Made by a program: the position numbers and the translations under genes. Below are positions 1 through 64,000 of a stretch of 64,000 nucleotides of DNA, piece by piece. Source of the DNA: an uncultured candidatus Porisulfidus sp. Lineage in GTDB: Bacteria; Pseudomonadota; Gammaproteobacteria; Poriferisulfidales; Oxydemutatoraceae. A model generated the notes under the pieces. The model ran no database searches, was not told where the DNA came from, and saw nothing but the letters and a program-made list of their open reading frames with translations. Location of the stretch: contig OZ244052.1 in assembly GCA_965215125.1 (NCBI GenBank), positions 2,016,001 to 2,080,000 of the forward strand. The letters are read 5' to 3'. Each line of letters begins with the position of its first letter. The stretch's first letter is position 1.

Positions 1-159
1 ATTTTTGGGTCTTTTTCATTTTGCCGTTACTATAATGAGTCTCAACTGCTTATTATCTAATAATTTTAGGAAAACGCTATATGTTACCGCATATTTATAT
101 CCGATTAAAATTTCACACGGTTCTGTCGTGTTTTTATACAACATAGTAGAGGATTAAGT

Positions 160-2247
160 TTGATGTCTTATCGTTTTTGGGGCTTGATAACATTAGCGAT
201 GCTGTCATTTTCACAGATATCGTATGCCGAAACCGACCGCTGTGCACCGGTAGTGCCGAAACCTACCGGAACCGACCCCGACCAGCTTCGTATATCGGCG
301 GAAAGAGTTAGAGTCAACCCGAATCAAATTTCCGTATTGCAAGGTCAAGTACAACTTGAGCAGGCTCAAAAAAGGATACGCGCCGATCGTGTTGCGGTTG
401 ATACAAACTCCGAGAGGTTAAAAGCCGAAGGTAATGTGCGCTATACGAATTGTGCGACACCGACACCGCTTTGGTTTATCTCCGCCGATGAATTGATATT
501 CGATCAAAATAAAAACAGCGGCACGATCAAAGACGCATGGTTGCACTTGGGGGCAATTCCGTTTCTATACATGCCGCGTTATCGCATCGATCTATCGCAA
601 GATAAACGAAAAAGTGGACTGTTGTCGCCGCGCCTTACTTATAAAAGCAAATCGGGTGTTAAAACAGGCATACCACTATATTTCAATATAGCCCCCAACA
701 AAGATGCAACGATTACGCCTACATTCCATAGTCGGCGCGGCGCGGGGATTGATATGAAATCACGTTATTTGTATGCGCACGATCAAGGCGGTTTCGGTTT
801 TTCTTGGATAGACGATACCGAATACAACGACGAACGCTACTTCTATTTTTGGGATCATCGCACTCGCGTCGATGATTTGTTTCGCATGGATATTAAAATA
901 CACCGGGTTTCGGATGCCGACTATGTGCGGGATTTAAGCGGTAATGTAAGTCTATTGAACGAATCCTATTTGCGTAGCTATTTAGAGAGTGATTTATTTT
1001 GGCGCGGGTGGAATTTTAGTCTTCAAACGGAATTATTGCAGCGCGCCGACGACGATGCCGATTGGTTGGAGCGGCCTTACCAATACCAAATAAGGCCGGG
1101 ACTTACAGTGTCGCGAATATTTGCCGACGGTCCTTTGGGCTTCAATTTTGAGTTCCAATCTCAAGCTACGCAATTCGTTCACAGATATCGTTATCTACAA
1201 GAAGCCGATGGCAGTCGCGAGTATATTCCTCTAGGCAATCGTTTCCATAATAGTCTTAGAATGGATTGGTCCTATCGCCGCCCGTGGTTTTTTATAGCCC
1301 CTGCTGCCACCATTAATCACACGCACTATAAGATCTATAGGCAAAGCGACCTCAACCGCACACAGCCGGTCTTTAGCGTGCACTCGGGTTTGATATTCGA
1401 AAAGGTTGCCCAACAAGATGACCTATTCAGGCACACGATAGAACCCACTTTGTTTTATTTAAATGTGCCGAGACGAGAGCAAGACGACATACCGTTGTTT
1501 GATACCACTGTGAACGAATTCAATTTTCAAAGACTGTTTTCCGAGAATCGTTTTAACGGTGTCGATCGTATCGGTGATGCCGATCAGCTCACTTTGGCTT
1601 TGAATAGCCGTCTGTTTCATCGTAGCAGTGGCAAAGAGGCTATGCGGGCAAGTTTAGGCCGTATTTATTATTTCAGGGATCGTCAAGTGCAGATCAATAC
1701 CGACGCAGACAAGGTGCGGCCGCAATCTCCGTTAATCGGTGAACTGCATTTAGATCTCAATAACAAGATAAAATTTCTATCTTCGTGGGTTTGGGATTCG
1801 AAGCAAGACCAAACCTTGAAATTGACATCTCGGCTATCGATTAAAGGCAGCCGAAACCGTGTCGTTAATCTGTATTACCGCTCGCAAGCCGACGCATTCG
1901 ACGAACAGTTAGCTTTTGAATCCGACCACGGCTTTGAACAAGGTGGCATCAACCTCGGTATACCGCTCGGCGATCGTTGGACAATGTTGGCAGGTTGGTC
2001 CTACGATTTTGATGCCGACGACAATTTATCAACCTTTGCCGGCGTTGAATATCGTAGCTGTTGTTGGACATTGAGTGTGGGTCTACAACGGCGGCTGATA
2101 GATGTAGACAACGATAGCGGGCGTATAGCCGACGGCAGCCTTGATTTTGAAAACTTCGTAGGTTTTGAATTTAACCTTGAAGGATTAGGCGGTATAGGTG
2201 ATAATTTACAACGAAATTTAAGCAAAGAAGTATTCGGTTATAAATAA
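160..2247 (+). CDS. lptD: LPS-assembly outer membrane protein LptD
   Basis: Signal peptide, OstA-like N-domain, RKSGLL.P, YFNIAPNKDAT, FSENRFNGVDRIGDADQLTL, C-terminal SCCW; lies upstream of surA-pdxA. Confidence 0.95.
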   Translation: MMSYRFWGLITLAMLSFSQISYAETDRCAPVVPKPTGTDPDQLRISAERVRVNPNQISVLQGQVQLEQAQKRIRADRVAVDTNSERLKAEGNVRYTNCATPTPLWFISADELIFDQNKNSGTIKDAWLHLGAIPFLYMPRYRIDLSQDKRKSGLLSPRLTYKSKSGVKTGIPLYFNIAPNKDATITPTFHSRRGAGIDMKSRYLYAHDQGGFGFSWIDDTEYNDERYFYFWDHRTRVDDLFRMDIKIHRVSDADYVRDLSGNVSLLNESYLRSYLESDLFWRGWNFSLQTELLQRADDDADWLERPYQYQIRPGLTVSRIFADGPLGFNFEFQSQATQFVHRYRYLQEADGSREYIPLGNRFHNSLRMDWSYRRPWFFIAPAATINHTHYKIYRQSDLNRTQPVFSVHSGLIFEKVAQQDDLFRHTIEPTLFYLNVPRREQDDIPLFDTTVNEFNFQRLFSENRFNGVDRIGDADQLTLALNSRLFHRSSGKEAMRASLGRIYYFRDRQVQINTDADKVRPQSPLIGELHLDLNNKIKFLSSWVWDSKQDQTLKLTSRLSIKGSRNRVVNLYYRSQADAFDEQLAFESDHGFEQGGINLGIPLGDRWTMLAGWSYDFDADDNLSTFAGVEYRSCCWTLSVGLQRRLIDVDNDSGRIADGSLDFENFVGFEFNLEGLGGIGDNLQRNLSKEVFGYK

Positions 2248-2288
2248 TGATATATTTGATGGTTATGATAAACCCAATGAATAAATGT

Positions 2289-2582
2289 GGGGCTGTTGAA
2301 AATGTATCGGCAGCGCAAAAATCCAACCGCTTGCGCCATCCAATTACGCAAACCGCCTGTAGGGGCGGACTAGCATGTCCGCCCGAAACGCGTTGCGCCG
2401 CCACGATTTATACATTCATCCATCCAATTTATGGAAACCAAAACCATGTGGCGTAGGCGGTTGGGTTTGTGCCGAACGGTAGTTAAGGGCAGACATATAA
2501 GTCTGCCCCTACGGGTGGTTTGTAAATATTCACGGCGCAAGCGGTTGCAGTTGTGCAAAAACAATACTTTTTCAACAGCCCC
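2289..2582. mobile_element. MITE-like palindromic composite repeat containing an inverted GTAG-REP pair
   Basis: GGGGCTGTTGAAAA (2289) ... TTTTCAACAGCCCC (2582) with ~49-bp imperfect terminal inverted repeats; internal REPs GTAGGGGCGGAC-N6-GTCCGCCC at 2359-2384 and an inverted copy at 2487-2512. Confidence 0.8.
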
Positions 2583-2652
2583 CGGCATGTCTGCACAATT
2601 TAACCGAGGGCATCCTCCAAACATACCGAATCCTTGCACAAACCCAACCGCT

Positions 2653-3939
2653 ATGCGCTCCATGTTGTGCGCACCGCAACTTGAAATTTTAATCGCAATT
2701 TTATTATTTGTCGCGATCATTCCTGCATCCTCGCAAGCTCAACCGAAGGTAATAGATAAAATCGTCGCAGTAGTCGGAGATGTTGCAATCAGCTCGCGCG
2801 AACTGGCAATGACGGTGGATCGCGTCAAGCAGAATATGGCGCGTCAAGAACAAGAGATTCCGGACTCCCAAACCCTGGTTCCTAGGGTTTTAGAACAGCT
2901 GATAGTCGTTAAACTACAACTCCAAGAAGCGAAACGCCTGGGTATTACGATAGACGAAATAGCACTTGATCAAATGCTTGCCAAAATTGCCGCCGATAAC
3001 GGTAAGACCCTTGCCGAGATGAAAGCCGAAATTGAACGCAGTCAAGGAAGTTATAGCGAGATGCGAGAGTCGGTGCGTCAAGAGTTCATCATCTCTCAAC
3101 TCAGGCAAAGCGTGATTAATAGTATAGTGGTTTCCGAGAGTGAAATAGAAGCCAAACTGAGAGAAATCAATGCGCAGACACTATTTAGTTTTTCTTATTT
3201 AGCGGCGGAATTACCGGAGGCGGAAAGTGAACGTGAAGAATTGACGCAATGGTTTCACAACCTGCGCCTTAAAATACTAAACGAAAACGATTTTTACGAT
3301 ATCGCGAAGCAAGCGGCGAAAAAAGCATCGGTAAACTATAAAAGATCGCAGCCTAGACGGCTAAACCAATTACCGAAGCTACTGCAAGAGAAAGTATTGA
3401 ATATGAATATCGGCGACATCACCTCGGTTATCAAGACTGCCGATACACTTTACCTATTTAGTTTAGACGGCAGACAGGCAGAACAATTACCGCAGATCGT
3501 TGAAAAGCAATATCATATTAGACATATCCTATTGAGATCCGATGCGATGTATTCCGATTCGTATATACGCAAAAAACTACTTGCGATCAAAAGACGTATT
3601 GAAAACGGCGAGAGCTTTGAACAAATGGCAAAAAAATACTCGCAAGACCCCGGTAGCGGCTTCAAAGGCGGCGACTTGGGATGGATCCCCACCGAAGGCT
3701 TGGCAGCGGAATTCGCACAGCAAGTGGAAAATGCACCACATCGCAAACTCATCGGACCTTTTGCGACCGCCTTCGGACAGCATATATTGGAAGTACTGGG
3801 CGAACGCCGACAAGATGTCAGCAACCGAATACAAAGACGAAACATCATTGCACAGCTACGCCAAGAAAAGTCGGGTGTCGAAATAAACGAATGGTTGCTT
3901 AGATTGCGAGAAAGCCGATATATAGACATCAGACTTTGA
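2653..3939 (+). CDS. surA: Periplasmic chaperone / peptidyl-prolyl isomerase SurA
   Basis: IDKIVAVV N-domain, parvulin motif HILL...FEQMAKKYSQDPGS..GGDLGW. The ORF-track start (2431) runs through the repeat; ATG 2653 gives 428 aa with a signal peptide. Confidence 0.92.
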   Translation: MRSMLCAPQLEILIAILLFVAIIPASSQAQPKVIDKIVAVVGDVAISSRELAMTVDRVKQNMARQEQEIPDSQTLVPRVLEQLIVVKLQLQEAKRLGITIDEIALDQMLAKIAADNGKTLAEMKAEIERSQGSYSEMRESVRQEFIISQLRQSVINSIVVSESEIEAKLREINAQTLFSFSYLAAELPEAESEREELTQWFHNLRLKILNENDFYDIAKQAAKKASVNYKRSQPRRLNQLPKLLQEKVLNMNIGDITSVIKTADTLYLFSLDGRQAEQLPQIVEKQYHIRHILLRSDAMYSDSYIRKKLLAIKRRIENGESFEQMAKKYSQDPGSGFKGGDLGWIPTEGLAAEFAQQVENAPHRKLIGPFATAFGQHILEVLGERRQDVSNRIQRRNIIAQLRQEKSGVEINEWLLRLRESRYIDIRL

Positions 3940-4913
3940 GACCACACAAAACCATTGCAATCACAGCTGCGGAACCTGCCGGCATCGGTCCCGACATACT
4001 GGCTTCGCTTGCTCATATACCGATTGCCGATGCCACACTTGCGGTAATCGGCAATGCAGAATTATTGGAGCTTCGCGCAAAACAAATCGCAAAACCTATT
4101 AAAACGTATACTTATACCGATGATACCGTGCAAACACATCGCGGCGATGGAACTTTGGCGGTCATCGATGTTGCGTTGCCGGTACCGGTTGTTGCCGGGC
4201 AAATTGATACGCGTAATGTTCCTTATGTGTTGGAGCAATTGGATATTGCCGTGCGCGGTTGCTTGCGGGGTTCTTTTGACGCACTGGTCACCGGTCCCGT
4301 CAATAAGGCAGCTATTTGTCAAGCGAGCATCCCTTTTCAAGGACATACCGAATATCTTGCACAAGCCTGCGATAGCGGTAGCGTTATGTTGCTCGAAGCC
4401 GAGGCATTACGCATTGCACTGGCAACCACCCACATTCCTTTATCCGAAGTGCCGAGACAACTCTCCCGTGATTTATTGACAAAAACAATTAAGATATTGC
4501 ACGACGATATGCGTCGTCGCTTTAAGATGGATGCGCCTCGTATCGCGGTATGCGGACTGAACCCGCATGCCGGGGAACAGGGTTATTTAGGATCGGAAGA
4601 AATTGAAGTAATCGCACCTGCGATAGCCGAATGTGCTGCACAAGGAATAATGACATTCGGCCCGGTCTCCGCCGATACTGCATTTACACCCGAGCAACTA
4701 CGGCAATGCGATGTGAGTCTTGCGATGTATCATGATCAAGGCCTTGCGGTTGTCAAGTATGCAGGTTTCGGGCAAGTCGTCAACATTACTCTGGGACTAC
4801 CGTTTGTGCGTACCTCGGTAGACCACGGCACCGCCTTGGAATTAGCCGGTAGTGGACAGGCTCGATCTACCAGCTTGGAACACGCGGTGCGCCGTGCAAT
4901 CCAATTATCCTAG
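3936..4913 (+). CDS. pdxA: 4-hydroxythreonine-4-phosphate dehydrogenase
   Basis: EPAGIGPD, GHTEYLA, GLNPHAGE, MYHDQGL, RTSVDHGTA motifs. Confidence 0.97.
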   Translation: MRPHKTIAITAAEPAGIGPDILASLAHIPIADATLAVIGNAELLELRAKQIAKPIKTYTYTDDTVQTHRGDGTLAVIDVALPVPVVAGQIDTRNVPYVLEQLDIAVRGCLRGSFDALVTGPVNKAAICQASIPFQGHTEYLAQACDSGSVMLLEAEALRIALATTHIPLSEVPRQLSRDLLTKTIKILHDDMRRRFKMDAPRIAVCGLNPHAGEQGYLGSEEIEVIAPAIAECAAQGIMTFGPVSADTAFTPEQLRQCDVSLAMYHDQGLAVVKYAGFGQVVNITLGLPFVRTSVDHGTALELAGSGQARSTSLEHAVRRAIQLS

Positions 4914-4924
4914 TGGTGGTATTC

Positions 4925-4970
4925 GGGGTTGTTGGAAAATACGGTTTTGCACGAACCGAACCGCTGGTGC
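4925..4970. repeat. Degenerate half of the GGGGCTGTTGAAAA repeat
   Basis: GGGGTTGTTGGAAAATAC..TTTTGCACGAACCGAACCGCTGGTGC resembles the terminal arm at 2289/2582. Confidence 0.5.
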
Positions 4971-5020
4971 TACTGCAACAAGTGGCAGTTCTATTTGTGC
5001 TTACAGACTTCATTATAATC

Positions 5021-5049
5021 TTGACTAGCATGTAAGAATTTTTTAAGAT
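5021..5049 (+). promoter_or_regulatory. Putative sigma70 promoter of the giant surface-protein gene
   Basis: TTGACT-17 bp-TAAGAT about 60 nt upstream of ATG 5110. Confidence 0.5.
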
Positions 5050-5109
5050 ATTCTACAATATGTTCATAATTAATATAATCGGGGAATCCAGCACAATAAA
5101 AAGGTAAAA

Positions 5110-8100
5110 ATGAAGCCCCTCTTGATCATTCTATTTGCCCTATTCAGCACAAATCTAATGGCTCAAACCGACATAGATAGGGATGGCGACGGTCTGATAG
5201 ATATTAATCATCTGGAGGATTTGGATGAAATCCGCCATCACTTAAACGGTTTGCCGCCGGCTTGCGGAGAAAATAACAACGAAGCCTATAGAGGCTATGA
5301 ATTAATAAGAAGCCTGGGTTTTAACGACGATACACGCTACTTGGATGCCGATGCCAACAAAGAGAGATGGACGACGGGTGCAGGTTGGCAACCGATCGGT
5401 GATTTTGATAATCCTTTCAATGCGCTATTCATGGCGAGTACCGAGACCTTGACTATTTCTAATTTGACGATAGACAAACGCAGTGAATCGAGTATAGGTT
5501 TGTTCGGTGTGTCTTTCGGTGGTATAGCCGATATTCATTTAAGCGATGTATCGTTTAAAGGATATAGCGTAGTCGGTGGTTTGGTCAATGATAATCAAGG
5601 TGTCGTCAATCAGAGCTACCGGCAGGCAAACGAGGCGATAAGCGATAACGGTGTGGGTGAAGCACAAGACGACTTGCAACGGGTTTCTTCGTTCTCGGAG
5701 TGGTCGTCGGCAAACTGGGATTTCACTGCCGGCGAGTATCCGGGTTTGCAGTATGCGGTGGGCAACGACGAGGATGGCCCTGCGTGCGAGACACCGCCGC
5801 CGGATACCGAACTGCCGAACTGCGGAGCTTTATTGGCGGAACAGAGATTTGAGCTGGAGCGTATAGAATTAGTCGGGGCAGGGTTATTACCCGACTTCGA
5901 CCTTGCGATCGACAACTATGTTGCAGGTGTTTCCGCCGAGACAACGAATGTCATGATAATCGTGCGTGCGAACCGTAAAGATACACCGATTAGAATAAAC
6001 GGTAATGTCGTATCGGTTGATGCGGTCAATGTCGTGGAATTAGCCGAAGCAGGGAACACGCAAATTGAAGTCGTGAGTGTAGCGGAGGCTACAACCTATA
6101 CCATCGTAGTCAGGAAAATAACCTTGCCGCCGTGCCATGCTTTAATAGAATTTCCCGATGACAACGACGGCATAGCCCAAACCATAGATATTGACAAGAA
6201 TAACAACGGCTTGATAGAAATCTGCGATTTGGAAGGTCTCGATGAAATACGCTATCGATTGAATGGCACCGGTTATAAAACAAGTGCCGATGCGGTGGTA
6301 ATAATGACAGGTTGCCCTGCCGACGGTTGCAGGGGTTATGAGCTAACCAAAGATCTAGACTTCACGGATAACGATAGCTACCGCATAGCAGACAATAAGG
6401 TAATATGGACTGCCGATAAAGATAGAACGAATTCAGGCTGGACACCTATTGATCCCCGTGCTCCTTTGACCGCTATATTCGAGGGAAACAATCACACTAT
6501 TGCTAATTTATATATCAATATGAATGATTCGGTAACAATAGGTTTATTTAGCGTCATTAGATCCGAGATCAGGAATGTCAATCTATCGAATGTGGACATC
6601 AACGGGTTTACTATAGTAGGTGGATTGGTCGGCTTAAATGGAGGTCTAATCATCAATAGTCGGATGACCGGTAGCGTTTCCGCAACCTTATCTAATCTCG
6701 GTGGACTGGTTGGTGTTAACGGTGTTAATGCCGAAATCAGTAATAGTTCTGCGAGTGGCACTGTCACCGGCCCGGCTACCGTAGGCGGCTTGGTTGGTCT
6801 TAATATTAGCATAATCAGAAATAGTTTTGCGAGTGGTATTGTCACCGGCACGGATAGCGTAGGCGGATTATCGGGAATTACGGGTAATGATGGACTCGTC
6901 ATTAATAGTCACGCCGACAGTACGGTGAACGGCACGGAAATGGACGATACCGGCATAGGTGGGCTAATCGGTACCAGTAGTGGTTTTATCATGGGTAGCC
7001 ATGCAAGCGGTGCCGTTAATGTTGACGCACAGGGGAATGATACCGGTGTAGGTGGCTTGGTCGGTCAAAATTCTTCTTTAATCATCAACAGCTATGCGAC
7101 CGGTGCCACCCGCGGTCATAGCAGTGTGGGTGGCTTGGTGGGATTAAGCGAGGAGGGTATGTCGGGTAGTTTAATGACAATCATCAACAGCTATGCGACC
7201 GGCGATGCGAGCGGCACGGGAAATAACAATAAAAACATAGGCGGTTTGATCGGCCATAACAACAAAGCGCGTATTATAAATACTTATGCCGAGGGCGATG
7301 TATCGGGTATCTCAAATGCGGGTGGTTTAATCGGTCTATCGACGAGCGGCACGATTGAAAACAGTTATACGATCGGTGCGGTGCGTGGCACGGGAGACGA
7401 TAACAAAAACATCGGTGGGATGGTCGGTGCGACTTCGGACACTGTTATTATCACCGCCAGCTATTGGAATAGAGACACCGGTGGACAAGCCACTTCCGCC
7501 AGCGGCACGAGTAAAACAAGGATGGAACTGCAATCACCGACTGCACCGGGAAGCACTTCAACCGAGATTTATTACAACTGGAATCCAGACTATCCGGCAC
7601 ATGCCGATTGGGATTTCGGAGACTCGCAGACCTATCCGGCACTTCGCTATGCCGTCGGCCCCGACGAAGATAACGCCGCCTGCGACGACGACCCCGATAC
7701 GATATTGCCTCAATGTAGCTTATTGTTGCCCGATCAACCCGGTCGCGATCGGGGTTTAGATTTCGTATTTTTCTTGTTGGATGCAGACGACGCTATTTTA
7801 GAACTGGAGCCGTCACTCTCTCCGCTTGTCAACGAATATAAGCTCTTCGTTGCCGGTGATTTGAATACCATACGACTGAGACCGTTTGCGGTCAACGGTG
7901 GTGCTACAACGATTAAAATTATAAAAGACGAAGAGAGCCCCGAAGAGAATTATTTTGCCGGCATGAATAGCGGTGACACGAGTAGTACCATAACTTTGGA
8001 CGATGCGACGACCCCCCTAGTCGTTACGGTGGCAGAGACCATAAACAGCCTCGAGATCGAAAATGTCTATCGGTTTGGGATAACGAAAGTGTCGCCTTCG

Positions 8101-11100
8101 GACATATCGGAGATTACGGTGTTTGAAAACGGTAATATGGATACCGACGACACGGTCGATGAGGGGAGCCAAATCACCCTAAGTCCTACGATTGACAACG
8201 GCACCGGAAACTATCGTTATGAAGTACGAATAGACGGAGAACCTACGGAACCCGTGACACGGAGCTCTTCGTCGATAACGATCAAGCTACCTACCAATCT
8301 AGTTAGCGGAGATGAGCTTGTTGAATTCAAGCTGGTAGTTGAAGAGTTTTTCTCTCGTTTTTCTATAATCACGAGTGCAACCAAAGTATTGACGGTTCGG
8401 CAGATTGACAACGGATCTCCGGACATAGAATTCGGAGTAAATGCAGACGAGCTATTTGTTTCTATAAAAGATCCGGACGGTGACGGCACCGCCTCGTATC
8501 GATGGCAACGACTTAATTATGATAACGGCAATCCGCAATGGGTTGACCTTCCTTCGGAGACGAATGGGACCTTAAATCCGTCGCCGGAAGTCAATGCTGT
8601 GTTGAATCCGACAGCCAGTTTGCGCTATCGCGTCGAAGTGACTTATCGTGATGCACAAGGCTATGAAACCGTTGAATTAGTACACTTCGCATATAGACAA
8701 GAAGCCGACGACGACAACGACGGGCTGATAGAAATTTACTATTTAGAGGATTTGGACGCAATACGCTACCAATTCGATGGTAGTGGCTATAGAGGAAGCT
8801 CGGTGGCGAACAAAATAATTAGAGGTTGTCCCGACGATGGTTGCATCGGCTACGAGTTGGCAAGAAGCTTGGACTTTAACGACGACGCAAGCTATGTTTC
8901 AACAGCCAACAAAGTAATATGGACTGCCGATAAAGAGAAAACGAATGTAGGTTGGCCACCGATTGACAGTATCAGTACTTCCATTATAGTGATATTGGAT
9001 GGGAATGGTCGTGCCATCTCTAATTTATATATCGATCAATCAATACCATTCGCAGGATTATTCGGCCGAGTGATTAACCCTAAATCCGAGATTAGAAATA
9101 TTCGTTTGTTGGATGTGGACATTCAGGGCACTTTTTCCGTAGGTGGATTGGTTGCTCTTAATGCCGGCTATATTAGTAATAGCCGTATCACCGGCAGCAT
9201 CTCGGGGAGCGAGAACGGTATAGGCGGATTGATCGGTACTAACAGCGGTGAAATCAAAGCGAGTTCTGCGAGTGGCACTGTCACAGGAAATACGCGTGTA
9301 GGTGGATTAATAGGTGACAACAGTGCCATTGTTATCGATAGCTATTCCGATAGCACGGTGAATGGCACGGAAGATAACAATGAAAACATCGGCGGACTAG
9401 CAGGTAGAAATCTAGGTTTGATTGTCGGTAGCTATGCGAGCGGTAGCGTTGAAGGTCGTAACGATGTAGGTGGTTTAGTGGGATTTAATGATGCCGATAG
9501 CTCATCAATCGGTAGAATTTTCAACAGCTATGCGAGCGGCAATGCGAGCGGCACAGAAGACGATAACCAAAACATCGGCGGGTTGGTCGGCATCAATAAA
9601 GGGGTCATCACAAACACTTATGCCGCGGGCAATGTATCGGGTGTTTCAAATGCAGGTGGTTTAATCGGTCTATCGGAGCGCGGCATGATTAAAAACAGTT
9701 ATACGATCGGTGCGGTGAGCGGCACCGGAGACGATAACCAAAACATCGGTGGGATAGTCGGTGCGACTTCGGGCACTGTTACCATCGTCGCAAGCTATTG
9801 GAGAGACACCGGTGGGCAGGCTACTTCCGTCGGTAGCACGAATAAAACTGCGATGGAATTGCAATCGCCGACTGCTCCGGGGAGTACTTCAACCGAGATT
9901 TATTACAACTGGAATCCCGACTATCCGGCACATGCCGATTGGGATTTCGGAGACTCGCAGACCTATCCGGCACTTCGCTATGCCGTCGGTCCCGACGAAG
10001 ATAACGCTGCTTGCGACGATGACCCCGATACGATATTGCCTCAATGTAGCTTATTGTTGCCCGATCAACCCGGTCGCGATCGGGGTTTGGATTTCGTGTT
10101 TTTCTTGCCCGACCTTAACAACGCTATTATAGAACAGCAGCCGTCGTTCTCTCCGCTTGTCGACGAATATAAGCTCTTCGTTGCCGGTAATTTGAATACC
10201 ATACAGCTGAGGCCGTTTGCGGTCAATGGTGGTGCTACAGCGATTAAAATCATAAAAGACGAAGAGAGCCCCGAAGAGAATTATTTTGCCGGCATGAATA
10301 GCGGCGATACGAGTGGAGAAATAACTTTGAACGATATGACGACCACTCTAATCGTTACGACTGCGGATACGATAAACGGGATTGGCGATGAAAGCACTTA
10401 TAGATTTACGATAGAGAAAGTTTTACCACTTGTCATATCGGATATAGAAATAGTCTCGCCGAATAACGACGGCACGGTGAATGAAGGGATTGATATCACG
10501 CTACACCCTAAAGTTACCGGTGGTATAGGTAATTACCGCTATAAAGTGGAGACAACACCAACGGTGACATTTGTCTCTCAAACTCCCTCTGCCGTAAAAA
10601 TTCGGTTTGCCGCCAATCTCGTACCTGCAGATAAAACAACGCGCAGCGCAATCATAAAGCTAACGGTTACAGAGACCATTGACAATAAACTTTATAGTGC
10701 TAACCGAACCAAGCGGATCGTAGTTAAGCGGATTAACAACGGAAATCCTATTTTAACGCCGTTAGTACGCCAAAATAACCTACTAGATGTTACCATCTTT
10801 CTCGGTAATGGAGATCCCGATGGTGGGCTCCCGGGCATTACCGACACTAGATGGCGAAGACTCGATTATAACGATGGCAACCCACAATGGACCGATATTA
10901 CTACGTTTAGCAGGTTTCCCCATAGGACAGGCTATCAAGTACCGAGCAATGAACTTGTCACTACCCGCTATCGTGTGGATGTGACGCATACGGACGGACA
11001 AAGCTATCAATTTAGCAGGAGTTTTTGGTTTAGATTTACACTCGACGACGACGACGATGGATTAATAGATATCTACTATTTAGAGGATTTGGATGCAATT

Positions 11101-14100
11101 CGTGATAATCCATCGGTTGATCAAGATAACATATATAGAGATAGGCGATACACACTTGACACATTTAACCGACTGGGCTGCAGTTTGACCGATAGAGTAT
11201 GCGTTGGTTATGAATTGAGAAGAAGCCTGGATTTCTTTGATGATGCAAGCTATATTTTAACTTCAAACAAAATATTATGGACACAAGCGGGCGGTGGTGC
11301 CGGCTGGCAGCCGATAGGAGATCTCGGCAATCCGTTCAATACAAGATTTAATTCTACCGATACACTTGTTATTAGTAATTTATTTATCAACAGGCCCGAT
11401 GAGGATTATGTCGGTTTATTCGGTGTGACCAACGGTCAAATCTCGGGTGTGGATTTGAGAAATGTAAACATTGGTGGGCGGTTCGTAGTGGGAGGCATTG
11501 CCGGAATGTCTTTAGCATCAAGCCTAATTTCCGACAGTTCGGTAGACGGCACGGTTTCGGGTAACGATGCTTGGATCGGTGGTTTGGTCGGGACGCATTA
11601 CGGCGCAATCGTCAACAGCCATGCACGAGGCGAGGTCATCGGCGACACCAGCGTCGGTGGTTTGGCAGGTTATGCGCTCGGTCCGATCACCAATAGCTAT
11701 GCGCATAGCACCATAAGGTCTCAAGCCTATAGCGGTGGTTTGGTTGGCTATCATCAAGGACAATGGGGGATCACCAATAGTTATGCAAGCGGCAGTGTGG
11801 AGAGTGTTTTTTATGTAGGTGGTTTGGTCGGCTATAACGATGGAGGTATCATTGCCAATGCGTATGCGCTCGGTGATGTGGTCGGCGGTACCAATGTAGG
11901 TGGTTTGGTCGGTTATAACGACGGTGGGGAGATTTCTGCAACTTATGCACTCGGCAACATCACCGGCGCATATCATGTGGACGGTTTGGCGGGAGATCGA
12001 AATGGCGGTTCAATCACCGACAGTTATACCGCCATGCAACTGGAGGCTAATCTTGCCTCGTCAAACTGGTCGGCGGATAACTGGGCTACCGACGGCGCGA
12101 ATCGACCGAAGCTCAAATATGGAGGAAGTGTGTCGGGAGACGATGCAAGCGAGCGCAAAGATAGATACGGATATACCGTGTGTGGTGGTGAGAACATGCC
12201 GTCTTGCGGTGATGCAATTCCCGACCAAAATGTAGCAGTCGGCAAGTTGCTTGCATTGAGCGAATTAACTTTATCGGTGGGCACACTGGAACCGCCGTTT
12301 GATCCTTCGGTTAACGAGTACGAGCTTTTTGATATTTCCGGGCTGCAAACGACAGTGATGGCAGTAGCAAATAATACGACTGTAACCGTTGCTATAGGCT
12401 TAGGTAGTCAAACGATATCAATGAATAGTCAAGCATCGCTAACGGTTCAATTAGCCGAACTGCCGGCTGCGAACATCGTCGTCACATTGACGGCATCGGA
12501 TCAAACCACGAATACATATACGATAACCCTGCCTACGCAACCCGATTTAAGCGGTAATCCCCTAGCTTCGTGCAATGCAACGGATATAGACACGGACGAC
12601 GACGGTCTGATAGAGATTTGCGACATAGAAGGCTTATATGGAATACGTTATCAATTAAACAGGTTGCCGAGGACTTGTGGAGAAAGTGACGACGAGACAT
12701 GCAAAGGCTATGAACTGGAGCGTAATTTAGACTTTGATACCGATGTTTCATACCGTAATCCGCAGACGAACAAGGCGATATGGAGCGAGGGTAGGGGCTG
12801 GCGTCCGATCGGGACTTTTGCGAAGCCGTTTAATGTAATTTTCAATGCCAACGACCACACCATTGCAAACTTAAGGATCGATAGCACGCACCGAGACTAT
12901 GTGGGCATGTTCGGTCATATTAGTACTAATGCGAAAATAGAAGACACTGAATTGGCGGATGCGTCCGTACAAGGTAGGTCTTCGGTCGGTGCGTTGGTCG
13001 GTTCTAATGACGGTGGCACGATCATCGATAGCCATACGAGCAACGTTGCGACAACGACATTGGTAATAGGAAGCGGGATACGGGTCGGTGGTTTGGTCGG
13101 TGATCATAAAGGTATAGTTGAGCATGACAGTTATACGAGTGGCATTGTGCGAGGCAACAGGTCGGTCGGTGGCTTGGTGGGTTATTTCAGAGGACTGGAC
13201 AGCGGAGAGAATGCGTTGAATCACGGGATTATCAACAGCTATGCCGAGAGTGCCGTACACGGGAGGGTATTTAGCGGCGGTTTGGTCGGAACCAACCTCA
13301 ACAGGATCATCAACAGCTATGCGATTGGTGATGTGCAAGGTATTTACTACACCGGTGGCTTGGTGGGCTTCAATGGCGGTACCATCACGAACACCTATGC
13401 GTACGGTGATGTCAACGGTTGGGAGATTGTCGGTGGCTTGGTAGCCGACAATAGAGCCCCCGGTTCCATAGTCAATAGTTATACGATCGGTACGGTGTCG
13501 GGACAACGTTCCGTAAGTGTACTGGTCGGTAATAATAGCGGTACGATCGGCTATAGTTACGGTGTCGGTGATCTGGGTTTGGTAGCTTCGGATTTTGGTG
13601 GGACGACTACGAATAGTAATGTTGTTGTAGACTCTGCGGAACTTCAAACCTCTATCGGCGGATGGGATGCGGAAAACGAATGGAGTTTTGAGGACGGTAA
13701 ATACCCTGCCCTCAGATATAGAACGAGTGCCGGCTGCGAGAGTGATTTGTCATGCGGGCAATTGTTACGCGGACAATTGCCGGAATTGGTTTCACTAACG
13801 GTTGTAGAACCTGAGATTGCAAGATTATCTATGCAAAACGAGTTCAGCTATTTATTAAGAATTGCCGAGGATATCACTAGGATTATATTGACCTCGAAAA
13901 CCGATGATGCTACTACGGTTAGCTATAGCATAAACAATGTGGATTTCAATGCGATGGCAAGCGGAGATTCGTTGACGATTGATCCATTACCTAAGACAGC
14001 AACGGCAATTACAATCAGATTGGAGTCATCGGATGCCGGTCTCAGATCGGTAGATTATATAGTTGAGATAGAAAGAATACAAAGTATACGGGCTCTTATC

Positions 14101-14148
14101 CAAGTCAGAGTATTTTTAGAAGGCTCCTTGCGGGAAATCTCACCCTAA
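5110..14148 (+). CDS. Giant (3012 aa) secreted modular protein with GLUG-type GGLVG repeats and cadherin-like beta-sandwich domains; putative adhesin
   Basis: Sec signal peptide; five DxDxDGLI[DE]I...GYEL...[LG][DG]F...GWxPI modules; dozens of GGLVG.N...I.NSYA.G.V repeats; L.P.F.P.V.EY beta-sandwich segments. Confidence 0.8.
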   Translation: MKPLLIILFALFSTNLMAQTDIDRDGDGLIDINHLEDLDEIRHHLNGLPPACGENNNEAYRGYELIRSLGFNDDTRYLDADANKERWTTGAGWQPIGDFDNPFNALFMASTETLTISNLTIDKRSESSIGLFGVSFGGIADIHLSDVSFKGYSVVGGLVNDNQGVVNQSYRQANEAISDNGVGEAQDDLQRVSSFSEWSSANWDFTAGEYPGLQYAVGNDEDGPACETPPPDTELPNCGALLAEQRFELERIELVGAGLLPDFDLAIDNYVAGVSAETTNVMIIVRANRKDTPIRINGNVVSVDAVNVVELAEAGNTQIEVVSVAEATTYTIVVRKITLPPCHALIEFPDDNDGIAQTIDIDKNNNGLIEICDLEGLDEIRYRLNGTGYKTSADAVVIMTGCPADGCRGYELTKDLDFTDNDSYRIADNKVIWTADKDRTNSGWTPIDPRAPLTAIFEGNNHTIANLYINMNDSVTIGLFSVIRSEIRNVNLSNVDINGFTIVGGLVGLNGGLIINSRMTGSVSATLSNLGGLVGVNGVNAEISNSSASGTVTGPATVGGLVGLNISIIRNSFASGIVTGTDSVGGLSGITGNDGLVINSHADSTVNGTEMDDTGIGGLIGTSSGFIMGSHASGAVNVDAQGNDTGVGGLVGQNSSLIINSYATGATRGHSSVGGLVGLSEEGMSGSLMTIINSYATGDASGTGNNNKNIGGLIGHNNKARIINTYAEGDVSGISNAGGLIGLSTSGTIENSYTIGAVRGTGDDNKNIGGMVGATSDTVIITASYWNRDTGGQATSASGTSKTRMELQSPTAPGSTSTEIYYNWNPDYPAHADWDFGDSQTYPALRYAVGPDEDNAACDDDPDTILPQCSLLLPDQPGRDRGLDFVFFLLDADDAILELEPSLSPLVNEYKLFVAGDLNTIRLRPFAVNGGATTIKIIKDEESPEENYFAGMNSGDTSSTITLDDATTPLVVTVAETINSLEIENVYRFGITKVSPSDISEITVFENGNMDTDDTVDEGSQITLSPTIDNGTGNYRYEVRIDGEPTEPVTRSSSSITIKLPTNLVSGDELVEFKLVVEEFFSRFSIITSATKVLTVRQIDNGSPDIEFGVNADELFVSIKDPDGDGTASYRWQRLNYDNGNPQWVDLPSETNGTLNPSPEVNAVLNPTASLRYRVEVTYRDAQGYETVELVHFAYRQEADDDNDGLIEIYYLEDLDAIRYQFDGSGYRGSSVANKIIRGCPDDGCIGYELARSLDFNDDASYVSTANKVIWTADKEKTNVGWPPIDSISTSIIVILDGNGRAISNLYIDQSIPFAGLFGRVINPKSEIRNIRLLDVDIQGTFSVGGLVALNAGYISNSRITGSISGSENGIGGLIGTNSGEIKASSASGTVTGNTRVGGLIGDNSAIVIDSYSDSTVNGTEDNNENIGGLAGRNLGLIVGSYASGSVEGRNDVGGLVGFNDADSSSIGRIFNSYASGNASGTEDDNQNIGGLVGINKGVITNTYAAGNVSGVSNAGGLIGLSERGMIKNSYTIGAVSGTGDDNQNIGGIVGATSGTVTIVASYWRDTGGQATSVGSTNKTAMELQSPTAPGSTSTEIYYNWNPDYPAHADWDFGDSQTYPALRYAVGPDEDNAACDDDPDTILPQCSLLLPDQPGRDRGLDFVFFLPDLNNAIIEQQPSFSPLVDEYKLFVAGNLNTIQLRPFAVNGGATAIKIIKDEESPEENYFAGMNSGDTSGEITLNDMTTTLIVTTADTINGIGDESTYRFTIEKVLPLVISDIEIVSPNNDGTVNEGIDITLHPKVTGGIGNYRYKVETTPTVTFVSQTPSAVKIRFAANLVPADKTTRSAIIKLTVTETIDNKLYSANRTKRIVVKRINNGNPILTPLVRQNNLLDVTIFLGNGDPDGGLPGITDTRWRRLDYNDGNPQWTDITTFSRFPHRTGYQVPSNELVTTRYRVDVTHTDGQSYQFSRSFWFRFTLDDDDDGLIDIYYLEDLDAIRDNPSVDQDNIYRDRRYTLDTFNRLGCSLTDRVCVGYELRRSLDFFDDASYILTSNKILWTQAGGGAGWQPIGDLGNPFNTRFNSTDTLVISNLFINRPDEDYVGLFGVTNGQISGVDLRNVNIGGRFVVGGIAGMSLASSLISDSSVDGTVSGNDAWIGGLVGTHYGAIVNSHARGEVIGDTSVGGLAGYALGPITNSYAHSTIRSQAYSGGLVGYHQGQWGITNSYASGSVESVFYVGGLVGYNDGGIIANAYALGDVVGGTNVGGLVGYNDGGEISATYALGNITGAYHVDGLAGDRNGGSITDSYTAMQLEANLASSNWSADNWATDGANRPKLKYGGSVSGDDASERKDRYGYTVCGGENMPSCGDAIPDQNVAVGKLLALSELTLSVGTLEPPFDPSVNEYELFDISGLQTTVMAVANNTTVTVAIGLGSQTISMNSQASLTVQLAELPAANIVVTLTASDQTTNTYTITLPTQPDLSGNPLASCNATDIDTDDDGLIEICDIEGLYGIRYQLNRLPRTCGESDDETCKGYELERNLDFDTDVSYRNPQTNKAIWSEGRGWRPIGTFAKPFNVIFNANDHTIANLRIDSTHRDYVGMFGHISTNAKIEDTELADASVQGRSSVGALVGSNDGGTIIDSHTSNVATTTLVIGSGIRVGGLVGDHKGIVEHDSYTSGIVRGNRSVGGLVGYFRGLDSGENALNHGIINSYAESAVHGRVFSGGLVGTNLNRIINSYAIGDVQGIYYTGGLVGFNGGTITNTYAYGDVNGWEIVGGLVADNRAPGSIVNSYTIGTVSGQRSVSVLVGNNSGTIGYSYGVGDLGLVASDFGGTTTNSNVVVDSAELQTSIGGWDAENEWSFEDGKYPALRYRTSAGCESDLSCGQLLRGQLPELVSLTVVEPEIARLSMQNEFSYLLRIAEDITRIILTSKTDDATTVSYSINNVDFNAMASGDSLTIDPLPKTATAITIRLESSDAGLRSVDYIVEIERIQSIRALIQVRVFLEGSLREISP
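7184..10360 (+). repeat. Intragenic direct repeat (~7184-8030 vs ~9521-10360)
   Basis: Near-identical DNA core, e.g. ...GAGATTTATTACAACTGGAATCC.GACTATCCGGCACATGCCGATTGGGATTTCGGAGACTCGCAGACC... in both copies; offset ~2337 bp. Confidence 0.9.
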
Positions 14149-14174
14149 TACAGAAAATTTTTACCCATTGATTC

Positions 14175-14482
14175 GGGGCTGTTGAAAAAGTATCCACGAA
14201 CTGTAGGACGGTACATTCCCCTCCTTGTAGGGGCGGACTCGTATGTCCGCCCTTAGGGTGGCAGGCTGTGCCTGACGGGGTGGTTGTCAAATATGGAAAC
14301 CATCATCGGGTGGCGCAAAGCGATCGGATTTGTGCAAGTATTAAACTTTAGGACGGACATCATTGAATTGTCGATTGAACCAGTAGGTCAATCGGCAGTG
14401 CTATCCTACCTCTGCGGTAAGTAAACATAAATTGGGTGGGTAAACACATTATTCGTGCAAAACGATATTTTTTCAATACTCC
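14175..14482. repeat. Composite intergenic repeat (IS-like end, CCCCTCC module, nested GTAG-REP, GCCGATT hairpin)
   Basis: GGGGCTGTTGAAAAAGTATCC..ATTCCCCTCCTT-GTAGGGGCGGACTCGTATGTCCGCCC-TTAGGGTGGCAGG..CCTGACGGGGTGGT; degenerate right arm ..TTTTTTCAATACTCC. Confidence 0.8.
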
Positions 14483-14661
14483 GATTCCTGCGAATCACAA
14501 CCGCTGACCTTAGCTCATTTTTATGGGTGTTTGCCGTTGCGATACATTTTTTAATTTTTTAAGAGCAGATTGGATAAGGTCGGCTTAAACGGTTTGTATC
14601 CGTCATAGTTGAGTAGGCGACGAATATCTAGTATCCTTTTATAACTTCCTAAAGTTTTTAC

Positions 14662-14748
14662 GGAGAGGTGGCCGAGTGGTTGAAGGCATCGGTCTTGAAA
14701 ACCGAAGATCGCGCAAGCGGTCCGGGGGTTCGAATCCCTCCCTCTCCG
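14662..14748 (+). tRNA. tRNA-Ser (anticodon UGA)
   Basis: GGAGAGG/CCTCTCC acceptor stem, TGGCCGAGTGG D-arm, TCGGT-CT-TGA-AA-ACCGA anticodon arm, long variable arm, GGTTCGAATCC T-arm; 3' end reads CCG, so CCA is not encoded. Confidence 0.96.
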
Positions 14749-14862
14749 CCGATATTGCAAGAAGCTAACAATATGGAATTCCTTATTATCATTTAACCGC
14801 AAAAATCATAATATAAACTCATTCAACCTACAGATCGGATTCCTATAGCCTAGATATATTAT

Positions 14863-16164
14863 TTATCGGTTGGGTGTCGCTTTGCTTAGCTTAGGTAATG
14901 TTTCTTGTCCCCAATAGCACACGAGCAAGCCGGACAAAAACATAGATACAACGACCACCCAGAAAGTACTCGTAATTGCACCGTGGATATCGGCGGTTAA
15001 ACCCAAAACGAGCGCGCCGATTCCGTATCCTAAATCGCGCCAGAAACGATAAACGCCGATAGCCGAGCCGCGCCAATTCGGATGGCTGATGTCGTTGACG
15101 GCAGCACTCAGATTAGGATACAACAAAGCCATGCCTAGTCCGGTGATCGCTGCGCTGAGAGACCACCACATTATGTCGTCACCGTATAATTTCATCGCAA
15201 CACCAACGGCGCAAATCCACATTCCCGAGACGATAGGCTTCATACGCCCGATATGGTCGGAAAGTTTTCCGGTCACGGTTTGCAGTGTTCCCCAGACGAA
15301 ACCATAAATGCCGACGACGATACCGATATGGAATAAGCTCAAACCCTGTTCGTATAAATAGACGGGATAGAATACCCAAATGAGCGTATCTACGAATTTT
15401 TCTATCAATCCGGCTTGACTAAAAGTCATCATTCTGCGATCTTGCCAACTCACCCAGACAAAAACCTCCCAAGTAGTCGGTGTGTCGGGGATTGAACGAG
15501 AACCGTAGCAGTATCGGTGTATATTATTTTCCTTTTGCCGACTGCGTGCTTCGGTGTGCATCCACGGCAGTGTTTCCAGTACCCAAACCCAAGCGAATAT
15601 TAATGCCAATGAAATAACTACGATACCGAAAAGTAACAATGCTTCGCGTGGTGGTAGAAGTTCGGACAGATAACCGGTCAGTACACCGGCGATGGCAACT
15701 CCCAAATAGCCGGCAAATTCGTTCAAGCCGATAGCGAGACCGCGTTGATTCAAATGCGTGATATCCATTTTAGAAGTCTGCGTCATAGACCAGCACAGGC
15801 CTTGATTGATGCCGAGTAATATCGTAGAAGCAATAATCCAATTCCAGCCGGGTGCATAAAAGATCATCCACGGCACCGGCAGTGCGGTTATCCAACCGGC
15901 GATTAAAACCGATTTGCGTCCCATCCGCTCGGAAAGGCGGCCGGCAACAAAGTTCAATGTTCCTTTAACAAAACCGAATGTAATGACAAATGCGGAGAGT
16001 AAAGTAAAAGCGTCTTCCGGCATCCTGAATTCGGTTTCGGCTAGTACCGGTACGACGGTGCGCATCACTCCCCATGCCATACCGACGAAGAATACCTGTA
16101 ACAGTAGATGTGTGAACTGCAATCGGTTCGATGCGATGCCGTGCTGATATGTGATTTCTGCCAT
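14863..16164 (-). CDS. MFS transporter
   Basis: About 12 hydrophobic segments, motif A in both halves (GRLSERMGRK, GKLSDHIGR). Confidence 0.9.
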   Translation of the reverse strand: MAEITYQHGIASNRLQFTHLLLQVFFVGMAWGVMRTVVPVLAETEFRMPEDAFTLLSAFVITFGFVKGTLNFVAGRLSERMGRKSVLIAGWITALPVPWMIFYAPGWNWIIASTILLGINQGLCWSMTQTSKMDITHLNQRGLAIGLNEFAGYLGVAIAGVLTGYLSELLPPREALLLFGIVVISLALIFAWVWVLETLPWMHTEARSRQKENNIHRYCYGSRSIPDTPTTWEVFVWVSWQDRRMMTFSQAGLIEKFVDTLIWVFYPVYLYEQGLSLFHIGIVVGIYGFVWGTLQTVTGKLSDHIGRMKPIVSGMWICAVGVAMKLYGDDIMWWSLSAAITGLGMALLYPNLSAAVNDISHPNWRGSAIGVYRFWRDLGYGIGALVLGLTADIHGAITSTFWVVVVSMFLSGLLVCYWGQETLPKLSKATPNR

Positions 16165-16234
16165 GATTAAATAGTTCGTGTCTCCAGCGAGAAAATAAGG
16201 AACTATTCTACTATAGTGATTCTTTTTAGATACA

Positions 16235-16308
16235 GACCATTCCCCTCCTGTGGAGGGGTGGCAGGCGCAATAGAACCGCCGATTAAGCAGTAGGTTAATC
16301 GGCGGTTC
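16235..16308. repeat. CCCCTCC module fused to GAACCGCCGATT hairpin; possible terminator-like structure after pstB
   Basis: ATTCCCCTCCTGTGGAGGGGTGGCAGGCGCAA-TAGAACCGCCGATTAA-N8-TTAATCGGCGGTTC (14-bp perfect stem), 5 nt from the pstB stop. Confidence 0.8.
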
Positions 16309-16313
16309 ATATA

Positions 16314-17087
16314 TTAGCCGAAGCGCCCGGTAATATATTGTTCGGTTAGAGTCTCTTTAGGATTTGTGAATATCTCTTCGGTGTCTGCCAATTCAATTAG
16401 AGCACCCAAATGAAAATAAGCGGTTGTTTGCGATACGCGGGCTGCTTGTTGCATAGAATGTGTGACGATAGCAATCGTATAATTTTGTTTTAATTCGTCT
16501 ATTAATTCTTCTATTTTAGCGGTTGCGATGGGGTCTAGAGCGGAACACGGCTCATCCATTAGCACGACTTCGGGATTGATAGAGATCGCCCGTGCGATAC
16601 ATAGACGTTGTTGTTGTCCACCCGAGAGACTGGTTCCGGTTTCTTCTAAACGATCTTTTACTTCATTCCATAGTCCGGCTTTTTCCAAACTCGCATGAAC
16701 GATTTCGTCGAGTACGTGTTGATCGGAGACTAGACCGTGAATACGCGGACCGTAAGCGATATTGTCGTAAATGGACTTAGGAAATGGGTTGGGTTTTTGA
16801 AAAACCATGCCGACTCTGGCTCGCAATTCCACTACATCTATGCCGTCGTTGATATTAATATCATTGAGAAATATCTCACCGGTGATCCGGCAATCGTCTA
16901 TGGTGTCGTTCATTCTATTGAGACAACGCAAGAATGTGGATTTGCCACAACCGGATGGTCCGATCATTGCGATCACTTCGTTGCGTTTTATATCCAGACT
17001 GACATCGTCGATTGCTTGCTTTTTGCCGTAATATACATTTAAGTTTTTGACTTTAATGCAGATATTGCTCTGTGTTTCTTCGGTCAT
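16314..17087 (-). CDS. pstB: Phosphate ABC transporter ATPase
   Basis: [47 protein letters not shown]. Confidence 0.97.
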
Positions 17088-17097
17088 AGAGGTGTAT

Positions 17098-18369
17098 TCA
17101 GTATTTTACTTCAAGTGCTTTTCTGGCCAATACCGCCAGTAGGTTCATTGCTATCAGAAACAATAATAGCACTACGATTGCACCTGCGGTGCGGTCTACA
17201 AAAGCGCGTTCGGGGCTGTCTGCCCACAGGTATATCTGTACCGGTAATGCCGTGGCGGGGTCGGTCATGCCTTGGGGAATATCAACGATGAATGCCATCA
17301 TTCCTATAATCAGCAACGGGGCACTTTCCCCTAGTGCTTGCGCCATGCCGATAATGCTACCGGTTAATATACTAGGCATTGCCAAAGGCAACACATGTTG
17401 TGTTGTCGCCTGCATATCGGATGCGCCTAAAGCGAGTGCACCTTCGCGTATAGAAGGCGGTACCGATTTTAGTGCTGCGCGCGCGGCGATAATAATCGTG
17501 GGCAGAGTCATCAGGCTTAGGACTAAGCCTCCTACCAGAGGCGTTGATCTCGGTAGATTAAAAAAGTTTAGGAAAATTACCAAACCTAGTAAACCGAAGA
17601 TTATAGAAGGCACTGCGGCCAAATTATTGATATTGATTTCTATAAAATCGGTGTAGCGATTTTTGGGAGCAAATTCCTCCAAGTAAATTGCCGTAGCGAT
17701 ACCGAGTGGAAAAGAGATTAGAAACGCGACTAGCAAAGCATAGAAAGAACCGACGATTGCACCCAATATGCCGGCGCGTTCGGGATCACGCGAATCGCCG
17801 TTGGTAAAGAAGTTGATATTGAATTTCAATTTAACACGATCTTGCGAGACGAGCTGTTCCGTCCATGCAACCTGTTTTTCGTTGAGTCTAAATGTTCTTC
17901 TGGTAGCAGGCGAATCTCCGCTTTTCATATAGCCATCCAGTTCGTCATCGGCGAGTATATCCAGAGATACCGTCTGCCCCGATGTTTTCGGCAAGTTTTG
18001 AATTATCTCTATGACTTCATATTTGGCACCGTTGCTGATTAATTTTCCTAACGCAAGTTTATCGCCTCTGGACTGGACATCGGGAAACAACCCGTACAGT
18101 GCGGTCTTGATAACATTTTGAACATACAAACTTGATACCGTTTGTTGTCCGCGCACATCGGCGGGAAGGTCGATGTCCAGCTGTATATAGGTCTGTTGAA
18201 AAGCGTTTCTCGCCTGGTAGATTAATCCGCCTATGATGAGCACCAACAGCAATATACCGATTAGTGTGGTAATCATAGCCGCGAGTTTAAACAGTTTCTC
18301 GGTGTAATAACGCCGTCCTAAACCATGTTTTATTTTTTCTATATACGATATGTCGGTACTTTTATTCAT
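17098..18369 (-). CDS. pstA: Phosphate ABC transporter permease
   Basis: [46 protein letters not shown]. Confidence 0.95.
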
Positions 18370-19606
18370 ATTGCTCCCTGTATGTTTTTAAGATCTTTAA
18401 TGCAACGATGTTGAGCATCAGTGTCGCCAAGAACAAAGTCAATCCCAAAGCAAAAGCAGCCAATGTTTTGGCACTGTCAAATTCGTGATCCCCGATGAGT
18501 AGAGAAACAATCTGTACGGTCACGGTGGTGGTACTGTCAAGCGGATTACCGGTCAATTTGGCGGACATGCCCGCCGCCATCACAACAATCATAGTCTCGC
18601 CGATTGCTCTAGAGACTGCCAATAAGATACCTCCCATAATACCCGGTATCGCTGCCGGTAGTACAACTTTGGTTATGGTTTCCGAATGTGTGGCACCGAG
18701 CGCGTACGAACTATCGCGCAAGGTTCTGGGCACGGCGTGTAAGGCGTCGTCGGTGAACGAGCATATAAACGGTATTAGCATGATTCCCATTGCCAACCCG
18801 GCGGCTAAAGCACTTTCCGACGAGGCTTCCAAGCCGAATGCCTCGGCGGTATTTTTAATGAAAGGGGAAAGCCATAAAACTGCGATGAAGCCGTAGACCA
18901 CGGTTGGTATGCCGGCTAAAATCTCAAGCAAAGGTTTGATGGAATTTCTGATATGCGAACCCGCATATTCGGCAAGAAAGATAGCCGACATCAAACCTAC
19001 AGGTAAGGCTAGTGTCATCGCCACTACGGTTATCAGCAAGGTGCCGGCGAATAATGGGATCGCACCGAAAGCACCCGAGGCACCGACTTGGTCTTCGCGT
19101 ATCGCAGTTTGCGGACTCCAGTGCAAACTGAAAAATTCACTAATCGGTACTAAATTAAAAAACTTAATAGATTCAAATAGTACCGACAACACGATACCTA
19201 TAGTGGTCAAGATGGCGATGGTAGAAGCGGAGATCAGTAGCCAGGTCAACATTTTTTCAATCGCTTTGCGCGTATTGTGTCTATTGTTAATGCACTGCCA
19301 TCCCCACATAGCACCTACGAGTAAGACACCGATACACAGAGTCATAAGCACCGGAAACGGACCTGTTTCTATGGCATCTTTGACGGTGGTAGGCAAATAA
19401 TCACCCCATAGAAACCATCCGACTAAGATAATCATCGGCGGCACGCTACTCCACAGTGCGGTATGCCACGCATAATAGACGGGTGCCGATTTAACAACGC
19501 GACTATCGTGACTTTGCAGTTGTATCGCTTTAGCGCGCCGTCCTGCAAAAAAATATATCAAAGTAGATAGCGATAGTAGAAGGATAGCTAGTTCTATATT
19601 ATTCAT
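18362..19606 (-). CDS. pstC: Phosphate ABC transporter permease
   Basis: KPLLEILAGIPTVVYGF, SRAIGETMIV; start probably ATG 19606 rather than 19657. Confidence 0.95.
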   Translation of the reverse strand: MNNIELAILLLSLSTLIYFFAGRRAKAIQLQSHDSRVVKSAPVYYAWHTALWSSVPPMIILVGWFLWGDYLPTTVKDAIETGPFPVLMTLCIGVLLVGAMWGWQCINNRHNTRKAIEKMLTWLLISASTIAILTTIGIVLSVLFESIKFFNLVPISEFFSLHWSPQTAIREDQVGASGAFGAIPLFAGTLLITVVAMTLALPVGLMSAIFLAEYAGSHIRNSIKPLLEILAGIPTVVYGFIAVLWLSPFIKNTAEAFGLEASSESALAAGLAMGIMLIPFICSFTDDALHAVPRTLRDSSYALGATHSETITKVVLPAAIPGIMGGILLAVSRAIGETMIVVMAAGMSAKLTGNPLDSTTTVTVQIVSLLIGDHEFDSAKTLAAFALGLTLFLATLMLNIVALKILKTYREQYE

Positions 19607-19720
19607 AACTATAAGATAGGTGATAGTCGGGTAATGGAAACCACTACTATAATCCATTGCCTATTATACAAAAAAACTGTTAAGCTAATTTTGTTCATTT
19701 AATAATTATGTGTCGGGTAT

Positions 19721-19738
19721 TTGACAAATGTGTGAAAA
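19721..19738 (-). promoter_or_regulatory. Candidate Pho box
   Basis: Minus strand TTTTCAC-ACAT-TTGTCAA is an 11-bp periodic, imperfect match to CTGTCAY-N4-CTGTCAY, between divergent pstC and phoU. Confidence 0.4.
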
Positions 19739-19830
19739 TCCGAATTTTTTTACTAAAAATAGTCTTTTTGTTATGCTTATTGGCATATACTAATATCATT
19801 TAAGACCGATACTGAGAGCTTAATCTACCC

Positions 19831-20532
19831 ATGAATGATAATTTACCCGACCATAGTGTTGCTCAATTCGAAAAGGAAATAAACGATCTTAGGAGCTTGG
19901 TTTTACGCATGGCAGGGGCTGTGGAACAACGCGTTGTCGCAGTTGTGGAAGCTATGACCGAAAATAATTCCGTTCGGGCACAATGGGTTATAGATTCGGA
20001 TAACGAGATCAATAATCTGGAACGCGAAGTCGATGAAATGTGTGTAGGTATTATGGCACGTAGGCAACCCGTTGCGATTGATTTACGATTGGTGATTACC
20101 ACACTCAAGCTGACTACCGACCTTGAACGTATCGGAGACGAAACACAACGTATCGCAAAAGTAATCAGAAATTTAAATTTTGCGACTACGCCCGATCAAA
20201 TGAAACAGACATTCAAGGAATTAGGTACAAGAGTGACAAAGATGCTACACGATGTCATAGACAGTTTTGCACGCAACGATGTGGAACTCTCGGGTCGCAT
20301 TTTCAAACAGGATAAGTATGCCGACCAGCACTATAAAACTTTACTGGAAGACCAGCTTCCCGACTTTATAAACGATAATACGCATCATATTCCTTATGTA
20401 TTAGATCTGATTTGGTGTGCGCGTAGCCTGGAGCGTATCGGCGATCATTCAAAAAATGTAGCGGAACACGTTATCTATATGGTTGAAGCCACGGACGTGC
20501 GGCACCGTAAAGTATCGTCTCCGAGCGTATAA
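19831..20532 (+). CDS. phoU: Phosphate signalling protein PhoU
   Basis: QPVAIDLR, DLERIGD and SLERIGDH repeats. Confidence 0.96.
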   Translation: MNDNLPDHSVAQFEKEINDLRSLVLRMAGAVEQRVVAVVEAMTENNSVRAQWVIDSDNEINNLEREVDEMCVGIMARRQPVAIDLRLVITTLKLTTDLERIGDETQRIAKVIRNLNFATTPDQMKQTFKELGTRVTKMLHDVIDSFARNDVELSGRIFKQDKYADQHYKTLLEDQLPDFINDNTHHIPYVLDLIWCARSLERIGDHSKNVAEHVIYMVEATDVRHRKVSSPSV

Positions 20533-20554
20533 TCCTTTTGCAGGGAAAAAATGT

Positions 20555-20736
20555 AGGGCTGTTGAAAAAGTATCCATGAACCGTAGGGGCGGATTTGCAT
20601 GTCTGCCCTTAGGGTGGCAGGCTGTGCCTGACGGGGTGGTTTATTCCCCTCCTTGTAGGGGCGGACTCGTATGTCCGCCCTTAGGGTGGCAGGCGCAATA
20701 GAACCGCCTATTGACCTACAAGTTCAATCGGCGGTT
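20555..20736. repeat. Composite intergenic repeat with two GTAG-REPs, a CCCCTCC module and a GAACCGCC hairpin overlapping the argF stop
   Basis: Same modules as 14175; the last hairpin arm TTCAATCGGCGGTT lies inside the argF 3' end. Confidence 0.8.
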
Positions 20737-21632
20737 GACTCGGTCATTAATAATTCCAGCAATGCTTTTTGGGCGTGCAGTCGGTTGCCGGCTTCTTCCC
20801 AGACAACGCTTTGCGCTCCGTCTATGACTTCGGCATCGACTTCTTCGCCACGATGTGCGGGCAAGCAGTGCATGAATAACGCATCGGGTTTTGCATGCTT
20901 CATCAATTTTTCATTAACTTGATAATCCTTGAAGTCTTGCAGACGTTTTTGCCTTTCGGTTTCTTGTCCCATACTTGTCCAGACATCGGTTACCACTAAA
21001 TCGGCATCCTTGACGGCCACATAGGGGTCGTCGACTAGTCGTACCGGTGGTGCAATTTTTGGCAACTGTGCATCATTTATTCGGTAGCCTTCGGGACTTG
21101 CAATCGTCAATTGAAACCCCAGCAACGATGCAGCATTCATGTAGGAATAACAAACATTATTTCCGTCTCCTACCCATGCAACCGATCGTCCTTTGATGTC
21201 ACCGCGCTTTTCAAAATAAGTCAGCATATCGGCGAGTAGTTGGCACGGATGGCAGAGATCGGTCAAGCCGTTGATTACCGGTATGGTTGTGTGTTCGGCA
21301 AAACATTCTAGGTTTCGGTGTGCGGATGTCCGTATCATAACCGCATCGACCATTTGAGATAAGACTCGGGCACTGTCTGCTATGGTTTCACCGCGGCCCA
21401 ATTGAGTGTCTTTGCTGCTCAGGAATATTGCGTAGCCGCCGAGTTGTACCATTGCGGTTTCAAAAGAAACGCGCGTACGGGTGGAAGACTTTTCAAATAT
21501 CATCGCAAGTGTTTTATTTGCCAAAGATTTGGAATAAGGGGCTTTTTTGAGGGCTATGGCTTGGTTGAGTAGCGTTCTGAATTCATCGGCACTCAAGTCT
21601 TTGAGCGTTAAAAAATGTCTAGGCTTTTTCAT
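20724..21632 (-). CDS. argF: Ornithine carbamoyltransferase
   Basis: SSTRTRVSFE, HPCQLLAD, WTSMG, HCLPAHRGEEV. Confidence 0.97.
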   Translation of the reverse strand: MKKPRHFLTLKDLSADEFRTLLNQAIALKKAPYSKSLANKTLAMIFEKSSTRTRVSFETAMVQLGGYAIFLSSKDTQLGRGETIADSARVLSQMVDAVMIRTSAHRNLECFAEHTTIPVINGLTDLCHPCQLLADMLTYFEKRGDIKGRSVAWVGDGNNVCYSYMNAASLLGFQLTIASPEGYRINDAQLPKIAPPVRLVDDPYVAVKDADLVVTDVWTSMGQETERQKRLQDFKDYQVNEKLMKHAKPDALFMHCLPAHRGEEVDAEVIDGAQSVVWEEAGNRLHAQKALLELLMTESTAD

Positions 21633-22786
21633 AGTTTCTCCACATCTTTAATCGTCAACGATAAGCGTTTTATCGCTTCGTCCGCTTCCTCAGTTGTGAG
21701 TATCAAAGGAGGCAATAAGCGTATTACGTTTTCTGCAGTCAAGTTGATCAGCAAGCCATGAGCAAGTGCAATGCGCACTATCCCGGTGCAAGGTTGTGCG
21801 ATTTCTATACCGATCATCAAACCCATGCCGCGTATCTCGTAAATTTTATCCGAAACAAGTTTGCTTTTGAGTGCGTCGAGTAAATAAGCACCGATCTTTG
21901 CCGCTTTCTCGCATAAATCATTTTTCTCTATCGTATCTAAAACTGCAAGTGCTGCGCGGCACGCAAGTGGATTGCCTCCGAAAGTAGAACCGTGTAGACC
22001 GGGCTTGAATAACCGTGCAATTTCTTTTTTAGCTAAGCAAGCACCAATCGGGACACCGTTGCCGAGTGCTTTTGCAGTAGTGAGTATATCGGGTTTGATT
22101 GCGCTGTGCTGATAACAATACCAGTGTCCGGTTCTGCCTACGCCGCTTTGTACTTCGTCGAGTATCAACAGTAAATTATGTTTATCGCAAAGTTCACGCA
22201 CCGACTTTAAGTAATCGTTGGGGGCGATACGGATACCGCCTTCTCCTTGTATAGGTTCAAGCATCACCGCGGAAAGTTCGGGTTCCGTTTCAATCAATTT
22301 TTTCAAGCTATCGATGTCGGCATACGGGATTTGTGTGAAGCCCGAGAGCAACGGCGCATAACAAGTATCGTCGGGTTGCGTTGCACTCCATGCAGCTATC
22401 GTGCGTCCGTGGAACGCTTTTTCCATTACTGCGATCATCGGATTTTCCCGATGATGTTTGCGTGCGTGAAGGCGTACTAATTTGATAGCAGCCTCGTTTG
22501 CCTCACTGCCGGAATTACAAAAAAAGACCGAGTCCAAGCCACTTATGGAGATGAGCTTGGAGGCTAGTTTTTCTTGTAGATCTATTCGGTAAAGATTAGA
22601 GGTGTGGAGTAAGCGATTAGCTTGTTCACGAATGGCTTCACTGACGGCAGGATGGGCATGCCCTAAACTACATACTGCAATCCCCGAGATCATATCGAGA
22701 TAACGTTGTCCGTGATAATCCGATAACCAGCATCCCTTACCCTCGTTGAACATTACTTCTAATCGGTTATAGTTCGGCATCAACAT
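21629..22786 (-). CDS. argD: Acetylornithine aminotransferase
   Basis: NSGSEANEAAIK, FHGRT, EPIQGEGG, DEVQSG, AKALGNG, HGSTFGGNP. Confidence 0.95.
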   Translation of the reverse strand: MLMPNYNRLEVMFNEGKGCWLSDYHGQRYLDMISGIAVCSLGHAHPAVSEAIREQANRLLHTSNLYRIDLQEKLASKLISISGLDSVFFCNSGSEANEAAIKLVRLHARKHHRENPMIAVMEKAFHGRTIAAWSATQPDDTCYAPLLSGFTQIPYADIDSLKKLIETEPELSAVMLEPIQGEGGIRIAPNDYLKSVRELCDKHNLLLILDEVQSGVGRTGHWYCYQHSAIKPDILTTAKALGNGVPIGACLAKKEIARLFKPGLHGSTFGGNPLACRAALAVLDTIEKNDLCEKAAKIGAYLLDALKSKLVSDKIYEIRGMGLMIGIEIAQPCTGIVRIALAHGLLINLTAENVIRLLPPLILTTEEADEAIKRLSLTIKDVEKL

Positions 22787-22808
22787 CGTGTTATGCAGTC
22801 CAATTAGA

Positions 22809-24488
22809 TTATAAGCACCCCATGGCTTTAATTCTATCGTATATCTCGTTAGTCAAATTCTCGGCAGTAGTGGTGCTGGTGTCTAGAGTCATCTCCGGAT
22901 TTTTAGGTACTTCGTAAGGGTCGTTAATGCCGGTGAAAGATTGGGTTAAATTATGACGTGCCCGCAAATAAAAACCTTTGATATCTCTATGTTCGCAGAC
23001 TTCCAATGGCGTACTCAGATAAATCTCTATATAGATGCCGTACTGAGAGATTAGCCTTCGGTTTTCCATGCGATCGGCTTCGTACGGCGCAATCGGTGCG
23101 CAAATTGCAATGCCGCCGTTTTTAGTGATCTCGCTGGCAACATAGCCTATACGCCGTACATTGATTGAACGGTGTTCTTTAGAAAAACCGAGCTCGCTCG
23201 ATAAGTTTGTGCGTACTATATCGCCGTCCAACAAAGTGACCCTGCGTTTACCGTGTTCTACCAACTTAACCATCAGCATTTTGGCCAGCGTGGTTTTGCC
23301 GGAACCCGACAAACCGGTAAAGAATATCGTGAAACCTCTATCTTTTAAGGGAGGATAAATTTCTTTTAGATATTTTGCGATGGTAGGCATAGTAAACCAA
23401 TCGGGTAATTTTTCTCCCTTTATCAGCATTTCTCGCATTTGTGTGCCGGAGATGGATAATAACTCCTCACCTTGCTTTTTGTCCTGTAGAAAAACATATT
23501 TCTTACGCGAAGGGCTATACGCCATTTCTTCAAATAATATCGGCTTAATACCAATTTCGTCACCATGCTTATTGAGTAAATCGTGGGCTTCTAAAGGTGA
23601 GTAAAAGTTTTTTCCTGCCGAGTCTTTGCCCGGTCCGGCGTGGTCGCGTCCTACTATGAAGTGAGTGCAACCGTAATTCTTACGAATCAATGCATGCCAT
23701 AATGCCTCTCTAGGTCCTGCCATGCGCATCGCCAACGGCAATAGCGATAGCATCGCGGTATTTTGGGGGTATTGACGCAATGCTGCGCGGTAGCATTTCA
23801 TACGCGTGTAATAATCTACATCGCCCGGTTTGCTAATACCTGCAATCGGGTGTATCAATAAGTACGCATGCTCTTTTTTTAATGCCTCTTTGGTCAATTC
23901 TATATGTACCCGATGCAAAGGGTTACGTGTCTGAAAAGCAATAACCTTTTCCCATTTTTTCCTTTTGAATATTGCCCGTAATGCTTTGGGTGTATGCCGA
24001 TATTTCACATAATCTATATGTCGGGGCAATTCAATCGCCTGCAACGGACCGCTAATATAAACGGGATTGGTAGACTGGAAAAGATAAGAGACTGCCGGGT
24101 GTTTTGGGTCTTGAGTGCCGAAAGTTTTTTCTGCTTCTGCTTGCAAGTCCGGTTTCCAAATTTCCTGCACTTCTATAATCGCAACCGCAAAGTGTTCCGG
24201 GTCGCGCAAGGCAATTTGGTCTCCGGTATTTAATGATTCGGCAAAGGACTCCGGAATATCAAGTGTAATAGGCATCGGCCAAAGCTGCCCATCTGCAAGG
24301 CGCATGTCGTTGACCACGCTTTCGTAGTCGGCTTGGCATAAAAAACCATGCAAGGGGTCAAATGCGCCGTTGAGCAATAATTCAATATCGCAAGTTTGTC
24401 GTGCGCTTAATTGCCAATACGGCAGGTGAAAAGCTTTTTCTATCGCTTCGTCCAGTTTTTTGGAAGATAATATCGCAGGAGAGCTCAT
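22809..24488 (-). CDS. sat: Bifunctional sulfate adenylyltransferase / adenylylsulfate kinase
   Basis: AFQTRNPLHRVH and GRDHAGPG (ATP sulfurylase) fused to GLSGSGKTT, LDGDIVR (APS kinase). Confidence 0.95.
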   Translation of the reverse strand: MSSPAILSSKKLDEAIEKAFHLPYWQLSARQTCDIELLLNGAFDPLHGFLCQADYESVVNDMRLADGQLWPMPITLDIPESFAESLNTGDQIALRDPEHFAVAIIEVQEIWKPDLQAEAEKTFGTQDPKHPAVSYLFQSTNPVYISGPLQAIELPRHIDYVKYRHTPKALRAIFKRKKWEKVIAFQTRNPLHRVHIELTKEALKKEHAYLLIHPIAGISKPGDVDYYTRMKCYRAALRQYPQNTAMLSLLPLAMRMAGPREALWHALIRKNYGCTHFIVGRDHAGPGKDSAGKNFYSPLEAHDLLNKHGDEIGIKPILFEEMAYSPSRKKYVFLQDKKQGEELLSISGTQMREMLIKGEKLPDWFTMPTIAKYLKEIYPPLKDRGFTIFFTGLSGSGKTTLAKMLMVKLVEHGKRRVTLLDGDIVRTNLSSELGFSKEHRSINVRRIGYVASEITKNGGIAICAPIAPYEADRMENRRLISQYGIYIEIYLSTPLEVCEHRDIKGFYLRARHNLTQSFTGINDPYEVPKNPEMTLDTSTTTAENLTNEIYDRIKAMGCL

Positions 24489-24636
24489 CCGAGTGTAATT
24501 TTCGTTTAGTGTCTAATAAGGCATTAATATCGGAAATAAAGGGCATATCATATTCTAATCTTGTGCAATGAGCAAGTAACTTATTCAAATTTATGAGTAC
24601 CAGCTAAGGTTTATCTTCTCATGCGGTTGCAGAGTT

Positions 24637-24890
24637 GGGACTGTTGAAAAAGTGCAGACATTGCACAAATTCAACCCCTGTGCGCCACATAATTATCCAA
24701 ACCCACCTGTAGGGGCAGTATAAAGCCGCCGATTGAGCCGGTAGGCCAATCGGCAACTCTGATGTCTGCTTTTAAGTACCGTTCTGCACAACACCAACTG
24801 CCCTACGCCAACAAATAATGGTTTCCGTAAATTGGATGAATATATAAATCATGCAGATACGACACAACCACCCCGTCAGGCGCAGCCTAC
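24637..24890. repeat. Composite intergenic repeat with a GCCGATT hairpin nested in the loop of a GTAG-REP
   Basis: GGGACTGTTGAAAAAGT..GTAGGGGCAG-[TAAAGCCGCCGATTGAGCCGGTAGGCCAATCGGC]-..ATGTCTGC..ACCACCCCGTCAGGCGCAGCCT. Confidence 0.75.
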
Positions 24891-24975
24891 GGGGTAATTG
24901 CAGATGCCACCGCATATAATTAAGCATAGATGCCACTAAAAGTAGAAAGTTTGAAGGGCATATACCTTAGAGGCT

Positions 24976-25004
24976 TTGCATAAGATAGAGTTACCTTATA
25001 TAAT
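24976..25004 (+). promoter_or_regulatory. Putative sigma70 promoter of sdhCDAB
   Basis: TTGCAT-17 bp-TATAAT ending 9 nt before the sdhC ATG. Confidence 0.55.
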
Positions 25005-25013
25005 TATTCCTCT

Positions 25014-25397
25014 ATGCAAGATTCATCCAGACCTCTGTCTCCTCATTTGCAAGTTTACAGGCTTCCTGTAACTGCGATATTATCTATAATGCACCGAATG
25101 ACAGGTGTTGTTCTGTCTTTAGGATTAGTGTTATTAGTCGTTGTCTTGGCGACTGCGGCATGGCATCGTGAAACTTACGAGGTTTTGAGAACCCTGTTGT
25201 CGCATTGGTTGGGGCAATTGTTTTTAATTGCGTGGATTGCAGCCTTGTATCTGCATTTGTGCAATGGTATACGGCATCTTTTTTGGGATGCAGGCATGGG
25301 CTTTGACTTGAGGAGAACAAATCAAACAGCTTATTTAACAGTTGCAGGTACTGCGATTTTGACTGCAGCGACTTGGTTGTTGGCATACTTACTATAG
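25014..25397 (+). CDS. sdhC: Succinate dehydrogenase cytochrome b556 subunit
   Basis: RPLSPHLQVYR, SIMHRMTG, HLCNGIRHLFWD. Confidence 0.96.
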   Translation: MQDSSRPLSPHLQVYRLPVTAILSIMHRMTGVVLSLGLVLLVVVLATAAWHRETYEVLRTLLSHWLGQLFLIAWIAALYLHLCNGIRHLFWDAGMGFDLRRTNQTAYLTVAGTAILTAATWLLAYLL

Positions 25398-25407
25398 GAA
25401 TAATCTA

Positions 25408-25782
25408 ATGAATTTAAGAACACCTTTATCTCGTGCTAAAGGACTCGGTTCGGCTAAAGAAGGTGTAGGGCATTGGTGGATGCAACGCGTCAGTTCGCTA
25501 TTTCTAATACCGCTCGTAATATGGGGCGCGTTTATGATGGCAACCCTCGGCGACTACGACCATTATCACTTTACGAAGTGGCTTGCCGAACCACTCAATG
25601 CGATTTTGATGATAACTTTACTCGTCGTCGTGTGCTATCATGCAGCATTGGGGTTGCAAGTCATCATAGAAGATTATGTGCATCTCACTGCAGTTAAAAT
25701 CATAAGCATCGTAGCGGTTTATCTGCTTTCGTTTTTCTTGGCTTTGACCGGAGTATTCGCAATCCTTAAAATTACATTTTGA
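25408..25782 (+). CDS. sdhD: Succinate dehydrogenase membrane anchor
   Basis: [33 protein letters not shown]. Confidence 0.96.
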
Positions 25783-25783
25783 T

Positions 25784-27580
25784 ATGTCGTCTAAAGCATA
25801 CCGGATAGAAGAACATACACACGAGGTTATAGTCATCGGTGCCGGTGGCTCGGGCCTGCGAGCAACTTTCGGTATTGCCGAACAAGGTTTCAAGACTGCG
25901 TGTTTAACCAAAGTATTTCCGACGCGTAGCCATACGGTTGCCGCACAAGGCGGTATTAGTGCGGCACTCGCCAACATGGGAGAAGACGACTGGCGTTGGC
26001 ACATGTACGACACGATTAAAGGTTCCGATTGGCTGGGAGATCAAGATGCTATCGAGTATATGTGCAAAGAAGCCGCCGATTCGATTATAGAGCTTGAACA
26101 CTACGGCGTACCGTTCTCTAGGACCTCCGACGGGCGTATTTATCAGCGTCCTTTCGGTGGTATGACTACGCATTACGGTGAAGGTGTTGCACAGCGTACT
26201 TGTGCGGCAGCCGACCGCACCGGCCATGCTATTTTGCATACCCTGTATCAGCAATCACTTAAACACGATGCCGAGTTTTTTATAGAGTATTTCGCTATTG
26301 ATTTATTGATGAGCGAAGACGGGGCGTGTTGCGGTGTAATCGCTTGGAATTTGGCAACCGGAAAATTACATGTATTTCATGCGCATATCGTCATACTGGC
26401 AACCGGTGGCTATGGGCGAGTCTATTTTTCGTGTACCTCCGCACATACCTGCACCGGGGACGGTGGTGCGATGGTGTTGCGTTGTGGACTAGCACTACAA
26501 GACATGGAGTTTGTGCAATTTCATCCGACCGGTATATACGGTGCGGGTTGTTTGATTACCGAGGGTGTGCGCGGAGAAGGTGGTTATTTGACTAATGCTT
26601 TAGGCGAACGTTTTATGGAACGCTATGCGCCGAATGCCAAAGACTTGGCATCTCGCGATGTGGTGAGCCGCTCTATGTCTATGGAAATCAAAGAAGGGCG
26701 CGGCGTGGGATCCGACAAAGACCATATACATTTACATTTGGAACATTTGGGTCCCGAGGTGATACAAGAACGTCTGCCGGGCATCGCCGAATCGGCACGT
26801 ATTTTCGCCGGTATCGATGTCACACGCGAACCCATACCGGTGTTGCCTACCGTGCATTACAACATGGGTGGTATTCCTACCAACTATATGGGCGAAGTGC
26901 TGAAACTAGAAGACGGCAATCCGGACTATGTGGTACCGGGCTTGATGGCAATAGGCGAGGCTGCGTGTGTATCGGTGCACGGTGCTAATCGCTTGGGATC
27001 TAATTCCCTGCTCGATCTGATAGTATTCGGACGCGCTGCTGCGAAGCGGGCTACCGAATTGTTGTCGGCTTATCGCGGTCGTTCGGTACGGCGTGCCCCC
27101 GAGCAAGCCATTGACCGAGTCTTAAGCCGCTTTGACTATCTACGCAATGCCAACGGCGAATATGCGACTGCGGCACTACGCTTGGATATGCAAAAGACGA
27201 TGCAGCAATACGCAGCGGTATTTAGAACCGGAGAGAGCTTGCAAGAAGGCACCGATAAAATGAAAGTGCTTCATAGTCGGCTTGATGCACTGTGCGTAAG
27301 CGATCGTTCTATGATTTGGAATACCGATTTGGTAGAAACCTTGGAATTGACCAATTTATTACCGCAAGCCTTATGCACGATTACCTCGGCATTGAATCGA
27401 GAAGAAAGCCGAGGTGCGCATGCGCGTGATGATTTCCCCGAACGCAACGACGAGAAATGGTGGAAGCATACGCTGATTTATTGCGATGAGCAAGATACCC
27501 GCATAGACTATAGGCCGGTTCATACCCAACCGATGACCGACGAAGTAGAAGCGGTGCCGTTACAAGAACGCGTATATTAA
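25784..27580 (+). CDS. sdhA: Succinate dehydrogenase flavoprotein
   Basis: [39 protein letters not shown]. Confidence 0.98.
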
Positions 27581-27634
27581 TGTGCAGAGAAGTATTAATG
27601 TATATCAACGGATGTAAAGACATGAGGGAGAACT

Positions 27635-28411
27635 ATGGCAGAGTTTAGATTACCGGCGAATTCTATAGTCAAAAAAGGCAATCACTATCCAGCTTCGGAT
27701 AAAAGCGAGAATACGCAACGTTTCATCGTTTATCGCTACGATCCTGATTGCGATGAAAATCCGCGTACCGACACCTACGATGTGAATATAGAGCAATGCC
27801 CTATGGTGCTGGATGCACTGATCAAGATCAAAAACGAAATAGATCCGACATTGACTTTCAGACGTTCGTGCCGTGAAGGTATTTGTGGTTCGTGTTCAAT
27901 GAACATAGCAGGACGCAACACTCTGGCGTGCATCAAACCTTTGGGCGAACTCGAAGGTGATATCAACATATATCCTTTGCCGCACCTGCCGGTGATTAAG
28001 GATTTGGTGCCCGACCTAGATAACTTTTATGCACAATACGCCTCTATCAAACCATGGATCAGAACTCAAACCCCGGCACCCGATAAAGAACGATTACAGT
28101 CGGTAGAAGATAGAGAAAAAATTCAAGGCTTGGAGGAGTGTATTTTGTGCGCCTGTTGCTCTACAAGTTGTCCCAGTTACTGGTGGAATTCCGATCGTTA
28201 TTTAGGACCTGCCACTTTATTGCAGGCATACCGATGGATTGTCGATAGTCGCGACGAAGCAACCGGTGAACGCTTGGATGAATTGGAAGATCCTTTTAAG
28301 CTATTTCGTTGTCATACCATCATGAACTGCGCAGATACTTGTCCCAAAGGACTCAATCCCGCTAAAGCAATTGCCGAAATTAAGAAATTATTGCTCGCTC
28401 GCCGCTATTGA
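27635..28411 (+). CDS. sdhB: Succinate dehydrogenase iron-sulfur subunit
   Basis: [37 protein letters not shown]. Confidence 0.98.
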
Positions 28412-28464
28412 TAAAAAAACGCAAAGAAATTTATCGGACTCTCCGTATAGATTTCCGAAGAGCC

Positions 28465-28487
28465 GTAGGGGAGTTATTGAATCGCCG
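28465..28487 (+). repeat. Degenerate GTAG-REP
   Basis: GTAGGGGAGTTATTGAATCGCCG, imperfect hairpin. Confidence 0.4.
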
Positions 28488-28586
28488 TTTGCTGCAGTTG
28501 TACGAACGACGATGCCGTTCATACCCTTTTTTTATACCGTTCAAGATTTTCAATCTTGCATGACTTAGGTTTGAGTTATTATTGCT

Positions 28587-28832
28587 ATGAATGCCGAGAA
28601 AAAGCAACTCTATTGGATGTGTCGCCGCGGCACCAAAGAATTGGATGAATTAACACTACGCTACTTAAACGAATACTATGATCAAGCAAGTCGGGAACAT
28701 CGCCGAGCATTTAAGTCTATGCTACAACTATCCGACCCCGAGCTATACCAAATCCTCATCGGCGCGCAACCTTGCGATAACCGCGTGATAAATGAAATCA
28801 CAAAATGTATACGCCGAGAGTCTGTGGATTGA
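28587..28832 (+). CDS. sdhE: FAD assembly factor SdhE (YgfY)
   Basis: WMCRRGTKELD motif, L.LSDPEL. Confidence 0.93.
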   Translation: MNAEKKQLYWMCRRGTKELDELTLRYLNEYYDQASREHRRAFKSMLQLSDPELYQILIGAQPCDNRVINEITKCIRRESVD

Positions 28833-29253
28833 ACTACGTCCTTCTCGCATCGCACAAATACTCAAACTCGTATTCTATGTCTTAATCCTTGCATCTATAG
28901 CAACATGGTCGCTTCCATTAATTTGGAAATCGCTTGCCGGTCTATTTGTTATAGCTTGCTATGTATTAGACCATTTCGAGAACTGTATTGGGACTTTAGT
29001 TCGAAAAAAATACACCGATATTAAGGCAGTTGTACTGTCTTCCGATAAAGGTATAACTGCAACCCGATGTGGTTCGCAAGTTCGCGAAGTCCGATCTTTT
29101 AGGATAGAACATATACTATGCTACTATATCCAATTATATTTATGTTATGAGAACGGAAGTTATCAACGGCTTTACATTTTTCCCGATTCAATGGACGAAA
29201 GGGCTTTTCATAAATTCCGTTGCATGGGAGTACGTAATAAGGCTACAAAATGA
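28792..29253 (+). CDS. YgfX-like membrane protein
   Basis: LRPSR followed by two TM helices, C-terminal IFPDSMD..FHKFR; directly follows sdhE as ygfX does. Confidence 0.65.
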   Translation: MKSQNVYAESLWIELRPSRIAQILKLVFYVLILASIATWSLPLIWKSLAGLFVIACYVLDHFENCIGTLVRKKYTDIKAVVLSSDKGITATRCGSQVREVRSFRIEHILCYYIQLYLCYENGSYQRLYIFPDSMDERAFHKFRCMGVRNKATK

Positions 29254-29696
29254 CCGATACGATATATGTTAGACATACACACTTTAAACCCGATCTCGCC
29301 GGGTTGATGAACTTATACGGAAATAACTACCGATTGCTGAGCACGTTGCTGGAATATTTGGACGATAACCAAAATTCCATACGAAACAAAAATGGTTATA
29401 CCTTAAAAATACATAAAGGTCGTCACAGTCGCTACACGCAAAACATGGATCTGCATTATAGTTTCCACACCCGAAGGCGAGGACGCAAAATTACCGTAGC
29501 GATTGCCAGCTTCAAAGTTCAACTCTATTTAGATACCCGTCAAGTGGCAGTGGTTTGTAGTCAAATACAACTAAAAAAATCTTCTCCTATACGCAGCCTG
29601 CTCTTGTCGCTACAAACGAAATGGTACTATAACCGGTGCCTCGGAACCGTGTTAAGAAGTTTCTTTACTCACCGTATACCGACACAACTCCGGTAA
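29250..29696 (+). CDS. DUF1249 (YqiB-like) protein
   Basis: PDLAGLMNLYGNNYRLL, SRYT, VQLYLDTRQ, KWYYNRCL resemble the DUF1249 pattern. Confidence 0.65.
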   Translation: MTDTIYVRHTHFKPDLAGLMNLYGNNYRLLSTLLEYLDDNQNSIRNKNGYTLKIHKGRHSRYTQNMDLHYSFHTRRRGRKITVAIASFKVQLYLDTRQVAVVCSQIQLKKSSPIRSLLLSLQTKWYYNRCLGTVLRSFFTHRIPTQLR

Positions 29697-29847
29697 CGGA
29701 ATACCCTATATTCTCCTTATATAAAACCGTTCGTCGGGTATTTAGGGTGGTTCATAAAAATTAGGAAAACCGTGCTATGGGGTCTGGATAATCTATATGT
29801 TGGTTTGCCTTAGGGCATTAATTTACATATAATTCAAAGGAGTAAAA

Positions 29848-30193
29848 ATGAGTAGAATGATCAATCGAAGCACGGAAACTTTTCACGATGCACAAATTGG
29901 AACAAGCAGGAATGTCGAGAGCACAAGCGGAAATAATGGCGCGTGCGATTGACCGACAAGTATCAATGTCAATGCAAGAAGTGCTGGATAAAATAGACGC
30001 TCGTTTTGATGCGCACGAGGCACTCTACGAGGCACGTTTTCAGTCTATAGAAAACCGTATTGACGCTGTTGAAAAGCATATTGATATAGTTGAGAAAAGA
30101 TTATCGTGGCTATACGTAGAAAGCATTGTGTCTATATGTGTCATCGGTGCCGGCTTTACCGGTGTCATTATCGCTTTATTGCGTATGGGCTAA
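29848..30193 (+). pseudogene. DUF1640/CCDC90-like coiled-coil protein, probably frameshifted near the 5' end
   Basis: KLEQAGMSRAQAE, coiled coil and C-terminal TM in frame 29888; the SD-preceded ATG (AGGAG..ATG 29848) is out of frame by 1. Confidence 0.5.
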
Positions 30194-30206
30194 ATCGTTA
30201 TCTACC

Positions 30207-30249
30207 GGCGGACATGCGAGTCCGCCCCTACACTCAATCGGCGGTTCTA
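30207..30249 (-). repeat. GAACCGCCGATT arm fused to a GTAG-REP directly after the icd stop
   Basis: Minus strand TAGAACCGCCGATTGAGT-GTAGGGGCGGACTCGCATGTCCGCC. Confidence 0.8.
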
Positions 30250-30250
30250 C

Positions 30251-31594
30251 TTAGTTCGCTTCGGATTTTATATGTTCAATAATGGCATCACCGAAACCCG
30301 AAGTGGTGACTAATTTGGCTCCCGGCATAAGTCTTTGCAGTTCTTCGCTTATGTTTCCCAGCTTGGGTCCTCTTGCGGCGGGAATACCGCCGCGTACCCT
30401 TGCAAGGTCGTAGGTTACGGTCTTGTTGGAGATAGCCGATGCGATGCCGTGAATTACCAAATCGGCAGCTTCGTGCCATCCGATATGTCTTAGCATCATT
30501 TCTGCGGAAAGAATGATTGAACCAGGGTTGACGCGATTCTTACCGGCGTATTTGGGCGCGCTACCGTGGGTTGCTTCAAACACCGCAACTTGATCCGACA
30601 TATTAGCCCCCGGTGCGATGCCGATACCGCCCACCTGAGCCGCCAAAGCGTCGGAGATATAATCGCCGTTCAAGTTAAGTGTCGCAATCACGTCGTATTC
30701 GTCCGGTTTAAGAAGTATTTGCTGTAGAAAATTGTCCGCGATAATATCCTTGATTAGAATGGTCTCTCCCGAGTATTTAGGGTTCTCTATCGTACACCAA
30801 GGCCCGCCGTTCAATTCTTTAGCCCCGAATTCGGAGACGGCAAGTTCGTATCCCCAGTTGCGAAACGCACCTTCGGTATATTTCATGATATTACCTTTAT
30901 GTACCAGCGACACCGATTGACGACGGTTTTCTATTGCGTAGCGTATTGCTTTTCTAATCAAACGTTGTGACCCTTCTCGGGATACCGGTTTGATGCCCAA
31001 GCCGCAATGGTCGGGGAAGCGTATCTCGGTCACATCCATTTTGTGCTTCAGAAAATCCAAAACTTTTTTGACATTGAGTGAGTCGGCTTTCCATTCTATA
31101 CCGGCATAGATATCCTCGGTGTTTTCACGGAACACGACCATATCGGTAGTCTCGGAATCTTTGAGCGGGGTGGGTGTGCCGGAGAAGTAACGTATCGGTC
31201 TAACGCAGGCAAATAAATCCAGTTGCTGACGAATTGCAACATTCAAAGAGCGTATGCCGCCGCCGACCGGTGTCGTTAGCGGTCCTTTTATAGCAATGCT
31301 GTATTCGTTGATTGCATCATAAGTCTCACTCGGCAACCATTGATTCTGTCCATAAAGCTCAATCGCTTTTTCACCGGCATAAATTTCCATCCATTCAATA
31401 CGCCGTTTATCGTTGTAGGCGTATTTGACGGCGGTGTCTACAACTCTGCGCATCACCGGTGTCACATCAATACCAATACCGTCTCCTTCAATAAAAGGAA
31501 TGATCGGACAATCCGGCACCGAGATGCTACCGTCCGCCGACATCTTTATTATTGCTCCTTGCTGCGGAACTTTGATGTTACTACTTTTTGCCAT
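30251..31594 (-). CDS. icd: NADP-dependent isocitrate dehydrogenase
   Basis: [52 protein letters not shown]. Confidence 0.97.
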
Positions 31595-31628
31595 TTGTGC
31601 TTTAAGAAATCCGGATCGGCTTAGACGA

Positions 31629-32906
31629 TTAAAATTGATCCTCCTCGGTTGAACCGGTTAGCGCAGTGACGGATGAAGTGCCACCTTGGATTACGGTAGT
31701 TACATCATCAAAGTATCCGGTGCCTACTTCGGCTTGGTGGCTTGAAAAGGTATAGCCTCTATCGAGTGCCGAAAATTCCTTTTCCTGCACCATATCTACA
31801 TAAGCCGTCATACCGTTCTTAACATAGTTATCGGCTAAATCAAACATGTGGTACCACATATTGTGTATGCCGGCTAGCGTAATAAACTGATATTTATAAC
31901 CCATTGCACCCAATTCTTGTTGGAACTTGGCGATCATCTTCTCGTCTAGATTTTTGCGCCAATTAAAGGAGGGTGAACAGTTATATGCAAGCATTTGCTC
32001 GGGGAATTGCTCGTGGATTGCATCGGCAAACTTTTGCGCTTCGGCTAAATCGGGTACTGCGGTCTCGCACCACAGTAGATCTGCATACGGAGCATACGCA
32101 AGCCCTCTTGCAATCGCTTGATCCAGTCCCGCCTTAGTACGATAAAAGCCTTCCACGGTACGCTCGCCGGTGATAAAAGGTTTATCGTAGGGGTCTACAT
32201 CCGAAGTCAGTAGGGTTGCGGCGTTGGCATCGGTGCGTGCGAGTAATACGGTGGGAACACCACAGACATCTGCTGCCAGCCTAGCTGCAATCAATTTCTG
32301 TATCGCTTCGCTCGTCGGTACCAGCACTTTGCCGCCCATGTGTCCGCATTTTTTAGCGGAGGCGAGTTGGTCTTCGTAATGTACGCCGGCAGCTCCCGCT
32401 TCAATCATCGCTTTCATTAATTCAAAGGCATTGAGCACACCACCGAAGCCGGCCTCGGCATCGGCGACGATAGGAGCGAAGAAGTCTATCTCGGATTCAC
32501 CTTTTTTCCATTGTATCTGATCGGCGCGTTGGAAAGCATTATTGATTCTGGCAACCACCGCAGGTACCGAATTGGCAGGGTAGAGTGATTGGTCGGGGTA
32601 CATCGCGCAGGCTAAATTAGCGTCGGCTGCTACTTGCCAACCGGAAAGATAAATTGCCTTGACACCGGCTTTAACTTGTTGCACCGCCTGTCCGCCGGTC
32701 AACGCACCCAAGCAATTGATATACGGTTCTTCGTTTAATAAGCTCCATAGTTTTTCCGACCCCAAACGAGCATAAGCGTAGGCCCTGCGTACCGAACCGC
32801 TCAGACGAACAACATCTTCGGCACTGTAGGTGCGTTTGACGTTTTTCCAACGTGGGTTGTTGTCCCAGTCTTTTTGTATTTCGGCTATCATTTTTTCTCT
32901 GTTCAC
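31629..32906 (-). CDS. aceA: Isocitrate lyase
   Basis: [28 protein letters not shown]; GTG start at 32906 follows GGAGGA. Confidence 0.97.
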
Positions 32907-33228
32907 TTTTTCCTCCGTTAAACAAATGGATTTAGCAATAAACACTTACTTCGAAAGCAAGTATACTTTTAAGGTTTATTCGGTTTTTCCAATAAATTGG
33001 AATTCTCATCATTCTATGTAGCTTATAGGTCTTGGTATAGATATACGACACAAAGGCGGCAGGATCTAAAAGCTGATATGCAGTTCAATCGGCAATCCGC
33101 AAGCCATCAACTTCCGTATATAATAACAGCATAAGACTATCGCTTCAATAGTTTATAGAGATGAACTTTAATTTCCGACCTACATTTATATTTGCCGAGC
33201 ATTTGGTAAAATACCGCTATTATAGCTT

Positions 33229-35826
33229 ATGAGAACCGCAAACGATATCAGGCAATCTTTTTTAGATTTTTTCGAGGCAAAGGAACATAGCGTCGTGCCT
33301 TCGAGCCCACTTATACCCGCCAACGACCCAACATTGTTGTTTACCAATGCCGGGATGGTGCAGTTTAAGGATATTTTCTTGGGTAAAGCGCAAGCACCGT
33401 ATCAACGGGCGGTCAGCAGTCAGCGTTGTATACGTGCGGGTGGCAAGCATAACGATTTAGAGAATGTGGGTTATACCTATCGCCATCATACATTCTTTGA
33501 AATGCTGGGCAATTTTAGTTTTGGTGATTATTTCAAAAGAGAAGCGATTGCTTATGCGTGGGAGTATATCGGCGACATATTGGCGTTGCCGGTAGATAGG
33601 TTATGGGTTACGGTTTTTGAGAAAGACGACGAAGCTGCCGATATTTGGCTCAAAGATATAGGAATTAAACCCGAGCGTTTGGTTCGCATCGGCGAGCGCG
33701 ATAACTTTTGGGCAATGGGTGAGGTAGGTCCGTGTGGTCCTTGCACCGAGATATTTTATGATCACGGTGAAAAAATTGCCGGCGGTGCGCCCGGCACCGC
33801 CGAGCAGGACGGCGATCGCTATGTAGAGTTATGGAATCTTGTGTTCATGCAGTACGAGAGGAACGCTGCCGGCGAATTGTCGGATTTGCCGAAGCCCTCG
33901 GTAGATACCGGCATGGGGCTTGAGCGTATCACTGCGGTGATGCAAGGGGAGTATGATAATTATCGCACCGATTTATTTTTACCCTTGATTGAAGCGGTCG
34001 CAAATCTGAGTTCCGCCGAGTATTTGGGTGACACCTCGCAAAAGGTGATTGCCGACCATCTTCGTTCCGGTAGTTTTTTGATTGCCGACGGTGTCGTGCC
34101 GTCGAAGGAGGGACGAGGCTATGTATTAAGGCGGATTATTCGTCGCGCTTTACGCTACGGTCATAAACTTGGTATGGAGGAGCCTTTCTTTCATAAATTA
34201 GTGTTGCCACTGGTAAAAAATATGGCTGATGCGTATCCGATATTAAAGGAAAAACAAACACATATAATGGAAACCTTAAAAAAAGAAGAGCTACGTTTCG
34301 GCGAAACTTTGAATGTAGGTTTGAGTATTTTGGAAGACCACATCAAGGAGATGTCGTCTGATGTTTTGGCGGGTGATCTGGCATTTAAGCTCTACGATAC
34401 TTATGGCTTTCCGTTGGATATCACCGAAGATATTGCTCGGGAACATAACCTGAAGGTCGATCGTGTCGCTTTCAACCGTCTGATGGACGAGCAACGCTCG
34501 CAGGCTAAGCGGGCGAGTTGCTTCGTGGACAATACCGAGATATTGGATATTACCTTACCGGCACAGGCTTTCAGTGGTTATCAAAAAACTCTGGAGCAGA
34601 GTGTTGTCAAGGAGATCTTCTGCAACGGACAAAAAGTTGAGGCGATCAATTCCGGAGAGGCGGCGACGATATTATTAGACAGCACGCCGTTTTATGCCGA
34701 GTCGGGCGGTCAAGTCGGTGATATAGGGCGGTTAGAGTCGGAATCGGCATTGTTTGAGGTGGAGGATACCCAAAAACAGAGTGATTATCATAAGCACATA
34801 GGTGTGCTCAAGCGAGGGACTTTGACCGTGGGCGAATCAGTGCAGGCGTGCATAGACGATGTGCGCAGAAAGGCTATCGTATTGAATCACTCGGCAACCC
34901 ACTTATTGCACGCCGCGTTGAGGCTGGTATTGGGTGAAGGCGTTGCACAGAAGGGTTCTTTGGTGACCGATACGCATTTGCGTTTTGATTTTTCGCACCA
35001 CACCGCAGTGACCGACGATGAGATTAAGCGCATAGAACAAATCGTCAACGAGCAAATACGCCTAAACATCAAGACCGAAGATGAAGTTATGCCCAAAGAC
35101 GAAGCAATGAAGCGCGGCGCACTTGCGTTGTTCGGAGAAAAATACGGCGAGACGGTGCGGGTGATCGGAATGGGGGATTTTTCTACCGAACTGTGCGGCG
35201 GTACGCATATCGATAGAACCGGTGATATCGGTTTGTTTAAGATCATCTCGGAAGGTGGTGTTGCGGCGGGGGTGCGCCGTATAGAAGCGGTTACCGGCAA
35301 AGCTGCGATAACACGAATGCAAGCGGATGAGTTGTGTCTGGAGACATTGCAGTCGTTATTAAAAACTTCGGCTACCGAGATTACCGATAAAGTCAAGCAG
35401 CTGCTACAAACGAATAAACGGCTGAAGAAAGAGATAGAAAAGCTGGCAACCACCGCCGACGGTGATGGTGCGTTGCTCTCTAAAGCACAGGAGATAGCAG
35501 GCATACAAGTTGTGGCAGCGCGGGTTGAACACGCCGACGCAAAAATAATGCGCAAACTGGTCGACCAAATGAAAATGAAGCTCGGAGATGCTGCGATTAT
35601 TTTAGGTGCCGAGAAAGACGATAAGGCGATATTGATCGCCGGCGTTAGCAAAAGCTGTGTAGACCGCATCTCGGCGCAACGATTGATTAATGCAATCGCG
35701 TCACAGGTCGACGGTAAAGGCGGCGGACGCGACGATATGGCGGAAGCCGGCGGTAAAAACCCGGCAGCTTTGGATAAAGCATTGGCATCGGTTCCCGAGT
35801 GGGTGCGCAAACATTTGGCAGCTTGA
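33229..35826 (+). CDS. alaS: Alanine--tRNA ligase
   Basis: LLFTNAGMVQFK, HHTFFEMLGNFSFGDYFK, DTGMGLER, HSATHLL, ELCGGTH. Confidence 0.98.
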   Translation: MRTANDIRQSFLDFFEAKEHSVVPSSPLIPANDPTLLFTNAGMVQFKDIFLGKAQAPYQRAVSSQRCIRAGGKHNDLENVGYTYRHHTFFEMLGNFSFGDYFKREAIAYAWEYIGDILALPVDRLWVTVFEKDDEAADIWLKDIGIKPERLVRIGERDNFWAMGEVGPCGPCTEIFYDHGEKIAGGAPGTAEQDGDRYVELWNLVFMQYERNAAGELSDLPKPSVDTGMGLERITAVMQGEYDNYRTDLFLPLIEAVANLSSAEYLGDTSQKVIADHLRSGSFLIADGVVPSKEGRGYVLRRIIRRALRYGHKLGMEEPFFHKLVLPLVKNMADAYPILKEKQTHIMETLKKEELRFGETLNVGLSILEDHIKEMSSDVLAGDLAFKLYDTYGFPLDITEDIAREHNLKVDRVAFNRLMDEQRSQAKRASCFVDNTEILDITLPAQAFSGYQKTLEQSVVKEIFCNGQKVEAINSGEAATILLDSTPFYAESGGQVGDIGRLESESALFEVEDTQKQSDYHKHIGVLKRGTLTVGESVQACIDDVRRKAIVLNHSATHLLHAALRLVLGEGVAQKGSLVTDTHLRFDFSHHTAVTDDEIKRIEQIVNEQIRLNIKTEDEVMPKDEAMKRGALALFGEKYGETVRVIGMGDFSTELCGGTHIDRTGDIGLFKIISEGGVAAGVRRIEAVTGKAAITRMQADELCLETLQSLLKTSATEITDKVKQLLQTNKRLKKEIEKLATTADGDGALLSKAQEIAGIQVVAARVEHADAKIMRKLVDQMKMKLGDAAIILGAEKDDKAILIAGVSKSCVDRISAQRLINAIASQVDGKGGGRDDMAEAGGKNPAALDKALASVPEWVRKHLAA

Positions 35827-35827
35827 G

Positions 35828-36457
35828 GTGCGCACACGGATTAAATTCTGCGGCATAAACAAGCAGTCCGATTTCGCTTATGCGGCATCACTGGGTGCGG
35901 ATATCGTGGGGTTGGTTTTCTATGAGGCGAGTCCTCGCTATATTGATATTGCGCATGCGCAAAGCCTAATGCACAAAGCCGATAGATCGTTAAAAGTAGC
36001 GGCTTTGTTCATGGATGCCGACCATGATTTTATCGCCGACATAGCCAAGCAGATCAATGTGGATTATATACAATTTCACGGCACCGAATCGGTGGCGTTT
36101 TGTACTTCGTTTTCTTTACCTTATATCAAAGCGATACCCATGGCAGACGAAGCACAGGCAAACGAAATGATAGAAGCGCATCGCAATAGTGCGGACATAC
36201 TGTTGCTGGATGGCCATCGTGTCGGAATGCCCGGTGGCGGAGGGATTACTTTTGATTGGCGGGACCTCTCTAATATCAATGCTTCAATATTCGTTGCCGG
36301 TGGATTGAATCCCGAAAATGTAGCACAAGCCATTGCACAATGCCGTCCGCAAGGTGTGGATGTCAGTAGCGGTGTTGAATCAACCGTCGGAGTCAAGGAC
36401 CCTGCATTGATGAAAGCCTTTGCTCAAGCGGTACTGCGTGCCGATTCGAAACGATAA
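35828..36457 (+). CDS. trpF: Phosphoribosylanthranilate isomerase
   Basis: RIKFCGI, QFHG.E, LLDG..GGGGITFDW, AGGLNPENV, VDVSSGVE; GTG start just after the alaS stop. Confidence 0.95.
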   Translation: MRTRIKFCGINKQSDFAYAASLGADIVGLVFYEASPRYIDIAHAQSLMHKADRSLKVAALFMDADHDFIADIAKQINVDYIQFHGTESVAFCTSFSLPYIKAIPMADEAQANEMIEAHRNSADILLLDGHRVGMPGGGGITFDWRDLSNINASIFVAGGLNPENVAQAIAQCRPQGVDVSSGVESTVGVKDPALMKAFAQAVLRADSKR

Positions 36458-36487
36458 GAATGGTTGCAGCGCATTCTGCACAAGCTA

Positions 36488-36523
36488 ATTCCCCTCCTGT
36501 GGAGGGGTGGCAGGCGCAGCCTG
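36488..36523 (+). repeat. CCCCTCC repeat module at the left edge of the prophage remnant
   Basis: ATTCCCCTCCTGTGGAGGGGTGGCAGGCGCAGCCTG, cut short before the usual ACGGGGTGGT. Confidence 0.8.
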
Positions 36524-36644
36524 TGTGCGGTGACAGAGAATTTGACAGAAGCGATTTTTAGCGGGATTTGACGGAATTTGGCGGTATTGCTTGCTTTCCG
36601 AGCGCAAAAGAAGTCTCGCGTGCTGTCACTGGCTCGCAACGGGG

Positions 36645-36657
36645 AATCAATGACTTA
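36645..36657 (+). promoter_or_regulatory. Candidate IHF binding site in an att-like region
   Basis: AATCAATGACTTA is an exact match to WATCAANNNNTTR; TGACAGA direct repeats lie ~110 bp upstream. Confidence 0.45.
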
Positions 36658-36841
36658 CGAGCCGAACTTTCGCGCAATAAATCGGTGAATTTTAGGGTAT
36701 TAAACCTGTTTTAACCTTTGTTTAATTAGCTTTCAAAGGATTATTGAATGTGTATTTAACATAACGTAACCTTCGCGCTAACTCGCGCGCACAAACCTTT
36801 GTACAAAAACGGCACTTTTATACAAGTAATGCCCTGCTATT

Positions 36842-37327
36842 TTAGGCTAACGGCAGGCTGATAAATCGGGCGATAATCTCCTCAATTTCACTGCGACCTT
36901 CGTTTGATAATCCGAGAAACGGACGCGCCGGAATATCTCCCCAAGGAATAGGGCGGCCGTGCCTATCACTACCAAAGCTACCTCTTCCTGAACCAAATTG
37001 ATGTGTAGCTGCGTAGATAACATTAGTGCCTGCGATGGCATAATCTTTACCGAAGGCTGATGTGATACTGTTTGCGAGCCGACCTGTTTGCTGTAGCTTC
37101 TGCCCCGGCCAATAGCCGGATTTCTCGCGCTGTTTGATTGTTGTGTCCGACAACGGCACCCATGTCTCACCATTCGGTGCTTGTTCGGACTGAAAGGCTT
37201 CCTCAATATTATCTACCAACACACCGGCAATCGCCTGCATTGCAGGTGATAGGTCGTCACCGCGACGTGCCAGAAAGTTTAATGATTGCAGTGCCTTTTT
37301 GTCTTTGATTTTAATATCTATTTTCAT
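36842..37327 (-). CDS. Phage virion morphogenesis protein (Mu gpG-like)
   Basis: F.SEQAPNGETWVPLS..T, L.QTGRLANSI, GTNVIYAATHQFG, IPARPFLGLS. Confidence 0.92.
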   Translation of the reverse strand: MKIDIKIKDKKALQSLNFLARRGDDLSPAMQAIAGVLVDNIEEAFQSEQAPNGETWVPLSDTTIKQREKSGYWPGQKLQQTGRLANSITSAFGKDYAIAGTNVIYAATHQFGSGRGSFGSDRHGRPIPWGDIPARPFLGLSNEGRSEIEEIIARFISLPLA

Positions 37328-37342
37328 TATGCTATACTTTAA

Positions 37343-37441
37343 GTGAGGGTTGTGCGGACTGAATTATCAGAGTTAGGTCGCCAACATAATTTAGTAATCA
37401 TTAAGTGCCTAACCACTTAAGCGAAATCACCCAACCCTCAC
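37343..37441 (+). ncRNA. Candidate structured small RNA convergent with the MuF-nuclease gene
   Basis: Extended -10 TGCTATACT at 37330-37338; 10-bp terminal stem GTGAGGGTTG/CAACCCTCAC; internal 7-bp hairpin whose CCTAAC loop is complementary to GTTAGG (37372-37377). Confidence 0.5.
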
Positions 37442-37449
37442 CCTTTAAT

Positions 37450-38787
37450 CTACTTATTTTCATACAACAACACACCCTTGCGTTGATTGTTAATATAGTT
37501 TACTTTACTGGTAAATATAGCATTCAGAAACAAACTGCCATCTTGATTTTCTCGCACAATAATCAGCATGTTTTTTTTGCTCTTAAAAGATTTTATAAAT
37601 TGCCTGCGAAAGCCATCTTTGTATTCTGTCAACCAAACCTCATTAGGCTTTTCTAGCGTCGGTAATATAAAGTTAGCAAACCTTTCTCTTTGGTGCTCTC
37701 GCTTCAGCATCATATGTCGCATATGCTGAAGTTTAACAAAAACTGGTTCAACTGGTGTATTGATTTGCCTCCAACCCTTGCCCTGAAAAATGACTCTGTT
37801 AATTTGCTTTAAGGCTCCGCTTAACGATTGTGCGCTAGGCAAAACTTTAGGTGTCTCATCTAAAAATTTAGAAGGATAATCTTTTATGCTGGGTAATCCG
37901 TAGTCTTTATAGTTTGGTTGATTGGGTTCTATGATGGCGACACCTTTGCCACGACCGCCGACTTGATCGGGCAATGCGCCGAGCTTATCCCACAAAGCCC
38001 ACCTAGCACCCGGGTTATAACCGAAGCTGGCATCGGGTGCCTCTAAAAATGTTTGGCCCGCCGCATCCTTGCCTCGATACCTGACAGCTTGTTGGGTTAG
38101 CACTTCGCCTGTATATTTATCAACGCCGACTTCTTGAGTGAAGGTCTCCAGATGTCCTTCACTCGTACCAACTTTCAGTCCACGAGATTTAACTTGTCGC
38201 TCGGTTAGTGTCCGCACACGACACCGGCAATTCCAGCCGTTAGGCGGATAAAAGGTGTCCCAGAACGGATCGTCAAAGCGGAAGACTTTGCCATGTAGCT
38301 TGCGGTGCGCCGGACGAGTGCGAGAGTCCATCACGGCGAGGTATTGCCAGTATTTTCTTGTACCGATGCGCTGTGTTGCCAGTTCTACCTGTTGTTTGTA
38401 TCTACCCGCACTATAAGCGGTATTTAAGTTGGTTCTAAAGATGGTTTTAAGCCTATTTACCGAACCCAGTTGCACTAGTTCAGCGGTGCCGTCGGGAGCC
38501 TCTTTTACGCGTCTACCCCACCAGCCGAGCTTCTGCAGTTTCGGTTGTAGTTCTTTCTTATAAGTATGGAAAGCGATACCTTCGGAGATTGCTTTATCGG
38601 TCTCATTACGGATAGCCCGCAATACTTCCATTTTGGTAGCTTTGGCAATCGTGAATGCTTTCGCGTTTGCTTCGGCTAGCGATTCGTGCCAGTCCCATGT
38701 GATACGATAGCCTTTACTTCTAAAGTATTCAATAGCATCACTCGGTTGGAGTTTAACCGCAAACCCGAGATCAACTGCTTCAGGCAT
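37450..38787 (-). CDS. MuF (Mu gp30-like) minor head protein with a C-terminal PBECR2-like nuclease domain
   Basis: AFTIAK, RLKTIFRTN..AYSAGRY, YLAVMDSRTRPAH..HG..F..DDPFW..YPPNGWNCRC (MuF); tail RERF..ILPTLEKPNEVW..RRQFIK..YINNQRKGVLLY recalls PBECR2. Confidence 0.85.
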   Translation of the reverse strand: MPEAVDLGFAVKLQPSDAIEYFRSKGYRITWDWHESLAEANAKAFTIAKATKMEVLRAIRNETDKAISEGIAFHTYKKELQPKLQKLGWWGRRVKEAPDGTAELVQLGSVNRLKTIFRTNLNTAYSAGRYKQQVELATQRIGTRKYWQYLAVMDSRTRPAHRKLHGKVFRFDDPFWDTFYPPNGWNCRCRVRTLTERQVKSRGLKVGTSEGHLETFTQEVGVDKYTGEVLTQQAVRYRGKDAAGQTFLEAPDASFGYNPGARWALWDKLGALPDQVGGRGKGVAIIEPNQPNYKDYGLPSIKDYPSKFLDETPKVLPSAQSLSGALKQINRVIFQGKGWRQINTPVEPVFVKLQHMRHMMLKREHQRERFANFILPTLEKPNEVWLTEYKDGFRRQFIKSFKSKKNMLIIVRENQDGSLFLNAIFTSKVNYINNQRKGVLLYENK

Positions 38788-39140
38788 TGAGCCGACCCCA
38801 AGTATCTGCGGCGAATATGATCCTTGTCAATAAATCATGCAAACTTTCGCCATCCATATTTGGATATCGCTCGGCGAGCAGACCCAGAATATAATCGGGA
38901 TTCTCGTCTATGGCATCAAGCAACGGTTGTGCTAAAGATTCAGCTATTTGTTGCTGTGTATTATTGTCTATGGATGACAGTATTGCCTCCAACGCCTCTT
39001 CCACATCGGCAGTCTCGGCAAAGTCCGATGTTTGATTACCCGCCGGTGGTGCGATCGGTATTCCAACATCGTCTACTTCAATCTTATAAGTCTGTTCAAT
39101 ATGTTCTTTCGTTGGACGATAGCCCATACGATAGATAATT
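38780..39140 (-). pseudogene. C-terminal fragment of a Mu gp29-like (DUF935) portal protein
   Basis: YRMGYRPT.EHIEQTY..DFAE..LAERYPNMD..L.RIIFAADTWGR; overlaps the MuF start as in Mu-like phages; 5' part replaced by IS sequence. Confidence 0.75.
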
Positions 39141-39580
39141 TCATCTGCTGGTCTCGGCTCCAGTGGAACATGATCTTGCATCTAAACTCGGTGCCATTGT
39201 CGCAGACGATGCGTGCCGGCTTTGCGCCGAGCCGGCCTATCAATTCAGATAGATAATCTGCTACAGATTTGCCGGTAATCGAAACATCAACAATCTGCCC
39301 GACACATTCACGGCTGAAGTTATCTACTATGTTCAATATCCGAAAGCGTCTACCGTCGCTGAGCTGGTCATGCACAAAGTCCATTGACCAGCACTCATTG
39401 ACCCTAGTCGGTGTTGTCGGCACGCCACGTGGACGACACAGCTTCTTGCGCTTCTTAGTTCTCAATTCAAGCCCGAGCTTCTTATGAAGCCTATAGGTGC
39501 GCTTCACATTGACCACCCGTCCTTCGCTCTTTAGAAGCGCATGTAGCATCTTATAGCCATAATGCGGATACTAGATTGCC
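39135..39580 (-). pseudogene. IS3-family transposase OrfB fragment
   Basis: YGYKMLHALL..VNVKRTYRL..NECWSMDFVHDQLSDGRRFRILNIVDNFSRECV..IVCDNGTEF; ends before the catalytic Glu region; in-frame TAG upstream; no IRs found. Confidence 0.85.
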
Positions 39581-39637
39581 TTCTCCAATCCTGTGCCGAC
39601 ACAACATCCTGTGTTTAGCATAAATGTCTCCGAATAA

Positions 39638-39674
39638 CCGTAGGGACTGACTATTCCCCTCCCAAGCAGAGGAA
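39638..39674 (+). repeat. Degenerate GTAGG-CCCCTCC module at the right edge of the prophage remnant
   Basis: CCGTAGGGACTGACTATTCCCCTCCC, cf. CCGTAGGGACGGACTATTCCCCTCCT near 63670. Confidence 0.65.
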
Positions 39675-39736
39675 TATGGAAAAATCACATAGAGACTATA
39701 TAATAGTCGGAAGTTCGCATTTACCTTAAAATCAAT

Positions 39737-40927
39737 ATGAAAGCACAAGAGCAAAAAGCCGATATATCCGGACATTTCGGTCCTTACGGAGGACGCTTTG
39801 TCTCGGAGACCCTGATGTGGCCCTTAGAGGAATTGGAAGCCGCTTATCTGCGCTATAAAGACGATGCCGATTTCATTGCCGAATACGAGAACGATCTGCG
39901 CGATTATGTAGGCAGGCCGAGTCCGCTTTATCTTGCGGCGCGATGGAGCGAGATTTTAGGTGGTGCACAGATTTACTTAAAGCGAGAGGACTTAAATCAT
40001 ACCGGTGCCCATAAGATCAATAGTGCTTTGGGTCAAGCTTTGCTCGCCAAGCGTATGGGTAAACAGCGAATTATTGCCGAAACCGGTGCCGGTCAGCACG
40101 GTGTCGCAACGGCGACGGTGGCTGCGCGTTTGGGTTTGGAGTGTGTTATCTATATGGGTGATGAGGATATCAAACGACAAAAACCCAATGTATATCGCAT
40201 GGAATTGCTCGGAGCCGAGGTCGTTCCGGTAAAAAGCGGTTCGCGTACCTTGAAAGACGCGCTCAACGAAGCGATGCGCGATTGGGTGACCTATGTAGAT
40301 CAAACCTTCTATATTATCGGGACGGTTGCAGGACCTCACCCTTATCCAACAATGGTTAGGCATTTTCAATCGGTGATAGGACGCGAGACCAGACAACAAA
40401 TTCTGGAGTTGAACGGCGCACTGCCGAGTGCGTTGCTCGCTTGTGTCGGTGGCGGCTCCAATGCGCTGGGTTTATTCCATGCTTTTCTGGGCGACGAAAC
40501 CGTTGAATTGTACGGTGTAGAAGCCGGCGGCGAAGGCTTGGAGGGCGATCGACATTCGGCATCGCTCAGTGCAGGCAAGCCGGGGGTGTTGCACGGTAAC
40601 CGCACTTATTTACTGGAGGATGGCGACGGGCAGATACTACCGGCACATTCGGTATCGGCGGGTTTGGATTATCCCGGAGTCGGTCCCGAACACGCATGGC
40701 TGAAAGATACCGGCAGAGTCTCCTATGTTACCGTCACCGACGGTCAAGCCTTGGATGCATTCCACCAATTAACCCGTTGCGAAGGTATTATCCCTGCTTT
40801 GGAAACCAGCCATGCCTTAGCTTATACCACACAACTCGCAAAACGCTATGCGCATACCGATGCGATCGTTGTCAATTTATCGGGGAGAGGGGATAAAGAT
40901 TTAGAGACGGTTCGCAGCTTCGTCTAA
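39737..40927 (+). CDS. trpB: Tryptophan synthase beta chain
   Basis: [54 protein letters not shown]. Confidence 0.98.
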
Positions 40928-40932
40928 AACGA

Positions 40933-41748
40933 ATGGCTAAAACCCGCATCGGCACATGTTTTGATTCGTTGGCGACGTCCGGTCGCACGGCGTTGATACC
41001 TTATATTATGGCGGGCGATCCGAACCCCGATGCAAGCGTGCCGCTGATGCATACATTGGTTGAAAACGGTGGTGATTTAATAGAGTTGGGCATCCCCTTT
41101 TCGGATCCGATGGCAGACGGACCGGTTATACAAGCTGCCGGTGAGCGCGCACTGCACCATCGGATAAGCATACACGATGTAATCAACACGGTTGCCGAGT
41201 TCCGATTAAAGAATAACGACACGCCCGTTGTCTTGATGACGTATCAGAATCCTATCGAAGCGATGGGAGAGCTGCAATTCGTAAAATCTGCGGTGCAAGC
41301 GGGTGTAGACGGCGTATTGGTCGTTGATTTGCCGATTGAAGAAGCCGGCGCGCTATTGAGGGCAACCGAACGCGAGGCTTTGGATATCATTTTTTTGGTA
41401 TCGCCTACGACGACGAATGAGCGATTGAAGCGTATTGCGCAAGTGGCGAGCGGTTTCCTTTACTATGTGTCTTTGAAAGGTGTGACCGGTGCCAAGCATA
41501 TAGACTTAAAACAAATAGCCGATAAGGTAAAGCAGTTTAAGAATATAATAACGATACCGACGGCAGTGGGGTTCGGGATACACGATGCGCAACATGCTAG
41601 GCAAGTTGCGCAGTTGGCGGATGCCGTCGTGGTCGGCAGCGCAATTGTGCGCATCATAGAGCAACATGCCGATGCCGATTATCGGCTAGCGGTAGCCGAT
41701 TTTGTCGCTGCGTTGCGCAATGCCATGGATGCCGAAATTGGCGATTGA
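40933..41748 (+). CDS. trpA: Tryptophan synthase alpha chain
   Basis: ELGIPFSDPMADGPVIQ, YYVSLKGVTG, VGFGI, VVVGSA. Confidence 0.98.
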   Translation: MAKTRIGTCFDSLATSGRTALIPYIMAGDPNPDASVPLMHTLVENGGDLIELGIPFSDPMADGPVIQAAGERALHHRISIHDVINTVAEFRLKNNDTPVVLMTYQNPIEAMGELQFVKSAVQAGVDGVLVVDLPIEEAGALLRATEREALDIIFLVSPTTTNERLKRIAQVASGFLYYVSLKGVTGAKHIDLKQIADKVKQFKNIITIPTAVGFGIHDAQHARQVAQLADAVVVGSAIVRIIEQHADADYRLAVADFVAALRNAMDAEIGD

Positions 41749-41763
41749 TTATAGAGATAGAAA

Positions 41764-42627
41764 ATGAGCTGGTTCGAAAAATTAATACCTTCGCGTATAC
41801 GCACCGCCCGCAAAGATAATCGCAAAATACCGGAAGGCTTATGGGACAAATGCCCGGCGTGTCAAGCCGTCTTGTATCAACCCGAATTAAAAAAGAACCT
41901 TTATGTTTGTCCGAAATGCGGTCATCATATTAGGATCTCCGCCAGAACGCGTATTGATTTATTCCTAGATGAGGAAGGGCGCGTAGAGTTAAGCGGTAAC
42001 ATAAAACCTACCGACTTTCTAAAATTCAAAGACAAGAAACGTTATAGGGAGCGTTACACGGCAGCCTATAAAAGTACCTCCGAGCGCGACGCACTCGTCG
42101 TATATCAAGGTGAGCTGAAATCTAAACCTGTCGTAGTTGCTGCGTTTGACTTCAATTTTATAGGTGGCTCTATGGGTGCGGTGGTCGGCGAGCTCTTTAA
42201 GCGTGCGGTTGAACAATCGGTGGAAATACGCGCACCACTGGTATGCTTTTCAACGAGCGGTGGTGCGCGTATGCAAGAATCTTTGGTTTCTTTGTTTCAA
42301 ATGGCTAAAACCAGTGCCGTATTGGCAAAGTTATCGGAACAGCGCATCCCGTTTATTTCGGTGTTGTGCGATCCGACGATGGGCGGTGTATCCGCCAGCT
42401 TGGCGATGCTCGGTGATGTAATCATCGCCGAACCCAAGGCTTTGGTAGGCTTTGCCGGCCCTAGAGTGATTGAACAAACCGTCAAGCAGACATTGCCGGA
42501 AGGGTTTCAACGCAGCGAGTTTTTATTGAAGCACGGCGCAATAGATATGATCGTAGATCGCAAGGAAATACGAGAGCGAGTTGCAAATATACTTGCATTG
42601 CTGATGAAATACCGAATGCAAGCATGA
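41764..42627 (+). CDS. accD: Acetyl-CoA carboxylase carboxyltransferase beta subunit
   Basis: CPAC..CPKC zinc finger, [24 protein letters not shown]. Confidence 0.98.
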
Positions 42628-43916
42628 GTTCCGAGAAAGGCAAGTATTCGGCAGAATTAGATCTATGGCTAGACAAGCATAGACGAACCCACCCTCAAGA
42701 AATAGAGTTGGGTTTGGATCGCGTCAAGGAAGTCGCTGCAAATATGCAGTTGTTGAATCCCGAGCAAACGGTCATAACGGTCGCCGGCACCAACGGTAAA
42801 GGGTCGACGGTTGCAATGTTGGAAGCGATGTTGCGCGCCGCAGGTTATATCACCGCAAGCTACACTTCGCCACACATGCACCGCTATAACGAGCGTATTA
42901 AAATCAATAACCGCTGTGTAAACGATGCCGAATTATGCCGTGCGTTCGAGCTTATAGAAGCACGGCGCAGTGACATCAGCTTGAGTTTTTTTGAGTTCAG
43001 TACGCTGGCAGCATTGCAATGTTTTAAGTTCAACAATCCCGATATCATTTTGTTAGAGACCGGCTTGGGTGGACGGTTGGATGCCGTTAATATCATCGAT
43101 GCCGACGTTGCCGTTATCACCGGTATCGGTATAGACCATGTCGAATGGTTGGGTGATAACAGAGAGTCTATCGGTCGCGAGAAAGCCGGCATCACGCGAC
43201 CCGGATCGCCCTGTGTTTGTGGCGATCCGAACCCTACCGAGTCTATTAAGATATTGAAAAAAGATCGTCCCTTATATTTACTTAATGAGAATTTCGGTTA
43301 TCGCAAAAACGCTAACCGATGGGATTTTGAAAGCACCGACGGTCGTTTTGAAGATTTGCCTTTGCCGGCGTTATTCGGCGATATACAGTTGCAGAATGCA
43401 AGTTGCGCACTGATGACATTTACGCTGATGAAGGATTTCAAAATATCTCGCAAGGCGATTATGGAAGGATTGACTAAGGTTTATTTACCCGGTCGCTTCC
43501 AGATTAGATATCAAACCGTAGATTCTAAAAAGATAACCGGTATTTTCGATATCAGCCATAATCCTCAAGGTGTAGAAGTTATGGTACAGAATCTGAAGAG
43601 CTTCACCAACGGTGCCAAACTGCATGCGGTATTTGCGATTCTATCTACCAAAGATGTGGACAATGTGACTAAAACCGTAGCTCCTTGGATTGATCACTGG
43701 TATTTGGCAGAGCCCGATTCTACACACGCCTTGCCTGTTGCCAAGCTAAAAAGTGTCATAAATCGGCATACAAACGCATCAAATGGTATACAATGTTTCA
43801 CCTCGGTATCGGAGGCATACAACTATGCAATACACAATATACAAAACGGAGAGCAATTACTCGTTTTCGGTTCTACGATGACCGTTGCAGAAGCCTTGAA
43901 GGAATTGGATGCTTAA
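42624..43916 (+). CDS. folC: Bifunctional folylpolyglutamate/dihydrofolate synthase
   Basis: [45 protein letters not shown]. Confidence 0.96.
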
Positions 43917-44496
43917 GATGGAACAGCATATCAAGCAACGATTATTAGGTACGGTGATACTGGTTTCGGTTGCGGTAATCGTATTGCCTTTGTTGTTGGA
44001 CGGTGAGGGTTATAGGGCGATGCAAAGTATAGAGATCAATGCGCCGCAAAAGCCGAAGTTTGAATATCACCAAAAAGGTTTTACAATTCCTCTCAATGAA
44101 CCCGATAAACAAGCGGATTTATTGGAACCGCCGCCGCCGATGGATATCAAAGGATTCAACGATAGTATGACTGCGCCGCCCGAGCCAATCGACGCAAGCG
44201 CACAAAACCGTCCGTCGTCGGAAATGCTATCGGATGAGCCGGCGGATGCCGAACTTACCACGCTGTGGGTGATGCAAGTGGGGAGTTTTAGTGTTGAAGA
44301 AAATGCTTTCGTAGCACGCGAAAAAATCAATGCGATAGAAGCAAATAATATGTTCGTCAACATAGAAACGGAGATGATCGATAGCCGTGAGATTTATGTC
44401 GTCAAGGTAGTTTCCGACGATTACGAGGCTTTGAGCGAGATAGCGGAACTTATCAAAAAAGATTATCCCGATGCCTTTATAAAAGGGAGAGAATGA
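43909..44496 (+). CDS. dedD: SPOR-domain cell division protein DedD (copy 1)
   Basis: KQRLLGTVILVSVAVIVLPLLLDG TM, Pro-rich linker, WVMQVGSFS..NA SPOR motif; folC-dedD-cvpA synteny. Confidence 0.85.
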   Translation: MLKMEQHIKQRLLGTVILVSVAVIVLPLLLDGEGYRAMQSIEINAPQKPKFEYHQKGFTIPLNEPDKQADLLEPPPPMDIKGFNDSMTAPPEPIDASAQNRPSSEMLSDEPADAELTTLWVMQVGSFSVEENAFVAREKINAIEANNMFVNIETEMIDSREIYVVKVVSDDYEALSEIAELIKKDYPDAFIKGRE

Positions 44497-44500
44497 CTCG

Positions 44501-44917
44501 ATGTTGAATTATGTCGATGTTGCGATATGTTTGATTCTATTTATTTCGGTGAGTATAGGTATCTATAAAGGATTTGTTAAGGAAACATTATTTCCGGCAA
44601 GTTTGATTTTGGCGTTCGCGCCGGTGAAAGATTTCAAGATACCTTGCGAGGCGGATGTGGACAATGTGACTAAAACCGTAGCCCCTTTGATTGATCATTG
44701 GTATTCGGCAGAACCCGACTCTATACACGCTTTGCCTGTCGCCAAGCTAAAAAATGTCATAAATCGGCATGCAAACGCATCAAATGGTATACAATGTTTT
44801 ACTTCGGTATCGGAGGCATACAACTATGCAATATAAAACATACAAAACGGAGAGCAATTACTCGTTTTCGGTTCTACGATGACCGTCTCAGATGCCTTGA
44901 AGAAATTGGATGCTTAA
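44501..44917 (+). pseudogene. Chimeric cvpA'-'folC duplication junction
   Basis: First ~38 codons match cvpA, then folC 43415-43456 joined to folC 43653-43916, with a premature TAA at 44834-44836. Confidence 0.85.
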
Positions 44918-45374
44918 GATGGAACGGCATATCAAGAAACGACTATTAGGTACAATCGTACTGGTTTCGGTTGCGGTAATCGTATTGACTTTGTTATTGG
45001 AACCGCCGCCGCCGTCGATGGATACCGAAGGATTCAACGATAGTATGACCGCACCGCCTAGACAAATCGACGCAAGCGAACAAAACTATCCGTCGCCGGA
45101 AATACTATTGGATGAACCGGCGGATGCCGAATTTACCCCGTTGTGGGTGACGCAAGTGGGGAGTTTTGATGTTGAGGAAGATGCTTTCGTAGCACGCGAA
45201 AAAACCATTGCAATGGAGGCAATGAATGTGTTCGTCAACATAGAAACCGAGATGGTTGATGGTCGTGAGGTTTATGTCGTCAAAGTACTTTCCGACGATT
45301 ACGAGGCTTTGAGCGAGATAACGGAACTTATCAAAAAAGATTATCCCGATGCCTTTATAAAAGGAAGAGAATGA
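44910..45374 (+). CDS. dedD: DedD paralog (copy 2) with an in-frame linker deletion
   Basis: Diverged copy of 43909-44496 lacking 42 codons after the TM; TM and SPOR intact. Confidence 0.8.
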   Translation: MLKMERHIKKRLLGTIVLVSVAVIVLTLLLEPPPPSMDTEGFNDSMTAPPRQIDASEQNYPSPEILLDEPADAEFTPLWVTQVGSFDVEEDAFVAREKTIAMEAMNVFVNIETEMVDGREVYVVKVLSDDYEALSEITELIKKDYPDAFIKGRE

Positions 45375-45378
45375 CTCG

Positions 45379-45987
45379 ATGCTGAATTATGTCGATGTTG
45401 CGATATGTTTGATTCTGTCTATTTCGGTGAGTATAGGTATCTATAAAGGATTTGTTAAGGAAACATTATCTCTGGCGAGTTTGATTTTGGCGTTGTTTCT
45501 AGCCTTTTATTTATCCGACTATCCGGTGCGTTGGTTGATGCCGGTTTCGCAAAACTGGGGCGGAGAATGGCTAGGCTTTAATATAGAAGGAGAATCTATC
45601 GTCTTTGTGGTCTCGTTTATATTGATTTTCGTTGTCTCACTCGTCATCGGCAATCTACTAAGCAATGCGCTTAGCAATTTAGTCTCGCACAGCACTATAC
45701 TAAAAGGCATGAATCGTATTTTAGGTGCCGCTTTCGGTTTGGTCCGAGGTGCAATCATCGTGATGCTGTTGGTTATTTTTGCCGGACTGACGAAAGTGTC
45801 GATCTACGATTGGTGGTATCAATCTCGCTTGTTGCCTCCGTTCATTGACGGCGCACAACGCATCGTGGCAATGTTGCCGGCACAGTATTCTTGGCATTTT
45901 GATTTCGGCTCGCCCGATGTCGGAACCGAAAATCCCACGGAATTGAACCCCGCACCTCGTCGCAAAGCCGAGGAACACAGCATTTAG
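45379..45987 (+). CDS. cvpA: Colicin V production protein CvpA
   Basis: NYVDVAI..G.YKGFVKE.LSL, NRILGAAFGLVRG, WWYQSRLLP. Confidence 0.93.
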   Translation: MLNYVDVAICLILSISVSIGIYKGFVKETLSLASLILALFLAFYLSDYPVRWLMPVSQNWGGEWLGFNIEGESIVFVVSFILIFVVSLVIGNLLSNALSNLVSHSTILKGMNRILGAAFGLVRGAIIVMLLVIFAGLTKVSIYDWWYQSRLLPPFIDGAQRIVAMLPAQYSWHFDFGSPDVGTENPTELNPAPRRKAEEHSI

Positions 45988-46001
45988 TGAGATAATTCGG
46001 T

Positions 46002-47498
46002 ATGTGCGGGATACTCGCTATTTATGGTCACCAATCGGTTGCACAATCTCTGCACGACGGCTTATTGCTATTGCAACATCGCGGCCAAGATGCTGCCGGG
46101 ATTATAACGCAAGAAGGTAACAGGATATACCAACATAAAGGCAACGGTCTGGTCAGGGATGTATTTCAAGCGAATAATAAGCTCAACTTAAAGGGTTCTA
46201 TCGGTATTGCCCATGTGCGTTATCCTACCGCAGGTACTTCGCATCGTGCGGAAGCACAGCCGCTCTATGTCAATAGCCCTTACGGCATTGCGCTTGCACA
46301 CAACGGTAACTTGATCAACTCCGAGAAACTGATAACGCAGTTATTCAATGAGAATAGAAGGCATATTAACACCGGCTCGGACTCGGAAATTTTATTAAAT
46401 ATATTTGCCCACGAACTACTCCAGCAGAAATTAATGCTGGGGCCGAATGAGATATTTGAGGCGGTAAAGAAATTGCATAAGCGAGTGAACGGCAGCTACG
46501 CCGTGGTGGCAATGATCGCCGGTGTGGGTATCGTTGCGTTTCGCGATCCGTATGCAATTCGCCCGTTAATCTACGGTGTAAGAGAAACGACTAGAGGCGT
46601 GGAACACATGTTTGCTTCGGAGAGTGTTGCATTCGGCACCTCCGGCTTCCGGAAAGTTAGAGACTTAAAACCGGGTGAAGCCATCTTTATAGATAGTGCA
46701 GGCGATCTTTATGCAAAGGTATGCAGTGAGTCTTCGGAGTACCGCAGTTGCATATTTGAATATGTTTATTTTGCACGCCCCGACTCCGAAATAGACGAAG
46801 TTTTTGTCCATAAAGCGCGCATGCGTATGGGCGACAAATTGGCGAAGAAGATTAAACGAGAATGGCCGGATTATAAAATTGATGTTGTGATACCGGTGCC
46901 CGACACCAGCCGTACCGCTGCACTGGAACTGGCAATCAAACTCAAAGTGCGTTATCGTGAAGGGTTTATAAAAAACCGCTATATAGGTCGCACATTCATT
47001 ATGCCCGAACAGCAAGAGCGACAAAAATCCGTGCGTTACAAATTGAACCCGCTCGGTATCGAGTTTAAGAACAAGAATGTAATGATCGTCGACGATTCCA
47101 TCGTGCGCGGTACGACCTCCAAACAAATCGTACAGATGGCACGCGAAGCCGGTGCCGAACGGGTATTTTTAGTCTCGGCATCTCCACCCATACGTTATCC
47201 GAATATCTACGGCATTGATATGCCGGTGCCGGGCGAATTGATCGCGCATAATCGCAGCGTAGACCAAATTTGCTCTTTTGTAGGGGCAGACGGCTTGTTT
47301 TATCAGGATTTGGAAGATTTGGTGGCGGCGGTACGAAAAGGCAACCCGAAGCTAAAGTATTTTGATTGCTCTATGTTCAACGGTGAATATGTGGTTGAAC
47401 CCGAAGTCGGTTATCTGGATCGAATAAGGCGACAACGCAGCGAAGAGTCCAAGCAAGAGAAAAAGAAAGCAGGTGAAGCGGATTTGTATATCGTATAA
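46002..47498 (+). CDS. purF: Amidophosphoribosyltransferase
   Basis: MCGI, QHRGQDAAGI, HVRYPTAG, CIFEYVYFARPDS, VDDSIVRGTTS. Confidence 0.98.
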   Translation: MCGILAIYGHQSVAQSLHDGLLLLQHRGQDAAGIITQEGNRIYQHKGNGLVRDVFQANNKLNLKGSIGIAHVRYPTAGTSHRAEAQPLYVNSPYGIALAHNGNLINSEKLITQLFNENRRHINTGSDSEILLNIFAHELLQQKLMLGPNEIFEAVKKLHKRVNGSYAVVAMIAGVGIVAFRDPYAIRPLIYGVRETTRGVEHMFASESVAFGTSGFRKVRDLKPGEAIFIDSAGDLYAKVCSESSEYRSCIFEYVYFARPDSEIDEVFVHKARMRMGDKLAKKIKREWPDYKIDVVIPVPDTSRTAALELAIKLKVRYREGFIKNRYIGRTFIMPEQQERQKSVRYKLNPLGIEFKNKNVMIVDDSIVRGTTSKQIVQMAREAGAERVFLVSASPPIRYPNIYGIDMPVPGELIAHNRSVDQICSFVGADGLFYQDLEDLVAAVRKGNPKLKYFDCSMFNGEYVVEPEVGYLDRIRRQRSEESKQEKKKAGEADLYIV

Positions 47499-47580
47499 AA
47501 AGCGATAGATTAAGAAAAGTTCATGTGCATTACAAACAGAGAGGTTTATCATCGTTGATTGGCAAACACAATCTCGCCGT

Positions 47581-48093
47581 TTGCTGAGGATTTATCCTAA
47601 ATACGCACGGCATCCGCTGGCATTGATCGATATTTGCACACAAAGGCTCTATCTAATCAAGCGTTTGCATCTACATGCGCGGTATCCGATATCCACATCG
47701 CGCTATGGTGTGGGTGCTACAGAGGACTCTCGTAAAACACCGCAAGGCGCACATCGGGTTGCAATGAAAATAGGTGAAGGCGAACCGCTTTACAGATGTT
47801 TCAAAACACGGCTGCCAACCGATAAGATTGCATCACCCAACCCGCATACAACAATCGGTTGCGAAGATGCAATCTGCACCCGTATTTTATGGTTAGCCGG
47901 ACTTGAAGCGAATATCAATCAGGGAGGCTACCACGACTCCCAACGCCGCTATATCTACATACACGGCACGACCGACGAAAAGCGCATCGGTCGTCCGTCG
48001 TCGGTCGGTTGTATTAGAATGAAAAACAAAGATGTAGTAGAAGTATTTGATATCTTAGAGTGCAATTCCATCGTTTATATTATTGCACCATAG
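47581..48093 (+). CDS. L,D-transpeptidase (YkuD family)
   Basis: YPISTS..G, TPQG.H, IYIHGT..GRPSSVGCIRM. Confidence 0.88.
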   Translation: MLRIYPKYARHPLALIDICTQRLYLIKRLHLHARYPISTSRYGVGATEDSRKTPQGAHRVAMKIGEGEPLYRCFKTRLPTDKIASPNPHTTIGCEDAICTRILWLAGLEANINQGGYHDSQRRYIYIHGTTDEKRIGRPSSVGCIRMKNKDVVEVFDILECNSIVYIIAP

Positions 48094-48132
48094 AACCGCC
48101 GATTGAGCTTGTAGGGGCGGACTAGAACCGCC
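48091..48132 (+). repeat. GAACCGCCGATT arm / GTAG-REP hybrid supplying the upstream stop codon
   Basis: TAGAACCGCCGATTGAGCTT-GTAGGGGCGGAC-TAGAACCGCC. Confidence 0.8.
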
Positions 48133-48152
48133 AAGTACCGTACGATTGTTTT

Positions 48153-48971
48153 TCATAAATCAACGGCTAAACGCGATTGAATATTCGGGAGGCAACGGTA
48201 TTTATCTATGATTTCTCCCCGACGACCCAACCTGTCTTGAATCATCGTATAATACTTTTGATTGATTTCACAAGACAAGAAAACTCTATTCATCTTTTCT
48301 GCCAACACTATCTCCGATCCACTGCCACCGAATAGAATGAATACACTATCTCCGGGTTTCGTGGTCGCGGAAATAAGCATTTCTACAAGTTTCAAAGGAA
48401 TTTGACAAGAATGAAAAGTTTTGTCTTTTGAAACATTTTTGACAAGGTTAAAGTAAAACCACGAATACGGCATCCGTCCCTTTGCGCCGTTTGCTATCTG
48501 TTCTCGTATCCGAGGATCTTCGGGATTTTTGTACGGCTGGGCAACTTGCTCCTTGTAGAAAGCATTATCTTTGCTTTTGGTCGCATGAAGTATAGAGCGG
48601 TGCGCCGTTGTAAAGCGGTGCTTGGAATGTCCTACATTCGTATTATAAACCCATACATACTCATGCAAACCGTACGCTAAATGCTCTAGACACTTAACTC
48701 GCAAATGTGCATTTTGTCTTGGATAATTGATGGTGAACAGATTGCCGGTTGTCTTTATAACGCGCATTGATTCGGTGATGATATCCGAGTACCAAGCAAT
48801 ATAACGATCCCAAGGCAATGTGCATTTCTGCCCGGCATAATTGATACCGACATTGTAATCAGGATCTGCATAGACTAAATCAATACTATTGTCGGGAATA
48901 TCCTTTAGGACATTCATAACATCAAAATTAAATATTTGATTATGGTATTTATTAGGAAGCGTTTTCATCAT
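48153..48971 (-). CDS. Site-specific amino (N4-C/N6-A) DNA methyltransferase, beta class
   Basis: Motif IV variant ADPDY precedes motif I ILFGGSGS; HSCQIP..L.E..I.AT..PGD. Confidence 0.88.
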   Translation of the reverse strand: MMKTLPNKYHNQIFNFDVMNVLKDIPDNSIDLVYADPDYNVGINYAGQKCTLPWDRYIAWYSDIITESMRVIKTTGNLFTINYPRQNAHLRVKCLEHLAYGLHEYVWVYNTNVGHSKHRFTTAHRSILHATKSKDNAFYKEQVAQPYKNPEDPRIREQIANGAKGRMPYSWFYFNLVKNVSKDKTFHSCQIPLKLVEMLISATTKPGDSVFILFGGSGSEIVLAEKMNRVFLSCEINQKYYTMIQDRLGRRGEIIDKYRCLPNIQSRLAVDL

Positions 48972-49743
48972 CTCTTGTAGCTAAATTATAGAGAGATTTT
49001 TTAATAAGTCTAATGGATTGCATATCCCTTATGTCCGAGAAGGTATAAAGGTATAAGCTAACGATATTTTTATTTTTATCTCGGAGTAAGTAACAACATT
49101 CTATCTTTTTTATGCCTTCAATATTCTTATTATGATAAACCAAAAAAGGGTGGAAAAGTTGATACACGGAAAAATCATCGGGAGAGCCGTTTTTTGCTTC
49201 TAAAATTGTAACTTCTCCGTTATGCTCAAAAGTAGCATCTAGTTCTACTTGTAATTTTTCTGCATTGATTGTTTCGTCGCCTACACAATAAGATGCAGTA
49301 AATTTTGTACGGCGAGACATATATATCTTGGGACTCTCGGTTATATCTTCATATAGAAAATGCTGAATAATTCTTTGATTGTAGACTAGAGAAATGGTAT
49401 TGCTCTCACTGTCATCCGTGTGATTAAGCAAACTTGGTTTATATGGCCACGGCACTATTTCATTCTCCATAATAGGCTCAAATCGATGGTACCAAATATC
49501 CAATCCTTTGATGAATTTATAGTGTCCTTTACCTAAACCTGCAATGCAATAGCCGGCATTTTTAACTTCTTCGGGTAATTTTACCGATTGGTCTATTTTT
49601 GTTGCATCGTAAGTATTTTTGAAGCCAATCTCTCCGGATATTTCTTTCACGAGATGAGTGTCAAACTCAAGATTATTGACACGCTTGCAATGATCAAATA
49701 GACGAACTATAACTCCCTTTTTCTTAGAGATATTTTTTTCCAT
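48952..49743 (-). CDS. Putative type II restriction endonuclease
   Basis: PD-(D/E)xK-like QVELDATFE..ILEAKN..DF.VYQLFHPF; SESNTI motif; overlaps the MTase gene; AT-rich. Confidence 0.7.
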   Translation of the reverse strand: MEKNISKKKGVIVRLFDHCKRVNNLEFDTHLVKEISGEIGFKNTYDATKIDQSVKLPEEVKNAGYCIAGLGKGHYKFIKGLDIWYHRFEPIMENEIVPWPYKPSLLNHTDDSESNTISLVYNQRIIQHFLYEDITESPKIYMSRRTKFTASYCVGDETINAEKLQVELDATFEHNGEVTILEAKNGSPDDFSVYQLFHPFLVYHNKNIEGIKKIECCYLLRDKNKNIVSLYLYTFSDIRDMQSIRLIKKSLYNLATRDDENAS

Positions 49744-49912
49744 CTTTCAATATAAATCTCTTTTAATGATTTTTTAATAAATTTTGTTCAGTGTAGCATA
49801 AACATTTTTGAAATTTCCTATTTATCCTGCCCGTGTTTACCTTCTCGTATTAGTTTTATCGGCATCGTCTATATTGCACCCATACACCGCTCGCGTTAGA
49901 ATACCCGTAATC

Positions 49913-51148
49913 ATGCAAGATAAAATTCGTAGCGACTTAATGCAAATTTTTAATAGCGGGCTCGATAGAGTTAGGGGACGTCGGGCAGTCGTCGCCGACC
50001 TTGAGGCACATCGCCCGAGTAGCGAGGCACTACATTTGGTTGCGATAGGCAAGGCCGCATCGGATATGACTTTGGGTGCGTTGGATGTGCTCGGCAACCG
50101 AATAAAAGACGGTTTGTTGATTACCAAGCATTTACATACAGCACCCGAACTACACGACAATAATTCCATAGAGGTCATAGAATCGGATCATCCGGTGCCT
50201 AGCGATAAGAGCCTAGAGGCGGGAAGGCGATTATTAGCCTATTTGGAAAGCCGTACGGTTCGTAAGGCGCATTTTCTTTTTTTATTGTCGGGGGGTGCTT
50301 CGAGCTTGGTTGAAGTACTGCCTACCGGCATGCGTTTGGAGGATCTAAAAAACATGACCGAAGTGTTGCTCGCCAAAGGCCTGAATATAGGGCAGATGAA
50401 TGCAGTGCGCCAGGCACTTTCGTGCATTAAAGGTGGACGATTGGCAATGAAACTCAGAGGTTGCGAGGTATTGAATTTGATGATATCCGATGTGCCGAGA
50501 AACGACCCTAGTGTAATAGGCTCGGGCTTGCTGAATCCACCGCGCACAAAACCGAATTTTGATGATTACCCTAAGGAAATTAGAGATTGTTTGACCGGCA
50601 TTACATTAGTGCCACCGCCCGACGCAGATGCCTTTAGGCTTATCGATACCCGTATAGTTGCGCGTTTGGACGATGCCAAAGAAGCGTGTGTTAATAAGGC
50701 AATAGCTTTAGGTTACGATGCCCGTTTGATGCCGGACTTCGTAGCCGGTGATGTCGTAGCGGTTGCCGACCGTTTATGCGACACATTATTCACCGATAAG
50801 CACCAATTACTGGTTTGGGGAGGAGAACCCTCTATGCAACTACCGCAATCTCCGGGACGAGGTGGGCGCAACCAGCATCTCGCTTTGTTGATAGCCGAAC
50901 GCCTGTCAAATAAAGAAGGTTTTTATTTTGTAATTGCCGGCACCGACGGTAGCGACGGACCGACTACCGATGCCGGTGCCTTAGTTGACGGCACGACGGT
51001 GCGTAGAGCTTCGGCACTGGGCTTGGATATCAAACATAGCTTGGCAAATGCGGATAGCGGCAATTTTTTGGAGCAGACTCGAGATTTAATCAGCACCGGT
51101 CCCACCGGAACCAATGTTATGGATTTGATGATAGGGCTCAGAATATAG
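49913..51148 (+). CDS. Glycerate 2-kinase (MOFRL/TtuD family)
   Basis: AIGKAA..M, HPVP, LLSGGASSL, IKGGRLA, GGE, GRGGRNQH, GTDGSDGPT, GPTGTNVMDL; start probably ATG 49913. Confidence 0.93.
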   Translation: MQDKIRSDLMQIFNSGLDRVRGRRAVVADLEAHRPSSEALHLVAIGKAASDMTLGALDVLGNRIKDGLLITKHLHTAPELHDNNSIEVIESDHPVPSDKSLEAGRRLLAYLESRTVRKAHFLFLLSGGASSLVEVLPTGMRLEDLKNMTEVLLAKGLNIGQMNAVRQALSCIKGGRLAMKLRGCEVLNLMISDVPRNDPSVIGSGLLNPPRTKPNFDDYPKEIRDCLTGITLVPPPDADAFRLIDTRIVARLDDAKEACVNKAIALGYDARLMPDFVAGDVVAVADRLCDTLFTDKHQLLVWGGEPSMQLPQSPGRGGRNQHLALLIAERLSNKEGFYFVIAGTDGSDGPTTDAGALVDGTTVRRASALGLDIKHSLANADSGNFLEQTRDLISTGPTGTNVMDLMIGLRI

Positions 51149-51229
51149 ATTGTATCAACGCGCTGCTCTGTGCACAACCACGATATAAACTACGAACAGC
51201 AATCATGTTGAGGTTCTGCACAATGTCAC

Positions 51230-51263
51230 GCCGATTGACCTACCGGTTCAATCGGCGGTTCTA
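51230..51263. repeat. GCCGATT hairpin module
   Basis: GCCGATTGA-CCTACCGGT-TCAATCGGC-GGTTCTA. Confidence 0.75.
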
Positions 51264-51497
51264 TTGACGGATTTTAGGACTTCGTCTCGTAATTCCAATC
51301 CCAGAATTTTAATAATTATATACATTCTACACCAACAGAATATTGACCAGTGAGCTTTGAAAAATCAGGCAAATGCAAGTATTGCGACTATGCGTCAGGA
51401 CCGAAAAATGAGGTAACGTCACTAATTTAACCGGAAATCTTATCTTTGTCATGGCTCGGTTTTTGGGGTAATGTCGGTAGCTTTAGACATTTTTAAC

Positions 51498-52550
51498 TTA
51501 AAGCATTATGCTGCCGATAGAATCTATCGCTATATCACAAAAATCCGGATTAATTTCAAAACCAATCCCGTTTCTTTTTAGGATTGAAGATGCAAGTAAA
51601 GTGGTTCCCGATCCCATAAATGGGTCAATAACCGACTCACCAACATAACTGTATGCACGAATTAAGCGGCTCGGCATCTCTAAAGGAAATGGAGCAGCAT
51701 GACTGCGGCTAACCCCGCTTTTTTCCGGCTTCATAAGCCAAACATCAGAATTCTTAATCGAAAGCCAAAAGTCTTTATCAAGCTTTGACATTTCTTTTTG
51801 CTCTTGAGTGACATGAGAATACTTTGAACAGACTTTATGCATTGGTTTCTCAAACTCTAAAATAAACTCATGCATGTGATTCAATAATATTCCACCGGGA
51901 TAAGGGTAAGTTCCAAAATGCGCGCGAACCCCATTTGTTTTATGCCAAACTATATCTCGCTTGAAAACGAAACCAATGTTTTCACACAAATCAACATTCC
52001 TACCTACAAGATTAAGTGTTTTAAATGTCTTATTTTGGCGAATTGGAAGATTCATTATGTTCAAAAAGAACTTGCGCCCTGGTTGGAGGACGCGATACAC
52101 CTCTTTCCATACATCGGATATTTCCGACAACCACTCTTCTAAATCATGGATATTTCCCAAGTCGGATTTTGAATCGGAATACATTTTGGCGTTGAAATAT
52201 GGAGGAGAAGTTATTGCCAAGTGAACACTCTCATCAGTAACACTATGCATATTTCTGCTATCAGAGCAGAATATTGTTTGCCTAGTTCCAAATTTATTAA
52301 TTTCAATTTTTCCTTTATTATCATTTTTTTTTCTCTTGGCATTTCTAAAATTCTCAATATCTTTCAAAGCCAATCTGTATTGACCGCTCGTTGATTTGAA
52401 TGCGGCGATATGGCCGTTTTTTATTTTGTTGTGTATTTCGGTTACAGAGAATCCGGTGTAATAAGATGCTTCTACTACGGACAGGTATTCTCGTTCCGCA
52501 TAATCCCTGTTGTTTTCGGTTTTATGCATGATTACTGTCAACAAATTCAA
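51498..52550 (-). CDS. DNA methyltransferase (probably N4-cytosine) with an N-terminal excisionase-like HTH
   Basis: YLSVVEAS.YTG.S...I...I..G.I.A.K..SGQYR HTH; TSPPY motif IV; HAAPFP; DPFMGSGTT motif I. Confidence 0.88.
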   Translation of the reverse strand: MNLLTVIMHKTENNRDYAEREYLSVVEASYYTGFSVTEIHNKIKNGHIAAFKSTSGQYRLALKDIENFRNAKRKKNDNKGKIEINKFGTRQTIFCSDSRNMHSVTDESVHLAITSPPYFNAKMYSDSKSDLGNIHDLEEWLSEISDVWKEVYRVLQPGRKFFLNIMNLPIRQNKTFKTLNLVGRNVDLCENIGFVFKRDIVWHKTNGVRAHFGTYPYPGGILLNHMHEFILEFEKPMHKVCSKYSHVTQEQKEMSKLDKDFWLSIKNSDVWLMKPEKSGVSRSHAAPFPLEMPSRLIRAYSYVGESVIDPFMGSGTTLLASSILKRNGIGFEINPDFCDIAIDSIGSIML

Positions 52551-52762
52551 ATGATGTGGACATTAATAATCTCCGGTTAAAAGTAATTCTAAAGGGGCAT
52601 ATAAAAACCGTCAAATTTTCATATACCGTTACTGCAATATGGTATAACCCTATATCAGTAGCATATTTTAATGTCAAGCAGAATATGGATTAAATAGCCA
52701 TATGCCCGACGAACGGTATAGCAACCTGAGCCAAGTATCGGACCATATCCGTAGAGGGGGTA

Positions 52763-53512
52763 TCATGATTTGGCGGATAAATACGACAATCGGTGGAGCG
52801 TGGTGTTATCGTTCGTGACTTCCAACACGCTACCTTGTTCGTACCAATCGCCCAGCACCAGCCGTTGCGTCGCTCTGCCGTCCAACATGAAATCGTGTAT
52901 GGCCGGACGATGCACATGCCCGTGTATGAGTCGTCGGACGCGGTAGTGTCGCATCGTTGCATTTACGGTATCGGTGTTGACATCCATAATCGCTTCCGCT
53001 TTTTTGGCGGTGGCGTTTTCGCTTGTAGAAATTAATCGCTTGACGAAGGATTGCCGCCATCTCAGCGGCATTGCTTTCCAAAGTTTTTGCAGTGTGCGGT
53101 TGCGAACCACAACCCTATATCTTTGATAAGCCACATCGTCGGTACACAGTTGGTCGCCGTGCATCAATAGGGTTTCGCAACCTTCTATATCGACTACGAC
53201 GGCATCTTGTGCCGGGTGCTCGCCGGCAAATCGGCAATGCGTGCGGCGGCTAAACTCTTCACCGATTAAGAAATCGTGGTTGCCGTGCATGAAATAGAGC
53301 GGTTTTTTGTCTGCGTACTTTCGTAGTGCCACGAAGACCGCCTCCAAGCCTATCGCCGGGTCGTCGTCGCCCAGCCATTGATCGAATAAATCGCCGAGTA
53401 TATAAAGTTGTTGTGCGGCTTGCGCGCGGTTCTCTAGGAAATTACAGAAAAGTTCGACAATTTGCGGTCGCTTCGGACTGAGATGACAATCTGCAATGAA
53501 TAGCGTTGTCAT
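52763..53512 (-). CDS. lpxH: UDP-2,3-diacylglucosamine diphosphatase
   Basis: [49 protein letters not shown]. Confidence 0.95.
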
Positions 53513-54129
53513 CCATTCTCTAGGGTCGCCTTTGTAATGGTAATCGTCTGCATCGGGACATCTTGATGACCTTGTTTTGGACCGGTTTTGACCGTTGCGA
53601 TTTTATCCACTACTTCCATACCCGAGATCACTTTACCGAAGACACAATATCCCCAGCCTTGCATGCTCTTATCTCTAAAATTAAGAAAGTCGTTATTTTT
53701 GAGGTTGATGAAAAATTGCGAACTTGCCGAGTCCGGGTCGGGGGTGCGCGCCATCGCAATAGTGCCGCGGTCGTTTTTCAAACCGTTGTCGGCTTCGTTT
53801 TTAATGTCGGGATGGGTTTGTTTTTGGTTCATATCTTCGGTAAAACCACCGCCTTGTATCATAAAGTTGGGTATCACCCGATGAAAGATAGTACCGTCGT
53901 AAAAACCCTCGTTGACATATCTCAGAAAATTTTCTGCGGTAATCGGTGCTTTATCGCCATTGAGTTCAATTTTGATATCGCCTTCGTTGGTTTTTAATGT
54001 AACGATTGCATTTTCGGTGTTGGTATTCATTGATTTATTATCCTTGTCTTCGGTTTGTGAAGGCTTGCACGCAACGATTGCAAGACAAGCCACTAGCACA
54101 ATGCTATGTGTTAAATATTTTTTGGTCAT
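53509..54129 (-). CDS. ppiB: Cyclophilin-type peptidyl-prolyl isomerase with a lipoprotein-like N-terminus
   Basis: [42 protein letters not shown]; IVAC lipobox-like motif after ATG 54129; ppiB-lpxH synteny. Confidence 0.88.
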
Positions 54130-54267
54130 CGTAGTAATTTTATTCGGTATAGTTAAAACGCATATTCTAGCATATTCGGTAATCATTTCTATGCGCAGTG
54201 CCGCTACCAATCCATCCATCGATGATACCGAAGATATTTGCAATCTACCGTAAGGCCGTTGCGCTAT

Positions 54268-55494
54268 TCAAAGATAGCATATCGGGATGGCATCTATCCG
54301 ATGATTGAGCGGTATGTCTTTGCTCTTCAAACATAGGACGGCACCGTGTCCTATCTTTTTGCCCAATTTGCTAAGAACCGAAAATCTTTTTGCGGAGAAT
54401 TTAGTAAAAGTCGCTGTTTTTTTGATTTCTACGGGATAAAGCGTATCGTCTAGTTCTATAATTAGATCTATTTCTTTTTGATCGGTATCTCTGTAATAGT
54501 ACATATAAGGTGTTTTTCCGTTGTGCCAGTAACTTTTTAATATTTCCGCCACGACATAACTTTCCAGCATAGCACCGGACATAGCACCGGCTTCCAAGGA
54601 CCGAGGCGACGACCACTGCGTAATATAGCTACACAAACCGGTGTCTAGAAAATAGATTTTAGGAGTTTTGAGCAGGCGTTTGCTCACATTATTATGATAC
54701 GGATGGAGTAGATAGATCAGCCCCGAAGCCTCCAGCACGGACAACCAAGATTTAGCTGTTTTATAATCAATATCGGCATCTCGTGAAATATCGGCATAGT
54801 TGAGCAGTTGCCCGGTTCTTGCCGCGATTGTCCTAATAAATCTAAGAAAGGCATTGTTGTTTTTGATATTAAGCATATCTTTAACATCTCTTTGTATATA
54901 AGTCTGTAAGTAAGAACTATAAAATATATCGTGAGGTATATTTTTGCCTAAAATGTATCCGGGATAGGAACCTTGCCAAATTTCCTTGTAAACGGTCATA
55001 AGGTTTTTAGTTCTTCCGATATTTTTTCTCGCTTGTTTGATCCATTGAGCCGTAGGAACAAAAGGTTTGATTTGCAGAGATCTGTTGTCTCTTTCGCCTT
55101 GAGAGAAGCCCAGCATATTAATAATGGCAACGCGTCCGGCGAGGCTTTCGCTAACATGGTCCATCAGATGGAATTTTTGAGAGCCGGTTAGCCAAAATAT
55201 ACCTGGTTTTTTATATTCGTCAACATAGATTTTGATATGACTAAAAAGTTCGGGTGCATATTGGACTTCGTCTATGAGCAGAGGAGGCGGGTGTTTCTGG
55301 AGAAAAAGCTCGGGTTCTTTCCGAGCCAGATATCTTTGATCTCCGTCATCTAATGTAACATAGGATCTTTGGGAATTGCACAAAGATTTAAGCAAAGTTG
55401 TTTTTCCGACTTGCCTAGGACCAGTTAGCAATAGGACAGGAAATCCTTTTGTAATAAGGGTTATTGTCTTTTTTAGAGTACGTTCTTTAATCAT
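54268..55494 (-). CDS. AAA+ ATPase (AAA_14 + DUF4143 type)
   Basis: GPRQVGKTT, IDEVQY, LTGS, ESLAGR, KTPKIYFLDTGL, YYRD..QKEIDL..PVEIKK. Confidence 0.9.
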   Translation of the reverse strand: MIKERTLKKTITLITKGFPVLLLTGPRQVGKTTLLKSLCNSQRSYVTLDDGDQRYLARKEPELFLQKHPPPLLIDEVQYAPELFSHIKIYVDEYKKPGIFWLTGSQKFHLMDHVSESLAGRVAIINMLGFSQGERDNRSLQIKPFVPTAQWIKQARKNIGRTKNLMTVYKEIWQGSYPGYILGKNIPHDIFYSSYLQTYIQRDVKDMLNIKNNNAFLRFIRTIAARTGQLLNYADISRDADIDYKTAKSWLSVLEASGLIYLLHPYHNNVSKRLLKTPKIYFLDTGLCSYITQWSSPRSLEAGAMSGAMLESYVVAEILKSYWHNGKTPYMYYYRDTDQKEIDLIIELDDTLYPVEIKKTATFTKFSAKRFSVLSKLGKKIGHGAVLCLKSKDIPLNHRIDAIPICYL

Positions 55495-55548
55495 ATCTAT
55501 TTCGTTTAATTAGGTAGTATACTCCCATATTAAACGAAAGGCAATTAA

Positions 55549-55772
55549 GCCGATAGAGCAATCGGCTGTTCTGTTGCGCCTGCCACCCCTCCGAAGGAGA
55601 GGAATGGACCACCCCAGCGAAAGGCTTTACATTTTGTAATATGTATCAAGACTCTGCACAGCGTTATGCCGATTAACCTACTGGCTTAATCGGCGGTTCT
55701 ATTACGCCTGCCACCTCTCCACAGGAAGGGAATGTACCGTCCTACAGTTCGTGGATACTTTTTCAACGGCCC
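55549..55772. repeat. Composite intergenic repeat (reverse orientation)
   Basis: Minus strand GGGCCGTTGAAAAAGTATCCACGAACTGTAGGACGGTACATTCCC is near-identical to 14175, followed by CCCCTCC and GAACCGCC modules twice. Confidence 0.8.
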
Positions 55773-55800
55773 GGCGTATCTGTACAGGTATCATATAAAC

Positions 55801-56613
55801 CTAAATGCGCGCCATCGTATACCGAAAATGTTCGGTAATGTCTTTTAGACAATAAATATCATCAAAGCCTGCATCCTGCATTAGGTGTCCCACCGTTTCG
55901 GCTTGTTTGCAACCGTGTTCTACGAGTAGCGTGCCGTGCTTATGAAGATGCTTCTCGGCACTCGCTATAATCGCACTCAACTCGGCAATGCCGTTGTCTT
56001 CGGCATATAATGCAAGACCGGGCTCTGCTGCGATTGCGCCTTGGTCTGTCTCGCTATCGTCGGATGCAATATAAGGCGGGTTGGCGATAATCCAATCAAA
56101 ACATCCGTTTATATTTTGATACCAGTCACTCTGTACAAAAGTTATATCGCACCGATGCCGTTGTGCATTGCTTCGCGCAACATCCAACGCACTCGAGGAT
56201 ATATCGCTTGCTACGATTTGTAAATCGGGGCGGTGGCGAGCGATTGCAACTGCGATATTGCCACACCCGGTACCCAGATCCAGCAACCGTGCATCAAACG
56301 GCATAGAATTAATCGCACATTCAACTGCGATCTCCGTTTCCGGGCGCGGTATCAACACAGCCTCGTTGACTAGGAAATCTAAACCGTAGAATTCTTGATA
56401 ACCCTTTAAGTAGGCCAAAGGGTTGCCGTTTTTCCGTTTGTCCGCAAGCTGTCTCAAACGCTTACTTTGGGTAGGGTTGAGTTGATATTCGGGGTGTGCG
56501 TAAAGCCATGCGCGATCTTTGCCTAAAGCATGGCTCAGCAGGTAATCGCTCTCGCCGGAGTTGTCGCCAAGCATTGCTTGTGCATAGTGTCGTGCGGTTC
56601 GTACGTCCATCAT
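55801..56613 (-). CDS. prmC: Release factor glutamine methyltransferase
   Basis: [34 protein letters not shown]. Confidence 0.96.
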
Positions 56614-57695
56614 TCCCTACTGAGTGCGATTAGCAAATCGGCATGGTTTTCGTTGACCAGTGGTGTGATTAGCATATCCAAGTCGCCTTCCAGTAATTGC
56701 GGTAACTGGTAGAGTGTCAAGGCAATGCGGTGGTCGGTGACCCGACCTTGCGGAAAATTGTAGGTACGGATGCGTTCGGAGCGATCGCCGCTACCGACCA
56801 AATTGCGACGGTTCTCGGCGTGTTCTTGCTCCTGCTTACGCCGCTCTGCGTCTAGGAGCTTGGCTTGCAATAAAGAGATCGCACGCATTTTATTTTTATG
56901 CTGCGAGCGTTCGTCCTGACATTCAACGACGATGCCGCTAGGTTGATGGGTGAGGCGGATTGCCGAATCGGTTTTATTGACATGCTGCCCGCCGGCTCCG
57001 GATGCCCTGAAGGTATCAATGCGTACTTCGCTCATATCAATCTCTATGTGATCTATTTCTTGTGCTTCGGGCATCACTGCGACGGTTGCCGCCGAAGTAT
57101 GGATGCGTCCTTGCGATTCGGTTTCCGGTACGCGCTGCACGCGATGTGCGCCCGACTCGAATTTAAGGCGAGAATAAACCGCGTCGCCTTTGATTTTGGA
57201 GATAATTTCCTTGAATCCTCCGTGATCTCCCTCGTTGACATTTAATACCTCTATCTGCCATCGCTTTTTTTCCACATAACGACTGTACATCCGAAATAGG
57301 TCGCCGGCGAAAATAGCAGCTTCGTCACCACCGGTGCCGGCTCGAATTTCTAAAAATATATTCGCTTGGTCGTGTGGGTCTTCGGGGATTAGTAACTGTA
57401 CCAACTCGTGTTCCAGTGTTGTTTGCCGTTGTTGCAAATCTTTGATTTCCTCCTGTGCGACAACGCGTAGCGCATCGTCCGGTTCGCCTAATAGCTCTTC
57501 GGCTTCACCGATTTTATCGTTGCAGTCGCAGTATGCCTTATAGTGTTTAACGATCGCATCCAAGTGTGCGTATTCTTGCCCGAGCTTTTTGTACCGTGCT
57601 TGATCTTGTATGATCTCGGGGTCCGCTAATCGCGAGGCTATTTGCCGATGATGCTCGGATGCCGCATCTAGCTTTTTGAGTATTGAAGGTTTCAT
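56610..57695 (-). CDS. prfA: Peptide chain release factor 1
   Basis: [14 protein letters not shown] motif ([14 protein letters not shown]), GGQ. Confidence 0.98.
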
Positions 57696-58957
57696 TGATC
57701 TATGCTTGGGTTATTGTACAATCGGGTCGCAGCGCGGATTAAATCCGCATCGCCGCTTGTGGCAGCTTTATTGAGCGTTTCAATTGTGCGGTGCATCAGT
57801 TTAGCGGTTAGTGTATGTTTTAGATATTCTAAGGCTTCTGTGGGATCTTTGCCTTGTTCAATCAGCGCAAGGGACTTTTGATATACTTCGGCACTTTGTT
57901 CGTTGGCTTCCGCCTTGAGTTTTGTAATCATCCGTGCTACTTGTCTGGTATTCAACCATTTCATAAAGTTTTGAATCTCGTATTCGATAATTTTTTGTGC
58001 TTCGCCGACATTGCTTATGCGATGGTGTTTGTTGATATCTACGATTCGAGTTATGTTTTCCAGCGTATAAAGATAAACATTTTCTATGTCTGCAACCGCA
58101 GATTCTATATCCCGAGGCAACGCCAGGTCAACGATGCACAAAGGGTTTTGTTTGCGCTGCTTCAGTGCTTGCTCAATTGCCGCTGTCCCGAGTATTGCAT
58201 CCTTGCTCGCCGTGCAACTAATAATTAAGTCAAAGTGGTGAAGCGACTCGGAAATTTCGTTAAAGGGGAGGGTATCGGCATCCAGCTGTGATGCCAGTTT
58301 TTCGGCATTTTGCGGTGAGCGACTAGCGATAGTCAAAGTGCCGATGTCTTGGCTTTTGAGCTGCAAGGCGGTCGCTTTTATCATGTCGCCGGAACCGATC
58401 ATCAAGGCGTGGCGCGAGGACAGTTTTGCAAAGATTTTTTGAGACACCGCAACCGCAATAGAAGGATACGAGGTCTTATATTGCCCCAAAGCCGTCTCGC
58501 TGCGTACTCGCTTGGCGGTGTACAAAGCGCATTCAAATAACTTGTTCAATACGGTATTGGTGCGGTTGTTCGATAATGCAGTTTGATACGCCGTTTTAAC
58601 CTGCCCTAAGACTTGCGGTTCGCCGATAATTTCCGATTTAAGACTGCCGGCAACTTCAAATAAATGACGCACTGCAGCGACATCGCCGAATTGAAAAAAA
58701 TACTCTGCATTATCGGTGTAACCGATGCCTCCTAGAGTGCATAACCATTTTATAAGCTGCTCCGCTTGAATATCGTCCGACATCTCTACATAAAGTTCGC
58801 AACGGTTACAGGTAGAAAGTATCACACCGTACTTGATGTGCAGCTGTTTCTCAAGTTCGGACAGTGCACCGTGAATGGAGTCCGCCGGCAAACTTAATTG
58901 CTCGCGAATTGCAAACGGAGCCGTATGATGATTGAGACCGACGACAGCTAAACTCAT
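57692..58957 (-). CDS. hemA: Glutamyl-tRNA reductase
   Basis: [37 protein letters not shown]. Confidence 0.96.
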
Positions 58958-59038
58958 TACTCTATATACTTAAAGGATACGATTATGGATGCGTAAGGCG
59001 TAGTTTAGCAGATATACGATAGTCTCTGTACTTTAGGC

Positions 59039-59248
59039 GGACCATTCCCCTCCTGTGGAGGGGTGGCAGGCGTAATAGAATCACCACTTGTTGCAGTAGC
59101 ACAAGTGGTGTCACTTTGTGCAGAACCTTAATGCATAGTACAAAATGTAAAGCCTTTCCACTGGGTGGTTGTGTCGTATCTGCACTATTTATAAATCCAT
59201 CTATCCAATTTATGGAAATCAAAACCATACGACGCAAGCGGTTGCGGT
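59039..59248. repeat. Composite intergenic repeat
   Basis: CCATTCCCCTCCTGTGGAGGGGTGGCAGGCGTAATAGAA..ACAAAATGTAAAGCCTTT (shared, inverted, with ~55620)..ATCCAATTTATGGAAA..GCAAGCGGTTGC (shared with ~2420-2550). Confidence 0.75.
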
Positions 59249-59344
59249 TCTTCTGATAGGAGATCACAAGAGTCGTACACTACCTTGCTTTATTTTGGAT
59301 AATATGGAAAATATAGTTTTTCTACTAAACACGGAGAAATAACT

Positions 59345-59575
59345 ATGTCGGAATTTGATCAAGAATTAGATACTTGTGGCTTGAATTGTCCTTTGCCGAT
59401 ATTGCATGCTAAAAAGACTTTGGCGAAGATGGAACAAGGCCAGGTTTTGCATATCATTTCAACCGACGCAGGTTCGGTTAAAGATTTTGAAGCGTTTTCA
59501 AAGCAAACCGGGAACGAGTTGCTCGAATCTAAAGAAGAGGGCGGTAAATTTTACTTTTTAATGAAAAAAGCATGA
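59345..59575 (+). CDS. tusA: Sulfur carrier TusA/SirA family protein
   Basis: LDTCGLNCPLP, TDAGSVKDF. Confidence 0.92.
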   Translation: MSEFDQELDTCGLNCPLPILHAKKTLAKMEQGQVLHIISTDAGSVKDFEAFSKQTGNELLESKEEGGKFYFLMKKA

Positions 59576-59621
59576 TAATTGATTTATCGGGGTGTTTGAT
59601 TCTGATGCGATGTGAGTGTGC

Positions 59622-60140
59622 ATGAGCACCTCGCACAAGCATATATTTTCTATTTTGCTGGCTAACGAATCGGGCGTGTTGACGCGTGCCTCGGGGCTTT
59701 TTTCGGCACGCGGATACAATATAGAATCGCTGACCGTAGCACCGACCGTCGACGAGTCATTATCGCGCATGACGATCGTTACAACCGGCGAAGACAAAGT
59801 TGCCGAACAAATCGTCAAGCAGTTGTATAAACTGGTGGATGTGATAGAGGTATCGGATTTAGCCGGTGAGAAGCATGTGCAGAGAGAAATGCTGTTGGCT
59901 AAGGTCGCACACGATGGTAGCGAGCAAAGCATACAAGCTATTCATAAACTGGCGCACGATCACGATGCCGAGATTATAGAATGTTTGGATACCTACTGCA
60001 TGATACAAATGATGGCGTTTGATGCAAAGATAGATCGTTTCATAAAAGCAATCGAAGCGCATCGGAATGTTCTGGAGATTGTGAGATCCGGAGTGATTAC
60101 TCTGAGTAGAAGTGAACAGATATTAGGAGACAAAAAATGA
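59622..60140 (+). CDS. ilvH: Acetolactate synthase small (regulatory) subunit
   Basis: NESGVLTR.SGLFSARGYNIESLTV, EQIVKQL.KLVDV, EIVRSG. Confidence 0.95.
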   Translation: MSTSHKHIFSILLANESGVLTRASGLFSARGYNIESLTVAPTVDESLSRMTIVTTGEDKVAEQIVKQLYKLVDVIEVSDLAGEKHVQREMLLAKVAHDGSEQSIQAIHKLAHDHDAEIIECLDTYCMIQMMAFDAKIDRFIKAIEAHRNVLEIVRSGVITLSRSEQILGDKK

Positions 60141-60979
60141 ACCGGATCAATGACAATATAAGAACACCACCTATTAAAATCCAGGGTATAAAAACAAAAG
60201 CACTACCCTATATAAAACAAAATATTGACTGGGATGGGAGAGGGCTATGGATAGAACCATTCCTTGGTTCGGCTGTTGTGCTACTCAATATAGAGCCGAA
60301 TAAAGCCGTGGTTGGAGATTCAAATCCTCATATTATTAAGTTGTACAAATCTATTCAGAATGGTACTCTTAATCACGACTCGGTACGACACCATCTTGAA
60401 CGAGAGGGGGATAGACTTTCTCGTCTAGGCGAGGACTGCTACTACGAAATAAGAAATCGATTCAATAAAAATAGCGACCCGCATGATTTTCTTTTCTTAA
60501 ATCGCTCTTGTTTTAATGGCTTAATGAGATTCAATAAATCCGGGGGCTTCAATACACCGTTTTGCCGTAAACCTGAAAGGTTCGCGCCTGCATATATTAC
60601 CAAGATTTGTAATCAAGTCGGATGGGCATCGGAAAAGATTAAAGGAAAAAATTGGGAGTTTATGTGTTCAGACTGGTCTGAATTGTTGTCAAATACCGAC
60701 CCTAATGATTTTGTTTATGCAGACCCCCCATACGCAGGCAGATATAACGACTATTTCAATTCATGGAGCAAGGATGATGCATTTGAATTTGAAGAGACAC
60801 TAAAGTCTCTACCGTGCAGATTTCTATATTCCATGTGGTCGGAGAATAAATATAGAAGAAATGATCAGCTTTATAATCAATTTTCAGACTACGAGATAAA
60901 GACTTTTTCGCACTTTTATCATCTTGGTTCATCCGAGGATTTAAGACACTCTATAACCGAAGCATTGGTGGTCGGATGA
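60137..60979 (+). CDS. Dam-family (D12 class) N6-adenine methyltransferase, M.EcoRV-like
   Basis: PPIKIQGIKTK, WIEPFLGS, DFLFLNRSCFNG.MRFN..GGFN.PFC.KP.RFA.AYITKI.NQV, DPPY; closely recalls M.EcoRV. Confidence 0.9.
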   Translation: MNRINDNIRTPPIKIQGIKTKALPYIKQNIDWDGRGLWIEPFLGSAVVLLNIEPNKAVVGDSNPHIIKLYKSIQNGTLNHDSVRHHLEREGDRLSRLGEDCYYEIRNRFNKNSDPHDFLFLNRSCFNGLMRFNKSGGFNTPFCRKPERFAPAYITKICNQVGWASEKIKGKNWEFMCSDWSELLSNTDPNDFVYADPPYAGRYNDYFNSWSKDDAFEFEETLKSLPCRFLYSMWSENKYRRNDQLYNQFSDYEIKTFSHFYHLGSSEDLRHSITEALVVG

Positions 60980-61171
60980 AGGATTTTATTCTACGCACCT
61001 TAGCACAAATGAAGAACGGGTACAGTTTCTGTGGAGTTATAGACCGAAAAGGAAGAGTTTATCCACTGGGTTCTGATACAAAGGTGATTAGCTCTCTGTT
61101 TGAGATAGTGACCCGTCAGGCTGTGATAAAGTACGCAGCCAGTTCAGGATTACAACTAAAAGAACCGCTAT

Positions 61172-61185
<14 letters not shown>
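60976..61185 (+). pseudogene. Truncated EcoRV-like restriction endonuclease
   Basis: CGVI...GRVYPLGSDTKVISSLFE recalls EcoRV GKIYPLGSDTKVLSTIFE; ends at ..EP just before the catalytic PD motif. Confidence 0.85.
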
Positions 61186-62391
<1,206 letters not shown>

Positions 62392-62397
62392 GCGACA

Positions 62398-63180
62398 ATG
62401 CAACAAGTTAAAGGCAAGGCACTAAAGAAAGGCATATTCTTATTGCCTAGTTTGGTTACCATAGCTTCCTTGTTTAGTGGTGTGTATGCAATGATCATGG
62501 CATATGCAGGGGACTACGAGCGCGCGGCGATTTTCGGTTTGCTTTGCGTTCTGCTCGACGGCATAGACGGCAATGTCGCACGGCTGACCCATACCGTGAG
62601 TCGTTTCGGTGCCGAACTCGATAGTCTGACCGATGTCGTTGTATTCGGGTGTATTCCGGCACTGATTATTTATCAATGGTCGTTAATCCATATTAGCGAG
62701 ACCGGCTGGTTGCTCGCTAAAATAGGCTGGCTGGTGGTCTTTTTTTATATTGCCATGACGGTAATAAGATTAGCGCGTTTCAACTCTCAGCAAGATACCC
62801 TGAAGAAATATTTTAGAGGCATGCCGTGCCCTGCAGCGGCAACCTTATTAATGAGCTTCGTATGGGTATGGGAAGACATGGGTTATAGCGGTATCGAAGC
62901 CATAGGTCTAAGCTGTGTAATTTTGCTTTTAAGCGGTATCGCGATGATTAGCAACCTGAGCTACTACAGCATCAAGCAAATAGAGATCAGCAGGGTGTCT
63001 TTGACCGGTATATTGGCAGCGGTAAGCCTGCTGATTATAGTCTCTTTGGACATTCCCAAGGTTATCCTTTTTCTATCGCTATTATATTTATTTTCGGGAC
63101 CTTCTTTGTGGTTATCCAGACTATTCAAGAGACGCATTTCGTATAAGCGCACACTGCCATCCACTCGCATAGGCAAATAA
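62398..63180 (+). CDS. pssA: CDP-diacylglycerol--serine O-phosphatidyltransferase
   Basis: LPSLVT, DGIDGNVAR..S.FGAELDSL.D, RLARFN, F.GMP.PAAA; ilvC-pssA synteny. Confidence 0.92.
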   Translation: MQQVKGKALKKGIFLLPSLVTIASLFSGVYAMIMAYAGDYERAAIFGLLCVLLDGIDGNVARLTHTVSRFGAELDSLTDVVVFGCIPALIIYQWSLIHISETGWLLAKIGWLVVFFYIAMTVIRLARFNSQQDTLKKYFRGMPCPAAATLLMSFVWVWEDMGYSGIEAIGLSCVILLLSGIAMISNLSYYSIKQIEISRVSLTGILAAVSLLIIVSLDIPKVILFLSLLYLFSGPSLWLSRLFKRRISYKRTLPSTRIGK

Positions 63181-63198
63181 TACTGTGGGAGAAGGAAA

Positions 63199-63642
63199 AT
63201 GAAGGCTAAAGGATATCACTATACCGAATGTGGATTAAAAAACGTATATATTGAAGGCTTAGCCGTTGTCAATGACAATGATGAAGAGGTAATTCAAATT
63301 CCGAATATACAGGAATTGCATTGGTTGATTGCCAAAGATATCTTGGAATCCAAATCTATGAATGGAGATGAAATAAGATTTCTAAGAACAGAAATGGGTT
63401 ACACTCCCGAGGAGTTTTCAAAGCAGTTAAATATAGCTTTAAGAACGCTGAAGTCTATGGAAAACGGCAAGACCAAAATCAAAGAGGATATAGGCCTGAA
63501 ACTGAGACAGTTAGGTTTCTCAATGTTAATAGTACCTAAATGCCATTTATATAACACCGGTGTACAGAAGAAAACCAGGCGTATAGAAGCTATCCAATCT
63601 GCATCTAAATCTCCCACCTATAGGCTTCAGAAAATAGCATAA
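63199..63642 (+). CDS. XRE-type HTH protein resembling MqsA-like antitoxins
   Basis: YHYTECGLKNVYI.G N-terminus, IPNIQELH..IA, G.EIRFLR.EMG.T..EF..L...TL..ENG HTH. Confidence 0.7.
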   Translation: MKAKGYHYTECGLKNVYIEGLAVVNDNDEEVIQIPNIQELHWLIAKDILESKSMNGDEIRFLRTEMGYTPEEFSKQLNIALRTLKSMENGKTKIKEDIGLKLRQLGFSMLIVPKCHLYNTGVQKKTRRIEAIQSASKSPTYRLQKIA

Positions 63643-63644
63643 GA

Positions 63645-63909
63645 GGGGCTGCTGAAAAAGTATTTTGCACCGTAGGGACGGACTATTCCCCTCCTCGTAG
63701 AGGTGGCAGGCGTTAGCCTGACGGGGTGGTCGCAGAAGTGGGGCTGTTGAAAAAGTATTCCATAAAGTTGTAGGGGCGGACTTGCATGTCCGCCCGAAAC
63801 GTATCATGTTTGCACGATTAACGCGTTCACCCATTAATATTATGGAAACCATTATTTGTTAGCGCAAGCGGTTACGGTTGCACGCTGACGATACTTTTTC
63901 AACAGCCTC
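63645..63909. mobile_element. Composite repeat ending in a complete ~170-bp MITE-like unit
   Basis: GGGGCTGCTGAAAAAG + CCCCTCC module, then GGGGCTGTTGAAAAAGTAT (63740) .. GTAG-REP .. ATACTTTTTCAACAGCCTC (63909). Confidence 0.8.
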
Positions 63910-64000
63910 AGAAGTTTCTGCACAAGTATAATTTGGTTTCGTTCAATAAAAGAGGCAAGAGAGATTATAGAAGCCTGGCGAATAGATTATAATGAAGTGC

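Follow-up and report, generated by a model that had tools for sequence, protein, structure and literature searches.

We infer from the sequence that positions 37343-37441 (+ strand) of the window (that is, of the whole 64,000-nucleotide stretch analysed here) form a gene for a small RNA with a promoter of its own. This gene lies immediately 3' of, and is convergent with and antisense to, a gene encoding a phage head protein of the MuF type that ends in a predicted nuclease domain, PBECR2. An antisense RNA gene occurs 3' of PBECR2 in nearly every related locus examined, with RNA sequence classes that differ completely; because it is conserved at this place, the RNA is probably an antidote or controller of the nuclease. 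A literature search found no published account of such a pairing of MuF nuclease and RNA, a pair that a preliminary description of this DNA had not recognised as a described one.

The candidate RNA gene and its fold

The MuF-PBECR2 gene (37450-38787, - strand) encodes a 445-residue protein in which Pfam recognizes Phage_Mu_F (residues 58-191) and PBECR2 (residues 347-443, approximately nucleotides 37459-37749), and which is assigned to phrog_220, 'minor head protein and DNA pilot'. It is followed by a gpG-type virion morphogenesis or tail completion gene (36842-37327, - strand; 161 residues; Pfam Phage_tail_S) and preceded by the C-terminal fragment of a portal gene (38780-39181, - strand; phrog_113); positions 39073-39549 hold a fragment of an rve transposase, and there are host trp genes to either side. 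The reduction of the portal gene to a fragment shows the phage genes here to be a remnant. Direct reading of the gpG start (37327) and of the MuF-PBECR2 stop codon (37450-37452), both on the - strand, bears out a gap of 122 nucleotides between them. That this gap lacks a credible immunity gene also stands, inasmuch as two 25-residue frames within it show no coding conservation. The associated premise--that an immunity gene is to be expected after a MuF nuclease--is weakened, however, by the portion of Iyer et al. 2017 (PMC5512222) that deals with this architecture, where MuF with a C-terminal PBECR domain is a standard Mu-type arrangement, predicted to be packaged and injected, rather than a polymorphic toxin of the classical kind, paired with a gene for immunity.

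An extended -10 element, TG-C-TATACT, is read directly at 37330-37338 (+ strand), as first described, and a weak -35-like hexamer, TTAATA, which may belong to the same promoter but is not conserved in stand-alone copies (see below), lies 16 nucleotides ahead of it (37311-37316, + strand). The window contains 5 promoter-like sites versus 2.2 +/- 1.7 in shuffles, and the -10 element alone is not significant; weight is given to it because it is conserved among copies of the RNA, not because of its own score. The RNA is predicted to start at about 37343-37346 and to fold, over roughly 100 nucleotides, into a three-way junction, a model based on two covariance models (R1 and R2), on pair counts and on strand asymmetry. 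Within this junction (all on the + strand), helix P1 pairs a 5' arm, GTGAGGGTTG (= GUGAGGGUUG), at 37343-37352 with a 3' arm, CAACCCTCAC (= CAACCCUCAC), at 37432-37441; helix P2, identified by RNAalifold and pair counts, joins CUGAAUUAU (37359-37367) to AUAAUUUAG (37386-37394) and bears GUUAGG in its apical loop (37372-37377); and P3 is the hairpin UUAAGUG-CCUAAC-CACUUAA (37401-37420, with its loop at 37408-37413). The P2 loop GUUAGG and the P3 loop CCUAAC are complementary and, as far as base pairing goes, can kiss. P1 is followed by a U-rich tail, CCCUUUAAUCUACUUAUUUUC (37442-37460, + strand), which is a weak candidate terminator and overlaps the MuF-PBECR2 stop codon, so that the predicted 3' end of the RNA covers the stop and last codons of that gene. 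A terminator scan of the window returned no terminator-like site and did not call this tail, which contains an insertion of about 15 nucleotides relative to the other copies of the same sequence class; in those others (8 of the 9 copies of class 1, defined below) a run of 5 or 6 T directly follows P1. Of five sequencing runs listed as containing this stretch of DNA, none is of RNA.

The assignment to the + strand draws on several comparisons. Folded as a single sequence, the window copy reaches -29.9 kcal/mol on the + strand (z -2.8; 3 of 200 shuffles equal or better) and -37.2 on the - strand (z -3.9; 0 of 200), while RNAalifold, applied to the nine class-1 copies together, favours the + strand (-30.7, versus -21.8 for the - strand). 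Because G.U pairs outnumber A.C mismatches, the + strand is indicated: P1, P2 and P3 contain 53 G.U and 5 A.C among 18 copies, in an alignment fitted to the + strand model, and a strand-symmetric consensus that excludes G.U pairs, applied to a MAFFT alignment, yields 9 versus 0 for class 1 and 3 versus 5--that is, no strand signal--for class 2 alone. This consensus replaced a test on pairs common to the RNAalifold structures of both strands, of which P1 is the only one, a GGUUAGG/CCUAACC helix being preferred in the sense strand. For sequence classes outside the genus, whose MAFFT alignments are too poor for a strand call, G.U versus A.C counts are 2 versus 2 (class A) and 5 versus 2 (class H), and classes B and C are no better on the antisense strand.

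Linkage of the RNA to PBECR2

Using blastn, nine copies of the RNA were found in 4 of the 19 genomes of the family; covariance model R1 found 18 distinct full-length copies in 4 of the 5 genomes of the genus, and model R2 found 20 places in 4 of the 53 genomes of the order, all of them within the genus. These copies fall into two classes, in which all three helices differ in sequence while the architecture is the same. When the 18 copies are aligned by fitting them to the model, 95.0% of 577 cells are paired, versus 76.2 +/- 1.3 in shuffles (0 of 500) and 34-41% in controls in which pairing partners were slid, and compensatory (both-side) changes occur in 22 of 33 pairs, with such changes seen in 7 of 11 pairs of P1, 9 of 14 of P2 and 6 of 7 in the stem of P3. 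The -10 element lies 4-5 nucleotides ahead of P1 in 18 of 18 copies, mostly as TGnTAYACT (TG is replaced by TA, GA or GC in four copies, and a single copy reads TACACT). The 6-mers of the GUUAGG and CCUAAC type are likewise kept in all 18 even though every helix has changed, the P3 loop being CCUAAC in 15 and CCUAGC, which forms a G.U pair with GUUAGG on the + strand, in 3.

The preliminary proposal is upheld in part by homologous loci: they support a structured, predicted + strand RNA of about 100 nucleotides beside PBECR2, whereas its suggested role as inhibitor, guide or substrate of the nuclease is putative. The coupling of this RNA to PBECR2 proves far wider than the window, extending through the genus to several phyla and to stand-alone cassettes. 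Both the 10-bp closing stem (37343-37352 with 37432-37441) and the perfect hairpin TTAAGTG-CCTAAC-CACTTAA proposed there covary among homologues. A small hairpin, CTGA-ATTA-TCAG, has had to give way to the covarying long-range helix P2, which places GTTAGG in an apical loop. As for the pseudoknot suggested between GTTAGG and the loop CCTAAC, the complementarity is retained but the pairing shows no covariation, both 6-mers being either invariant or G.U-tolerant, so that the contact is a putative one. No Rfam family was matched: Rfam 15 gave 0 matches at E <= 10 to positions 36000-39000 of the window and, at E <= 1, only two unrelated, chance-level rows among 28 related loci (an miRNA among 13 distant loci and CyVA-1, elsewhere in its locus, among 15 more).

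Judged by its position, the small RNA is linked to PBECR2 and not to gpG: all 18 copies adjoin a PBECR2 frame at its 3' end, and among these frames are stand-alone ones of 173-180 residues, accompanied by the RNA but by neither MuF nor gpG. Counts of PF18810 (PBECR2) in the five genomes of the genus are 4, 5, 5, 5 and 0, versus 4, 6, 5, 5 and 0 for the RNA.

PBECR2 itself is a predicted RNase, whose catalysis and toxicity here are putative. The PF18810 match of MuF-PBECR2 (residues 347-443) scores 65.5 bits against a curated cut-off of 27.1, and that of a stand-alone copy 72.8 bits. With residues assigned by alignment only, a DGS motif is conserved, and a near-invariant His column includes the window copy but has Tyr in locus L023 and Arg in L074; at this His, the full prophage copy of the same genome has Tyr. 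An AF2 model of the last 176 residues of MuF-PBECR2 (pLDDT 90.9) has as its best VIA-align rows colicin D tRNase (Z 3.9) and CdiA-CT toxins (Z 3.4), which, all being below Z 5, are weak neighbours of the BECR type. Foldseek of this model against the PDB returned nothing at E <= 0.001, sequence searches of solved structures gave a best E not below 0.11, PADLOC matched neither the stand-alone nor the fused form, and tblastn with two PBECR2 tails matched none of 50,697 cultured-phage records. The notion of an RNA preserved next to decaying nuclease genes was given up: read by eye, the broken PBECR2 frames end at a poly-A tract (A7 versus A8 in L017 and in the class-2 copy of L016; A8 in L014), so that sequencing errors or slippage may account for the breaks; the poly-A site differs in L015, in the class-1 copy of L016 and in L020.

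Outside the genus, 72 unique PBECR2 loci were compared, 57 of them with gpG downstream; the PBECR2-gpG gaps of these 57 have a minimum of 89 and a median of 134 nucleotides, 48 falling within 89-158 and none under 30. By comparison, the corresponding F-G gap in four cultured Mu-like phages without Pfam PBECR2 (4 of 4) is -4, -4, -1 and +9 nucleotides, and Mu has neither gap nor RNA at this place. Within 38 non-redundant gaps, promoters with a score of at least 9 number 19 antisense versus 0 sense, T-runs (at least 6 in 8) likewise 19 versus 0, and promoter and T-run together 11 versus 0. Canonical terminators for the antisense strand only are present in several loci (L132, L133, L136 and L097), and -10 elements analogous to that of the window occur in distant loci. 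In sister genera the same layout was seen by eye in 7 of 7 PBECR2 loci fetched. The largest outside class keeps its junction sequences (again by eye) across loci with PBECR2 domains that each share only 32-47% identity with that of the window, the one domain to which this range refers. Among the loci examined, the linkage extends over those from Pseudomonadota and Nitrospirota and from records of Ignavibacteria and Campylobacterota type. On one distant contig (L055) the RNA occurs in six copies with a period of 251 nucleotides, and beside each of them the flanking genes are represented by fragments only. A repeat of the viral scan with a wider alignment gave the same contigs.

Proposed function and rival explanations

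We tentatively consider the folded RNA of about 100 nucleotides, predicted to be produced from its own extended -10 element, to act most likely as an RNA antidote to the PBECR2 RNase. Its synthesis from this promoter, convergent with MuF-PBECR2, would be constitutive; P1 would close the three-way junction, within which the P2 and P3 loops would kiss; and in a cell that bears or makes the PBECR2 nuclease the RNA would keep that nuclease harmless. The favoured route is fold-dependent neutralisation, in which the RNA would bind the nuclease domain much as type III antitoxins do, and a second or alternative route would be for the RNA to pair, as antisense, with the nuclease mRNA at its 3' end. A fold-dependent role is favoured because the junctions of the outside class are kept and because GUUAGG and CCUAAC persist in 18 of 18 copies despite the turnover of the helices. 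More speculatively, PBECR2 RNases and their adjacent antisense RNAs might constitute a widespread, undescribed two-part system, in which a folded RNA serves as the specific immunity factor for a packaged and injected nuclease; lysogens and producing cells would be protected, stand-alone cassettes would be kept or amplified by their hosts as toxin-antitoxin or anti-superinfection modules, and the variety of RNA classes would be the outcome of an arms race such as protein toxins and their immunity partners undergo.

It is possible, and only somewhat less likely, that the RNA acts purely in cis, pairing with the mRNA of the MuF-PBECR2/gpG junction, or with the 3' UTR of a stand-alone cassette, to bring about cleavage or decay and hence less nuclease, with the fold needed only for stability and for first kissing contacts, in the manner of 3'-overlap type I antitoxins or of lambda OOP on cII. 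The convergent layout fits this about as well, as do full complementarity to the intergenic region, the 3' end of the RNA lying over the stop and last codons, and the antisense orientation of the promoter and terminator signals; the tie to PBECR2 rather than to gpG suits a cis regulator equally well, and complementary hairpin loops are typical of kissing between an antisense RNA and its target. However, the conservation of junction and loop sequences exceeds what the RNA would need to pair with its own complement, and two loops complementary within one molecule are kept in all 18 copies; the six RNA copies of L055 beside fragmentary genes also count against a cis role, although weakly, given that RNA dosage goes up under either model. 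It is rather improbable that the RNA is a partner of MuF in virion biology--that is, a cofactor, chaperone or packaged component of the C-terminal domain--with loops that might link molecules, loosely as in the rings of phi29 pRNA. That phage RNA, of about 120 nucleotides, is tied to head morphogenesis and has two mutually complementary loops; complementary loops are present here too, and MuF, a head protein, bears the annotation DNA pilot. Yet PBECR2 and RNA form cassettes without head genes, Mu itself has neither the gap nor the RNA, Rfam, which includes pRNA, gave no match, and Mu-like phages package with a terminase. In favour of an RNA partner, the part of Iyer et al. 2017 (PMC5512222) on Mu gp30 predicts an RNA-binding role for its inactive PBECR domain.

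An own promoter and terminator and the invariant, unpaired GUUAGG and CCUAAC would also be compatible with a trans-acting regulatory RNA, carried as a phage 'moron', that hits host or other phage mRNAs through these 6-mers and adjoins PBECR2 for historical reasons. We think this improbable, because its place beside PBECR2 is fixed across phyla while the RNA sequence classes differ completely, and fixed linkage with free turnover of sequence is not expected of a regulator with outside targets. Very unlikely is a structure that acts in the sense (-) phage mRNA, as a processing site, terminator, attenuator or control of gpG translation, with no antisense RNA at all: the window copy does fold better on the - strand, the element ends 15 nucleotides short of the gpG start codon, and for classes B and C neither strand folds better than the other, but A.C mismatches of the - strand are G.U pairs on the + strand, none of the 38 gaps shows promoter or T-run signals in the sense orientation, terminators of canonical form serve the antisense strand alone in some loci, and the element is kept where no gpG follows. 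Hardly credible, finally, is a small protein or immunity peptide encoded on one strand or the other. The gap holds four frames of at least 20 residues, and the two of 25 residues that lie inside the element, one per strand, were checked in homologues and show no conserved peptide. That on the - strand ('MVRHL...') is open in 8 of 9 class-1 copies but has 12/25, 14/25 and 9/24 variable columns at the three codon positions, and hence no excess at the third; a stop interrupts the frame in one copy, the window copy requires GTG, and in class 2 (read in one copy, L021) the frame lacks a start codon and is not open. That on the + strand begins at the 5' end of the RNA but is cut short by a stop, at codon 5 (5 of 9 class-1 copies) or at codons 9-12 (4 of 9 class-2 copies), and the conserved 6-mers sit in different frames in the two classes. 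A role at the DNA level like that of the central gyrase site of Mu was also weighed and set aside: the Mu site follows G instead of separating F from G, and the covariation of the present helices shows G.U asymmetry.

Relation to known systems and significance

An RNA antidote to PBECR2 would invite comparison with type III toxin-antitoxin systems (ToxIN, CptIN and TenpIN), which this locus resembles in setting a predicted endoribonuclease gene beside a structured, possibly pseudoknotted RNA, without a protein antidote and in phage-related surroundings; the six repeated RNA copies of L055 add to the likeness. The toxin here, however, is of the BECR type (PBECR2) rather than ToxN/AbiQ, with Pfam reporting only Phage_Mu_F and PBECR2 and PADLOC nothing, and the RNA is a single one of about 100 nucleotides, downstream, convergent and with its own promoter, whereas type III RNAs are tandem repeats of about 36 nucleotides, upstream on the same strand. 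By this comparison the locus is outside the definition of type III, and any resemblance is in a possible mode of action only. Among type I systems, TxpA/RatA and BsrG/SR4 are pairs that overlap at their 3' ends and SymE/SymR and RalR/RalA have toxins of nuclease type, and many are prophage-borne; SymR covers the 5' end of its target, not the 3' end. The likeness is a cis-encoded, convergent predicted RNA, with its own promoter and terminator signals, whose sequence is complementary to the toxin message at its 3' end; the differences are that the partner here is a predicted RNase domain, in proteins of 173-445 residues, and not a small hydrophobic membrane peptide, and that fold and junction sequences are conserved beyond antisense need. 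Lambda OOP, a short phage RNA that has a promoter and a terminator to itself, shares the convergent layout overlapping the 3' end of a protein gene, but differs in partner gene, size and fold and has neither a tie to a nuclease domain nor stand-alone cassettes. Although it, too, has a loop pair, phi29 pRNA differs in that the RNA described here has no Rfam match and occurs in cassettes without head genes.

The MuF polymorphic toxin/immunity modules, as set out in the relevant part of Jamet et al. 2017 (PMC5576092), combine a MuF N-terminal domain with a variable C-terminal effector, have a protective gene directly 3' and include stand-alone C-terminal cassettes. The present loci are alike in the MuF fusion, in the slot 3' of the effector and in the stand-alone cassettes, but that slot is occupied by an RNA gene on the opposite strand and not by a protein gene; moreover, PBECR2 on MuF is, according to the account of it in Iyer et al. 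2017 (PMC5512222), an injected phage effector and not an exported toxin. The same account reports PBECR domains for as many as 26% of phage 'polyvalent' proteins; in the part concerned with them, it leaves their targets and control unknown.

A structured RNA gene linked to PBECR2 thus offers a testable handle on how these nucleases act and on the survival of phage and host. At the level of RNA families, there is at least one new family (20 copies, in one genus) together with several further candidate families for curation of the Rfam type. If the RNA acts only as an antisense RNA, it would still be a new and widely conserved control point in the head-gene operon of Mu-like phages; if it neutralises the protein, RNA antitoxins would be extended to a new nuclease fold and to effectors delivered by the virion.

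A predicted nuclease gene within a phage remnant

Host trpF (35690-36457) and a host trpB-like gene (39737-40927) enclose a prophage remnant of about 2.4 kb (the 36842-39549 region), which consists of a portal C-terminal fragment, MuF-PBECR2, the RNA element and gpG; the surviving part is exactly the neighbourhood of the nuclease and the RNA. The MuF-PBECR2 gene (37450-38787, minus strand; 445 aa, with Phage_Mu_F at residues 58-191 and PBECR2, i.e., PF18810, at residues 347-443) and the gene for a Phage_tail_S/gpG-type protein (36842-37327, minus strand) are real phage genes and part of this remnant; the portal fragment (38780-39181) lies upstream of MuF-PBECR2, as does a piece of an rve transposase gene (39073-39549).

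The last 176 residues of MuF-PBECR2 yield a confident structure model (pLDDT 90.9), and searches of solved structures by sequence and by Foldseek returned no match for this PBECR2 tail. The top rows of an exhaustive structural search include colicin D tRNase (Z 3.9 and 3.2), CdiA-CT toxins (Z 3.4, 3.4 and 2.8), a colicin-type sequence-specific RNase (Z 3.1) and BrnT (Z 2.6); these neighbours fit the BECR assignment, though their Z scores are below the tool's reliable level. Conserved across the PBECR2 alignment are a nearly invariant His, Lys, an RER motif, DGS, Asn and Arg; the conserved His is present in the window copy and is a Tyr in the full prophage copy of the same genome (locus L023). 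Iyer et al. (2017, PMC5512222) predict PBECR domains to be RNases that are packaged with MuF and injected, and describe the MuF-C domain of Mu itself as inactive, with a possible capacity for RNA binding.

A covarying candidate RNA family on the strand opposite the nuclease gene

The preliminary description had placed a promoter element, a closing stem, two hairpins and a complementary 6-mer within the 122-nt gap between MuF-PBECR2 and gpG, and direct reading locates all of them there, at the coordinates given. The gap folds better than its shuffles on both strands (z -2.8 on the plus and -3.9 on the minus strand) and has no match in Rfam. A second copy, 78% identical, occurs in the same genome, and blastn against the bacterial family's 19 genomes finds 9 copies in 4 genomes, all of one genus. 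A covariance model built from these copies on the plus strand (R1) identifies 18 distinct full-length copies in 4 of the genus's 5 genomes; a second model built from all 18 (R2), run over 53 genomes of the order, hits 20 places in 4 genomes, solely within the same genus.

The copies fall into two classes, with P1 being GUGAGGGUUG/CAACCCUCAC in class 1 and GUGUGUGGCAAGC/GCUUGCCACGCAC in class 2. The sequences of P2 and P3 are likewise class-specific, and the architecture is common to both: a closing P1 (37343-37352 with 37432-37441), a P2 with a large apical loop (37359-37367 with 37386-37394) and a P3 consisting of a 6-7-bp hairpin with a 6-nt loop (37401-37420). Covariation bears out the predicted fold: in the 18-sequence alignment, which was fitted to the model and hence favours the structure, 95.0% of 577 cells are paired (the main count), as against 76.2 +/- 1.3 in shuffles (0 of 500 as high) and 34-41% with slid partners, and 22 of 33 pairs show changes on both sides, the copies being kin within a genus rather than independent. 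In a MAFFT-only alignment of nine class-1 copies the same helices are already visible, with 7 of 33 pairs compensatory. Alignment thus shows the predicted three-helix structure to be conserved and covarying; within it, P2 takes the place of the CTGA-ATTA-TCAG mini-hairpin first proposed, which is not the covarying element.

GUUAGG (37372-37377) occupies the P2 apex in all 18 copies, and the P3 loop is CCUAAC in 15 and CCUAGC in 3, a change that retains a U.G pair on the plus strand and gives C.A on the other. That both 6-mers are kept while every helix is rewritten between the classes argues that both matter; because they are invariant, a loop-loop (kissing) contact is only putative, and they could instead form an alternative helix, on either strand, at the cost of P2 and P3.

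The window copy combines a class-1 RNA with a class-2-like protein tail (LLYENK*) and class-2-like bases just past the stop, and has P1 and the stop set apart by about 15 additional nt (37442-37460 of the window, against L002 1470-1480); judged from its sequence, it looks recombinant.

A peptide gene in the gap is a less likely explanation. The earlier conclusion that no credible immunity ORF is present held for two 25-aa frames tested in homologues, neither frame being coding-like. Eight of nine class-1 copies leave the sense frame MVRHL... open, yet it does not behave like coding sequence: variable columns at the three codon positions number 12/25, 14/25 and 9/24; it has a stop in one class-1 copy and needs a GTG start in the window copy; and in class 2, from the reading of one copy (L021), start codon and open frame are both absent. 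The plus-strand frame from the RNA 5' end is closed at codon 5 in 5 of the 9 class-1 copies, and in 4 of the 9 class-2 copies it ends early, at codon 9-12.

A sense-strand mRNA element is likewise less likely. In its favour, the window copy, folded as a single sequence, reaches a lower energy on the minus strand. For class 1 as a whole, RNAalifold gives -30.7 kcal/mol on the window plus strand versus -21.8 on the minus strand, where nearly all broken cells are A.C or C.A, that is, G.U on the plus strand. Across P1, P2 and P3 in the model-fitted alignment of 18 copies, G.U cells number 53 versus 5 A.C; with a strand-symmetric consensus that forbids G.U, on MAFFT alignments, the counts are 9 versus 0 for class 1 and an undecided 3 versus 5 for class 2 alone. 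A -10 element lies 4-5 nt upstream of P1 in 18/18 copies (TGnTATACT in most, with TA, GA or GC for TG in four, and TACACT in one). The eight class-1 copies other than the window's have the PBECR2 stop codon TGA inside P1 and five or six T directly after it; the insertion described above leaves the window copy's U-rich tail only weak, and a terminator scan found none. Taken together, and within the limits set by the class-2 counts, the single-sequence energy and the weak tail, the comparative evidence points to the plus strand, as first proposed.

Linkage to PBECR2 within and beyond the genus

Every one of the 18 copies directly adjoins the 3' end of a PBECR2 frame (...FWNAIP...Y.D.QR.G.LLY...), to which it is convergent. 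PF18810 and RNA counts are 4 and 4 in the window's genome (G000), 5 and 6 in G016, 5 and 5 in both G017 and G018, and 0 and 0 in G015, and their coordinates abut in the cases compared. A complete gpG frame stands beside the RNA in only three copies (window, L023 and L026), and accompanies a full-length MuF-PBECR2 only in the window and L023, the L026 frame being truncated (256 aa); L005a and L029 retain the gpG start or a 92-aa gpG fragment. The remaining copies accompany stand-alone PBECR2 frames of ~130-225 aa that begin at start codons of their own (MSKQVGG..., MNQKHQVGG...) and occur among unrelated genes. Sequence comparison thus shows a strict linkage to PBECR2, one that depends on neither gpG nor the MuF N-domain.

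At L023 (G000:C1, ~450 kb) the genome encodes another full-length MuF-PBECR2, of 446 aa, accompanied by a class-2 RNA and gpG and probably inside a more complete Mu-like prophage. The stand-alone cassettes at L002, L005, L008 and L021 adjoin ORFs whose N-termini look ATPase-like by eye (e.g., MKISKLKIKNIKCF..., MLTKVTIRNFKLFEE...) and frames that by eye resemble translated repeats, hints that their surroundings may be variable or defence islands. Eight T on the plus strand at 37571-37578 (A8 in the gene) mark a poly-A tract within the PBECR2 coding region, ~130 nt before the stop, and an A7 or A8 tract occupies the same site in most genus copies. As read from the sequences, the frameshifted-looking copies of two sister genomes lose their frame at this tract or close to it (KKICW for KKNML); L017 and the class-2 copy of L016 show an A7 versus A8 difference, the tract of L014 is A8, and other sequence or no tract is present in L015, L020 and the class-1 copy of L016. 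Such breaks could reflect long-read homopolymer error, phase variation or slippage.

Further PBECR2 loci were drawn from species-representative genomes (36 loci), viral contigs (22), metagenomes (17) and 401 Pseudomonadota genomes scanned with Pfam, where PBECR2 turned up in 30 genomes and in 0 of 14 control genomes. After removal of near-duplicates 72 loci remained, 57 with a gpG homologue (by jackhmmer) downstream of PBECR2. The intervening gap is at least 89 nt (median 134 nt; 89-158 nt in 48 loci and 221-521 nt in 9); in Mu, BcepMu, D3112 and Shewanella MuM16-1, cultured Mu-like phages whose F proteins are without Pfam PBECR2, the F-to-G distance is -4, -4, -1 and +9 nt. Viewed antisense, the gaps contain a -10 element (often TGnTATAAT) a few bases ahead of a closing stem of 8-13 bp around 50-100 nt, in several cases a full TTGACA-16/17-TAnnnT promoter, and a T-run overlapping the stop codon and C-terminal Lys codons; L132, L133, L136 and L097 have canonical hairpin-plus-T terminators predicted to function for the antisense strand only. 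When 38 non-redundant gaps, each of 90-170 nt, are scored, a promoter score of at least 9/13 is reached antisense in 19 versus 0 sense, a T-run (at least 6 in 8 at the far end) in 19 versus 0, and both together in 11 versus 0. Signals for antisense transcription are thus shown to be present, as read from sequence.

Of the 15 loci that lack gpG, at least 9 still have such an element by eye, including stand-alone PBECR2 genes of other taxa (L139, L140). In two sister genera all 7 fetched PBECR2 loci have the same layout, yet other sequences, and R2 has no match there; its weak matches (E 0.002-0.009) are in the right place and strand on two Campylobacterota-type contigs. Several tentative outside RNA classes were labelled by eye, and none matches Rfam. 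The largest has the junction motifs GUCGAGAU, AUGAAGG and GGGACGCC in common, with 15 of 18 predicted pairs compensatory and PBECR2 domains each only 32-47% identical to the window's. In this class (L072, L074, L076, L048 and others) the antisense -35 (TTGACA/TTGCCT) overlaps the complement of the gpG Shine-Dalgarno, so RNA promoter and gpG ribosome site use the same bases on opposite strands. Many PBECR2 proteins end ...GK*, ...KK* or ...PKK*; since these Lys codons and the stop form part of the antisense T-run, protein tail and RNA terminator may constrain each other. One Campylobacterota-type contig (L055, 2974-5245, minus strand) has six RNA gene copies, partly as a 251-nt tandem unit (x4.0) comprising the last ~32 PBECR2 codons, the RNA with a TGATATAAT promoter and the opening codons of the gene that follows; these repeats could be a genuine increase in dosage or an artefact of assembly.

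Possible roles of the RNA

The RNA would be made constitutively and would protect the cell from the nuclease. Tentatively favoured is neutralisation of the nuclease through the RNA's fold, because junction and loop sequences are conserved far beyond what pairing with their own complement requires and because the module persists as a self-contained pair. The geometry fits a purely cis-antisense mechanism equally well, and this reading is considered only somewhat less probable. A virion or assembly cofactor, or a trans-acting regulator, is less likely than either.

In its predicted antisense layout the locus resembles type I systems and lambda OOP, but the small peptide toxin that defines classical type I systems is absent, as are the toxin fold, repeat array and same-strand layout that define type III systems; the candidate RNA gene sits in the immunity-gene slot of MuF polymorphic toxin modules. 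No description of this RNA/PBECR2 pairing was found in the literature or Rfam, and the supplements of Iyer et al. 2017 might show the gap. The locus would represent an RNA that partners a nuclease gene within a mobile element, with a linkage that is unusually broad and strict.
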